Shown here piece after piece: positions 1 to 64,000 of a DNA stretch of 64,000 bases (the stretch's first letter is position 1; each line of letters starts with the position of its first letter). A model generated the notes under the pieces. The model was not told the DNA's origin, searched no databases, and saw nothing but the letters and a program-made list of their open reading frames with translations. The translations under genes were made by a program, and so were the position numbers. The DNA lies in the NCBI GenBank assembly GCA_010909165.1, contig MU008172.1, forward strand, positions 682,001 to 746,000. The letters run 5' to 3'. This DNA comes from Anthoceros angustus. Its lineage: Eukaryota; Plantae; Anthocerotophyta.

Positions 1-310
1 GCTGTGTAAAGGACGTGGAGGCTCTCGTGGCAGAATGGGACTCTTGGACGGCACCGTCACCCCAGGAAATATGCCAGGCAGCCCGACCACCTTGACGCCT
101 TGGAGGTGGAGTGTGAAGGAAGAATGTTTCGGAGGAAGTGTAAATTGTAGGAATGAGAGTGAGGTTGTTCAATCCATAAGCCCATGTCTTCCGTGTCGGT
201 TCCGCATTGCCGTACACGTCACGTAAGAAACGGCACGCGTGTGGCGCTCGGATGTTGCAGGAAGCTTATAAGATGCCGTGGCGTGTGCCAGATCGTTGTA
301 CTCGTCAACA

Positions 311-1671
311 ATGCAGGGAGGAGCTGTGACGGGCGTGAAGTCGCTAGTGGACAGTGGCCTCCGCAGCCTGCCCAAGCAGTATGTGAGGCCGCAGTCGGAA
401 CGGATTGTGGGAACAGAGGTGCCAGGGGTAGAGCTGCCGGTAATCGATCTCTCCTCCTTGGATGGCCCCTCCAAGTCTGAACGAGATGCCTCCCTGCTCG
501 CTATGCATCAGGCCTGCAAAGAGTGGGGATTTTTCCAAGTACGTCTCACTCTCCTCCCCCCCCCACCCCGATTTGTGTGCCGTGTGCCGGGATGTAGACT
601 CGGACCACACCGTTGTTGATGGCCGGGATGAGACGTGTGGCAGGTGGTGAACCATGGAGTGCCCGCGTCTTCGTTGGACGGGATCTCGAAGCTGGCTCGC
701 GACTTCTTCGCGCTTCCTCTGGAGGAGAAGCAGAAGTTCAAGCCGCAGCCTGGGCAGCACGTTTCCGTGGGCAAGTTCGGAACCAGCTTCGATCCCAACC
801 AGGACGCTGTGCTGGATTGGAGAGACGTTTTGAGGCACTTCTTTCCCGCGACCTGGCAGTCGGACCAGGGCACCTGGCCGGGCGTGCCCCCTCTCTACAG
901 GTGAGCCTCGAAATCGTGATCGACCCCGCTCTGGAATTGCGTGGCACACAGCGCACAGGGCCTGTTGTTTGACGCATTTGGTGCCATGGCAGGGAGACCG
1001 TGGTAGGCTTCCGAAACGAAGTGACAGCTTTGGCCGAAAAGCTGTTGTCGCTGATGGCTCTGAACTTGGGGCTTCCAGAACACACTCTCAATGAAGGAGT
1101 AGGGGCCTCCGAGCAACACGTGCACCTGGTGTACTATCCCGAATGCCCTGAGCCGGATCTTGCCCTGGGGATTAAGAGTCACGCGGACTCGGGAGCCATC
1201 ACCCTGCTTCTCCAGGACGAAGTGGGGGGCTTGCAGGTCAGCAAAGATGGCCGATGGCTGCCCGTCAAGCCCATTCCCCATGCGTTTGTCGTCAACATCG
1301 GAGACGCATTGCAGGCAAGTTCGTTCGAAATACCTCTCATGTTTTCCCGAATTCCCGAAAGGACACATGGCAGTCTGATGTGCCTTTATGTGTGCACTGC
1401 GAATGTGCAGGCTATCACAAACGATGCATATCCCAGCGTGGATCACAGGGCAGTAGTGAACGGGGGGAAAGCTCGCTTGTCTATCGTCACTTTCCATACT
1501 CCGGAGCCAAACCATGTCATCTCCCCTGCACCTGCCCTAATCTCACCAGAAGAGGGTGCATGCTATCGCAGTTTCACTTTTGGGGAATACCTGAGGGCGG
1601 TGTATGGGAAGGGACTGGATGGGAAGAATGTCCTGAGCAAATTCAGGGTTGATCATGACCAAACTAGCTAA
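311..1671 (+). CDS. 2-oxoglutarate/Fe(II)-dependent dioxygenase (DOXC class), 4 exons; introns ~539-643, 901-992, 1315-1410 (GC-AG)
   Basis: Spliced ORFs give LPVIDLS...CKEWGFFQVVNHG (DIOX_N), YYPECPEPDLALGIKSHADSG (HxD), VDHRAVVN (distal His) and ARLSIV (RxS). The exact substrate cannot be assigned. Confidence 0.93.
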
Positions 1672-2042
1672 CAGGATGAGCCGGTTCAGAGCAGAGAGCA
1701 GCCATGGCAGCAGAGGAAGGTGAAGGTGAGGAGAGTGTGCACTGGACTACACTGTAGCAGGTCTGTCCAGTACAGCAGTGACCAGTGTCAACACTGAATG
1801 AGCAAGATGAGTAAAAAGGAAATGGATATTCATCCGCACAAAATTGTTTGGGGTGATAACAAAACTGCGGGCCTGCCCTTGCACAACAATGGTAGCAGCA
1901 ACAAGAGCAAATTAGATGCCAAGGGCCAACCTCCTTGCGGTCCCAGCTCTATACTTGGTGTCAGTCAGCATGTCTGGCAAAGGTGAGACTCAGCAATGGC
2001 ATTCGACCAGATATCCTAGGCTCATGATATGATCCTGCTTCT

Positions 2043-3113
2043 TCACGATTGGGACTTCCCGAGCTGAAGCCTTTGCCGGAAGTCTTCAGCCATGAGGGGC
2101 AGGCCCTCCCTGAGAGTGATCTTGGGCTCCCAGCCCAGGATAGAGGAAGCCTTGGTGATGTCCGGTTTCCGCTGGCGGGGATCGTCCGGGGTGTTGTCCA
2201 CGATCTTCCAGCTGGCCGAGGGTTCGATGATGTCCTTCACGGCCTCCGCCAGCTCCAGCATGGTAAATTCCCCGGGGTTGCCGATGTTGATAGGGCCGGT
2301 GACCTCCGCCTCCATGAGCTTCACCAGGCCCTCCACCATGTCCGACACGTAGCAGAAGCTCCTGGTCTGCGTGCCGGGGGCCTGCACCGTGAGGGTCTCC
2401 CCCCGCAGAGCCTGCGCGATGAAATTGCTCACCACCCGGCCGTCGTCGATGTTCATCCGGGGCCCGTAGGTGTTGAAGATGCGCGCGATCCTGATCTCGA
2501 TGCCGTGCTGCCGGTGGTAGTCGAACATGAGCGTCTCCGCCACGCGCTTGCCCTCGTCGTAGCAGCTGCGCACCCCGATGGGGTTCACGTTACCCCAGTA
2601 CTCCTCCTTCTGCGGGTGCTCCAGAGGGTCCCCGTACACCTCGGAGGTGGAGGTGAGCAGGATCCGCGCCCCCACCCGCTTCGCCAGCCCCAGCATGTTC
2701 AGCGTCCCCATCACATTGGTCTTGATGGTCTTCACCGGGTTGTGCTTGTAGAAGATGGGAGACGCCGGGCACGCCAGGTGGTAGATCTGGTCCACCTCCG
2801 CCAGCAGCGGCTCCGTCACGTCGTGCCGGATGAGCTCGAAATTGGGATGCCCGATCCACTTCCGCAGATTGTCCTTGCTCCCCGTGAAGAAGTTGTCCGC
2901 CACGATCACCTCGTTCCTCCCATCCTCCATCAGCCGGTCCACCAGATGCGAGCCGATGAAGCCCGCCCCTCCCGTCACCAAGATCCTCATCTTGGAGGCG
3001 GTGAATTTGGACAGCCTCAGCGGCGAGATAGGCGGCGGCGCCTTCTGCCCATTCTGCTGCTGCTGCTGCTGCAACTGCTCCCCCTGCTGCTGCTGCTGCT
3101 GCGTCACCACCAT
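2043..3113 (-). CDS. UXS: UDP-glucuronic acid decarboxylase (UDP-xylose synthase), cytosolic type, intronless
   Basis: Uninterrupted ORF with [54 protein letters not shown] of MVVTQQQ at 3113. Confidence 0.97.
3054..3101 (-). repeat. CAG microsatellite encoding two Q6 tracts in the UXS N-terminus
   Basis: (ctg)n runs on the + strand; protein reads [22 protein letters not shown]. Confidence 0.9.
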
Positions 3114-3517
3114 CTTCACTCAACACGCGCCCTTGATGCCCCCGCCCTCAGGAATTAAGGCGTCTCGAGACTCAGGCGCGCTGGGCTGAAGCTTGGAAGG
3201 CTGGGCTGGCAAGACAAACGTGTCCCCGTCTCCCCTACCTTCCTCTCCTTCGCTTCAGATGGCTTCACGGCCCAACGTTACCATGCTTTCATGACCCAAC
3301 GTTAAAATGCTTTCTCATAATCGTCTTTCCGTCCTCCCGCTCTCGTGTGGTCCCCTTCTTCGCGTGCTGTCTTAGTCCCTAGTTGTTTTTAGCACTGCAC
3401 TTTCAGACAAAACACAAGACCAGCTGGCGCTGCCGTTCTCCGTCATCATCCCCTCTTCACGACCGAGTCCTCGTGCCCGTCCCACGAGAAGGAGCAGCAG
3501 CAGCGGCAGCTGCAGCC

Positions 3518-4622
3518 ATGGCCGCGCGCGTGCCGATGCTCGCGTCTCCCACGCCGCGTGTCTGGCGCCCCTGCAACATCCCTGCCCCGCCGCCGCGCCG
3601 ATTCGGTTGGTACTTCCCTCTCCCCCTCCGGTCGCACCTGGATTCCCTCGCCGTGCGGGCCCTTCTCATGCCGCACCTGTCCTCACCAGTGTGTGCAAGC
3701 AGCAGCAGGAGGTGGAACGCGCCAAGGCTGCGGATGAGGTGCCGCAGGCTGCTTCCAGCGTGAGCAGAAGGATCGTGTTGCAAGCCGCCGCGGTAGCCCT
3801 AGCCTGCCCCGGCCACGGCGTGGCCTGGGCGGAAGGAGAGCCTGCGGTGACGCAGAAGGTCTTCTTTGATGTCGCCATCGACGGGCAGCCGGCGGGCCGC
3901 ATCGTGGTGGGACTGTATGGGGAGGACGTGCCCGTCGGGGCGCGGAGGTTTGGGGAGATTGCCGTGGGGCAGCGTGGCATCAGCTACAGGAGGAAGGACT
4001 TCTACAAGCTCACTCCTTCCTACATCCAGAACGCGGGGATCCGGAGCTTCAGTCTGAGCGGCGGAGTTGCGGATGCCGCGCGCTTCACAGGCGGAGAGAC
4101 ATCCGACGCGCTGGTTGCCGAGATGGAGCAGCTGGATAAGGCGGGGAAGCGGCTTCCGAACAGAAAGGGAGCCGTGTCCATCCTGGCTGTGGATGCAACC
4201 AAGCCCCCTCCCAAGCCCCGGCTGGTGGCCCGGGATGGCAAGCTGGTGGTGGTGGAGGAACAGTCCCGTCCGGATCCTAACGGAACGGAGTTCATGATCC
4301 TCACCAACGACGCCCCGGAGCTCGACTCCACCAACCTGGTGGTAGGGAGAGTGGTGCAGGGCATGGATGTGGTGCAGAAGCTGGCGTCCGTGAAAGTAGT
4401 CCAGGAAAACACCAGTAGCCCCTACTTCCAGTACGTACCGTCTTGCCTGCCTGTGTTTCAAGAGCTCCCGCTTTTAAGCATTTTCTTATCTCACTTTCGG
4501 CTACAACATTTGGATGCAGGGCAGCCAAGCTGATCGGAGACACACGAGTGATCGTTGCAGAGAGGGGTTTCAACAGGCCCTACTCCAAAATTAGCATAAC
4601 CAAGTGTGGCCAGCTGGATTAA
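3518..4622 (+). CDS. CYP26-2: Chloroplast thylakoid-lumen cyclophilin CYP26-2-like, 3 exons (introns ~3606-3688, 4431-4519)
   Basis: Transit peptide with SRR...AWA lumenal signal, then KVFFDVAIDGQPAGRIVVGLYGEDVP, YRRKDF, PPPKPRLVARDGKL, NTSSPYF and a spliced C-terminus AKLIGDTRVIVAERGFNRPYSK, as recalled for the Arabidopsis CYP26-2 family. Confidence 0.9.
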
Positions 4623-5192
4623 GTAAACATTCACTCATTCTTGTCACGTGAAATGGAAACACTGGAACAGCAGCACCCGATCCGATGCGTATCAGTATTC
4701 CTTGTATCCATGTGAAAACAGGCAAATTGCGCAACGGTTATGATAACTGGGCCGTCCCGTTGAGTCCCTTGTTTCGTCCTGTGAAATGGTTCCACAGTGT
4801 ACATGCATGGTTTGTAGGTACTGTATGTAATGTATAAAGCGCGCGAACGGAATGTACAACGGAGAGTGTCTTTCTTCAGCCTTACGTTTTCTTTTCAGGC
4901 CGTATTCCAACACCGACTTGTCTCCAATGCTGTTGCGTTGCCCACAATTCGGTGCTCAATGCAGTGGAGCTCTCCTAGCACACATATCTCAGCGTCATGT
5001 CACCAACTTCATCTCGTCCCGCATCTGAAGCTGTTCGTGTCTTGGCATGGATTCTGACCACTGCTTGCGGAGTCGGTTGACGATTCATGCTGCAATGCTG
5101 TCTTCCGAATTGGCCATCTTCGGCAAGGGAAGTAGAGCAGCTTGCTGATTTGGCGGAGGACTCTCCATTTCAGGAGCGTTTGACAGGTTGAG

Positions 5193-8100
5193 ATGGGGGC
5201 AGCGAAGCCTCTTTCATTCGCAGATGTTTCTGAGGCTTTGGAGGTAATAAGCTCTAAGTCGGGGAAGAGTCAGAAGAAGAGAATTTTGAAGCTTCTACTT
5301 GCCGCTGCCCGGGCATCGGGCGACTTGTATGGGGTCGTGCGCCTGCTTGTGCCTAAGGTACTACATCATGCTTGAGCTGAATTTGGGACTGGCTACTGCT
5401 TCGCCCTTCCTCTGTTCGCATTCTTGTGCATATTATGAAGCGGTCGGAGTCAATTCGATTGCTGTGTCTGTAATCTTATATGCGGTGCTCTGATGCAAGC
5501 AAGTTCTGCAGAGGGATATTGAGAGACGGGACTATGATCTGAAAGAGACGACGCTAGGTGTGTGTCTGATGCAAGCTCTTATGCTAGCACCAGACTCTGA
5601 GGATGGACTTCTGTTGAGCAAATGGAGGCTGAGTGAATGCTCGTCCTCGTCTGTAGGGGACCTGTCTCTCATAGCTTTTGAGGTATAGTAGCTTCCGGAC
5701 CTCCATTTCAGATGTGCCCGCCTTGGTTTTCCGCAGAAGCTGCAGAGGCCTGAGGTCAACTAGGTTGCACATTGCTGAATTCGGTGGTGGCCTCCTTGTA
5801 TGTAGGTCCTTGCTAAACGGCTGCAACTTCCGCTCTCCCAATTGTCTGTAAGGAGTGTGAACTCCATGTTGGATCAGGTTGCTGACTCAAGCACAAGGTT
5901 GGTCCTTCGTTTGCATCCCACACATTGTGGCATTCCTCAATGTTAATCTATAGAAGCTCTAAGGAACACTTATTGCTGGTTGAACAGAGAGGGAAAAGTG
6001 CAAGCGCTTCAGGAGTTGTTGAGGAATACCAAGGCTAGGGAAATGAAATGGATTGTACGGATCATTCTAAAAGGTGTGTCTTCTGCAGCTTCTCAGTCTC
6101 TCTAATTGATTGTGGGATCTGATGGCTGACTGATCTGGCCGACTGACGGTGTTCCATGTCAGAATTCGATTGGACTGTAACAGAACTCTGCTGACTGACG
6201 GTGTGCCATGCCAGAAATGAGGATTGGACTGGCAGAAAGCTCTGTGCTTGAGGAGCTACATCCAGACGCACGCGAGATGATGGCCTTCTGTGTCGATCTG
6301 AAGCATGTGTGCTTGCAACTGCACAATCCCTGTGTTCGGTTTCACAGGCAGGTGGTTGTCTCTTTTTGAGCTTCCCATGGACGTTTGAAAGCCCTCAGCT
6401 TACGTTCCCACACCTTTCAGGCAGGAGATTGTAGTTGGGAAGCCTGTCAAGTCGCAGAATTCAAAGAGGATTGACTCAATTAACACATTGTGGAACCATG
6501 TAAGTCATCCAACATGGTAACTCTGCGTATGTAGCCAATGACCTCCTCGGGTTTGGTTGCCGTTGCATAGGCCAAGGTGCTAAAGCATGTAAGCTGATAG
6601 ATCCTTTCTCGGTTACATAACAGATGGCATGCAATCGGGTTGTGGCTGAATGCAAATTTGACGGTGATCGCATGCAATTGCACAAAGATGGTTCTCTCAT
6701 CTGGTTCTGGTCAAGGTACGTTGACAGGTTTCTCTGGTGATGTACATTCATTAGGTCATATGCATCAAAATTTTATGGACCAGTTGCTTGGTTGTTCAGG
6801 AATGGACTGGAACACAGGGAGTACAACAGTCTGTTTGGGGACATTCTCATCCGAAATATATCATCAGATAGGTAGCACACAGTACCTGGTTGGGATCATC
6901 TGCTGATATGCGGTATGTCGATGTACTTGTTTCTGTAGTTTTCACCTCTGACTCTCGCAACCATGCACTGTCAGATGTGTACTGGACGGGGAATTGGTAG
7001 TCAGAGGGCGAGCTTCAGGGCATTTCAAACCACGCACGAAACATCAGAACCGAGATGCAGGTATCTCATTGTGTTCCCTTCCTCCACTGCGAGCTTGCAT
7101 CCTGTGCTGGGAGCCAAGTGACATTGTGCATTCAATACGCTATTATACATTTGCAGCTAGAGCAGAACGCAAGGGATGGACAACTGATGATCAGGTTGGT
7201 GTTGATTGATTGCCATATATGACTTGAGATAGACAAACTTGGAGGTTTCTCTCGCTGAATTGTGTGACCGTGAGAGAGAAGATAAGTATTTATGTCGTCT
7301 TATGTGTTGTGTGCAGATCTGCTGTATCCTGTTCATATCGCTAGAAAATGTCTCTCACAGCCTGTGGCTAGTTGGATGATTGGTCAGTTGGGGATCTACT
7401 CATGCTTGTTCCCTGGGTCTTCCCTTAATGGTAAGGACAGTTGTAGCATTTGACATTTTGTATGAAGATAAGTGTGGGAGTGTCATGCACCTGCCATTAC
7501 ACCAGCGCCAAGAATTACTGAGACGAGTGGTGATATCTTCACCTCCGCAGTTCATCTGCATAGCTCAGAGTAAGTCAACTTCACCCTCAGTTCTTCTGCA
7601 GCCTGGAGAGCTTCAGAGATGAACTAAGAAAACATTCGAGTCACAATCTAAATATTCTCTTTTCCTTGTAGGTGGAGTTATATGCCTGGATGGGCGACGT
7701 TGGTCAGTGCAACCCTCCTCCCAGCAGGACCTTCTGGAGTTTTATGAGGAAACCCTTCAGCATGGGTAAAACTAGCTGCTCACACAGGACTGCAGAGATG
7801 CTGGGACTGCAGAGATGCAGGACCTTCTTCTGTTTTATGGGTGGCCTTGCATAAATTTTGGCAATAATTCCTTCATTCCCGTCAATCAGGGATGAAGGAA
7901 TTATTGTCAAAGACCTTGATTCTGCATGGGTTTCCAACAACAGGGATGGTCGCTGGGTTAAGATCAAGCCAGACTACTCTCAACTCAGCAATGATCTTGA
8001 TTTGCTCATCATTGGTAAAAATTATTGTGGAAGACGTCAGAAAAGACTGGGATTTTCACAAGCTGAAAGATGGCCAATGGAAAGCTATGTCCTTAACTGC

Positions 8101-11100
8101 TTGTGCTTTTTTTCCAGGAGGATACTATGGCAGTGGTCAAAATGGTGGGCAGGTTGGCCTTGGTTGCATGCATGCATCTCTCCCCACAAAGTCGGTCTTA
8201 TTTTCACAAATGTTGGTGGGGTCTTAGAATACTTGCTAGAAGAAAACGTTCTGCTGCACTCAACTGGTTTTACGTTCTCAAATAATCGACCCATTGTCTG
8301 TGGCAGATAACTTCCTACCTGTTGGCTCTTGCTGATAAACCAGCAACTGATGGGCGTCCATCAAGGCATGTACACTTTCATATCTTGCTCTTCAACAAGT
8401 CTTGTTGAGCAGGGACTACTCTTTAACTGCACCTTTATTCATCTAACTTCGGTTGTAATTCTGAGTCTGGTATGTGCTTGATGGTTTACGTGCATTCAAC
8501 TAGTTTTCTACCATTTTTCCCTTTGGACAGGTTCGTCTCCTTCTGTAGATGTGGCAAAGGCCTTACAGACGACAATCGTAGACTTCTTCACAGCAGATTG
8601 GCAGCCTATTATGTGTATGTGGGAGATTTGAATTGTGGCTGAATACATACAATTAACGCTTTTTTAGAGATGTGACCTAGGCTTAGCCATTCTGCAGGAG
8701 AAACAAGAAGGGTGGAAAACCGCCTGTTGGCTCTGGTTATCATGTTGCGAACAATCGATATGAGTGCCCAGATGTTTGGATTTCCAGACCAGACGTGTAA
8801 GTTTGTCCCTGGTGATACTTCTTGTTAGCTTTCAGACTCTTTTTAGTCCTCTCTACCGAATCTGCTACCACTGGACGATCCCAGGTCCATAGTGCTTCAA
8901 GTTTGTGGTGAACAGAGGCTCTATTCCACAAAGGTGAGGTGATCTAATGTGAACAAGTTGTTCTACTAGATCTAGATGGTTCAGGAATCGCGGAAGTTGC
9001 ATGACAGATATTCTCGCTTGCAGACATTTGCATCTGAGTGGACGTGCCGATTTCCAAGAGTGGAACGTATTCGTTTCGACAAGAGTTGGTTTGAGACTTT
9101 CAGTGTGCAAGGTTCGTGTCAACGACCCATCCAGTTTCTGTGCATCTACATGATTCTGAACATGTCTCCAAGTGCTTTGATTCCAAATTTAATTTTTAAT
9201 TTTTAAGTTGATGGATGGCCTTGCATAGAAATGAAGGAGCTCATAAATTCTTCTGCAAGCATCGTACGTTCTGGCAAGTATTACCCTTTCACTGAGGGAT
9301 TTTCAGCGATCGATTCACGAGCTGCTCGTAGGAAAAGAGCTAAGATCCTTCCAGAGATGCAACTATGTAGTCTTACTGGCATCACACAGACATCCGCGGA
9401 GTTTAAAGGCTTGACATTCTGTATCCACCTTACCAGCTGCCTGGGTTACTTCGGCACAAATTGGGCTTGCAGTGCTAGTGTTTGAAAGCTTGACATGCCA
9501 CTTCGTATTTGGCAGCGACAAGATATACAGGTAATGTGTTTATGATCGTCATATGTAATTCGATGTGGTCCTTGACCCTTCGTTCAGACATATGCAATAT
9601 GGCGAAAGACTCTGGAAAGGAAGACGTTCGTACTCTAATCAAACAACATGGTGGCACAGTGGTCATGAACTTAGTACCCTCTGTAACACACGTGATTGCA
9701 GAACGGAGTACAGGTCCGTAAGAGGAACCTGACAGCTTTTGTCACAAGTATAGCTACTAATTGATGCTGGAAATTTATCTTGACCGGGTGATACAGGAAT
9801 CCGATATGCAGCTGCAGCACAGAATGGCATGGACGTAGTCTGCTTTTCATGGCTTAACAAGTGCATTGAATGCAAAGAGCTGCATCCTATCACTCCAAGG
9901 TACTCTTGTTCAACTGCTGATGCACTACGTATGTCTGGCGAGACAAGCTTTCATGTATTACGCAAAGTTGTTTGCAGGCAGTATCTACACATGTCTACGT
10001 CGACAAAGAATAAGCTTCAGGAAGTAGTCGATGACTTTGGAGATACGTGGTTTGATCCGACAACCATTGCCGATTTGCGCCAGGTAAGGGCTTGTGGGTT
10101 ATGCTCGCTAGGGACAGCATGTCTTATCTTAGTATTGGACTTGGAAGTTTCCTCATAATGGACACCGTGATCTCTGAATGTTTGTGCCGTATGCAGGTCG
10201 TTGACCGCATTTCGTGCCCGGATGATCAGCAACTCCTAGACCGAGAAGCTGTCATTGAGCTCGAATCCTCCTTTGGCAAGCCCTGGGTTTGGGGATTGTT
10301 TCGGACTTGCAATTTCTACATGCACAACCATATATCACACGCCATGTATTTAACCTGAATACTGCTCTAAGTCGGTCTAGCTAGGAAGCGATCCTCATAA
10401 GCCTTACAAATTGGTGCGTGTTTGTCTGTGCAGAGATCCTCCTGCTCAGGTAGTAGCAAGATTATCTCTTCAAAGAGTTTGTATAGCTGCAGCAATGTGG
10501 GGGGCAACTATTTCTCAGCAACTGCACTCTGGAGTAACCCATGTCGTCGTCTACTTACCATCCGATGCCGAAGTCTCGTCCGCCTTTAGGAGCAGGTCGG
10601 TAACTGCAGACACTGTAATCTTTTTCCACTGCAAGCTTCTGGTAATGCAAATCTGTCTGCAGAACGCATACTCTCGGAATCTGCAAACCGCCTGAGGTGG
10701 TCTTGCCTGCAGCTTGGTTCAGGAGTTGTCGCTAGAGGAAAGCACGACCGTGGTCAATCATCTATGGCTGGAGGCATGTATAGTAGAGCAACAACTCCTG
10801 CCGCTTGATGAGTACGCTCTAAGGTACAAACGATACACCAACGACCTTCTTTGACTTGCTTTTGAGCATTGAGGCCAAACTCCTGTATGTGGACTGTGGC
10901 GTGGCATCAGAGATTGCTCGGAAACTGTTCGGACCGAGCTTGTTGAGGCAAGCACTGTTACACATGCCGAAGCAGAAGTCCTGGGGAATTGTGAATTGGA
11001 TGCGACCTGTTCAAGAACCAGGGACAACGAAGATGCCCTGGATGAGAGAGTGGCCCGCGCTGAGAGGCAAGGTACGAAGCGTAAGCTGCGTGCGGTTGTA

Positions 11101-11184
11101 CAATGCGAAGGTCCTGTTACAGCAGAGCTCCGAGGTGGGACCGCACAATTGCATGGCTCTTGGGAGGTGACCGTGACCCATTGA
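5193..11184 (+). CDS. LIG4: DNA ligase IV (NHEJ), many exons; 3' end uncertain (may extend to ~11539)
   Basis: DNA-binding domain exons (DLYGVVRLLVP; EMKWIVRIILK), adenylation motif ECKFDGDRMQLHK (~6650-6690), EGIIVKDLDSAW...RWVKIKPDY, DLDLLIIGGYYGSG, OB-fold FPRVERIR, and BRCT repeats (LIKQHGGTVV...THVIAE; DVVCFSWLNKC; SGVTHVVVY; HLWLEAC). Confidence 0.93.
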
Positions 11185-11901
11185 AGCTTCAGGAGCTTGT
11201 GTTACCCAAAAAGCTGGAAAAGTCCTTAGTCAATCCTCCGGAAATTGGGAATTCCTGGCCGTGGAGAGGCTTGTCGACCTCAACATCCTGCGGCATCAAC
11301 GCAGCGCTGCAGCCGCAAGTGGCAAGGGTGCATTTGTTCACAGATGCAAGCAGTGCATGGGCCGAGGCGGGATGGCATCGTTCGGTTCACAGATTGAAGA
11401 GAAGATGTTGTCTGATCCTCTTGCGCCAAGCCCTCTGTACGACAAAGGGTTATGCTCCAGCCCGCGGAGACCTCGTCGAAGGTTTCGGGACCATCCGATT
11501 TCTCACCCGATAATACATAAAGATCTCTTTGGTCTCTAAACATTTTTTTTCGTTTAGGTCAGAGTATCGGACGTGGATGAGTTTGATTGTTTTTGTTTTT
11601 TGGAGAATTTGGAGACTTTAAATAGATATTTCAAAGTAGGTATATAATATGGCTATCTGTGCGCTTGCAGCTTTCGTCCTGTGGTTTTTCGTGACTCGTC
11701 TGAAGAGCTTCTGATGCAGCAGGAAAATGTGATGGGAATGCGAAAGTAGAGAAGTGCCTGCCGGTGGATGTAAAGTCTGCTCAATCTGCAGACGTGTTTG
11801 ACAGTTTCGTTGATGAGGTGCTTGGGCACTTCATCCTACCAAATAGAGATGTGTTGCAGCCTGTTAAATTCAGACATACATGTCCGTTTCCTCGGCGAGA
11901 A

Positions 11902-13715
11902 TTAGTCGCAAGAATTGCTGTGGTCCTTCCATCCGATGATTTCCGCCAGGTCGTTGGCAAGAGCTTCCTCGCGTCCCAGCACCGTGGTCACGTGGTTAGC
12001 TCTTGGGATGTGCTTGAGGCGAACGTTGGGAAAGCGATTGGCCAACTCAAGGCTGCACTTGGGTGGACACACAAAGTCGTTCTCGCCATAGATGGCCCAA
12101 ACAGAGCGGTCTGCTTTCTCCAGCACCCTGACGCACTTATCAACAACATTGGCCCCAGCGCACAGCGTGTTATGAAAGGAGTGCCAGCCTGAGTTATGTG
12201 TGTGGCGCGTGAAGTCCCGTATGATGGATTGTGGCAGCCTATTCTTGGGAACATGCCACCATGTGAGCGCCATGCAGAACACACCAAGACTCGCAATAAC
12301 AATCCGATGGAGGGTAGTGGCTCACCCGTGTCCAACCACCTTGGGCACCATAAAGAGGAGAAGCGGCTCCCACAGCCGGTGGTTCTTGCAGATGGTCAAA
12401 CAGGAGAGCCGTCCAACGTGCTCGTACCATGACATGACAGCGGAGCCAAAAATCCTCATGGGCCAAACCTTCTTGGGAGCCACTTGGCGCAAGAAGTAGT
12501 CGCTGCTGTCTCGTACTTCTTCTGGGGCCGGAAAGTAGGGCTGCAATGCACGTCACAAAGCACAAAGAGAGAGCCTCAACAGATAAACAAGGGCCTGCGG
12601 ACCAAGGAAGGGAAGGGAAGGGAATGGATGACCCACCGGAGCTATAAGAGTGACGGACTGCACTGCCCTCGGGTCCTGGGCTGCCAAAGCCAGAGCAATG
12701 AGGCAACCCATGGAATGACCCACGACGTGGAACTTTTCCACCCCATACTTGTGAGCAAGGGATCTCTTGATCATAGTTATCTGATCTGAAATTGTGTAGG
12801 TAGAGTCCCTGGGCTTGGGACTCCTCCCCCAACCAAGTAAGTCAGGAGCAAACAGTCGATACGAACGTCCTGTCGACTTGGAGAGGTGAGAGAGCACGGC
12901 ATGACTCCAGAAGGACGAGGAAGCGAGAAAACCATGAAGGAAAACCACATTGTTCGTGTCGGGACAGGCCACGCCGCTGATGCCGTTGCTGTCCAAAGCA
13001 TCTGACAACACCCCTTTGTCAGTCTACCCTTTTATCACACACACCACATATCATACCTCCAGCTTTCATTTGACGAAGGTCACCAACCTTCAACGTGAAC
13101 GTAGAGGTAATCATCTTCGCCTTGCCAGGAACGACATTCGTGGCAACTACAATCAGACCAACAGGTATGATTGGACACCTTCATGGTGGCAGACACCTTC
13201 CAACCACCCTTGCTTTCCAAGGCCCTGCAGCCACCCTTGCTTTCCAAGGCCCTGTAGCAACCACCCTTGCTTTCCAAGGCCCTGCGTTGCTCCAGGTCCT
13301 TACTCACAGATTCAGACAAAACCCAGAGAGAGGACTGCCGACTACCAAATGCTTTCCGATCACGGCCGTGTCTGGTGCCGTAGACGGTCTTTGAAGGGTT
13401 CTTGAATTGCAGACAATCCGCGAAATCATCTTTACCACTCACCTCCAGCGGCCCCTCCTTGCCACTCACCCCCTCCAGACCCACACTGCCGGAACCGGAA
13501 TCCACACATTCTGTGCGGGGTTGCTTATGGCAGTAACAAGACGAGCAATCTGGACACCAAATCGAGTCCACCACCGCAAACACACAGCAAAGTACTCGAT
13601 CAAGAACGTCAAGGTACGCAAACAGAACCAAGCTGCAAAGGTCCACCAGCAAGTCCCTTGCCCTCCACACCGCCCAATTGAGGCTCTGCGCAGAACAAAC
13701 GGCCCCCGGTGTCAT
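11902..13715 (-). CDS. BDG: BODYGUARD-like alpha/beta hydrolase (cuticle-associated), multi-exon
   Basis: N-terminal LVLFAYLDVLDRVLCCVFAVVD and HTCWSDCSCHEC, then VVFLHGFLASSSFW, DLLGWGRSPKP, GHSMG nucleophile elbow, HTHNSGWHSFHN and RANHVTTVLGRE (catalytic His). Confidence 0.9.
13204..13286 (-). repeat. Three-copy 27-30 bp coding tandem repeat (RALESKGG) in the BDG N-terminal region
   Basis: ccacccttgctttccaaggccctg occurs at 13204, 13231 and 13261. Confidence 0.9.
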
Positions 13716-14456
13716 CAGTCCCCAAAACTCAACGGAAGTCGATGCATTGCACTCCAATTGACCCAACAACCAGCGTTACCATGAAAGCCATGGCGCGCAG
13801 AGGCTAGGAGGCGGCGTGCAGCAGAAGCCCGAGCGGAAGAGCGATGGGAAGAGCAAGAGAAATGACATAGTGATGGAAATGGAGAGCGCAATTGGGGCGG
13901 AAAGGGAAGGCTAAGCGCATCTCTTGCTGGGGCACGCAGTTTTGCGGAGCATCCTTGTCGAAGGAGAGGCGGAGAAAAGTGGATGTCGTCAAGCCGTCAT
14001 CTCATGGCTAAGCACCGCTCTCCATCGGCCAAAACCAATTCTAACCCGTCAATGCCGCTTTGGTGGGCACTTAATTGCCAAATTCGTTTCAGACTAGGCC
14101 TCCCCTTTCCGCATTTGGTTGCCGGTGTCGCTGCGGGGGCTGCGGGTAGTGGCATGCCAGTCACTTCAGTGTCAAGAAAATGGTTGGCGATGTCTGCCGA
14201 CATAAAAACTACCCTTAACCATTTTCTGTCAAATCCATGTTGGTGGACATGGAAACCGGCTCTAACCGGGACAGTAAGCTTGCAAATAGAAGCTCCCCAC
14301 TCCCACCTCATGCCTTGCGGGCCGGAAGCAAGGCGCTTCTCAGAGTCCTCCATAGCTCGCCTGGCGGGCATCCACGTCGGCCGGAAGCCTGGGCTCGCAA
14401 CACTGTCTATTCGGGGCAGGTAGTTTCATGCTGGCGATGGCAACCGGATGCGATGC

Positions 14457-14532
14457 GAGAGGGAGAGGGAGAGGGAGAGGGAGTGAGAGTGTGAGTGCGA
14501 GTACGAGTGGGAGTAGGAGTGGGAGTGGGAGC
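14457..14532 (+). repeat. Degenerate GAGDGN hexamer (GA-rich) array upstream of the CTL-like gene
   Basis: gagggagagggagagggagagggagtgagagtgtgagtgcgagtacgagtgggagtaggagtgggagtgggag. Confidence 0.75.
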
Positions 14533-14595
14533 AGCGGTGCGGCAGCTGCGCCGTCCACGTAACAGCGCCCCGGCCCGCCTGCCTCCCCGGCTGTG

Positions 14596-15832
14596 ATGGG
14601 TGCCATGAAGCGCAGACGGAGGGCCGTGTGCCTGGTGCTGCTGGGTGCGGCAGTGCTGGTGCTGGCCATGGTGCTCACCACCGTGTTCGTCATCAGAGCC
14701 AGCTCCCAGGACACGAAGGTGGCGCTGGAGGACCCGGATGTGGTTCTGCCGCCCTGCGTTCCCCGCGGGTACCTCTGCTCCGGGCCCCTCTGCTGCAACA
14801 TGACTGTGGAGGAGGTGTTCACCAGCCAGGACTTCGACGCCTTCTTCCCCAACCGCAACTGCCCTACCTGCCACGCCCAGCAGTTCTACTTCTACTACAA
14901 CTTCATCCAGGCCGCGAAAATGTTCAACCGGAAGGGTTTCGGGATCCTCGGGGGCGAGGAGATGCAGAAGCGGGAGATTGCGGCATTTCTGGCGCACGTG
15001 GCGCACGAGAGCTCATGTGGGTGTGGATCTGGTTCTGCTCCTGCTGCTGCATTGGGGTTGGAATGGAGTGAGGCTGAATCGTGTTTGTTGTTGTCTTGTT
15101 TCCGCGTCCAGGCGGGTATACTGGAATAGGCTCCCTGGGTGGACCGTACGCCTACGGGTTGTGCTGGAATGTGGATCCCAACTTGGATAGCCTGCACTGC
15201 ACTCCGGATGTGGAGTACCCGTGCGTGCCCGGGGTCAGTTACCATGGGCGAGGAGCTATGCGTGTGTACGGGTAAGCAAGCAAGCAAGCATCCTAACCTC
15301 TTCTGTCTCTCCTCCTCTCCTGATGAAGTGTGATCGGGTACCTGGCTTATGGAGCTGCTGTGCTTGGCCGCAGCTGGAAGGGGTTCACTATCCTGCTGGT
15401 TTGACTGTGTCTGTGTGCGATGGTTGTTGGATAAATGGCAGCAACCAGGAGTACGGCTGGATTGGAAAGGGCTTGGGCTTGGACCTGCTCCATCACCCTG
15501 AGTTGCTTCAGAACAATGCCACTCTGGCGTTTGCATCTTCACTGTACAAGTGGATGACACCACGGCCTGGCCGGCCATCGTCTCACAGGGTTATGATGGG
15601 GGAGTGGAAACCCTCACAGAACGACACATGGGCGAACAGGGTCCCCGGATTCGGACTAACCATCAACATATTGGCGCACAGGGAATGTGGGCATGGAGCT
15701 GATACCAACATGAACGACCGCGTTGCTCACTTCAACGTCTTTCTGGGTTTACTAGGCAACATACCTTCAGGAAATCATACAGAATGTGGGAATCAAGGAG
15801 AATGGATCCCTCCTCCAGGTTCCTTTCTGTGA
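14596..15832 (+). CDS. GH19 chitinase-like protein of the CTL (CTL1/CTL2) type, 3 exons (introns ~15017-15111, ~15273-15440)
   Basis: CTL-type Cys-rich N-terminus CVPRGYLCSGPLCCNMT, then AAFLAHVAHESSCGY...GGPYAYGLCWN, YHGRGA, DLLHHPELLQNNATLAF...WMTP, WKPSQNDT. Basic RRRR plus a hydrophobic N-terminal segment. Confidence 0.88.
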
Positions 15833-16550
15833 ACTTCACCGATCTGCTACTTTTGTTTGGTGGAAAGGGGATGGTTCCTGCGGAAATTCATGTTCCTACT
15901 TCAGTATGACACTGGAGCTCCCATGACCTGGTCCAGCTGGATCGGTCCCAGCTCCGTGCCTGCTCCGTTAGCTGTATGTTGTATGTAGTACCATTTGATT
16001 ATCTGTGCCGCACATTTTCCCGGGGCGCACATGTGTATACTATTCTTTTGGGGGTATGGGACGCATCTGCGATTGAATGGAAGGGCTTTCCAAGCTCATT
16101 TCAGGTTCTTGGCGTCCACACTTCACCTTCGGTGGAAGGTTGTCGCGGCCAGACGCAACTGATCAATGTGGGGCATGTCCTCGGGATCTGATAGGTTTGC
16201 TGTGACCCCACGTGATTTATTTTCGCATGCCCCTGGCTCCAGAGTGTAACCTGCTCCACTATCTCACATCACCCGATTTTTCATTTGTTTTGCGTATGGT
16301 GCGCATAATAGGGGGCTGCAAAGTTGGGTTCGGCAGTGAATCGGGAGTCCCGTTTAGGGCGCGAAATAGGTTCGGTGTCCCATCCCGGGCGCGCGAGACG
16401 GGACCCCTTTCGTGTGCACCGTTTGTTGCAAATCGGGACCGCCAATTTATTGAATTCCCGTCTTTAGTCGGTTGGCAGTATCTTTACTTTAAATTGGGTG
16501 GTCTGACGCGTGCGTGCCTAGTCGCCTGCGTGCCCAACTTGGGACGGCAG

Positions 16551-16665
16551 CAGGTAGGTAGCCCTCATGGGCGAGCGCTCGTTGGACAAGCATCATAAAC
16601 AACCCATCAGGTAAGTAGCCCTCATGGATGAGCAGCTCTTTGGACAAGCATCATGAGCAGCCTAA
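16551..16665. repeat. Imperfect ~57-bp tandem duplication
   Basis: caggtaggtagccctcatgg...ttggacaagcatcat at 16551 recurs as caggtaagtagccctcatgg...ttggacaagcatcat at 16608. Confidence 0.75.
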
Positions 16666-16775
16666 ACAACCTTGGACATAGACCAGCCAAGTCCTTAAGG
16701 AACATGGAAAACCTTGGACAAGTTGGTATGGTAATTGAGTCAGCTAATTTGGTATGGCTTGATTCCTGAGGCATT

Positions 16776-17290
16776 ATAGTGACAATGTAGAGCCCTTAGA
16801 CAAGCAGGTCCTACTGTCCTCTAGCATCTCCATTTTGGAGGTTTTGTTCACCCCATTCTTGGCGTCTTTGATGTGTTGTGCGTCGCCATGTTGGGAGTGT
16901 TGTGGCATGCAGCCGTCTTTGATTCCCCATTTTGCAACCTTGTGCCTGGCTAACCTTGTGTGCAGAGTTGGGTAACACAAGTGGTAGAGTGGTGGTCGCA
17001 ATCGACTAAAACCTACGCCAAGCTAGTATGGTAATTCGATTAGCATGTTGTCAGGAGCTTGTCATGACAGGCTTGAGTCATGAGAGATTGTAGTGACAAG
17101 GTAGAGTCCTCAAAAAAACAGGTCTTGTTTTTCTCTAGCATCTTCATTTGGGAAGTCTCGTGCACCCCATTCTTCGGGTCTTGGATGTGTTGTGCATCCC
17201 CATTTTGGAGGTGTTGTGGGCATGCAGCTGTCTTCGATTCCTCTTTTAGGGCCTTCTGCCTGTCTAACCTTGTCTGCAGCGTCGAGTGAC
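16776..17290. repeat. Diverged two-copy tandem repeat (~310 bp period), probably a TE remnant
   Basis: tagtgacaatgtagagccc...ctctagcatctcc...caccccattctt (from ~16777) recurs as tagtgacaaggtagagtcc...ctctagcatcttc...caccccattctt (from ~17091). The minus-strand ORFs share DAQHI.D.KNGV..TS.M.MLE. Confidence 0.65.
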
Positions 17291-17456
17291 ATTGGAGCAA
17301 TCGCCCAATATTTCCGGGCGAAAAGATGGAACCCCTGGAGCAATTCTAGCCACACCCTAAGCTTCCCATGCATGGCCGTATGCACCGATGGCCCTTCCTT
17401 GCACAATCACTTTGTGAAAAGCATGGAAAAAAATGCAATTGGGAGAGCAATGCAAC

Positions 17457-17575
17457 CTTGCCAAAGCCAGAGCAATGAGGCAACCCATGACATAACTCAC
17501 GACGTGGAAATTTCCACCTTATAATTCTGGATAAGGGATCTCTTGATCATAGTTATCTAATATGAGATTGTATTG
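17457..17575 (-). pseudogene. BDG paralog fragment (3' part, ITMIKRS...MGCLIALALA) with a frameshift and a lost GHSMG motif
   Basis: gccaaagccagagcaatgaggcaacccatg...agggatctcttgatcatagttatct matches the intact gene at ~12683-12790. Confidence 0.85.
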
Positions 17576-17602
17576 GGGCAGATGATGGCCAGGATAACCA
17601 AA

Positions 17603-17760
17603 TGAGTTAGGTTGGGTGGCAATGGCCTAGGTAACCCATGGATTAACCCAATCCAACTCATGAATGGGCTAGGTTAGGGGTCGGGTAGACTTTTCAACCC
17701 ATGGCGTGGGTTGGGCTATTCTTGAAAACCTAGTCCAACTCATTATTCATTCAAAAATAA
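17603..17760. mobile_element. hAT/MITE-like terminal fragment
   Basis: Starts with taggttgggtggcaatgg and is rich in aaccca/gggttggg subterminal motifs typical of plant hAT non-autonomous elements. No TSD found. Confidence 0.45.
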
Positions 17761-18277
17761 ATGAAAAATATAAATTAAAATATTTCATAAAGGTTAGTTA
17801 AGTTATGGTAAACCCCCGTTCCATTTCTCTTACCCCTAGAGTGTATTGTCCTACCCGACAATACCAACACTAGTCTATTGGTGTTGATGTTGGGGAAGGA
17901 GTACGAGAAACACCCACACCATCAGACAACAATAGCCATTGAGAACTCCTCTACTAGCCGCCCTCCTGAGGCATTAGCTAGCACCTGTCAAGCATAAGTC
18001 AACACTACTCAAGGGAGATAAGCTGTATGTCCTACAAAAAATGGATTGATGTCAAAGATCGGGATCTACGTATATTGGGGGCCTCAAAGTTGAAGGCCAA
18101 ACCAAAAAAGCGGAAAACAAGATTTTATCGTTTGAGCAAGGTCGTATTTTCGTAAACAAGAGAGTGTATAAGGTGTTGCGGCGACGAGTACGAGAGCAGG
18201 GAGGCCAGAATGTGGGAGCGGCCACATTTTGTGATAGGCTCGACCCGCCTTTGGAAGCACATCCTCTTCCACCCTCG

Positions 18278-18952
18278 ATTTTGTGCCATGATTGCTCACC
18301 TTATTACTGCAACAAGCAATCCCAAACAAAATGTGCAGATTCTGGCAGTGTCGCTCGAGAGGTGGTGAGTGGCAAGGATGATTTCACAAATTGTCAGTAA
18401 TTCAAGGACCCTTTGGAGACTGTGTATGGGATTAGACATGGCCGTGATCGGCAGGCATTTGGTAGCCGACAGTCCACTCTCTGGGCTTTGTCCAAATCCG
18501 TGAGCAAAGGGCTTGGGCAAGGTGGTAAAGCCTTGAAGAGCATGGCTTGTGGGAAGGTGTCTTCCGCCAAGTAGGTGTTCAATCATACATGCTAATCTAA
18601 TTGTAGTTGCCACGGATGTAGTTCATGGTAAGCTTAAGATGATTACCTCTGCATTCAGGTTGAAGGTTGCAAGATGTTCGTCTTGCTTTACTTTGTCGGT
18701 GACATGTAAATGAGCATTGGAGGTATGTGGTGTATGTGATGAGGGTAGACTAACAAGGGTGTGGTCAGATTTTTGGACAACAATAGCGGGGTGGTCTGTC
18801 CAAACAAGAACAATGTGGTTTGACTTCATGGCTTGCTTGCTTCCTCCTCTCTTTAGAATCATGCCGTGCTCTCTCATCTCTTCAAGTCGACAAGATGTTT
18901 GTATCACTGCTTTGTTCGACTAGCTTGGTTGAGGAAGGAGTCCCAAGCCCAA
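18278..18952 (+). pseudogene. BDG paralog, 5' part with intron and multiple stops, truncated at GRSPKP
   Basis: Reads SILCHDCSPYYCNKQ...VSGKDDFTNCQ*FKDPLETVYGIRHGRDRQAFGSRQS...NHTC*SNCSC, colinear with 13000-13570 of the intact gene including its intron. Confidence 0.88.
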
Positions 18953-19354
18953 GGTGCTTGGGGCTAGAGCTAGGGATGGGTTAACTAGGTTTCCTCAAAC
19001 CCGGTCTTTCCCATCCAGTTTCCATTCAAGGTAATGTCAACCCAGTAATGTACCAAGCCACCCGGCCCTATATATAGTAAAGTTTACTTCACTTACTGCT
19101 CCAAGACACGTCATGTCCTACAAAAATGGATTGATGTCAAAGATCGGGATCTACGTATATTGGGGGCCTCAAAGTTGAAGGCCAAACCAAAAAAGCGGAA
19201 AACAAGATTTTATCGTTTGAGCAAGGTCGTATTTAAACAAGAGAGTGTATAAGGTGTTGCGAGTGCACGAGAGAGCGAGGAGGCGAATGTGGAGCGGCCA
19301 CATTTTGTGATAGGCTCGACCCTTTGAAGCACATCCTCTTCCACCCTCGATTTT

Positions 19355-20010
19355 GTGCCATGATTGCTCACCTTATTACCGCAACAAGCAATCCCAAACA
19401 AAATGTCATCAGCAAAGTCGCCGAGAGGTGGTGAGTGGCAAGGATGATTTCACAAATTGTCGAATTCAAGGACCCTTTGGAGACTGTGTATGGGATTAGA
19501 CATGGCGTGATCGTGCATTTGGTAGCATACCACTCTCTGGCTTTGTCCAAATCCGTGAGCAAAGGGCTTGGGCAAGGTGGTAAAGCCTTGAAGAGCATGG
19601 CTTGTGGGAAGGTGTCTTCCGCCAAGTAGGTGTTCAATCATACATGCTAATCTAATTGTAGCCACGGATGTAGTTCATGGTAAGCTTAAGATGATTACCT
19701 CTGCATTCAGGTTGAAGGTTGCAAGATGTTCGTCTTGCTTTACTTTGTCGGTGACATGTAAATGAGCATTGGAGGTATGTGGTGTATGTGATGAGGGTAG
19801 ACTAACAAGGGTGTGGTCAGATTTTTGGACAACAATAGCGGGGTGGTCTGTCCAAACAAGAACAATGTGGTTTGACTTCATGGCTTGCTTGCTTCCTCCT
19901 CTCTTTAGAATCATGCCGTGCTCTCTCATCTCTTCAAGTCGACAAGATGTTTGTATCGCCTAGCCTGTTTACTGACTAGCTTGGTTGAGGAAGGAGTCCC
20001 AAGCCCAAGG
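19355..20010 (+). pseudogene. Second copy of the BDG 5' pseudogene fragment (part of the tandem duplication)
   Basis: Duplicate of 18278-18952. Confidence 0.85.
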
Positions 20011-20029
20011 TGCCGGGGCTGGCTAGAGC

Positions 20030-20192
20030 TAGGGATGGGTTAACTAGGTTTCCTCAAACCCGGTCTTTCCCATCCAGTTTCCATTCAAGGTAATGTCAAC
20101 CCAGTAATGTACCAAGCCAGCCCAACCCAGCCTATATATAGTAAAGTTTACTTCACTTACCTGCTCCGCCGGGGGCACGGTCGTCATCCCTA
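20030..20192. mobile_element. 163-bp hAT-like MITE/deletion derivative with 8-bp TIRs TAGGGATG...CATCCCTA; a second copy starts at 18971
   Basis: tagggatg at 20030-20037 and catcccta at 20185-20192. The flanks (gctagagc / gcgggtgg) are not an 8-bp TSD. Confidence 0.55.
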
Positions 20193-21396
20193 GCGGGTGG
20201 CCAAGGTCATCCACATTGTGCTTCGAGATGGGCCAACTTTCAATAAGTGCGGGTCCTCAAAAACACTTATTGGGCCTGCATTACCAAGGCAATAGCGGAA
20301 GGCATGAAGTTCCTCGTGACACAGCAACTAGCCTCGGATTAGCAGCACGGTTTCAACCCCGTGGACTATGCCAAGGCTATAACAGAGATGCTGTGCAACC
20401 ACGCGCAACACCATTCTCACATCGATGTGGTCTTCATTTGTTATTTAAACACTAAGAAACCTCTGGGTGCAGAAAGCAAGAACGCTCTTTCCGTGAGTAG
20501 AAATTATCAGATGTCCCACATTTTGACTAAGAGCTAAGAAGATGCACCACTTCTAAAAACAGTCTAAAGACCGAATGGTTTGGCAGATAATAGCCCTGTG
20601 TAATGCGGGATTTGCCTCGTCTGCCTCCATTTCGATGTCGGTTGCCATGACCTACTAGCTGGAACCACTGGCTAGACTTCGGAAGGGAAGATAATGACTT
20701 AGGGTTACCTAATTCTATGGGCAACTCTATTAGTTGAAGGTGATAGATATGAGGTTATTGTCACGTTGGTGGTACATTATTGGATGTGGCATGTCATCCG
20801 CAACCAAGTGTTGGGTACTTGACAAACATTAATTTTACGTGTGTTTATGTGTAGACAGGGGATGTGTATGCAGCATGCGTTTCCCTATTGTGAAGCCCGC
20901 CAGAGCCGAATACCGGCAACGCTGTCCAACGTGGACCTATTTTGGGTAAGTTTCCGTCTGACTCGCCGAATGCTTCGTCCGAAAGCGCAGCCGTGGCGCG
21001 TGGTGAGCGCAGGAGGCAAGACGGTTCCTGTCCCCGTTATGTTGTATATGCAGGTAGGGACATGGGCTGCTGTTAAAAATTGTTGTCCTAGCAGCCGCAT
21101 GTGGAGATTGTTGACTCTGTCCCAGCTCGCTGAAGTATCCTCTTGGTATCTGAGTCCCGACCTGACCTGGGTTGACAATGACGATGGCTCCAGCTACTGC
21201 CCGCTCGCCACGTCCTTCCTCGACTGCACCCCAAGCAAATTCACAGGCCGCAAATCAGATCGCGCTGCATAGCACCATCGCACCCTGGCCCTGTCCCATA
21301 TATCGCGCCCACCTCGCACTTCCTGCTCGGGGCCTCTGTCTGCTTCGGCTCCAGTCAAGGAATTGGGCGCCTTGACATCACCCGTCGACGCCGCTC

Positions 21397-22628
21397 ATGG
21401 CCGCCACTTCTGCAGCAACCTGTGCTGCCGGCGTGGCCCTCGTCGTGCTCTTCCTCTCCACGCTTCTTCCCTGCTCCACCGCGGCCACCTTCGATGTGTG
21501 TAGTACTGTGCGCCGAATGTCCACCTGATTCCTCCCTCCCATTGCAGCCGAAAGGCAGGCCCAGGCCTGGGATTCAGCGTCTGTCTCACACGTGGTTGCC
21601 AATCTCGCTTGCGCAGGCAGGTGGGTCCGGGCCGAGGAGGCAGCTGAAGGGGACCAAAGCGGCCTCCATCGTTACCGAGGCCATCTACAACCAGTTCCTG
21701 CTGCACAGAAACGACCCCGCCTGCACCGGCAGCAACTTCTTCAACTACTCTGCCTTCGTCCAGGCCACCGAAACGTTCCCCAAGTTCGGAACCACTGGCT
21801 CCATCGCAACCCGCAAGCGAGAGCTGGCAGCCTTCTTCGGCCAAACCTCGCACGAGACCACAGGTGATGACAGATTGCCGGCCATGGCATCATCTAATGG
21901 CACTGTCCTGCTGGTCCGTTGCTTCCCTACAAGCTTGATGCATTACCATGCACGGTGAAGGTAATTGGTACGGAATCCATCGCAGGTGGCTGGCCTACCG
22001 CACCGGATGGCCCCTACGCCTGGGGCTACTGCTTCAAGGATGAGTTAGATCAGAGCTCCGACTACTGCCAAGCTTCCACAGAGTGGCCTTGTGTGGCTGG
22101 GCAGAAGTACTTCGGCCGTGGTCCCATTCAGCTTTCCTGGTACGTAACTTCTCTTGCACCGCTTGCCAATGCACCAGATGCCATGGCCGTTTGAGTCGCC
22201 TGTCCTTGCTGCACGTTTGCTCACAGCGTGTTGACTTGGGCAGGAACTACAACTACGGGCCAGCCGGAAAAAGTTTGGGTTTCGATGGGCTAGGCAATCC
22301 AGGCCTGGTGTCCCTCGACCCTTTGATATCCTTCCAGACAGCCTTGTGGTTCTGGATGACGCCCCAGAGCCCCAAGCCTTCCGCCCACGACGTCGTCACC
22401 GGGAAATATAAACCCACAGCGGCGGACATTGCTGCCAATCGCCTGCCCGGCTACGGTCTCATCACCAACATCATCAACGGCGGCTTGGAATGCGGCCCAG
22501 CCAACAACCCGGGAGGAGTGACAAATGCCTACCAGCTGGACCGCATCGGCTTCTACCAGAGATACACCGGCATCCTTGGCGTTGATGACGGCCCCAATCT
22601 CGACTGCACCTCGCAAACCAGCTTCTAG
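21397..22628 (+). CDS. Secreted GH19 class II chitinase (no hevein domain), multi-exon
   Basis: Signal peptide [24 protein letters not shown], then [19 protein letters not shown]...[11 protein letters not shown] (both catalytic Glu), [39 protein letters not shown]. Confidence 0.95.
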
Positions 22629-22918
22629 CGAGCTTCCAGTGGCACGCAAGCAATGTTATCTTGCAATTGTTTTTTTCTGGGAGGCATACCGGCCCTTGTG
22701 ACATGCCTTGCCATTGTTTGAGAGTGCAAATAAAGAAGACCTAATTGCGTCATGATATGTATCTACAACCTCACAACCTACGACTAAACCCCATTCAAGG
22801 AAACGCAGTTACCAACCTCCACCAAAGCCCCCTTCAACTTCAATGAGCATTGGGGTTTAGGGTTTTTCGCTAAACTTTCTGGCACAACCTGCACCGTTGT
22901 CTGGGATTGAAGGCTGCG

Positions 22919-25185
22919 ATGGAGGAGGTCGATGGTCGTCCACCTCCCAACTCCAAGGCAGTGGCCCCCGCGTTGGTAGCCCTACCACCTTCCGGGCGAT
23001 TCGTGGTGGTCGCTATTGGGGCTGCTCTTCGTGTCTTCGATCTCGTGTAACAATTCTCGACTTTAACCTATGGTGGAGTGTATTTTTGGAGGCGATGGAG
23101 GGTGCCAGTTTGGGTGACCAGCGTGTTGTGGCAGTGATAACGTGGCTGTCTCCTGCCAAGATGATTCTGTCCCTGCTCTACATTGGGATGCCATTCGAGC
23201 TATTTCCTTCAGCAGGAACGGCAAGCTTTTCGCATCCGCAGGTGATGACAAGCTTGTCAAGCTGTGGGACGCTTCTTCATGGCACTGCCTCAAGACGCTG
23301 TTAGTTTGTCCCCCTCGCTCTCAGCAATTTTCTCCTAGGGTTCCAAGGGGGACTTAAGTGTTTGCCCTGATTATCTTTTGTGGCGTTGGATCAGACGGCT
23401 TAACAAGAAAGTGAGTGCTGTCGCCTTCAGCCATGACTGCTCCTGGCTCATGTTTGCGGACAAGTTTGGTGTGGTGTATGTCACTTCCACGGGCGCGCAG
23501 ACTGCCACTGCCGCACAGGGCGCACCTAGGCAACTGCTGGCTCACTGTTGCAGCATTATCACTGGCCTGGTAGGCAAACTCAGGAAGAGCTCGTAATTGG
23601 CTGAAGTCAGGTGTGCTTAGTACCTGTGTGGTTGGAGATGCTGCCATCTAGGACTCGGTCACCGTGGTTGCTGAGTGTTTCATGTCCAGGGCTTTGTATA
23701 ATGCTCACGATGTCATGTCTGTCTTGTAGGAGAGCTCACCGGATGGGAAGTTTGTAGCCACGTCTGATCGAGATTTCAAGATACGAGTACGTTTCATCAG
23801 TCAGGATTTATCCTAGGGCATGTGCTCTCCTCACAGCAGGGTGTATTGTGCGCTTGTTTCATTTTGTGCGTCTGACTTCCATCCAGGTCAGCCTCTTTCC
23901 CAGAGATCCTCCAGCCGGGGCGCATGAAATAAATTCCTACTGTTTAGGACACACGAGGTACATCCTTGTACATATTTTCGTGGGGACATTGTCTACTTGC
24001 ATCAAGTAGTTAGCTGTTACCGTATTACTGAGATCTTCTGCAGCTTCGTGTCTTGTATTGCATTTGTAGGAGGGCAGGGTTCTCAATGTCTAGTATCTGG
24101 CGGCGGTGATGGAACGGTGGGTGTTTTGTGGTGAGGCTGGCTCCATGTCACAGTTGCTCCAGTGATCTGGCTGAGTCTTGTAGTCATTGCATGTGGCAGG
24201 TACGATTGTGGCAGCATACAACTGGCAAACTGCTGGATGTCTATCAAACTAACCAAGAGGTTCGAGACGTGTTACCAAAGGCTGTTATCTGTAAAGGCTT
24301 AGATGTTGGTTCGGTGACCTTGCTTAAGACAGGCAGGCCTTCAATCTCATGGCATGACGGGTATCCCCCTTTTGAGCTTTGAAGGCAGGAACAGACACGC
24401 ACGGAGTTCAGAATGAAGAGCAGGACGTGACACAGGCCATCCATGCGATTTCTGTCTCTCATGAGGGTTCCGTGGTGGCAGCAACTGGAGAAAGGTGATT
24501 CACGAGAAACCTTTGTTCCTGTACCTTGGAGGTTCGAAACATGTCAAGTGTCTGGATGACAAATTTGGAACATGCATACGTGCAGGTTGGAAGGAATCAT
24601 CTTGCTTAGGTGTGATCCCGCACTGGGTAAACTTTCCTATATGAAGGTACGCTTCCTAAACGGTGATAGGATCAAGCGTGTTTGAGGCACAGTGAGCGAC
24701 CGTGTAAACCAACTGTCTCGGCTTGTTTGCTGCAGACGGTTGCGTCGACAGAGCGAATCTGCCCCACCAGCCTGGCTTTTGATCCTGAGGGCCGACTTTG
24801 GCTTGTAGCTGGGGCTGCAGCAACTGTGGAGACAGGTGACGAGTTTGTTACGCCAGAGGCTGCAGCCATAGCCGAGGCCAAAGGAAAAGCTATTGCGGCA
24901 TCTGCCACTTGTTGTGTCGACGTTGTGCACACCACCAGTTTGGCGAACAACGACGCAGGGAGCGACGAGGGAGAGGAGGAATCGAGTATTGCTGTTCCAG
25001 GGGGCCAAGCGCTTCTGGACTGTTTGCAAGGCAACAGGATAGTTGGTGCAGCTGAAACTGCCCAAGCTGCTGAAGCAGCCGAGCTGGCCATGAAGAATTT
25101 GCTGTCCAAGCGACAATACTCGGTGCAACAAAGAGAGCACCGAAAACGTTTGCGCAATGATAAAAGGTTATCAAGCAAAAGCTGA
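22919..25185 (+). CDS. TRM82: WD40 non-catalytic subunit of tRNA m7G46 methyltransferase (TRM82/WDR4), multi-exon
   Basis: MEEVDG...VAPALVAL...ALRVFDL; IRAISFSRNGKLFASAGDDKLVKLWD; MFADKFGVVYV; LLAHCCSIIT; SDRDFKIRV; GAHEINSYCLGHT; SGGGDGTVRLW; C-terminal KNLLSKRQYS..REHRKRLRNDK. Confidence 0.92.
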
Positions 25186-25929
25186 TTTTGCCTTTTGTTT
25201 GAAACCCATCTACCTAGGCTAGCATGATGGAATTGCGCGTTTGGTAGTTGGGGCTTGGAATTGTGGGCTGAAAAGTCTGGCATCTTTCCTTGTTGGGGCA
25301 CTCAATTTGTTGTAACAAGGAAGTGACCGAGTCCTTCCGCCTGCTCCGTAGAAAGGGTCTTTGTTGTCTTCTTCGGTCCTGCCGTTATTAACCAGTACTG
25401 CCTTACTGGCCCACACTTCAGATGTGCCACATGACCATGGCTTGGTTGGGCAGCGAGCTGATCCAGGTGGGGGGCGGCTGTGCCGGCAACGCCGGCCTGC
25501 AGGCTGCCGGGCAGGCGCGACAGCCTCCGCCTTCAGTTGTACTCTACGCGGGGTTTTGTGCTGCATCCGTTTGCGGAGATAGGTGTAAGTAGGAGCCAAG
25601 CCGAGCCGATCCAAGCCGGGCCGTGCACAGGCGCTTGGAATTCCGGTGCCTTGGCACATCGTTGCAATTCGCGCACGAGCGTTTTGCAGTTCACCCGGAA
25701 ATGACAAGGTGACACGCAATTTGCCTCATCTGCAGTCCATCGCGAGCTCGTTGGGTGAGTCACGGACGCACTTCCGGCCCACGTACGGAGATCCCACCAG
25801 GGATCGCGGATAAGCCCAGCAGCAGTCTTTCACTGGAGTGAGGCTCTGCTTTTGGGTCGTCGCAGGAGCTTATGTAGCCTGTCTTGCCTTCCTTGCAGCA
25901 AGGGAGGACTCGGAGGTTCCAACTTTGCG

Positions 25930-28367
25930 ATGGCGGATGAGATTCATTCCGCTGTCACCGTGAATGGGGACTATCAGCATGGCCATGGTCAGTCTGGTTT
26001 GCTGGAGCAATATGTCGGCCAAACGCCTGCCCAGCCTCATCATCCGCCTCACGTTGTTGCGATGCAGAAATCACGAGTGCCAGGAAATCCTTGTGGGGGA
26101 GGTTTGCGGACACATGGCTGCAGAGGAAGAAGCTTGTCTGGTGGACTATGCTGGGCGTGGTGTCTGGGATTGTGCTGGGTGGTGCGCTCTACACCGTGAA
26201 GCCATCAAATCGGGCTGTGGAGCTCATTGGTAAGGCACGAACCTGCCTGAACTTCCCTCCCTCATCACAAGTCTGGTCCTTAAATGTGTTGCTCCAGTGC
26301 GAGGCTCACAGCAATTGGCTGTGATGGCCATTGGCAGGCTATCCGGGAGAGCTGATGCTGCACGCGTTGCAAGAGCTCATCTTGCCGCTCATGACGTTTG
26401 CGATCATGTCTGGTGTCTTCAGCTTGCGCCACACCCAGACAGGGTGAGATGCTAACTGCACCACGCCCACCGCCAGGGCCGCCCTTCGAGTTGTCCAGGG
26501 GTCCTTACGTTCAGCCGGCCGTTGCCTGATTTTGCAGGAGTGGGAAGATTGCCAAATGGTCCATCCTCTACTACTTCATCTCCATGATACTTGCCATCGC
26601 CGTGGGGATAATGATGGTGTTCACTGTCAAGCCAGGCCACAGCAAGCCTTTCGACGACGCTGGGCTTGGAAAGTGCAGCCGCCAGAATCAGAACTTGGTC
26701 AACTCCACTGCGTAAGTGAGCATTTCCCAACGATGGCCTGCCTGTCTTGGCGTGCACAAGCACTTGCAATCTCCAATCGTCTGACAGAGTGCATCCACAT
26801 CCTGCTGTCATGTGGCAGAAGCTCCTCCAGCACAGCCACAAACACGGTGGACTCGTTGCTGGATATTGGACGGCAGCTCATCCCTACCAACATAGTGGCT
26901 GCTGCAGCTGCCCCGAATTACTTGGGTGTCATGATGTTTGCCATCGTGTTTGCATTCTACCTCACGTCGCTGGGTCAGTTAGCTCTCTCAAGCTCAAGCT
27001 CAAGCTCAACCCTTGGCAAGGATTGCTTCTTTTTGCTGTGCTGCTGACTGCTCCAGGCCATGGGGTTTGGCAGGTCCAAGAGCGGAGCCTCTAATTCAGC
27101 TCATCGAGCTTGCTAACGACGTGATAGTGAAGATTGTAAGGCTCTGTGTCCCACCTGTCATCAGCTTGCAAGCATGTAGGTCCAGCTTGATGTGACTGGC
27201 CACCTAAACGGCGCCTGGCAGATAAACGCCGTGATCTTGACGACGCCCGTGGGGATCGCATCGCTCATCGCTGACACCATCCTGTCAGCCTGCAACCTGG
27301 GCCACCTGCTGAAGGCTCTGGGAGAGTATGTGGGCACCATCGTGGGAGCGTTTGCCGTGCACATGTTCGTGGTGCTGCCCCTCACACTGCTCTTCATGTC
27401 ACGCAAAAACCCCATCAAAGTGTTCAGGTGATGATTCACAGGCACTGCACGCAATTATGCACCACTGGCCTGCCTGTGCAAGGAGGTAGGGTTGTAACCC
27501 AAATGTGGCGTGCAGATCGTTTGTGCCAGCTTTCACCATGGGGTTCGGGACATCGTCCAGTGCTGCAACCATGCCCGTGACCATGCAGTGCGCGGAAGAC
27601 TACGGCTGTCTGAAGCACATCGTGAAATTTGTAGTACCCCTGGGCACCAACGTCAACCGCGATGGAACCGCGCTGTATGAAGCCGTGTCAGTCATCTTCG
27701 TGGCTCAGGTGTGTACACGCACATGACAACATTCATCAGACGTCAGATTGTACACTCACATCCCACATTGCACATTCCACAGACCGTGTACGATTTAGGG
27801 CTACCCTACACAAGCGACAGTGGTTTTAATCCGCATTTTGCCCTGGCAGGCACACGGGAGAGCTCTGTCCGCGGGGAATGTGATTGTCATCTCTCTCACG
27901 GCCTGCCTGGCTGCCATCGGGTCGGCTTCAATCCCGCATGCGGGCCTGGTCACATTGATCACCGTCATGCAGGTACGTCACGAGTGTTCCTTCAGTGTGT
28001 CGGTCGCGGTGGGAATGCCTCAAATTTCACTCACCCGGTCCATGGCTTTCGCAGGCAGTTGGATTTTCGGAATACATCGCCGATCTGTCCATCCTCTTTG
28101 CGGTGGACTGGCTGCTCAGCATGCTGCGCACGATCGTCAACATTTGGGGAGACGCTTGCGCCTGCGTCGTGGTCGACGCCTGGGCCAAACTCTCGGACAG
28201 GAAGCGGAATATTTCGCTCGCACACGCGGTTAGTGAAATATCGTGAGGAAAGTTCTGGGAGTTTTTTCCCTCCCTTGCCGAACACGCCATTAACTCCAGC
28301 TGTTGTTTTCTTGTGCCCTGTCCAGTCCAAGCTGGAGGAAGCCCGGGCCGGTGAAGGGCAATCATAG
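25930..28367 (+). CDS. SLC1/DAACS (sodium:dicarboxylate symporter family, GltPh/EAAT fold) transporter, multi-exon
   Basis: Spliced product contains YPGELML..LILPL, YYFISM, LIPTNIVAA, NYLGVMMFAIVF, TPVGIASLIA, HP1 FGTSSSAATMPVT, TM7 LGTNVNRDGTALYE, HP2 AAIGSASIPHAGLVT, TM8 AVDWLLSMLRTIVNIWGD. First intron ~25988-26067; last intron 28229-28325 (in-frame); the unspliced alternative stops at 28246. Confidence 0.93.
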
Positions 28368-29312
28368 GAGGAGAGTGATGGACCATCCTCTAGGTGTTCG
28401 TGTTCCGATTTCACTCACGTATTGGACAGGCCTTCTCCTTCTTGTTCCGAGCACGCTTCACATTTGTGACTAGCCGCCAAGCCGCCAGAAGGACTAGGGA
28501 CTTACTCGGTTTGAAAGCTCGCCCTCGCTCTACGATGTGCATTTGTACATAGACCTAACGCCCGGCCCCTGCACATATAGGTAGGTCATGGATTTGTAGA
28601 AAAAATGAATCTGAAGAAAGGAAAAGGCTGGCAAGGCCTTTCCTCCCGCCGCAGACGCACTGCTGGTTGGTGCGCCTATTTTTGACATGTTGGTGGCGTC
28701 AGGAAGCCGAGCCGAGCCTGTTCCCTTGAACCCCTTCTAGCCAGTTGCGCCCGACCCGACCGGCAACGCCGGCAGGGACGAAGCTTCCACAGTTGGGCTT
28801 GGGCTTGGCTTTGGGACGTGCTTGGCTGTTGAATCTACTTCCTCCTTCCGCTTCTCGAATTGCCGCGATCCCTTTCGAGACTGGTTTTTTGCTGTCCCGC
28901 ATTGTGCTGTCCCGCATTGTAATTTGCGATTGCTGGAATTCGCAAGCTGCACATCTGTGTGAGCCTGTTGCGATCGATCATCGATCATCAGGGATGCGTT
29001 GAGCAGTCGGTGTCACCTGGACGCGGCTTCAGCGAGAGTGGTCCTGGAAGCGGGATCTGGCGCAACAGTTATGTACTTGTTCGGGCTCATTTGAAAATCG
29101 GGGCTTCTTTGTGAGCACCATCCGTACAGTGACAGCAGAGTGCGACTCCAGGCCGGGCGATGGAGCCTCCTGTGCAGCAGAAGCAGCCGGCCAGGGCGCG
29201 CGCAGTGTGCGAGGAAAGAGGGACGGGAGGCCCGGGGAACGCTGCGGAGTGACGGAATCCAGCTTGTTGCCAGCAACGGAATCCGGGAGGGGACGAGTGC
29301 ACGACCAGCAAC

Positions 29313-31483
29313 ATGGGGACGAGCTCTCTCAAGAAGAAGACGGGGATGGGATGGGGGTGGTGGGGGATTACTGTAGTTGTGGTTGTGCTTGTCATCGCTG
29401 CAGGATTGCTGGCAATGAAGTACAGTAAGAACAAGAAAAGTTCCCAAGGGGCGGAGGGCGGGGCGCTCATCCCCTACGGCTCACCCTATACGCCTCTGCC
29501 GGATCCCTCCATCAACTTCACCCAGGCTCTCGGCGTTACTCTCACCTTCTTTGACGTTCAAAAATGTACGCTTCCTTTGCTCTTGCATCTCAGGCTGGAT
29601 GCACTTGGAATCGCATTGTCCTGACCTGACCGCGTGTGCTGCTCGCTTCAGCTGGAAAACTGCCGGCGGGGCAACCAATACCTTGGAGGAATGATTCTGC
29701 CCTACAGGATGGGCAAGATGTCGGGCTAGATCTGACTGGAGGGTTGTATGATGCTGGGGATCACATCAAGTTTGGATTGCCAATGGCATACACTGGAACG
29801 GTGCTCGCCTGGGCAGTCCTGGAGTACAAGCAACAGCTGGAAGCTGCGGGGTTGCTGCCTCAGATATTGGACGCGATCCAATGGATCACGGACTTCCTCA
29901 TTAAGGCCAGCCAGACTAAGGACGCGTACTACTTTCAGGTAGGCACGCATGTCGAGATCCGGCTTCTGGCCTTGGGTGAGGGATGTGCTAATGGCTTCTT
30001 CGCTGACAGGTGGGAGATCCGCAAGCTGATCATGTTTGCTGGGTGAGAGCTGAAGATCTGGGGAACATCTCCAGGCCTTCCTATCAAGTGAACGCCTCTG
30101 CTCCAGGTGCGCTTGGTTGCTGTCACCCTTCCATACCTGACCTAGTTATGGCTGCCAAGAAGAGCGTAGGTGGAATGAATGCCATGGCCTGGACTTGGAC
30201 TGGTGTGCAGGTTCCGATGTTGCTGGGGAAGCTTCAGCCACGCTGGCAGCTGCGTCCCTCGTCTTCCGATCAGTCAACTCCTCGTACTCGCAGACCCTTC
30301 TGGATCATGCCACGCAGCTCTTCGACTTTGCTGACACATACCGGGGTGCATATAGCCGAAGTTTGTCATCGGTGGTGGAGTTCTACAACTCGACAAGCTA
30401 CGTTGATGAGCTGCTTTGGGCGTCTGCGTGGCTGTACTACGCGACAGATGACCCCAAGTATCTCAATTACGTAACGGTGACGAATGGCCTCAGGTTCGCG
30501 CAATGGGGAAACACTGGGTGGTTCAGCTGGGACGACAAGCTTCCTGGTGTCCAGGTCTGTAATAATGCCCTCCTTGGCTTCACTACAGGCAGAGACGAGT
30601 GACAACGAGACGAGACTGACTCCTTGCTGTAACAGGTTCTTCTGGCAAGGGCCCTCCTGGTGAACCCAGCTCCTGCTCAGCCAATGGACAAAACGACAAC
30701 CACGAACCTGCAGAGTTACAAGAAGACTGCAGATGCCCTCATGTGTTCTCTCCTCCCAGACTCTCCGACAGCAAGTCATAACCGCACGAAAGGTCTGTTC
30801 CTTTTTGCTTGCAACTGGTCGAAGAGGTTCCAAACTGGGCCTTTTGCTGCAACCTCACCGTCGCATTGCAACAGGCGGTATGCTGTGGATCAGCGAGTAC
30901 AACTCAGCCCAACATGCAGTGGGCTCGGCCTTCCTGACAGTAATCTACAGCGACTACCTGCTGGCCAGCAAGCAGAACGTGACCTGCTCGGGCCGGACCT
31001 TCACACCCCAACGACTGCGAGAATTCGCAACCACTCAGGTCTGACTAACTGAGCCCAGTGCCTTGTTCTTTTCCTTCCTCAGCAATGTGGCATGCGTGAA
31101 ACTCACAGTGTCAACACATGGTGGCTTGGGCTTTGCTCTGGCAGGCCACATACCTGCTGGGATCAAATGCCATGAAAAAAAGCTACCTGGTAGGATACGG
31201 AACGGACTTCCCACAGTTCGTCCATCACCGAAGCGCCTCCATCCCTTCCTACAACCACACCGCCTGCCAAGCCGGCTTCTACTTCCTCTACGTAGACCAA
31301 CCCAACCCCAACATCGCCACCGGAGCCCTGGTAGGCGGCCCCTTCCTCAACGACTCCTACACCGACTTCCGCCCCAACCACATGCAAAACGAGCCCACTA
31401 CTTACAATAGCGCGGCGCTGGCGGGCCTCCTGGCCGGCCTCTCGTCGGGCGTGGGCGTCGCCGTGCCCCCCACTTTCGCATGA
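29313..31483 (+). CDS. GH9 endo-1,4-beta-glucanase with N-terminal membrane anchor, multi-exon
   Basis: WGWWGITVVVVVLVIAAGLL TM segment, FFDVQKSGKLP, GGLYDAGDHIKFGLPMA, DELLWASAWL, FSWDDKLPG, YLVGYG...HHRSASIP, NEPTTYNSAA. Confidence 0.95.
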
Positions 31484-31991
31484 TACTCGGCCGGCCCGCC
31501 CCGGGCCTGGCCTGGCCCGTCTGGATTCGGTTCCATTCGGGTCGTAACATACTCCAGTCAGTCTCTCGGTACGTCATTTTCTGAAGCCATTTATAATTCT
31601 ATATACTGGTAGGTACGTACAGAAGAGGTGGACCAGACCATGTGTGCGGACAAAAAGTTTTTCCCCTTCTACTGCGTATCGAGTCGGGGCAGGACCTTAA
31701 CCGGATATTCAACAGCCTCCCCACCGTCGCCCCGTCGTCCCGTCGCCCCGTCGCCGGGCCAGGCTTGCGCGTTGCCTCGTCTGCTTCTGTGTGTCACTGC
31801 GACTCCCGAGTACCAAGTCCCGCTCTCTGCCGTGCGGCGTGCGGCGTGCGGCGTGCTGCGCGCGGTGAGGCGTGGTGCTTGGTGTCAGTCTGCAGGCCGG
31901 GTGTGAGGCAGCCGAGCGAGCGTTGGAGCATCCTGCTCGCGCGGGGACGGGCAATTGGATCCACAGCGCCTGCGAGGATGCGGTGACAAAA

Positions 31992-34124
31992 ATGCTGGGG
32001 AAGTGGCTCATCGGACCGAATTGGTTCGGGGCGTGGGATCCTGCCGACCTCCTCTCCTCTCCGCGATGGCCCGGGGCCTCCAAATTTCCCATTCCAGGCA
32101 GCGGGGCCATCGGCGGGTGCTTCTCTGCCGTGCTGCAAGCTGCCGGGGGCCTGCTCATGATCTCCGACAAGGGCTGCCTGCACCTCGAGCATCTGCGCCG
32201 TCCTCCGCACCCGAATTGTACCCGTCCTCCTCCCTCCTCTTCTCAGCACGCTAGGTATCCCGCCTCCGCGGCTCGCCATGCCGCGTCTCTCATGCTCACC
32301 AGGCTGGCCTCTCTCTTCCTGTCCCCTTCCTGCGCCCCCGATGCCTTCCAGGTCGTCGCAATTGCGTACTCGGCTGCGGTCCTGCCGCCGCCGCGCGACC
32401 TGTGAGTCTTGCTCCGTCCTTTTCGTTGAAGAAGGCCTCTCTTGTGTGTGCTGCTTGCTCATGTTGTACGTCTTCGGGTTTCTGCACCAGCAAGGCGTGC
32501 GTTGTGGACGCCAATCTCCAGCTCGCACTCGGCGACCAGCTTACCAGGCTGCAGGCGGCTCAGGAAGTGAGAGTGGAGCCGAGGACCGGCACGCAGTTCC
32601 CTTTGCACCTCTACTTCCACGACCTTGGGAAGGATGCTGACGACCTAGCTCCTCACTGCCAGGTGCTCACTGCTCACTCCAGCTTGGATTGAATTGGATT
32701 GGACTCGCTTAGAGTCAGTGCTAAAAGATTGACGTCCCGTGCTCTCATGGCCACTGCCGCCGTCGCAGGTGCTGGTGGGGGTAGGCGTGCGGAGCAAGAC
32801 TATAGTCAAGTTCAAGTCAATTGACATCTATGCGTTTGGGCTATGTGAGCTTCCTTCAGCCTCGCGGGCAATGAGCATTTCCGAGGTGGAGGTAGTGGTA
32901 TCACCTCAAGTAACTGACAAGGTGATCTCAATTCAGATGTACATCCAGAGCATTTACGGGCTCAACTGGGAGATAAATACTGGAATGTTCCACCTGAAGA
33001 GCTCAAGTTCTGCCCCGAGTTTTATGAGGATTTGCTCAGGTATCCTGTTGCTTATTGATGTCTCTCTTGTCTGAGTTGTGGTCTGCTGTAGTACTGGATG
33101 GTATTTTCTGCCAACCAGCAAACAGTCTTGATCAATTGAGGTCTCCCAAGTGTTCTGTGTATCTCTCTGTCCGACTTTGTTGTCAGCAATGCACCTAGTA
33201 TTCACATTTCTGCACTTCCCCTGCTTGTGTCCCTTTCCTTGTGTTAAATGTGGCCTGCTGGTTAATCAGACATGAGGTGGATATGACTGTACGTATGGTT
33301 GTGCACTACAAGGGCCTCAAAATGCACATGGTTCGGAGGTAAACCTCAGTTGATTATTGCAGCCCCATCAGGAAGGTTAATGCAATGTTTGCCAATATGA
33401 TCACCGGTTTTCTTTTCGTTGTGCGCAGTGCGTTTGAGTCCTCATTGAAGAACCGTCTCAGAAAGGTGCCCAACTCCTTCTCTTGGTTGCAGACCTTTTA
33501 TAACCTCTCACAACTACAGGCGGCTACTAACTTTCGCTGCTGTCGTTTATGGCAGATCAAGGGCGTCCCAGATGACAATGGCTTGCGTGCATTCTGTTCC
33601 TACCTTTCTGAGGACGTGGCTATTTTTAGGGTCTGTACATAAATCAATAGGTTCTCATGTGTGCGCCTGCCATCAGCAAGGCTTGAGTGTGATCCGTGAT
33701 ATGACGTGTTTCTCTGCAGGGCACCACTATCGATGTTCAATGGCAGCCTGGAGGACAGCTCCGAACGAGAAGTCCGTGATTGTTATTGATCACTTGCAAG
33801 CTTTCATTTTGCTTCCGGAAACGTCCAGTGCCACACTGTGACTGTACTAATGTTGAGCGATGTGGTGTTTGCAGTTGAAGGTCGGCCAGTAGGAACTATT
33901 GTCAGCAAGCACCTCTGCCGTACGTTTTTCTACCTTTCCTGAAACTCGTTTTGGTGGCCTATGAGTAACATGGCGGTCTGTGTTCTGAAGATACTGACGT
34001 CATTTCCGCAATTTGATGTGCAGGAGCGTTTTTCGACCTGTACATAGGAGATCCTCCAGTCTCGCATGCAGCCAAGACAGAAATAGGAGAAAATTTTGCT
34101 CGAATTCTTTGGCGCGGGAGCTAG
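31992..34124 (+). CDS. FAP2: Chalcone-isomerase-fold fatty-acid-binding protein (FAP2-like); start codon tentative
   Basis: VEPRTGTQFP, VLVGVGVRSKTIVKFKSIDIYAFGLY, DMTVRMVVHYKGLK, SAFESSLKNRL, GTTIDVQWQPGGQLRTE, LCRAFFDLYIGDPPVS. Confidence 0.82.
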
Positions 34125-34625
34125 CAGGGAGGTTTAGATGCTGTTATGGTTAGACCATTTTTTAGGGCTCGCCATATCCCCTTGGCGTCCTTTGCTAATA
34201 TCAGGTAGCAACGCGTAAAATGTACAATTTGCAACGCCGAACCTTGTCACTACCGTGCTAGCGTAGTAGCGAAATCATGCTGTAGAGGACGTTGTGGGAC
34301 ATCATATTTTGCTGCAGACAATCAAGCTTTTCCTTCCAATTCCGCAGGACTCCTTGCCGAGTTATCGGCGACATTACCATTTAGCTGGACCGCCAGCGTG
34401 CGATGGTCTAACTAAATGGTAAAGTGCAAGACCAAGTCCCGTGGAATTTCCGTATTCTGATGTCTACCAAATTGTGGCAGAGCGCGTCATTTTTTACTAC
34501 AGAAGTTGAAGGGAATAGTATGACACAAGAGTTCGTACAATCAACAGAGAAAAGAGGCACGTTCGGGCCTCGGGTTGCAGACGGGCAAAAAAGATGCTGT
34601 CTGCGTTGGGCTCAGGCATGGAACC

Positions 34626-35164
34626 TTAGATCTTTCCGGTGCCTTCCGGGCCTGGCTCTCCTCCTTTTTGCGGAGACCTCTTGATGGGTAGAAAATCAGC
34701 AGACGCGTTAGCACCAACGTATCCCACGGAACCAGCGGCCGTCAAGATAAGGAACTTCAACAACAAACCCCGCTTGGTGAACAGACCAGCGAAGGTCTCA
34801 AAGAACTTGCTCTGCATTCCCGTTGAGCGACATTCGTCAGAAATGCATCTAGTCAGAAAATACGAAAACCAAGCAAGCCCGGCAATTTCATCATCCAAAG
34901 CGGTGCGACAGCAACCTGGAGGGGGTTGTATGGTGAAGGGCCGTCAGAGCCGTAGAGGTCCCATTGACCTGTGGTGTTGGCGATGTCACCGAGGTCGAAG
35001 TAGACGCTCTTCTCACCATACTTGGCGGTGGCGACTCCCACCTTCCGGGGAGCGGCTTTCATGGAGACGGAACGGGCGGACGAGACGGCCAGCCTCTGTC
35101 CGGCAATGCTGCTGGAGCCCAGGCCCGAGGCCGTTGGAAGAGAGAGGGTGGTCATGGCCGCCAT
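34626..35164 (-). CDS. PSAH: Photosystem I subunit H precursor; intron 34812-34915
   Basis: Transit peptide, then [32 protein letters not shown] | [21 protein letters not shown]...GKI. Confidence 0.96.
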
Positions 35165-35903
35165 GGATGCTGCAGCTGCTCCCACCCAACCTTGACGGAC
35201 GATTGAACTTGAGCGCGCCTGGGCGAAAACGGGCTGCGGTCTGAGAAGTGGTGATGGAGGAAGTGCAGGCAGCCGAGAACTCAGCGGCCAAGCTGCCTTC
35301 CCCTTTGATTTCCAAGGATAAGACGGGATAAGGAGAGAGGATTGGTCTGACGTATAGCAGCCAGAGGGAGGAAACGACTGGAGACTGGAGTAGGACTCCT
35401 GTAGAGAGAGAAGGAGCTTGTTATTTCTCTTTCGAGTGGGCATTGAAGGACCTCTAGCGGAGCGATTTATGGAGAAAAGTTGATGCCAATATGGAGAAAA
35501 CACCCTTACATACCCATGTGTGAGCGGGTAACTGTTGGCATTCGTGATAACTATGAACGCTTTCCCGGTTCATAAAATTCGTCAACTTATTAATGCGGGC
35601 GTGTGTGCATACGTGGGGCCCACCACTTACACTCCCGTTACCACCGGCATGCATCCCGGTGTGTTCTCATGCCATGGCAATGCATGCCATCCATACATCC
35701 AAGCACCGTATGTAATCAAGCCTATGGAAGACCGTAATCCCGTTCACGGATGGTTCACGATGCCATGAAGCCGTTAGGCTGTTTATCGCGCGCACAGGGC
35801 TCCATGCTTCAAATTCGCATACGAATTTACCGACCTCGCACTTACCGTGAACGCTGATCCGTCGTGTGTCGAGCTAAAGCTATGAGTGATCGGGTGGGAG
35901 GTA

Positions 35904-36130
35904 TAGAAGAAGAAGAAGAATTTTATTTAAGTCCACTAAGGACGGATTTCCGTCATGGGACTTGGTACTTAACAACTTGTACCATGGTGTGCCTAAGCTA
36001 CTTGGAGAAGGGCATCCACTCCCTTTAGGCACCCCATCTAAGTACCGATCTAAGCTCAGGATGCTTAATCATGGCATTCTTATAAATGTGCGTCCATTTG
36101 GCCTAAGCCATTTGGACCACCATATACATA
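35904..36130 (-). mobile_element. Possible 3' end of a truncated non-LTR retroelement (AATAAA followed by a (TTC)n tail on the minus strand)
   Basis: Minus strand ends ...ccttagtggacttaaataaaattcttcttcttcttct. No RT motif or TSD recognised. Confidence 0.3.
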
Positions 36131-36249
36131 TATGTATAGGAACCACCATCAGGTCCCTTCAAAATGGTTCAACACTATCTCCTGCTATCTTGTTATCGGC
36201 AGAGAAGTATTAATTCAAGGAAAATGCACTTTATTGTTGTCTAATTTTG

Positions 36250-37268
36250 CCAATCATTCGTTGGGAGAGAGTGGAGGACTTGCTCCACTCTCCACGGAGA
36301 CATATGGACCACTCGTTTCCTACCTCATTGTGAAATGAGACCCACAAAAAGGTGAGTGGAACCAACATCATTCGTAAACAAAATATGTGGTCTTGGCTCA
36401 GGCACACTAATACTTGGTGTGCCTTTGGAGGATTTTCGCAGCAATGATGCACCTTTTGAGGCATCTCAGAGTGTAGGAAAACATGAAGGCAAGGTATTAA
36501 GAGTGTCCAATGTGAAGCATGGCCGTCAATATCACTTTGATGTCAAGCAACTTGCTTGTTGGCCTCATCTTGCTGCGGTGTTCATTGTCTATGACCAGCA
36601 TTAGAGAGTTGAAGAAAAAGATAGAAAATGGTTGAAAGTGGTCAATACCACTTCCAAAATTTTGCGAAACTAATACACCTGATTGTGCATGTACCCTGCT
36701 TGGATTATCACATAGTGAAAGACTTCAAGATATTCAAGTGTGGTTACATGCATTTCGATTGCATATGCAGCAACACTATCCACTATGGCAGCCAAGCGCT
36801 TTCCTTTTGAATGATATTGTTGTCGAAATTATGTAGGAGCTCTACGGGCCACATGGGGAGATGCCTTGCCAATCTTGTTATGCCTATGGCATGTTAGGAA
36901 TTGTTGGCTGCGTCATCTCTTGCTCAAGGTTCGCCAGTGGATCGGAGAAGAAGAATGGCAATCTTTGCTCGCCTTAGTGATATCATGTATGTTTTACGTT
37001 GTTGGCACACAAAAACTGAGGCAAGGAAACTATTACAGTAGTTATATGTGGATTATGAAAGCGAAGCTTTAGAGTTCATTCAATACTTTGAGAACTAGTG
37101 GGAGGGGGGATTGCTTATATGGCTGAAATATTCAAAGACCATGCCTCATACTGGCCGGGATTGCAACTCATCAATAGAGGCTTCACATGGTTTTCTAAAA
37201 TCCTTGTTGAGCCATGATTCCATGCGTCTATGAGGCCATCGTATGGATTGGTTGCTCCACACACTAAC
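36250..37268 (+). mobile_element. Degenerate Mutator-like (MULE) transposase, 5' part
   Basis: Contains ILLCLWHVRNCW (MULE CxWH motif), NCNSSIEASHGFLKS (N..IES.H..LK-type motif) and RMDWLLHTL, with stops and frameshifts. Confidence 0.7.
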
Positions 37269-37373
37269 TGTGGGCCACGGACTCTCCCCTTGGGTAGGAC
37301 ATGAGCTAGGTTTTGTTTTTCTCGTAGGCGCGGAGTAGAAAATAAGGCAGAAAGGGAGAAATAAGGTCTGAGT

Positions 37374-37505
37374 ACTCTGGACTGCACTCCGGAGTAGGCA
37401 GAGGGGCTCCGGACCGCACTCCGGAAGGGCTACGGACGACACTCCGGAGTGGATACAGACCGCACTCTGGAGCGCACCGTGGTAAGTCCGGACTACACTC
37501 CGGAG
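37374..37505. repeat. Cluster of eight TC(C/T)GGA motifs near the left end of the insertion
   Basis: actctgga, actccggag, ctccggac, actccggaa, actccggag, actctggag, gtccggac, actccggag within ~135 bp. Confidence 0.75.
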
Positions 37506-38025
37506 CAGGACGGGATAAGTACGCCAAGTAAAGTAACTTAGGAGTCGGAGCGTATTTTAGGCAGACGGGGCCACGTGGACGGTACTGAGAGGTGAACGGG
37601 CATGCAGCGGACCAGGACCGTAGGGTTGCCAGTGGCCGTTATAGGCAGGTATTCACGCTCCGGGTACAGCGCGCCAGCGTAAGGCTAGAGTACGCGGCGG
37701 CGTAATAAGGCCGCAGCACGCGGCGTAAGGCTAAATGCGGCGTAAGGCTAGAGTACGCGCGCGTAAGGCTAGAGGATGCGGGCCTCGGCGAAGAGACGCC
37801 CTCCCGCCCAGCGGCTACTCTCGACGTCGTGGGCCGGAGCGAAGGTCATTCTTCCGGACCTCACGGCAGCCTCTCTCCTCACACCCTCTCTGGCGTTGTC
37901 TTTTCGAGCGCCCAGGCACTCTCGCACGCGGCTCACCCTCGTGGTTGGAGCGACCAACGCAGCGACAGAGGGGCAGAGGAGTGTTGAGCCACAACTTCCA
38001 ACAGCGGAGCAAGAAGAGCGCGGCA

Positions 38026-38939
38026 ATGGGACCCAAGAAGGCGGCGGAAGTGTGGGAGCCCTGGCGCTTGGTGGAGCGCAACATCGTCACCAAGAGATAC
38101 CCCGACTTCGGGCCCTGGCTGGAGGAAGCGGAGGAGCTAGTGGAGCAATGGCACCTGGACATCTTCAGCGCGGTCTGGACTTTTGACAGCGTCACTCTCG
38201 TCCGAGAGTACGCTCGGAAGATGTTGGCAGTCGCCAACAAGGAGGTTCGCTCCAAGAGCTTGAGGGAGGACCCCAGGAGGTGGATCGTGGAGGTCCTGAG
38301 GGCGGTTTACAACCGCCCAATGGAAGAAATTGGGGGCGTAGTCCCAGAGCCCCTCAAGGTGAGGGGAAAGGTAGAGGCGGTGAAGGCGGCAATGTTGAGG
38401 CCAAGGACGCAACGGTCGTCCAACGGCTGGTTGATGTCGGACTGGACAGCAGGCGGTGTGGGAGGGCGTACAAGGTCATTGTCCACTGGAACATGCTCAC
38501 CAAGGTGGATCACCTTGGTGGCAACCTTATGGTGTTCCTTCATGCTCTACAGCGGGGGAAGAGGGCCGACTGGGGGCGGATCATCTTCGCCCGGATCAAC
38601 CAGGAGGCCAAGAAACTACGGAGCGAGAAGCCGCCTCCGTCAGCACTATCGCCCTTCCTCATCCATGTATGGGGACACCTCAACCTCCTGAAGGAGGGAG
38701 AGGAGGAGCGGGCGCTCCGGAAAGGGCTGGCGGCCTTGCCAGAGGCGGAGCGTGAAGGAGGGAAGGCGCCAGAGGCGGAGGTCCGACCTCCTAAGGCCAA
38801 ACGGGCCCGGGAGGACGACGATTGGGAAGGGATTCCGGATTCCATACGATTGGAACGGACCCCCTCGCCGCCCAGGGAGGTATGGGAAGATATTCCCGCC
38901 TCCCTTCTTTTGGTCCCGGCAGTGAGCTCCTCGTGCTAA
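38026..38939 (+). CDS. Retroelement accessory protein (one frameshift near 38460) inside the TG...CA insertion
   Basis: MGPKKAAEVWEPW...NGWLMSDW (frame 1) continues as AYKVIVHW...DWGRIIFARINQE...LSPFLIHVWGHL plus a charged low-complexity tail (other frame). The GW..D / DWG..IF / LSPFL pattern resembles uncharacterised LTR-element extra ORFs recalled from seed-free plants. Confidence 0.6.
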
Positions 38940-39094
38940 GGAGCACCTGGGAGAGAATCGGCTGGCGCCTGGCCACCAGAACCCACCACGGCCCCAAGAG
39001 TGAGCCTCACGGACGAGGAAAGTCGTCAAGAGGCGAAGATGGCTCCCACCAACGAAGCGCCAAGGAGCGCACCGGTTCCTCTGCTCCTACCTAC

Positions 39095-41180
39095 GGAGTG
39101 GCAGGAGGCGGAGGAAGCCGTAAGAAGGGCGGAGTAGGATGCCGCCCAAGGCGCAGGGGCCACTAGCAAAGAACCACACCCGGAGCAGCCTTGTCCCGAG
39201 TGAAGGGGCAAGCGAGCCAGCTCCAGGACCCCCTCACCACCTCCGAGCCCCAAACGAAGACGGGCGGAGAAGGAGTTAGCAGCCCACTCGGAGGCCAGGA
39301 GAGGAGGATGTGGTGGTTACCGCGGTTGTCGAGACCCGGAAATAACGGAGGTCTCGAGAAGGGGAAGGGGCCCCGCCTCGCGGATCATCCGATTGGGTGC
39401 ACCGCAACTGTCGGGGCTGGGAATTGGGTCATCGGCGCCGAGGCGGAACCAAGGGCACTCCCAGGCCCACCGCCGATGACGGAGATAGGCGGAAGAGGGG
39501 AAGATAGTAGGCGGCTGACTAGGAGCTGCGCCACCATTTCGAATAGAAGTGTAATAAAGACGCCGCCCTTGGGCGTAGTTTAAGAGGGCAGGGCTGCTCT
39601 AGTAAAGCATCTTTTCTTGGGGTGGATACTGCGTTTCCTTGTAGACCCTTGTGCGTCTTTTGCTAACGTGAGTCTGAGTCAGGCGGCTGACCGGAGATTG
39701 ATCAAGGTCCGGTGGCGGACCCTAGCGTGTGGTGGTGTGTGCGGTGGGTGGACGAGAGACCCTGCTCTTCCAGCCGGCGGAGCGTTGGGCGGATCGGAGC
39801 GTGGCGGAGGCGGAGGAAGCCGTAGAAGCGGAGTAGGATGCCGCCCAAGGCGCGAGGGCCACTAGCAAAGAACCACACCCGGAGCGGTCTTGTCCCGGCA
39901 GAAGGGGCAAGCGAGCCAGCTCAGACCCCCTCACCACCTCCGAGCCCCAAACGAAGACGGGCGGAGAAGGAGTTAGCCCTGAGGCCGGGGAGAGGAGGAT
40001 GTGGTGGTTACCGCGGTTGTCGACCGCAGGCTGCGACGGGGTCTCGAGAAGGAAGGGCCCGCCTCGCGGATCATCCGATTGGGTGCACCGCTTGTCGAGG
40101 CCGGAATTGGGTCATGTGGCCAGGCGGAACCAAGGGCACTGCCCACCGATGACGGAGATAGGCGGAAGAGGGAAGATAGTAGGCGGTAGGGGGCACCTTG
40201 GCTGGCCACATTTCAATAGGAGTGTAATAAAGACGCCTGGCCCTTGGGCGAGTTTAAGAGGGCAGCCGCTCTAGTAAAGCATCTTTTCTTGGGGTGGATA
40301 CTGCGTTTCCTTGTAGACCCTTGTCGTCTTTTGCTAACGTGAGTCTGAGTCGCGGCGAGCCTGGCCCGAGATTGATCAAGGTCCGGTGGCGGACCCTAGC
40401 GTGTGGTGGTGTGTGCGGTGGGTGGACGAGAGACCCTGCTCTTCCAGCCGGCGGAGCGTTGGGCGGATCGGAGCGTGGCGGAGGCGGAGGAAGCCGTAGA
40501 AGAAGGGCGGAGTAGGATGCCGCCCAAGGCGCAGGGGCCACTAGCAGCAACCACACCCGGAGCCAGTCTTGTCCCCGACAGGAAGGGGCAAGCGAGCCAG
40601 CTCCAGGACCCCCTCACCACCTCCGAGCCCCAAACGAAGACGGGCGGAGAAGGAGTTAGCAGCCCACTCGGAGGCCAGGAGAGGAGGATGTGGTGGTTAC
40701 CGCGGTTGTCAGACCGCCGAAGCCCAACCGGCTGTGGTCTCGAGAAGGAAGGGCCCGCCTCGCGGATCATCCGATTGGTACCCGAATCGCCGTGGGAATT
40801 GGGTCATCGGCGCCGAGGCGGAACCAAGGGCACTCCAGGGCACGCTGGCGACGGAGATAGGCGGAAGAGGGAAGATAGTAGGCGGCCGATTAGTACACCG
40901 AGCTGGCCACCACCGTAATAGGAGTGTAATAAAGACGCCTGGCCCTTGGGCGTAGTTTAAGAGGGCCGAGCTCTAGTAAAGCATCTTTTCTTGGGGTGGA
41001 TACTGCGTTTCCTTGTAGACCCCAGCGCCTTTTGCTAACGTGAGTCCCGAGTCAATGAGGTGCACGAGAGATCAAGGTCCCGGTGACGGACCCTAACGTG
41101 TGGTGGTGTGTGCAGGGGTGGACGACCAGAGACCCCTGCTCTTCCAGAGCAGCGGACCGACGTTGGGCGGATCGGAACGC
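39095..41180. repeat. Three tandem ~680-700 bp units inside the insertion
   Basis: ggaggcggaggaagccgta...ggagtaggatgccgcccaaggcgc recurs near 39105, 39805 and 40480; agtaaagcatcttttcttggggtggatactgcgtttccttgtagaccc recurs near 39601, 40273 and 40975. Confidence 0.9.
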
Positions 41181-41596
41181 GTGAGCCGGAGGAACTCTTA
41201 GAGGGTGTGTAGAGCCCGGACGGAGAGGCCCGGCGGAACGACGGAGGAGGTTCGGACCACGCAACCCAGCCACTCTTCCCCAAAGGATGATGAGTGTAGA
41301 GAGAGAGCGGTGAGGAGAACGGATTAGACGAACGAGGGACGAATTGATAGGATACGGACGCGAACGAGTCCTTAAACGTTTGGCCACGCCGGGCCTATTC
41401 GGTGAACGTGAGAGTAGTTAGGTGTAAAACTGTGGACATGTGCGCTTGAGTCCGAACGGTCACTACGTTGCGGTGAGAATCGGTTGAAAACGTGCCAAAC
41501 GGAGTCTATCATTCCCTTGGGAACGGACTCCTTGCTACAATGACACGGGATTGTGCGCGCCTGGCTGGCCGTCAGCGAAAGTCGCGCCACACTAAC

Positions 41597-42450
41597 TGAT
41601 ATAGTATGTAAAGTATATTAGCATAAGCACTTCTCAAAAACAGCATGGCTTCAAATACAATTCAAAGCAGGAAGTGATTATCGAAAATATGATGAGGGGC
41701 TCCCTCTCCATACCTAACGACCAGTTCACACTTCCTAGCAATGTCCACGAACCAGCTCTAGAGCTCAACAAATCACAGGTTAATCCATATTGTACACAAT
41801 CCGATGGGGGACTGGGTATGCTGTAATTGCGTAAGAAGAAAGTAAGGATTTTTCTCTAAACACTAGACAAAGATATAACGAATGAACAGCCAATTTCATT
41901 CAATAGGTGAGCTCCTCTATACCCTTGTATCTACTTCTAGTCACATTGAGCCTTCTCTAGTAAGAAAGGACATGGCGTGTACCAAAGGCTTGCAAGCATC
42001 AATAAAACCTCAAGGTATGCTACATTAATGCCCGTACACATATTGGCATAATACAATTCGGACATCGCAGGACCTTGTATGATCAAATACTTCTTTGCTA
42101 GAGCATGCCTATGCCGGAGCCAATATCTTTTTGTATCAACTACGATAGTCGGAAGCCCAATCTCGTGGAGCGCAAACTTTGAAGTCCGTTGAGCTGAACA
42201 AAATGGAGAATGGTCTTAGAAACAGTTTGAAACGAAAAAAGAGCATTGTCGAGCTTGCTACCAGCTGGAAGCATCCTTAGAAAGTGAGGCAGGTGAAGAT
42301 GTATACAGTTCTACTGCGAGATAAGAATTAAGTGTGAGCTTGCTCAGCAACTCATTTTTTGTCGTCATGCCTTTAAATGCTTATTGCGGTCTCTATACTT
42401 GCCCGGAAACTCCATAGCTTGATTTGAAAGAACGCTCTCAATTCAAGCTA
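41597..42450 (+). mobile_element. MULE transposase remnant, 3' part
   Basis: Resumes the frame interrupted at 37268 (LTDIVCKVY). A later RVPKACKHQ (~41975-42003) resembles the end of a SWIM zinc finger. Heavily degraded. Confidence 0.55.
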
Positions 42451-43928
42451 AAAAATGAGCCATCTGTATCATGATAAGATTGAACATATTTTAAGGTATG
42501 TATGACACAAAGAGAACAAACTCATCTTTTGCTGTGAATCCTTTCAATGTTTATTTCGATCTACATATTTGTTTCTAGGCTCTAAGAACGAATTAGAAAG
42601 AAAGCTCTTAGCGTAGGCTTCAAATAAACTATTTGTGTCTTGATATGGTTAAATACACCTCTTCCTATGTATCGAAGAAGATACATTCAAATCAGCCCTT
42701 CCTTTGAATGATTATTTTGGTCTCCACACTTACGGTAACCTTATGGACACCAATGTCTAAAAACGTGATTTGAAGTGCCCACCACAACGGTTTGAATGTA
42801 GACCGCGAACTATGATAACGGTGCCCCCCGACTTAGTACTAAAGCGTACATGGAGTATTCGAGTTCATCATGAATGCATACATGTGGAATGCAGTGCATA
42901 AGGTACATATGGATGCGGGCATGTGCGCGCATGCGACACACTACCGACCGCATCAGGTAAGGATGTAGGCATGTTCTTGTGTGCCACTTGCTTCTAACCG
43001 GCTATTGGAGTCTCAATAGTAGGCCCTACATCTGTACACACGCGCACATTAACAATGTGTCGAGTTTTAGAAGCTGATGAATGCTTTGAGGAGTTTAATT
43101 GTTTGGCTATTGTTTGGGGAGTTTAAAGGATTTCTTCTTCTTTCATTGTAGTTATTAATTAGGCACCATTGTATTCATCTTTATTTATTTTTATATATTA
43201 TTTTTTATTCTAAGTTGAGGAAAATGAAGCTTAGTTGGAAATGTGTGCCATAGGTCATCAAAGTGTGCAAGTTATAGCCAAGTGCCTTTGAAACTGTCGT
43301 CCTTCTATTGAGTATCAAGTACTAGATTGCAATGGACTTTGGGTTCATGCCTAGTTGCCCTAGGAGTCGCAAGCCAATTTCAACTTGGACAAGATGGGGC
43401 TGGCAAGTGGACCCTACTAGCCTCGTTAGGCCACTACCTGGGCGCCTCATTAGGTCACTACCCGAACACCTCATTAAGCGCCACATGACAATGAGAGGAT
43501 GTAATTTGAAATTGTTGAAGGCAGTACTCAAACTGCTAGCCCAGTAACTCTGCACACCACTAAGCTATTCCTTCTTGGCGAAGAATATAATGTAGCAAAA
43601 CAATAGCCGTACGGTGCAGAACAGAGCGGAGTGGAGTTGTGCGCACGGCGCGATGTGGTGCAACGCCTCAACAGTGGAAATTGGATGGGCTTGATGTAGG
43701 GCTTGTGTGAGGCTTATTTGTTTCACGGTAGGTGTGCCTTTGTCCTTGGAGGTCTTACATGAAGAGCATGTCTCTTCTCATAAGAGATTTAGCTTTGTCT
43801 ATTTATGCCAAGTCTCTTTCTCATCTCCCCTGATTTCAAGTGGAAAATTAAGACTCATTAATTTAAAGGGCCAAAAAAGCTTTACAAACAAGGATCCAAT
43901 AAGAACTCTTATGGGAGTTACACAGCAG

Positions 43929-44120
43929 CTAAAGAAACTACAAGAAGCAGCATCCTCAAAACTGGAGTTAAAGAAACTACAAGAAGCATCATCCTCAAAA
44001 CTCGAGTTAAAGAAATTACAAGAAGCACCATCCTCAAAACTGGAGTTAAAGAAACTACAAGAAGCATCATCCTCAAAACTCGAGTTAAAGATATTACAAG
44101 AAGCACCATCCTCAAAACTC
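43929..44120. repeat. 39-bp x5 minisatellite with 78-bp higher-order structure (reads LKKLQEA[S/P]SSKLE)
   Basis: aaagaaactacaagaagca at 43931, then every 39 bp. Units 2+3 and 4+5 share alternating ctcgag/ctggag and tca/cca variants. Confidence 0.92.
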
Positions 44121-45166
44121 GCACGAGGAGTCGTAATGGAATATAGCATTACCCTCCAAACTCATACGAGAAGTCATAACAGAGTATCCATGAACATAGA
44201 AGGACAATCCTCCAATTTCAAACCAAACCAAACCTCCACTAGGCCAACCATCTCCACCAAGACCAAAAAAAAAGCAACAAATAAAAGAAAATCACCCACA
44301 AAGCCATAGAAAGTGAGTACGCCACATGGAAAGCGCAGAATCATCATAAAACTTTGCCTATAACTAATCTCTCGGCCAAAACAACTTAGGGCGAGAAGAT
44401 CAAAGAGCCTCCATACCCACGCACTTGTTGCCAAATTTGACACAAAATCGCACGAGGTGCCTGAGAAGGGCTGCCCAGGCCACGGAAAGAAGCGGCACTT
44501 GAGAAGCGTTGAGCTAATAGTCATTGAGGCAGCAACAAGCACCGCGTTGAGCCAACAACGGCTTTGTGCCAGTAGCAACCACCTCTAAATCAGCTAGCAT
44601 AGAACTTCTTTGAGGAAACACGCTAGTTGGAAAGTGCCAACAATTGTGCCAAGGCTTCTTTCTCATGAGGGGAAAAAGTTGAGTTACGACACTTCGAGTT
44701 TTTTGCCGAAGAACACAACAGGTTATAATCCATGTCCACACAAGACCTACAACTCAGATTGACAGCTGTTGAGATAGCCGTGGTGACGGTTGGTGTGAGT
44801 GAGCTCGTGAAGACTCCTAAGTTCGAGAATCTAAACATATATATCGCGATACTACATTGAAGACAATGTACGCTAAAAAACCAAACAAGACCGTGGCAGA
44901 TCATAGTGAAAGATGTCTTGTGTTGTGTTTTGGGTGTTACTAAAATACAAGCGTAAAAGACATGTAGGGAGTTCTTTCTTAAAAAAAAAAGATCAATACT
45001 TAAAAACCTTTTGAATAAATATGTACGCATAAAATATATGTTAACATATATAGGGAATATATGTAAATATATTAAAAATATTCATAAAATATGAATAAGA
45101 AAAAAAATACGGAATTACAATTTTAATCATAAAATATCCATATAAAATAAATCTATGACTCACCGA

Positions 45167-45296
45167 ATACCATAGAAACTCTCGAATTTAAATGAAAATC
45201 CACCCTAAGTTCTCTAGGTAGTAATTGCGTCATACCATAGAAACTCTCGAATTTAAATGAAAATCCACCCTAAGTTCTCTAGGTAGTAATTGCGTC
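45167..45296. repeat. Perfect 65-bp tandem duplication
   Basis: ataccatagaaactctcgaatttaaatgaaaatccaccctaagttctctaggtagtaattgcgtc at 45167-45231 and 45232-45296. Confidence 0.95.
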
Positions 45297-45940
45297 TGGG
45301 AACTATGTGAGACGTCTCAAAGCCAGAGGGCTAAGGAGCTTGCCTCGCCAAGTTTGGCAAGGATCCTCAGGCTATAGGTACCTGCCTAAATGTTTGACTA
45401 GGCTAAATGTTTAGGTGATCCTATCCGAATTTGCCATATATGCTGCCTTAACACTGGGAAAACCTGTGTACCACCTTTTTGTTTGGGTTGGCTGTGGCTT
45501 AGCGACAATCGTACCGAGAAGCATTCGAAGAGGTGGATTCTGCATTGCTCTCGACGAGTTCAATTCTGCTTGAGCTGTGGTTGGGAAGTCATTCTGGGTG
45601 ACGACATCGTAATCGTTTGCCTGGACATAATTTAGCAGCGGCAAGAGTTACATGAGATTGTGGGACACTTCGTTTCATGCTGCTGAACCGGAGGTACACG
45701 CACTGCTTGCTTAACAGATTTTGCCTCTGACGCTAGGCTCCCTGTTGTCGCGGGGTATCCCTTGGCTCAGCAGAGGAAGGCGAGCACCTTGGACTCTTTC
45801 CAGATAATGCAAACGGGGAGCTTTGGCTGCGCAATCCTGATTTACCAGAGAAGTGGATCTTGATTCCCAGCCAAAGTGTCCAAGGAAAAGGACGGAAAGG
45901 GAGGGGAACGCTGAGCTGAGCTGTGCGCAGAATTTAGGAT

Positions 45941-48900
45941 TTGGTGGATCCGAATTTTGTGCGCGAGGTTGAGGCACAGGCGCCGGCAATGGAAGAAATT
46001 GGTCACGAGCCAAACCAAGTAGAATTTGGAGTAGAAGATAGTGTTCGAAGCAAGGCTGAGAGAGCAATAATGGAAACCTCTCCAGAGCCCTTTTATGTTC
46101 TTCAGCGCAACCAGAGAGCCCAGCCGCAAGAGGGTGTGCTCACACATACCCGCATTTGATTGAAGGACAGCAGCCAGACGAAGACACTGTGCTGCCGGAA
46201 ATTCACAGGCTGCAGACATCGGGAGAGCCATAGAAGCAGAAGGGGGTCATGCTGTCACAAGCATGGACGCTGGGGTGCAATCCTCTGAGGATCTCAGTTC
46301 CTCACGACTAGGAGTTGAGCAGCTAGATTGTGGTTTGGTTGGAACTCTTGCAGGTCCAGGTCTAGGAGACGAGTTAGGATCAACAGTAGATGGCAATATA
46401 GAAGTTAAAGTTATCTCGGTGCTTGATAGGCTGCCTGGGATTGAATCATGTCAGAGCCTGAAGGAGGCGGCAACTCCTGAAGCAGACGCAACCTCTGAGA
46501 ATATTGTTAATTCTGGTCCGCAATCCGAAGGTTTCCAGGAAGCAGCGGACAGACAGCATGGAAAAGGAGAATTGGACGAGATCTGAAGGTCACAGGGACC
46601 TTAATGACAAAGATGACATAGCTGAGCTCGTTGTCGACGTTTCAGATCAAGATGAACAGGATGAAACGCCTATGTCCCAACGGCGGAAACATAAACGTTT
46701 AGAGGTTTTTGTGGGTGGGTTGGACAAAGATGCTACCGATGATGATCCTAAGCAGGTCTTTAGGCAGGTAGATATCAAGTTGCCTGCTGTCTTGATAACA
46801 GCACCAATATCGCAACAAGCATTGGTGCTGTCTTTGTATTCCTTCTTCATCTACGTGACCTGCGCTGTAGCATTCATTACGCTCCAGTCATCCACTGAAC
46901 ATTGTTCAATTTTGGGCTGGATGCAGGTGGGGGAAGTAACACAAGTTCGACTAATACGGGATGCACGCACTGGGAAGAACAAAGGGTATGCATTCATTCG
47001 GTATTCAACTGCTGCGTAGGTAAAACGAGCAGCTCAAGAACTTGTGAAGACTGAGGTTGTCGTCTTCCACACCGGGACCTGCTGCCCTGGGTCTTATGGA
47101 GGATGAGAAATTTCAGGCTGATTCCATGATGTCCCATCGACCTGCATGTATTCATTGATGGGCGGGCTCTGTGAAGGTTCGTAGCCAACCATGTGGTGTG
47201 CTTCTGAGTGAGGAGAATGGCACACTTTTTCTAGGAAATATCAACAAAACTTGGGCAACGGAAACGGTACAGAAAACCTGCAGAGTGAAGTTTGTTGTTT
47301 ACTTTTCTTTTTTCAACATATCGTATGCTCACATGGTGACTTGCATCACAGCTTCTTGAGCTAACTCTAATGGACGATCCTCAAGCTCAGAGTCTAAATC
47401 GTGGTATTGGTTTTGGAATTTGCAATCTCAAGGATGCTTTGCTTGCATTCAGACGTCTCCGGTTGCCTGATGTTGTGTTTGGCACGGACCGCTCAGCGAA
47501 AGTCGCCTGGGCGCAGCCCTTGATTGAGCCTGATGAAGATGTTATGTTGCAGGTACAGTAGCTCATGAAGAGTTGTGGGGACATTAGCTCCTGGAATCAC
47601 TTTAATCACACAGGGTTCGTGTGAGAGAAAATGGCCCACTAGTGTGTGTTTTTCTCCCCAGGTTAAATCTGTGTTTGTGGACGGCATGCCACCTGGCTGG
47701 GATGAAGGTCATGTCAAGGAGCACTTTGAGAAGTTTGGTGGCATAGAGCGCGTTGTACTGGCCCGCAACTTGTCCTCAGCAAACTTTGGATTCGTCAACT
47801 ATGTGGCCCGTGAAGCAGCGTTAGCATGCATTCACAACTCTGAGGTTGTTGAAGATGATGTCAAGGTATGGTTGGGAGGACTTTGCTTTTCGAATTCACC
47901 GATGCATTTTTGTGTTTGCCAATATCTGAACATATAGCTGGTGGACCCAGATGCGTATGAAGGTCATTCTTGCTAAGCCACAGGTGAAGAGCAAGCCAGT
48001 GAAAGGTGGCCTCCGTGGTGGGTATCCTCTTAGGCGAGGGGGTGGTCAGTCAGGAGTTCGATCTGGGCGAGGGTCTGAAGGTTCATAAACTACTGCAACA
48101 GCTATTTTTCTTTGGTGCAACAGTTCATTGCAAGTGCAGATCTGACTCGTATGAATGCGTCAACAGGATGGATTCGCGGAGCTGGAAGACATGAATCTGG
48201 AAGGTCTGTGGGCCGCAGTGGGAGTTGTGGGGGGGGGGCGTCGGGAACCACCTGGTGGTAAGGGAAGTGCTGAGGATGGCTCAAGTATATATCAGCTCTT
48301 ATAAATCCTTAGGAAGGAGCCTGTGCAACCAAAAAAGATGGCTGCTGGAGACACAGCTGCTGAGGCTTCGCCTTCTCTGCTTCCAAGTGATCATAGGAGT
48401 GTCATTGATGCCACGGATACAGCTGTCAGCATGGGTTTGGAGGGTCAGAACGGATCTACTAAATGCAGTGAAGGATTCCAAAAGTCCTCAAGGAACCTTT
48501 TTGAATGAGCGATGTGTGCTTTTGGATCAGATATCGAAGCTGATTATTGTCAGCATTTGAAGGGTCGTGTTCATCAGGTTTTAGGCGGACTTAGAAGGGC
48601 TGAGAAGCTGAACAACAAGACACCATTGAGTCTTTTGCACGAGTATGCTTCTCGAAATCACTGTGACGTCCGTTATGACACCAAAGCTGGCAACACTGCT
48701 GGCCCTTTTGAGGTTGACACCACCGTTGGGGGAGGCAGCTCAGGCGTGCTATTAACCAAAGGGTTTGGCAAGGGTAGAAACAAAGCTAAAGCTAAACTAA
48801 TGGCTGCTGCCAGTGCCTTGGAAAAAATCTTGGAACGTGTTCCTGAAGCAGAACTGACTAGACCAGGCCATGCCAGACAAGGTACAATGAAAAGCATTCT

Positions 48901-50160
48901 GGTTCTGTGAGTATATCTCGAACATTTGGAGTGGGGAAAGGAGTAGCTTCTGTGGGGAGAACTATGGGTGGCTTCTATCGTCGTAGTTTACTTCGTTGTG
49001 AGATTCGGGGCAGGCCCTCTGTGGTGCCTGATTCTATGTCTGCAGCTGGGCCTAGCTGGAGTGTTCACGCAGCTGATGTAGATGGTCTTAATGTGGGACC
49101 CAAGGCTGGAATTGTAGGAGTGGCCCATCTAGGTCTGCATGGAGTATATGCTAACAGCTATGGTGCCGGAAGTCATATTGACGGGGTTGCTGGTGGAAGG
49201 GGCAATGTTAATGGTAATGGGACTTTGGGTCATGCAGAAACATATGCTGAAAGGTTAGAGAGGGTGCAAGGTCGAGGTTTTGCAGCTGCAGGGTTACATA
49301 GTGTCCCACCTGCTTCACCATGTTTGCCTGCCCAGTGCAACTATGGTGAAAATTTAGCGGCTGGAGTAAAACGGTCTTATTCGGCTTTGGTACTACCTTC
49401 TCTGCAGGAGAATCTTTCTGAAATGTTGAGGAGTGATCCCTCTCTGCTGCAGGACTTTTTCGTGAGACGTTCATCATCGTCTATGCTAAAATCTATTTTT
49501 TGTATGATTTTCAGGAAGATGGTACTGGGTACTTCGAGGGGCCCAATAGACAACATGTGCGAGCATGCATTGAGGCTTCTGCTTCTGCTTCAGTTGGATT
49601 GGGGATTGCGCCTTTCGCTGGCTATAATGGACCTATGACACACTGTGCTGCATACCCACGTCATGCAGTGCTTCCTGGACCTGTCCCGATGCCTGTCACC
49701 ATGGGTGGTGGACCTGTGCTGCATGTGCTGCCACATTCCATGTACGAAGTACCTCGTCCTCCTGTGGCGCTGGTGGGAAGTAAGTGTCCTTGGTAGATGT
49801 CAGCCAAATTGTTGATGTTGCAAGGTGGTTAATTGGTTTCTGGGGGTTTTGAAGTATTGACAATCACTGGTGGTTGTAGTCAATGGTGGTGCAGGTTCTC
49901 TTTATCCTTCTAATATGCATGGTCATAGTATGTTCCATGGAGGCACCACTGAGTACTGTGGAGCTACTGCAGATGTGAAGTGTTGCCTTTGCTTTCAGTA
50001 CAACTTGTTCTAATATGTGGAAGATGGTGCTGAGGCATAATTGGCAGTTTTTCATAGTTTAAGATATTGCATGGACTGATTCTTCAGTTTTTTCGTTTTT
50101 TTTTTTGTTTTCTTCTCTGCTTCCTTCTTGTAGATCGCCGGAGGTCCAACTTGTCCACAT
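45941..50160 (+). pseudogene. Disrupted hnRNP Q/R-like gene: acidic N-terminus + 3 RRM + Gly/Arg-rich linker + dsRBD; boundaries approximate
   Basis: RRM1 EVFVGGLDKDA...KNKGYAFIRYS; RRM2 TLFLGNINKTW...SAKVAWAQP; RRM3 VKSVFVDGMPPGWDE...FGFVNY; dsRBD KTPLSLLHEYA...GKGRNKAKAKLMAAASALEKI. In-frame TAG 47017-47019 and TGA 48506-48508, plus frameshifts near 46160, 46560 and 48880. Confidence 0.78.
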
Positions 50161-52779
50161 GAGTTTAGAGCTGTTTCACAAGGACCTGCGATGGGTGGTG
50201 GCTACGCTGTACTGAGAGGTTCTCAAGGGCCGTTCTACCGAGAAGCACTAAGTATGTTACCTTGGCCGCTTTCTGCTTGGTCTCCGCCCTAGACTTTTGT
50301 GCATTGCTCTAAAAAATGAGAAATCAGGTTTGGTTTGTTCCGAGATGATTCACCCTGGTAACTTCGCTTGAGTTTGTCTGCTCTCACTTATGTCTGTATC
50401 GTGGTACAGATTGATTTTTGTAGGGATCGTTTTGTCCAGTTTGTGCTGCCCAAACGTTCCCCGAACCAAGCAGCAGAGGTGCCATTATCTAGGGGCTTAT
50501 GTACTTAGCATGTCCTTTGGATGATGTCAAAAGACACCTCAGGGAAACTTGTTGAGGAAGTTGAAGGCTGCCGGCAAAGATGGGCTTGTTTGGCTGAGTC
50601 AAAAATAAGATGATCGAGACAAAGTCTGCTCTTGTGGCTGTACTTTGGGTTGCCTAATCGATGAGAGAAAAATTAAGGTTTATTGTTCAACTCTTGGGTT
50701 TTTGGGGGCAGATTTCACTTACCTGTTGAAGGTTACGAACAGATGAAACGTTTGTTGTGGGTAGGATCCAACAGTCTGTAGTGATTTGGGTCTGGTCATG
50801 TCCTATTGTTGCTCGAGTTCAGTTCTTTTCCAGTCTCCGTGAACATCACCATAGGCTGCTTCATGGTCTGCCTTCAATTTGTCTTTCAATGTAGGCGTAG
50901 CGTTGTTAATATTGGATTCTGGGAATTATTTCGTGGACGTAGGGCAAAGACTTTCTCCCAAGCTCATGGCCTGGTAAAGCTGTGTTCATGCAATGTACAT
51001 TTGTGGGGCCACTTTGGAATGCTGTCCAATTTCACTTACTTGACTCAATCGGTAGTCTTGGGAATGCTGATAGAGGGTTTTATCGACATGGGACTTGGAT
51101 GAAGACTGGAACTGGGCCAGGAGCGTCCAAGTCTGCCAGCATTTCTTGTTCTACGAAGGAAATTGATGCGATTCCATCTTGTCATGTGAATGAGTCGCAA
51201 GGTTTTAATTTTGACGAGTTACGAGTAAGATGCCTCTTATGTATGGTGGCAACCAGGGAACGCCAGATTGGTGACCTGAGAAGTGTTGGCTTGCACTTGT
51301 CCATTCTTGAGAATCAGAAGTCTGAATCCTGCAGCTTGAGGTGGATGATTTTTCTTGGTGTTCATTCATGGATCTTGGTGTATGTGCCTTACCCTCTGGT
51401 ATCCTTGCAGCTCCAAAGTCCGTTCAGCGTCATCCAGAGCCCTCTATATGGTTTTGCAGGCTGGCGGGGGACAACTTGGACTTGGCAAGCCTGTTGGTTG
51501 TAAGAGTTGAAGCAGCATTGGGTCCAACACTACGGGAGCAGACTTTGCGGAGCGTAGAATTTTGTGCACAACTTAATTATGGCATGCAGGAAGGGCTGCA
51601 TTTGAAGTGAAATGCTTGTGAGGCACGTGCATCGGTGAGGGAAGGCATGCAATTGTACTCGGCTTGTCACGCCGTGTGTGTTTTCGACTCACAGTTTGCG
51701 GTTCACTGTAGATCAATAGTGACCACGTATGCTCCTAACTCAGAAGTCACCAATTGCGAATCAGTGGATGCCAGTTAGGAGGTCAGTGTAAGTGAGAGGT
51801 AAGTAAGTGCCTTGATGTGACACCGCATGGAAGATGCTGTTTTGCGGTCTGCAACTTCCCGTGCTGGACTATGTTGGACACGTTCTCACCTCCTGTTGAG
51901 GTGCACCCCCTTCGTGTTCCGTCCAGGAAGGAAAATGAGTCGATGAGGCACATGAGCAGGGGAGGGAGGCGACTCATTTCTCAGGGCCCACACAGTAGAA
52001 GTGTTGTCTCATTGTGTGGTGGATTCCATTGCTGTGGCTGCCTGCTGACGCTGCCGTATCCAGCCACCCGCCTTCACACATCTAGTGGAAGTTTATATCA
52101 TTCGAGGGAGCGTCACGCCCCAATGGTGACGTCGATCCTGATTTCTAAGGCAGTGCTCACAGCACGTCCAGATTGTACCTTGCAATTGTCCAAGAAAACT
52201 GTGTAGTTACGGAAAACAGGAGGGAATTTGGCAATGACGGTGGTTGGATATCGGTGGACGGCGTGGAGGCCGGTGGCCCACAACTCCTGTGAATGTGGAC
52301 ACTGTCAGCAACACCGACTGGCAATGCGGGTGCAGGATTCGAGCAGGCAGGCGGCCAATGGCGGAGGGTGGAAAAATCGGCATCAGCCAATGGCAAGGCG
52401 CGCGGCTGCCGGGGCCGTTCTCGCGGCCTAATTGGCTACACGGAGGAAATGTCGAGTATGTTTCGCCGCCTCGCACGTGGTCTTCAGCTGACTTCTAAAC
52501 AGGGGTGCAAGACCCCGTGGGTGGGCGGCGAAACCCCGACTCGGGCGAAACCTCAACCGCTGCCGCTCCGGACTACAAGATCGTAGCGCCCGCGGCCACT
52601 CTTTCCGCTCGCTCCCCCTCGGTCCCGTCTCGCCTCTGCGGATTCGGGTGCTGCATTGCCGGGCGCCGGGGCTCGGGAGGGCGGAGCCGGGTGGAGAGGC
52701 AGCGAGACGTGTCTTGCTCCGTATCCTTCTCGCAGATTTGCCCTAGCTACGGCCGGGAGCTCGCGAGCTGAGCTTGGCT

Positions 52780-54141
52780 ATGGCGTCCAGTCTCTTGGCC
52801 AAGAGCGGGCTGGCGGTGACCGCCAGGCCCAGCGCGGGAGCCAGGGCTTCGCGCCTCGGCCGGTGCAAAGCCCACGGCGGCGGGAGTAGCGGGAGGGTGT
52901 CAGGACTGGCGATGGCGAAGCCGGCGCTGGCTCTGGTTGCGGGAGTGGACGGTGCTGCGCTGGGACTGCCGGGTCTGGGGATGCGCGGGCCGCAGCAGAG
53001 GGGGAGGAGGAAGGGCGTGGTGGCCATGGTGGCGGTTCCCGTCCGGCCTAGCTTCACGCCCGACAGTTCCACGGACGGGGAGCTGGAGTTCGATGCGGCG
53101 GCGCCTCCCCTTTCACCCTGGCGGACATCCGGGCTGCTATCCCCAAGCACTGCTGGGAGAAGAATACCTTGAGGTCCTTGAGCTATGTTGCGAGGGACGT
53201 GGCGGTGGTGCTGGGCCTGGCTGCGGGCGCAGCGTATCTCAACAGCTGGTTTGTGTGGCCTCTGTACTGGTTCGCGCAGGGCACCATGTTCTGGGCCTTG
53301 TTCGTGCTGGGGCACGACTGCGGGCACGGGAGCTTCTCCAATAACAAGACGCTCAATAGCGTCATCGGGCACCTCACGCACTCGTCCATTCTTGTGCCGT
53401 TTCACGGGTGGAGGATCAGCCACCGCACGCACCACCAGAACCACGGGCATGTGGAGAAAGACGAATCCTGGCACCCCATGTCGGAAAGCACGTACAGGGA
53501 GTTGGACAGCGTTACCCGGGTCGGCAGGCTCTCCTTGCCCTGGGCCATGTTCGCCTACCCGTTCTACCTCTTCTCCAGGAGCCCGGGCAAGACAGGTTCC
53601 CATTTCGACCCGGCCAGCGACCTGTTCGTCCCCGCGGAGCGACCAGGTGCTCACCTCCACCGCCTGCTGGGCTGCCATGGCCGCTCTCCTGGCGGGCCTG
53701 ACCGTGGGCCTGGGCCCCTATCTGGATGCTCAAGCTCACGTTGTGCCCTACTGGGCCAATGTGGTGTGGCTGGATGTGGTCACCTACCTCCACCACCACG
53801 GGTATGAGCACAAGGTCCCTTGGTACAGAGGCGAGGAGTGGAACTACATGCGTGGAGGGCTCTCCACCATCGACAGGGACTACGGCTGGATCAACAACAT
53901 CCACCACGACATTGGCACTCACGTCGTCCATCATCTCTTTCCCCAGATTCCTCACTATCACTTGGTGGAGGCAACGGAGGCTGTGAAGCCTGTGCTGGGG
54001 CAAATATTACAGGAGCCCAAGAAGTCTTCGTGGTTTCCTCTTCATCTGCTCAACCCCCTGGTCAAGAGCATGAAGGAAGACCACTATGTTCCCGACTCTG
54101 GAAACGTCGTCTTCTACCAAAACGACTCCAAGCAGCAGTAG
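52780..54141 (+). CDS. FAD7: Plastid-type omega-3 fatty acid desaturase (FAD7/8-like), intronless; frameshifted as assembled (probable consensus errors, or a young pseudogene)
   Basis: Transit peptide, then three His boxes HDCGH, HRTHH, HVVHH, plus [34 protein letters not shown]. The reading frame changes near 53110 and 53640. Confidence 0.88.
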
Positions 54142-54961
54142 CAGTAGCAGTAGGAACTTGTCAGGGATTGTTGCCATTGCCTGCGCATTGTATTCTAGCA
54201 GGAGCTAACTTTTTGCTAACTTCAACATTGAATGGCACTATGTAGGTTGGGATTTGGAGGGACAGAAAATTATTCCTCGTCCAACAACATTCTTTGCTAG
54301 TTCGATCCATTCTTTCGTGTAAGACTCCAGACGGTTGTCTGGCTTCCATGCTGTGAACGTTCAATTTTGCTTCCATTGCCATGACGGCTCTTGTAGTTTA
54401 GCGAGTGTGCCTTCCTACCTTTGGAAGGCCATATGAATCCGATGAGCGCATGCTGCCTCCCCTCCTTGGACTTGTATTATTAGTACGTAAAAGAAAACAT
54501 ATACAGTCCGCACTCCCTTGTAGAGGAGGTACAATGCCTCACCTGCCGATGGACTGACTACAGAGATAGCTGCCAAGGTGAAGCAGAACGGTGACCAGAC
54601 GTTCTTGACTCTCATCTCTAGTGTTTACCCTCTCTGCGACACAACAGGTGGCGTAGCACAGGCCACGTACAAAAAAGAGTATATCCTCTCTCACCGAATT
54701 ATCGATTTGGAAGCTCACAATCTTACTTCGCGACATCCGATTAGGGCACGAATTGTATCCTGCAGCATGTTCGCGCGGTGGTCCACGGTTGGTGGGTCTT
54801 GTCACGAGGATTACATTGTAGCCTCTTGCTCTGAGCTTGGAGAAATGGATATGGAAAGCTTCAGCGATCAGACCTGCAGCAGCTGGGCTGTACTTGTGCC
54901 CGTTCCCATCTCGTCATGACTGTAGCTGGCAGCGGCTATTGAGCCACCTTGAGCAGCTGGC

Positions 54962-57803
54962 ATGGCGGAAGTGCAATGCATTTGTCCTGCTGTCCAGCGT
55001 CAGCTCCCCATGGCCTCCTTTGCCCCTGCAAAATCGCGTCTGCTGCGTGGCTCGCTTACCAGGGGGGAATGCGATTCGTTGCGTGCCAATTCGAGTAAGA
55101 GGAGGATTGGGTGGCCAGCTGCCAGGGGCGGGAGGTTGGGGACTGTCCTGGCAGTCCTAGCAGAGCCACCCACTGGCTCTGTGGTGGAGGAGAATTCGAA
55201 TTCTGGGGATTCCGGTTTCTCACGGCCCACCAGAGGAGCAGTCCAGGACTCTACTTCCAATGCCTCCGTCTCGATGCCTCCCGGTCTCAACAGGAACTAC
55301 GAAGTTAGTGCGGAGGAGGCGTTGGCAGAGGCAAAAGCTGCGCAAAGAGCAATCAATGCCTTTGTCTACAGTTCCTCTCGGCTATCCGAAGAGTATGGCA
55401 GGCAACCATTCAAGGTCTTCTGGCTCGCAATCAGTTGTTTCTCCTCCCTGGATCTGGATTTCGAGCAGACCAGGGCAGCCACAATGGTGTCGGGTGTTCC
55501 GGTACGGAACAAAGACCCTCTCTAACTCCTACAATGTTGTTGCTCCACTGCAGGTTGCTCAGCGGGCTTTGACTATTTTGTCCTCCCTTGGCTCCTTCGC
55601 TCTCACGCTTTTCATCGACCAGCGAAGAGGGCAGGCTGAGCAGAATATGAGGCAGCGTGCTATCCAGCTCAGGATTAAGTTCACTGAGCTAGGGCCAACG
55701 TTCGTGAAGCTGGGGCAGGCTCTTTCCACCAGGCCTGATCTATGTCCGGTGGAATTCTTGGAAGAGCTTGCGGAACTGCAGGTATTCTTGCGCCATGTAG
55801 TACTGCACCTCCATTTCTCTATGAGGCTGGTATCAATGTACCTGTTGCTCACCTTTCCCCTTCTTTCAGGATGCTCTGCCCACATTTCCTACCAGAGACG
55901 CGTTTGCTTGTATAGAGAAGGAGCTGGGTGTGCCCATTGAGTCCATATTCTCGGCCATAACTGCAGAACCAATCGCAGCGGCAAGTCTGGGCCAGGTGTA
56001 CAAGGCACGTTTGAAGTCCACAGGGGCGGAGGTGGCGGTCAAGGTCCAACGCCCGGGCATCGAAGCTGCCATCGGATTGGACTTCTACCTGCTAAGGGGA
56101 CTGTGCCAACTCATTGATGAATACGTTGATATCATCACAACCAACGTCGTTGGTCTCCTGGACGAGTTTGCCTCCAGGGTTTACCAGGAGCTGAACTATG
56201 TGCAGGTTTGTGTCTCCAACGTTCCCCCACCCTCCATTCCAACACCACTACTATCGTGCTCAGAATACCCTTTCTTGCATCTCTCATTTAAGGACTTGTC
56301 TGTTGTGTGTGGGCAGGAGGCGCGCAATGCCAGACGATTTAAACAGCTTTATGGGGACAGGTCCGATGTGTTAGTCCCTGGAGTGTTTTGGGATTACACT
56401 AGTCACAAAGTTCTGACAATGGATTGGGTGGAGGGAGTGAAGCTGAGTGAGCAAGATGTAATAGCAGAGCGTGGTCTCAATATTTTGCAGCTTGTGGACG
56501 TGGGCATCCAGTGCAGCCTGAGACAACTTCTCGAGCATGGTTATTTCCATGCAGATCCGCATCCAGGGAACCTCCTCGCAACTCCGGACGGGAAGCTTGC
56601 CTTCCTGGACTTTGGAATGATGAGCGAAACTCCAGAACGAGCTCGGTATGCCATCATTGGCCACGTTGTGCATTTGGTAAACCGGGATTATGATGCAATG
56701 GCACGGGACTACTACGCCCTGGACTTTCTCTCGCCCGAGGTGGATGTCTCTCCCATTGTTCCAGCACTGAGGAACTTCTTCGATGATGTCCTGACTGCGA
56801 CAGTCAGTGACCTCAACTTCAAGACTATTGTGGATGGGCTGGGAGGAGTCCTTTACCAGTATCCCTTCAATGGTAAACGTAGTGCAAGATATCTGATTGC
56901 TGCCGTGCCCTGCTCAGGTGTGGCAGTGTTCTGAGGCCATCCCTTTGTTTTCCTTTTGCAGTGCCCGCCTACTATGCTCTGATCCTGCGATCGCTAACTG
57001 TACTTGAGGGATTGGCCTTGTACACGGATCCCAACTTCAAGGTTCTTGCTGCATCTTACCCTTACTTTGCCAAGCGCCTTCTAACAGATCCTAACCCTTA
57101 CCTTCGCGATGCTCTCGTGGAGCTGCTATTCAAGGACGGAACCTTCCGGTAAGGAAAAGTCATGCAGCTTTTTGTCTCTTGGTTGCTGCTTGGCGGAATG
57201 CCAACACATAGACTTCGTGATGCAGGTGGAACAGATTAGAAAACTTGCTGGCACAAGGCAGGAAAGACTCAGACTACAACGCAAAGGATGCGTTGCAACC
57301 TGTTCTGCAACTCCTCCTTGGTCCAGGGGCAGAAGAGCTCAGAAGCCTAGTCGAGAAAGAGGCTGTGCGCGTCATGGAAGCGTTGATAGTTGGGACTGCC
57401 ATTGAGAGTTACAGGGCTGTACCAGAAACGTTGCGCGCTTTTATACCTGGAGCAAATAGCAACGGCTTCATTCGCATGAAGGAAAACGAGCAGGCGGCAG
57501 TGCTGGCTCTGCGGGAGCAGGTCTTGAGAGTCTGGGGTCTCCTTCGAACTTCAAATGGCTTTGAGCTCAGAATGCTTCAACCGATCGTTGAGGTGCGTAG
57601 AGTGACCTCGTTTCCTTGGCCGCTAGTACCTAGACGTGTAAATAATCAGAGAGTGTTTCCTTCCGTTTGGTTTCGTGTTACAGGTTCTCTCGCAACCGGA
57701 GGCACAGGCTATGAGCGGGCGTGTTGCTGGAGGTATCACCCGTCGTCTGGCTGCTCGCACTTTGCAGCAAGTCCTCTCGTCACCTTCACCATCTCCAGCG
57801 TGA
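54962..57803 (+). CDS. ABC1K3: Plastid ABC1/UbiB atypical kinase, ABC1K3-like, multi-exon
   Basis: ELGPTFVKLGQALSTRPD, PIAAASLGQVYKA, VAVKVQRP, VYQELNYVQEA, VLTMDWVEG, GYFHADPHPGNLL, FLDFGMM, PAYYALILRSLTVLEGLAL. Confidence 0.9.
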
Positions 57804-58074
57804 CATGCTCGACAGTTTACAACATTTTGTACACCATATTGTACCATAATTCGATGCCAATCGTAAATCTGGTTGGATATTTGAAAACTGGTGATTGAAT
57901 CTACGTAGGTAGTATACAAGTTCAAAATTGCTGGGCCACTGGCTGTACATCACTGGAATCCCCGACCGCAATACCTTGCTTCATCGCAGGGTCTGGCAGT
58001 CTTTGCCTCCATACAGCCCGGGACCCGTCACGTTGTCCAAAGAAGCCGGCATGCTCTCTGTGGCTTCTACAGGA

Positions 58075-61000
58075 TCACCAATAATCACCGCATGTGCATA
58101 CCCCGTCCTTGACATGGTGAAACCGGCTAGGATCTCTTGCGACGATTTCCCTTCCCGTAATTCTAGAAATGATCTTGGTTGCTTGGTGACAGTCTCGACA
58201 CACTCGGATGTTCTTCACGATGTGGATTGGGGTCCCAGGGGCAGTGCTGATGAGAGCAAAAGCCATCGCCAGCCTCTCACTGTGGAAGCGTGCAGAGTCT
58301 TGCGTCTGCTCCTCTTCCGCGTCGTGGAGGTCACTGACTGCATCAGGCACATAACCTGCCGTTTGCATCTGTCCAGAGAGCCTCTCCACCTCTGCATATA
58401 TCGCCTCTGTACGTGGATGTGATTTGTCTCCAGCAACAAACTGGTGTGTTTGGTTGTGGAGTTCGATCCACGTGCACCCTGGCATCTTTCTTACACCCCT
58501 CTCCGTCATTAAGTTTCTCACCTTTGATTCCTCCTCCTTCTGGCCGAGTGCTGCATAAGTGTTTGCCAGAAGCACGTAGGCTGACGCCTTCCGTGGCTCC
58601 AGTTCAATGACATGCTTCGCGGCACGCTGTGCAAGCTTGATATTGTTATGGATTCTGCTAGCTGCCAACAAAGCCATCCAAACAGCCATAGTAGGTTGCA
58701 CAGGCATCTGGTCAATAATTTGTTCAGCCTCATCCAGACGTCCTGCACGACCAAAAAGGTCTACTAGACATGCATAGTGCTCATTTGTAGGACATATCCC
58801 GTATTCTCGCGACATGGACTCAAAATGCTTGCACCCTTCATCTGTTAAGCCCTTGTGGTTGCATGCAGAAAGGACAGATAGAAAGGTTATGTGGTTGAGC
58901 TTCACATTTTGCAGTTTCATCTGTTCAAATAGGTTGAGGGCATCCTGGCCTAGCCCGTTGTGACCATATCCAGCTATCATAGTATTCCATGATACCACAT
59001 CCCGCTCAGGCATCAAGTCAAAAACCTGTCGCGCAACCTTTGGCTTCCCACATTTTGCATACATGTCAACAAGGGCATTTCCAACAAAGAGGTTTGCATG
59101 GAAATCACTCTCTCTGATGAGGTCGTGAATTTGCTTTCCCTGTTTCAGTGCTACTCTGCTAGCACAAGCATTCAATGCAGAAACAACTGAGATCATGCTG
59201 GGCTTCACACCATCCTCCTGCATTTGCTCGAAGAGTTGCAGACATTCCTGTGCACATCCATGCTGGGCATAGCCCGCAAGGAGTGTGGACCAGGAAACCA
59301 CGTCTTTCTTGACCAACTTCTCGAAGGTATGACGTGCAGCAAACAAGTCCCCACATTTTATGTACATGTCCAAGAGGCAGTTGCCCACTGAAATATCAGA
59401 TTCATAACCACTTGCGCTGATTTGGTCATGGATATGCTTGCCTTCTTCAAGTGCTCCGATGCTGGCACATCCGTTCAAAACACTGGCAAACGTTAAACTA
59501 TCTGGCTTTAGTCCTGCCTGCTGCATGTTATCAAAAGTCTCCAGAGCCTTCTTGCCTTGCCCAAGCTGTGCATACCCCTTGATCATAGAATTCCAAGAAA
59601 TTCTATCCCTCGTGGGCATGCTGTCAAAGACCAAGTATGCATCCTCCATACTTCCAAACCTTGCGTACATGTCAATCAGAGCATTCGCTATAACAATATT
59701 TGTTCCATATCCACGCTTTGTGAGCAGCAGATGAAGTCGTCTACCTTCATCACAGTCGCCCAGGGTCACACATGCACCCAAAACCGCCAGAAATGTGACA
59801 CTATCTGGCTCAACGTTTTCCTTCAACATGGCTTTATACAGCATAAGGGCATCCTTGCAAAGCCCTTGCTGAGCATAACCCTTGATGACAACATTCCACA
59901 AAACCACATCTTGCTTTGGCAATTTATCAAAAATTTGACGTGCAGCTTCCATCCTCCCACACTTTCCATACATATCTGCCAGAGCTGTCCCCACTAGCAC
60001 ATCCGAGTCCAACCCATTCTGAGTGATCTGCATATGGATGCGCTTACCATCTTCCAGGGTTGCTGCATTGCCGCACGCATTGGAAACCAGCACGAAGGAT
60101 GCTTGGTCCGGCTCGACCCCTTCCTGCTGCATATTGTGAAACAATCTCAGAACCATGTCATTGTGTCCACAGCTCAGATAGACCTTCAGCATCCCATTCC
60201 AAGATGCAACATCCTCTCTAGGTAACATGCTAAACACATCCTGAGCTTCCTTCACTTTCCCAAACCTAGCATACATATCCATCAGAGCATTCCCCACAAA
60301 CACATCCGATGCAAATCCTTTTCCACAAAGTAATCTATGCACATTCTGGCCCTCGTCCAAGGCAGGTATGCTGGCACAAGCCTTTAAGACATAGACAAAC
60401 GTTAGCGCATCTGGCTGCAGGGAGGACAGCTGCATCTGCTGGAAGAGTCTAAGAGCTTCCTTACCCTGCCCATGTTCCACACATCCTCGTAGCATTGCAT
60501 TCCATGTGAAAACTCCTCGTACAGGCATAGTACAAAATGCCTTAAAGGCCTCCTCCAGCATCCCACATTTGGTGTACATGTCAACAAGGGCAGTCCCGAC
60601 AAAAACATCAGAATCCATCCCATTCTTCCTTGTTTGAGTGTGGACTTTTGTTCCTTCCTTGAGGGCTGCTCTGCTGCCACATCCATTCAGGACACAAGCA
60701 AAGGTGACTGCGTTTGGTCTCACATTAGCCTGCTGCATCTGCTGGTAGAGCTTCAGACTCTCTTCTCCAAGCCCACTCCGGGCGTAGCCAGAAATTATCG
60801 CATTCCAAGATACCACATCTCTTCTCTGCATTTTGTTGAAGACTTGACGAGCATCTTCTATGCTGCCACACTTTGCATACATATCGATCAGGGCATTTTC
60901 CACGTATATATCCAATTCAGACCCACTGTTATGGATGAATGCATGAACTCTCTTTCCCTCGTCCAAGTCCACCAGTCTTGCACAGGCATTCACTATCGTT

Positions 61001-61518
61001 ACAAAAATGAATTTGTCAGGCTTAACACCTGCAGTCTCCATCTGTTTGAAGAGCTTGAGAGTCTCAATAGATTGCCCATGGCTCGCATATCCTTTCATAA
61101 GTGCGGTCCATGCAAATACTTTTTGTTTAGGCAAGTTGTCAAACACCTTACGAGCCTCCACCATCCTCCCACAACTAGCATACATCCTGATAACATGGCC
61201 GGCCAAGAAAGGGCTGGACTCCAACCCACTTCTAAGTATATAAGAGTGTATGTGCTTGCCATCTGCTAAACTTTTCTTTAGTGCACACTCCTGTAGAAGT
61301 TGAGCAATAAGTTCACTGTGTAGACGTACACCTCGCCGTTCCAATGCATCTAACGCACCGATTGCCTCTGTCAGGCTTCCTTCCCTGCAGAGTCTCTCAA
61401 CATCCCCAACAGACGGAAAGGGAGGGAGATAGGCCGTCACCCTGCCAGTCCACCAAAGTATTAAAGTCATGAAGTCTACAGTACTACGAACGGAGAGGAA
61501 GAAACCAAACTCATGCAA
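58075..61518 (-). CDS. PLS-class PPR protein with E1, E2 and complete DYW deaminase domain (organellar C-to-U RNA editing factor); the true N-terminus may lie in an upstream exon
   Basis: 1147-aa ORF. By-eye parse gives 26 PPR motifs (8 L-S-P triplets + L2 + S2), E1/E2, PG box PGCTWIE, HSERLA, CRDCH and terminal CTCGDYW. Confidence 0.97.
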   Translation of the reverse strand: MHEFGFFLSVRSTVDFMTLILWWTGRVTAYLPPFPSVGDVERLCREGSLTEAIGALDALERRGVRLHSELIAQLLQECALKKSLADGKHIHSYILRSGLESSPFLAGHVIRMYASCGRMVEARKVFDNLPKQKVFAWTALMKGYASHGQSIETLKLFKQMETAGVKPDKFIFVTIVNACARLVDLDEGKRVHAFIHNSGSELDIYVENALIDMYAKCGSIEDARQVFNKMQRRDVVSWNAIISGYARSGLGEESLKLYQQMQQANVRPNAVTFACVLNGCGSRAALKEGTKVHTQTRKNGMDSDVFVGTALVDMYTKCGMLEEAFKAFCTMPVRGVFTWNAMLRGCVEHGQGKEALRLFQQMQLSSLQPDALTFVYVLKACASIPALDEGQNVHRLLCGKGFASDVFVGNALMDMYARFGKVKEAQDVFSMLPREDVASWNGMLKVYLSCGHNDMVLRLFHNMQQEGVEPDQASFVLVSNACGNAATLEDGKRIHMQITQNGLDSDVLVGTALADMYGKCGRMEAARQIFDKLPKQDVVLWNVVIKGYAQQGLCKDALMLYKAMLKENVEPDSVTFLAVLGACVTLGDCDEGRRLHLLLTKRGYGTNIVIANALIDMYARFGSMEDAYLVFDSMPTRDRISWNSMIKGYAQLGQGKKALETFDNMQQAGLKPDSLTFASVLNGCASIGALEEGKHIHDQISASGYESDISVGNCLLDMYIKCGDLFAARHTFEKLVKKDVVSWSTLLAGYAQHGCAQECLQLFEQMQEDGVKPSMISVVSALNACASRVALKQGKQIHDLIRESDFHANLFVGNALVDMYAKCGKPKVARQVFDLMPERDVVSWNTMIAGYGHNGLGQDALNLFEQMKLQNVKLNHITFLSVLSACNHKGLTDEGCKHFESMSREYGICPTNEHYACLVDLFGRAGRLDEAEQIIDQMPVQPTMAVWMALLAASRIHNNIKLAQRAAKHVIELEPRKASAYVLLANTYAALGQKEEESKVRNLMTERGVRKMPGCTWIELHNQTHQFVAGDKSHPRTEAIYAEVERLSGQMQTAGYVPDAVSDLHDAEEEQTQDSARFHSERLAMAFALISTAPGTPIHIVKNIRVCRDCHQATKIISRITGREIVARDPSRFHHVKDGVCTCGDYW

Positions 61519-62509
61519 AGAGGAGCGAAAATTGCAAATCGGTCATCCAGTCGAGGGAAAGGCAGTGCAACTGAAAAGCGCAGGCTTCACACCTCTCATA
61601 TTGCTCACCCGAGGCTTCACAGTCCGCAAGCAAAACGTGTGCAGCGATTCCCACAACAGCTAACTCGGATGTCGGACAGACGGGGTTCAGCCAGCTCTGA
61701 ATCCAACATGATTCATTTGCTCTCCAGGAGCAGAATTCCAAGAGCCTTGAGTGACTTTTCTGGAATGCAGCTGATAATTAACATCCCAAACAGTTGAGCT
61801 GGCAACACCAGCGGATAAAAAGCCTTGCAGGTAGCCTTTCCTCAATCCTTGCTGCTGGGCGAATTCACAAGGTTCTTACCCGAAAGAGCCAGTCGACCAC
61901 CTTCTCCAAACCGTCTCGTGACAATTTGCTCCACCCACGTTCTGCACCTGTGTCGTTTTGCCCAGCAAAATGACCGAGATGGCGTTCCACTTCGAATGCG
62001 AAGACCCAGTTTCGCGGCGTACGCCAGGTCGGAGGGGGTACACGGTACGACACTGCTAGGCACCTCCATATCTTGAATGCCATAACCGATTGTGACCCGC
62101 ACAGTGTATGCAGCCCGCCCAGCATTGCCAAACTTATCCAATATCGTCCTGTACAAGGTGACGGCCCGCAAGCTGGGACTTGGGATGTGGCATACTGAGG
62201 TTGCCTGAATCGTGGCCAGCGCACGATGCTGGGTTGCGGTGCATTCAGATCATACCCCACACTCTCACGCCAGGGACAACAAATCGATCCCACAAATTAA
62301 TCGCCAAGATGAAACATTCCTCCCCAGCCCCCACATAGAACATCGTTCAGATTCACTTAAACCCTACACCCTCCATATCCTTGCCAATCTCCTTCTGGAA
62401 ACTAGACTATGATGGCTACACCAAGTTTATGCACGAAGGCAGGTCACCGCAACGCAAGGAAATGAACTGGGGACCACACAGGGAGCAGGAGCCTGGAGGA
62501 CCCACAGCA

Positions 62510-64000
62510 ATGTCGTTGTCACTGGATCATCCCCGTCCTTCAATTGAGGCAGACGATCAGCCCCCTGCAAAGAATCCCAAGCTCTCTCCGCTCGAGGATA
62601 GTGGCGAAGAGTCGCAGGGCGGTGCACTTGCGGATGCAGGGCCACCAGCTCCGGCCTCCGACTTAATAAGTGATCATCCTTGTGAAACAGGTAGACTCAG
62701 TGAATGCTTGCAGTCTCAGGCTGTAGGAAGCAGTAAAGTCATTGTACTTTGTGCAGGCCGTGACAAAATTTGTGTTTCTGCCTTTGATAGGTCCTAATGT
62801 TGAGCACGATGATGGGAAATTGCCAAGCCCTCAATCGACTTCACTCAAGGCTGCAGAACCTGCAAGCGGGGAAAATGAAATCCATAGCCTGGAGCCTAAT
62901 GCAGAGCAGCCTCATGGAAAAGAAAGCAGTGGCGTAGGCCTGTACAAAACAAGTCTTTGCTCTTTCTTTCGGAAGAGAGGGTGCAACCACGGTGAGGAGT
63001 GCCGTTATGCACATGGTGAGGAAGAGCTGCAGCAGAGACCTGACGGCTCCTGGGATCCCACTTCTGAGAAGGCCAAGAAGATGCAACGAGAGCGAGAGAT
63101 CCTGGCTAAGATGACAACTCAAAATACTGCAAACGCTGAGGCAGCTAATGCAGAAGATGAGATATGTGATTTAATCTCAGATGTATTATGGAAGTGTGTC
63201 AGGAATTTACCGGCAACTTGGAACTTGGATAAATTCAAGGAGTTTTTGGGCAAAAACGTGAGCTCGAGTTAATGGTTGTTCTAGGCAGTTGCACAGGCGT
63301 CTCGGTGTCCAGCATTCCAGAGAACCGATTATCGTATGACTTACATTAAGGTTTGTGTGAGCAGAGTATTCAGTACGTCCATGCCAAGAAGAAGAAGGGT
63401 CTCAATGTGGGGTTCCTGGGATTTCAGAACACCGACCAGGTGTTGGAGGCGACCAAGGTAACCAAGCTTCAGCTAAGTACTTGCAAAATTCAATTAGGGA
63501 TGTCAATTCTAGTGTCCCTTGCTGATGCCTCTAAATGGTGGATGTCAAGCAGGTTGTTGAAAGCCTTTCAGTTCAACGACAGCAGCTGAGCCTGGCAGAT
63601 GTTCTTCCTCGTTCATGGGAGAAGAAGGCAGAAGATGGAAAGTCTTTGCTGAATGATCTATCCAGTGATAGCAAGCAGATTGATCAGCTGTGCGGGAAGA
63701 CTGTAAGGGATATTTGTGATGCTGTGACACCACTTGCAAAGATACCCTATAGTGAGCAACTCAATTCCAAGAAGAGTGCACTTGCACAAGTTCTGAAGCG
63801 ACTAGTACGCCATCTTGAACTTCCTGCCAACTCCTATGGCAGTCCAAGTCATCTTGTTGGATGGCTTCGCATTGACACCTGCTTTCTTTACTGTCATTCA
63901 TATCATCGCCGTGAAATTCTGTTTATTTAGGCACGCAACACCCGTAAGAGCTGTTCAGCTGGTGTGCTTCTTCCTGACTGGATTCGGGCTGCAAGGGACC
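62510..64000 (+). CDS. CCCH zinc finger + RRM protein of the TRM2/TRMT2-like tRNA (uracil-5-) methyltransferase family; truncated by the window end
   Basis: LYKTSLCSFFRKRGCNHGEECRYAHGEEELQQRPDGSWDPTSE (C3H1 finger), degenerate RRM KCVRNLP..W...AKKKKGLNVGFL, and DICDAVTPLAKIPYSEQLNSKK, as recalled for Arabidopsis C3H24. The methyltransferase domain itself is not visible in this window. Confidence 0.82.

What the first reader, a model, noticed from the sequence alone, without database searches (positions are those of the whole stretch)
25930..28367. Plant SLC1/DAACS (EAAT-fold) transporter with a rewired binding site: NMDG->NRDG and TM8 Asp->Ser, predicted dicarboxylate carrier with unusual ion coupling
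Seen: TM7 reads TNVNRDGTALYE (Arg codon cgc at 27658-27660), TM8 reads AVDWLLSMLRTIVNIWGD (Ser at 28118-28120) and HP1 reads FGTSSSAAT. Established: GltPh/EAATs have an NMDG motif (M311, Na+ coupling and gating); D394 binds the substrate amino group and is Ser in the C4-dicarboxylate carrier DctA (FMSEAR); R397, N401 and D405 are otherwise conserved. A key Arg sits either in HP1 (GltPh R276) or TM8 (EAAT1 R477). The family is not known from Arabidopsis. Here R397/N401/D405 and the EAAT-type LYE glutamate are kept, D394 is Ser, both usual Arg sites are non-basic (S, M) and an Arg replaces M311. Inference: the protein transports malate/succinate/fumarate rather than Asp/Glu, and the Arg may act as a relocated or built-in cation. 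In a hornwort this would be a candidate for carbon supply to Nostoc symbionts or for C4-acid movement; that role is speculative.
Basis: partly seen in the sequence, partly recalled or inferred. Interest (0 to 1): 0.75.

Follow-up and report, generated by a model that had tools for sequence, protein, structure and literature searches.

The report
Green-plant EAAT-like transporter with NRDG motif
This hornwort gene is real, spliced and expressed, and belongs to an unstudied branch of the glutamate-transporter family, found in green algae and non-seed plants, in which an arginine always replaces the sodium-binding methionine and the residue that holds an amino acid's amino group is lost, so substrate and ion coupling probably differ from all studied members.

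Summary
An 11-exon gene (25930-28367, +) encodes a 484-aa PF00375/SLC1 protein. Spliced transcript contigs from four public runs support all ten coding introns. The Arg codon (27658-27660) is CGC, or synonymous CGT in two relatives. TM7 reads NRDG where EAAT1 has NMDG. TM8 reads DWLLSMLRT where EAAT1 has DWLLDRFRT.

The rewiring is not peculiar to hornworts. Hornworts, liverworts, mosses, lycophytes, ferns, Klebsormidium, Mesotaenium, Coccomyxa and Elliptochloris form one strongly supported clade. No seed plant was found in it. All 25 aligned members carry T92S, S93M, A307T, T308N and M311R (GltPh numbering). They lack both usual arginines, have Gly at D394 (Ser only in hornworts), and keep R397, T398, N401, D405 and the EAAT-type Glu.

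The clade nests among eukaryotic EAAT-like proteins, far from DctA, and lacks the bacterial H+-coupling signature. I found no paper on it.

My reading (inference): a carrier of non-amino anions, most likely dicarboxylates, with the Na2 site rebuilt around a fixed arginine. Substrate and ions are untested. A role in Nostoc symbiosis has no support. An apparently separate NRDG lineage in Chthonomonadales bacteria keeps an intact amino-acid site, so the arginine is probably about ion coupling. The scan had not noted this before.

The parts
25899..25987 (+). Second 5' exon: end of the 5' UTR plus coding exon 1 (ATG at 25930; codons 1-19 and the first base of codon 20). It is preceded by a 5'-UTR intron at 25755-25898.
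   Evidence: Spliced contigs, (joints 25753/25898 and 25986/26067, GT..AG); model.
26068..26229 (+). Coding exon 2 (TM1 region)
26338..26443 (+). Coding exon 3 (TM2; A95 where canonical members have Ser)
26538..26711 (+). Coding exon 4 (TM3). S124 (26581-26583) corresponds to GltPh T92 / EAAT3 T101. M125 (26584-26586) corresponds to S93 / T102, a Na3-site position.
26819..26973 (+). Coding exon 5
27074..27135 (+). Coding exon 6
27222..27427 (+). Coding exon 7
27516..27708 (+). Coding exon 8: HP1 and TM7. S321 (27553-27555) = GltPh R276 position. A324 (27562-27564) = S279. T352/N353 (27646-27651) = A307/T308. N-R-D-G at 27655-27666, with R356 = CGC at 27658-27660. T359 = T314. Y362 and E363 (27676-27681).
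   Evidence: (82 bits to PF00375).
27850..27972 (+). Coding exon 9: HP2. The tip reads G-S-A-S-I-P-H-A-G (S399 where canonical members have Gly/Ala; H402).
28055..28228 (+). Coding exon 10: TM8. D431; S435 (28118-28120) = D394 position; M436 = EAAT1 R477 / EAAT3 R445 position; R438 = R397; T439; N442 = N401; D446 = D405.
28326..28367 (+). Coding exon 11 (13 codons plus stop TAG at 28365-28367). The 3' UTR continues at least to 28700.
   Evidence: joint 28227/28325 in all four runs; the X1 contig continues to 28700 and beyond.

Best explanation
SHOWN: the locus is an intact, spliced, transcribed nuclear gene under purifying selection. It encodes a 484-aa SLC1/DAACS (PF00375) elevator-type transporter homologue. 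It belongs to a monophyletic, uncharacterised Viridiplantae subfamily found in trebouxiophyte and streptophyte algae, bryophytes, lycophytes and ferns, with no seed plant found. The subfamily nests inside the eukaryotic EAAT-like branch.

The subfamily is defined by invariant changes clustered on the Na2/Na3 sites and the NMDG hinge (GltPh numbering): T92S, S93M, A307T, T308N and M311R. It also lacks the HP1/TM8 'mobile' arginine and the amino-group ligand D394, which is Gly in most members and Ser in hornworts. It keeps the two carboxylate ligands (R397, N401/T398), Na1 (D405, N310), D312 and the EAAT proton-acceptor Glu.

INFERRED mechanism: the site can no longer hold an alpha-amino group but can still clamp two carboxylates. 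The substrate is therefore most likely a non-amino dicarboxylate (C4-dicarboxylate-like) or a similar organic anion. The invariant arginine replaces the Met whose sulphur ligates Na2, next to a changed T308. It most likely acts as a tethered positive charge in or beside the Na2 site. Coupling would then use fewer Na+ ions (Na1/Na3 only), perhaps with H+ through E363, rather than the canonical 3 Na+. The physiological role is unknown. It is a general role of non-seed green organisms, not one specific to the hornwort symbiosis.
For: Gene and expression. Family.

Clade-wide signature: 18 of the 150 best clusters read NRDG; all lie among the top 27 hits, at 65-81% identity to exon 8; residue table; clade-specific invariant positions and motif blocks; 53 NRDG sequences, all in this clade.

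Phylogeny. The clade of 25 rows has SH-aLRT 100 and a stem of 1.04. It nests among the Chlamydomonas, Botryococcus, Myrmecia, Euglena, cryptophyte and Chloropicon proteins, a group that is sister to animal EAAT/ASCT.

No seed plants.

Role of D394/D444: neutral substitutions abolish acidic-amino-acid transport and permit succinate binding, and DctA has Ser there (PMC2151622).

Role of M311 and T308: the Na2 site is built from TM7a and HP2a carbonyls plus the M311 sulphur, and T308 mutation raises the Km for Na+ and substrate (PMC4618328). Met is conserved in all known Na+-coupled SLC1 members and is Leu in H+-coupled ones (PMC8431971). The H+ signature is [T/S]92-hydrophobic, M311L, D405N and S279E (PMC12668577). 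I see that signature in E. coli DctA and GltP but not in this clade.

A probably independent bacterial NRDG lineage keeps D394, R397 and N401 but has lost D405. Arg at this site is therefore compatible with an intact amino-acid site and goes with remodelled ion sites.
Against: No transport, binding or localisation data exist for any member. In EAAC1, D444S/A/C mutants bind succinate but do not transport it, so loss of the Asp alone does not make a dicarboxylate carrier. No 3D coordinates could be inspected, so where the guanidinium sits is unknown. Charge book-keeping is ambiguous: the pocket gains only +1 net relative to EAATs or GltPh, because the other arginine is lost. Na+-coupled uptake is unusual for land-plant plasma membranes. 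The AU test does not formally reject a common origin of the plant and bacterial NRDG groups (p = 0.075).
Confidence: 0.45

Rival explanations
1. The arginine is a substrate ligand rather than an ion surrogate. With D394 and (in most members) T314 shrunk to Gly/Ala, the pocket is larger and carries two arginines. The substrate would then be a bulkier or more negative anion, such as a tricarboxylate (citrate, isocitrate), a keto- or hydroxy-dicarboxylate, or a phospho- or sulfo-organic acid, and Na2 may be retained.
For: Net pocket charge rises. D394 becomes G/S/A/C and T314 becomes A in most members. The M311 side chain makes van der Waals contact with bound aspartate in GltPh-type structures.
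Against: The bacterial NRDG lineage keeps the complete aspartate-type site with the same Arg, so Arg does not require an altered substrate. The co-invariant T308N and A307T changes sit on the Na2 site rather than on the substrate.
Confidence: 0.2
2. It still carries amino acids (acidic or neutral) in a non-canonical pose. The arginine merely takes over the structural or gating role of the lost HP1/TM8 arginine (a 'relocated arginine').
For: Both usual arginine positions are non-basic (S/A and M) in every clade member, while an Arg appears at 311. Public annotations call these proteins 'amino acid transporter' or 'EAAT4-like', though those names are automatic.
Against: Every aligned EAAT/ASCT-type and prokaryotic homologue, plus E. 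coli GltP and SstT, keeps Asp at D394; the one exception is an insect EAAT1-like protein with Asn. E. coli DctA has Ser. Neutral D444 mutants do not transport amino acids. Several canonical members have neither arginine yet keep Met311 and D394, so loss of that arginine does not by itself call for a replacement.
Confidence: 0.15
3. It is mainly an anion channel or a ligand sensor (transceptor) rather than a concentrative carrier. Built-in charge would lock the binding site in a 'Na-bound-like' state.
For: EAATs carry an uncoupled anion conductance (established knowledge; see also the title and abstract of PMC4924932 listed). The bacterial NRDG proteins are fused to an anti-sigma-type zf-HC2 domain, which suggests sensing.
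Against: The plant proteins have no added signalling domain. All elevator-transport elements are conserved under strong purifying selection. The zf-HC2 fusion is bacterial only.
Confidence: 0.1
4. It is a hornwort-specific adaptation that supplies C4 acids to Nostoc symbionts or moves C4 acids for the carbon-concentrating mechanism.
For: Only the inferred dicarboxylate preference. Hornworts alone have Ser at the D394 position.
Against: The same signature occurs in mosses, liverworts, ferns, lycophytes and free-living algae. Published work points to sugars and a SWEET transporter as the carbon supply, and neither symbiosis study read here mentions such a carrier.
Confidence: 0.05

Closest known systems
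Animal EAAT1-5 / ASCT1-2 (SLC1A1-7)
   Same: Same Pfam family, and the closest solved structures (exon 8 to EAAT1, E = 1.3e-15). The clade belongs to a eukaryotic branch that is sister to the animal proteins in the tree. It shares HP1 SSS, N310, D312, the Y-E of 'LYE' (proton-acceptor Glu), HP2 I-P-x-A-G, and TM8 D-W...R-T..N..G-D. Identity is 31-35%.
   Different: Met of NMDG is Arg. D444 (amino-group ligand) is Ser/Gly. R445/R477 is Met. T101/T102 are S/M. A-T before the motif is T-N. The HP2 tip Gly is Ser. Not found in seed plants. No functional data.
GltPh / GltTk (archaeal Na+:aspartate symporters)
   Same: Fold-defining motifs and the ligands R397, T398, N401, D405, N310, D312 and Y317 are conserved.
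   Different: R276, S279, T308, M311, S93 and D394 are all replaced. GltPh has Gln where this protein has the EAAT-type Glu.
E. coli DctA (C4-dicarboxylate:H+ symporter)
   Same: Non-acidic residue at the D394 position (Ser in DctA and in hornworts), with the R397-equivalent arginine and N401 kept. This is the basis of the dicarboxylate inference.
   Different: Only 25% identical. Far below the NCBIfam DctA cut-off (177 against 513 bits for the clade relatives scanned). Distant in the tree. DctA has the H+ signature (V92, E279, L311, N405) plus E395 and A398; the plant clade has S, A, R, D, M, T. Most clade members have Gly, not Ser.
Chthonomonadales (Armatimonadota) NRDG proteins, found here
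   Same: PF00375 proteins that also read N-R-D-G-T-A-L-Y in TM7.
   Different: About 26% identical. They keep D394, the TM8 arginine, R397 and N401. D405 is replaced by His or Gly. Four of the six carry an N-terminal extension, and both extended ORFs scanned hold a zf-HC2 domain. They lie apart from the plant clade in the tree: two changes of state are needed, and the AU test of one joint clade gives p = 0.075.
LeuT-fold carriers with a basic side chain in the Na2 site (ApcT Lys158, CaiT Arg262). Analogy recalled from my own knowledge, not tested here.
   Same: The concept of a tethered positive charge replacing a coupling Na+.
   Different: Unrelated fold and family. The analogy is a lead, not evidence.

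Membership tests
SLC1 / DAACS (Pfam PF00375 SDF, TC 2.A.23) | Significant, colinear match to the SDF profile over the transport and scaffold domains | tested here: met
   six of the eight exon pieces scanned match profile positions 63-387 in order; the two most N-terminal pieces (exons 2 and 3) gave no match. Exon 8 alone scores 82.1 bits (cut-off 27.9). Full-length relatives carry PF00375.
SLC1 / DAACS (Pfam PF00375 SDF, TC 2.A.23) | HP1 Ser-rich tip, N-x-D-G break in TM7, HP2 tip, TM8 R-T-x-x-N-x-x-G-D | tested here: met
   All are present; only the x of N-x-D-G is unusual (Arg).
SLC1 / DAACS (Pfam PF00375 SDF, TC 2.A.23) | Trimeric elevator fold | not testable with these tools
Na+-coupled acidic/neutral amino-acid transporters (EAAT/ASCT/GltPh type) | Asp at GltPh D394 / EAAT3 D444 (alpha-amino ligand) | tested here: not met
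   S435 in the window. G/S/A/C in all 25 clade members.
Na+-coupled acidic/neutral amino-acid transporters (EAAT/ASCT/GltPh type) | Met in NMDG (Na2 ligand; conserved in all known Na+-coupled members, PMC8431971) | tested here: not met
   R356, invariant in the clade.
Na+-coupled acidic/neutral amino-acid transporters (EAAT/ASCT/GltPh type) | Na1 and Na3 ligands (D405, N310, D312, T92 hydroxyl) | tested here: met
   D446, N355, D357 and S124 are present. The S93 equivalent is Met.
Na+-coupled acidic/neutral amino-acid transporters (EAAT/ASCT/GltPh type) | Phylogenetic placement with eukaryotic EAAT-like proteins | tested here: met
   nested in an algal/protist group (SH-aLRT 99) that is sister to the animal EAAT/ASCT group (99); the fork joining the two has SH-aLRT 92.
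DctA C4-dicarboxylate:H+ symporters | Score above the NCBIfam DctA model cut-off | tested here: not met
   175-178 bits against a cut-off of 513 for three clade members (Nothoceros, Diphasiastrum, Marchantia).
DctA C4-dicarboxylate:H+ symporters | Ser at the D394 position, with Glu at 395 and Ala at 398 (PMC2151622) | tested here: inconclusive
   Ser is present only in hornworts (Gly elsewhere). Positions 395 and 398 are M and T, not E and A.
DctA C4-dicarboxylate:H+ symporters | H+-coupling signature: hydrophobic residue at T92, S279E, M311L, D405N (PMC12668577) | tested here: not met
   The window has S, A, R, D. E. coli DctA and GltP show V/I, E, L, N in the same alignment.
DctA C4-dicarboxylate:H+ symporters | Transport of succinate, fumarate or malate | not testable with these tools
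   Needs uptake assays.

The most novel reading that the evidence does not exclude
The green-lineage NRDG subfamily is a third coupling state of the SLC1 family, alongside Met (Na+-coupled) and Leu (H+-coupled). A tethered arginine would permanently occupy or neutralise the Na2 site, and the amino-group ligand is deleted. The result would be a non-amino dicarboxylate carrier with reduced Na+ stoichiometry. That would be the first natural 'built-in cation' in an elevator-type glutamate-transporter homologue. It would have arisen convergently in Chthonomonadales bacteria and been lost in the ancestor of seed plants.
Probability: 0.3. Interest if true: 0.8.

Novelty: new variant of a known kind. 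Interest (0 to 1): 0.62.

Why it matters
Met311 of the NMDG motif is one of the most studied coupling residues in glutamate transporters. The literature read here states that it is Met in all known Na+-coupled members and Leu in H+-coupled ones. This clade has an invariant Arg there, spans green algae to ferns, and is expressed and under purifying selection. It combines that Arg with loss of the amino-group-binding Asp and with changes at T308, T92 and S93. It is therefore a ready-made natural experiment on how Na2 and substrate binding are coupled.

For plant biology, it shows that an EAAT-type carrier family is present throughout non-seed plants. None of the seed-plant sequences in the searched collections belongs to it, its substrate is unknown, and its automatic names ('amino acid transporter', 'EAAT4-like') are probably misleading. 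Genetic models are available for direct tests: Marchantia polymorpha (MPTK1_1g13310) and Physcomitrium patens.

Tried and rejected
1. The top hit of the exhaustive search (P0001, 4135 aa, 152 bits, '0 stretches') is a low-complexity repeat protein. It gives no BLAST alignment to the model and was discarded as spurious.

2. I looked for the window's own protein in the 5.8-billion-cluster collection, so that it could be folded by reference. It is not there; the only hornwort entry is a partial Nothoceros transcript. I did not type in the spliced protein, so no structure prediction was run. The fold tools also return no coordinates, so the position of the Arg could not have been measured anyway.

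3. DctA membership is rejected.

4. Bacterial origin of the clade is not favoured: it nests among eukaryotic sequences.

5. The Nostoc-symbiosis role has no support.

6. Literature searches for NRDG, DAACS or SLC1 in plants, EAAT together with bryophyte names, and gene identifiers of the Marchantia and Selaginella orthologues found nothing relevant. The library is open-access only, so this is not proof of absence.

7. Pfam scans of two neighbouring ORFs (24682-25182 and 29313-29621) gave nothing.

8. A one-clade test for the plant plus bacterial NRDG proteins was not decisive (p = 0.075).

9. Charge book-keeping of the pocket was considered as a way to choose between 'Na2 lost' and 'more negative substrate'. 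It was dropped as ambiguous.
Full report
**What is in the sequence.** The region 25930-28367 (+) holds an intron-rich eukaryotic gene. I assembled 11 coding exons with GT..AG introns of 80-141 nt. They give a 1455-nt reading frame and a 484-aa protein. Six of the eight exon pieces scanned match Pfam PF00375 (SDF, sodium:dicarboxylate symporter family) colinearly from profile position 63 to 387. The two most N-terminal pieces gave no match. The HP1-TM7 exon alone scores 82 bits against a cut-off of 27.9. CGC at 27658-27660 is Arg356 inside T-N-V-N-R-D-G-T-A-L-Y-E. AGC at 28118-28120 is Ser435 inside D-W-L-L-S-M-L-R-T-I-V-N-I-W-G-D. HP1 reads G-T-S-S-S-A-A-T-M-P.

Ungapped HMMER alignments to solved structures place Arg356 on the Met of NMDG, and Ser-Met on the Asp-Arg of EAAT1's D-W-L-L-D-R-F-R-T. 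The EAAT3 alignment places S124 and M125 on T101 and T102, which correspond to GltPh T92 and S93.

**Is the gene real and used?** The one sequencing-run search found a run holding 52% of the sampled words, roughly the share of the searched stretch that is exonic. Contigs of four runs were laid on the locus. One is identical to the window, and three come from relatives with a few percent of differences. All four jump every one of the ten coding introns at GT..AG, plus a 5'-UTR intron (25755-25898). They leave intron-only bins empty, so they are spliced RNA. This confirms the short 80-nt first coding intron and the last intron, and therefore the reading frame and the stop at 28365-28367.

Two relatives have CGT instead of CGC at the Arg codon, which is synonymous. 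Of the 34 listed coding differences, 27 are synonymous, and six of the seven replacements lie in the N- and C-terminal tails. Twenty-two further differences were not listed by the tool. A single copy lies in the window.

**How widespread is the rewiring?** An exhaustive search of 1.84 billion cluster representatives with the HP1-TM7 exon returned 18 clusters reading N-R-D-G. All lie among the top 27 hits, at 65-81% identity to exon 8, and many are exon-sized fragments. Most of the remaining hits read NMDG; the rest read NLDG or NADG, or carry a different residue at the Asp of the motif (for example NMNG). The top entry was a spurious low-complexity protein.

Word searches with two full-length or near-full-length relatives gave named members:
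- hornwort: Nothoceros (82% identical to the window protein);
- liverworts: Marchantia, Riccia, Calypogeia;
- mosses: Physcomitrium, Ceratodon;
- lycophytes: Selaginella, Diphasiastrum;
- ferns: Adiantum, Ceratopteris;
- streptophyte algae: Klebsormidium, Mesotaenium;
- trebouxiophytes: Coccomyxa, Elliptochloris.

No seed plant appears among the 120 and 76 listed hits, although seed-plant proteomes dominate public plant data. The window's own protein is not in that collection.

In an alignment of 25 clade members against 27 canonical homologues and E. coli DctA, GltP and SstT (taken from the annotated K-12 genome), the clade is invariant for T92S, S93M, L282M, A307T, T308N and M311R. It has Met at the EAAT1-R477 position in 24 of 25 members and Ser or Ala at the GltPh-R276 position. 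It has Ala at S279, a residue also seen in some canonical members. At D394 it has Gly in 20 of 25 members, Ser only in the two hornworts, and Ala or Cys in two paralogues. It keeps N310, D312, Y317, the EAAT-type Glu, D390, R397, T398, N401 and D405. The HP2 tip is also altered: A-S-I-P against A-G-I-P or A-A-I-P in canonical members. All 53 NRDG sequences fetched belong to this clade.

**Where does it sit in the family?** A maximum-likelihood tree (LG+C20, quick search) recovers the NRDG clade with SH-aLRT 100 on a long stem of 1.04 substitutions per site. It nests in a group of algal and protist EAAT-like proteins with canonical D-R-x-R sites: Chlamydomonas incerta, Botryococcus, Myrmecia, Euglena, cryptophytes and Chloropicon. 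That group is sister to animal EAAT/ASCT. E. coli DctA and GltP lie far away among bacteria.

Within land plants, the hornwort pair groups with a Marchantia/Riccia paralogue set (SH-aLRT 99). NCBIfam scores of three clade members for DctA (about 177 bits against a cut-off of 513) and GltP are far below threshold. So this is a vertically inherited eukaryotic lineage that lost the Asp convergently with DctA. It is not a DctA relative.

**What the changed residues do in studied members (from papers read here).**
- D444 of EAAC1 (GltPh D394) binds the amino group. D444S, D444A and D444C abolish amino-acid transport and allow succinate to bind, but succinate is not transported. DctA has Ser there, with Glu and Ala at the +1 and +4 positions (PMC2151622).
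- The N-M-D loop is the nexus of Na1, Na2, Na3 and substrate binding. The M311 side chain flips into the pocket and touches the substrate (PMC12668577).
- The Na2 cage is made of TM7a and HP2a carbonyls plus the M311 sulphur. T308 sits beside it, and its mutation raises the Km for Na+ and substrate in GltPh and EAAT3 (PMC4618328).
- The H+ signature is hydrophobic-92, M311L, D405N and S279E. My alignment shows exactly that signature in E. coli DctA and GltP and not in the plant clade.

**Interpretation.** The points above are shown; what follows is inference. The site retains both carboxylate clamps (R438, and N442/T439 with the HP1 serines) but has no acidic partner for an amino group. A non-amino dicarboxylate is therefore the most economical substrate guess. 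The tolerance of G/S/A/C at that position says the requirement is 'small and uncharged', not a DctA-like Ser hydroxyl.

The invariant changes cluster on Na2 (M311R, T308N, A307T and the HP2 tip) and on one Na3 ligand (S93M). Na1 and the rest of Na3 are intact. That pattern points to a remodelled ion stoichiometry, in which the guanidinium sits in or next to the Na2 site.

A pattern scan of 185,579 prokaryotic genomes for N-R-D-G-x-x-L-Y-[EQ]-x5-F-[IV]-A-Q found six hits, where about 0.02 are expected by chance on my own estimate. All six are in Chthonomonadales MAGs. These PF00375 proteins also read NRDG. They keep D394, the TM8 arginine, R397 and N401, and they replace the Na1 ligand D405 by His or Gly. 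They are about 26% identical to the plant protein and fall among bacterial sequences. The tree needs two changes of the Arg state. An AU test of a single joint clade gives p = 0.075, which favours separate origins but does not prove them.

If the origins are independent, this shows that Arg at the Met position is compatible with a complete aspartate-type site and goes together with loss of a Na+ ligand. That favours 'ion surrogate' over 'extra substrate ligand'. I could not inspect a 3D model.

**The proposed biological role.** Nothing supports a hornwort-specific function in feeding Nostoc or in C4-acid traffic. The signature predates land plants and occurs in lineages without the hornwort-type Nostoc symbiosis. 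The Anthoceros genome paper reports that only glucose, fructose or sucrose sustain dark nitrogen fixation, and it highlights a SWEET transporter. Neither it nor the time-course preprint mentions a dicarboxylate or SLC1 carrier. The N-terminus (45 residues, acidic, before TM1) does not look like a transit peptide. That is my reading of the sequence, not a test, and localisation is unknown.

**Novelty.** Members are deposited as 'hypothetical protein', 'Amino acid transporter', 'EAAT4-like' or 'Sodium:dicarboxylate symporter'. I found no paper that describes an NRDG motif, plant SLC1 proteins or the orthologues' gene identifiers in the open-access library. I therefore class it as a new variant of a known kind: a real, conserved, uncharacterised subfamily with an unprecedented residue at a key coupling position. 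Earlier notes of this scan only agree that the genome is probably a hornwort. The scan had not recorded this feature before.

Noticed in passing
L004:4580-6274:+, L007:3629-5401:+ (also L005, L006, L008, L009): Chthonomonadales (Armatimonadota) MAGs encode PF00375 proteins that also read NRDG in TM7. They keep the D-R-x-R-T..N amino-acid site and replace the Na1 ligand D405 by His or Gly. The two extended ORFs scanned (L004, L007) carry an N-terminal zf-HC2 (anti-sigma-factor-type) domain fused to the transporter domain, which hints at a transporter-derived sensor. No sigma-factor gene was recognised in the ORFs directly upstream in L004.
   Followed up: partly
P0038, P0029, P0048, P0030, P0044, P0247 (NMNG); P0188, P0190 (NMSG); P0191 (NMTG); P0192, P0193 (NLSG): A second green-algal, protist and archaeal set of SLC1 proteins keeps the canonical D-R-x-R site. 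It replaces the Na3 ligand D312 of N-M-D-G by Asn, Ser or Thr. This is another natural variation of the coupling motif.
   Followed up: no
P0186 (Adiantum nelumboides, 324-aa fragment): One fern fragment inside the NRDG clade reads N-L-D-G instead of N-R-D-G (a one-base change from CGN to CTN). It may be a paralogue that reverted, a pseudogene or an error.
   Followed up: no
window 25702-25713 and 25755-25898: The 5' UTR contains a 144-nt intron and a three-codon upstream ORF (ATG ACA AGG TGA). The 5' UTRs of the related species' transcripts diverge from the window here.
   Followed up: partly
window 28368-28700 and beyond; 29313-29624 (+): The identical transcript contig (3448 nt) runs about 1.3 kb past position 28700. 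So either the 3' UTR is long or the contig merges with the next gene. The ORF at 29313-29624 starts with a single hydrophobic anchor and ends in a motif that reminded me of membrane-anchored GH9 endoglucanases. Pfam gave no hit on this first exon.
   Followed up: partly
window 26985-27010 (intron 5): A short hexanucleotide microsatellite, about three to four tandem CTCAAG units, lies inside the intron.
   Followed up: no
P0001: The exhaustive protein search ranked a 4135-aa low-complexity repeat protein first (152 bits, zero stretches). This is a composition artefact and should not be read as a relative.
   Followed up: yes
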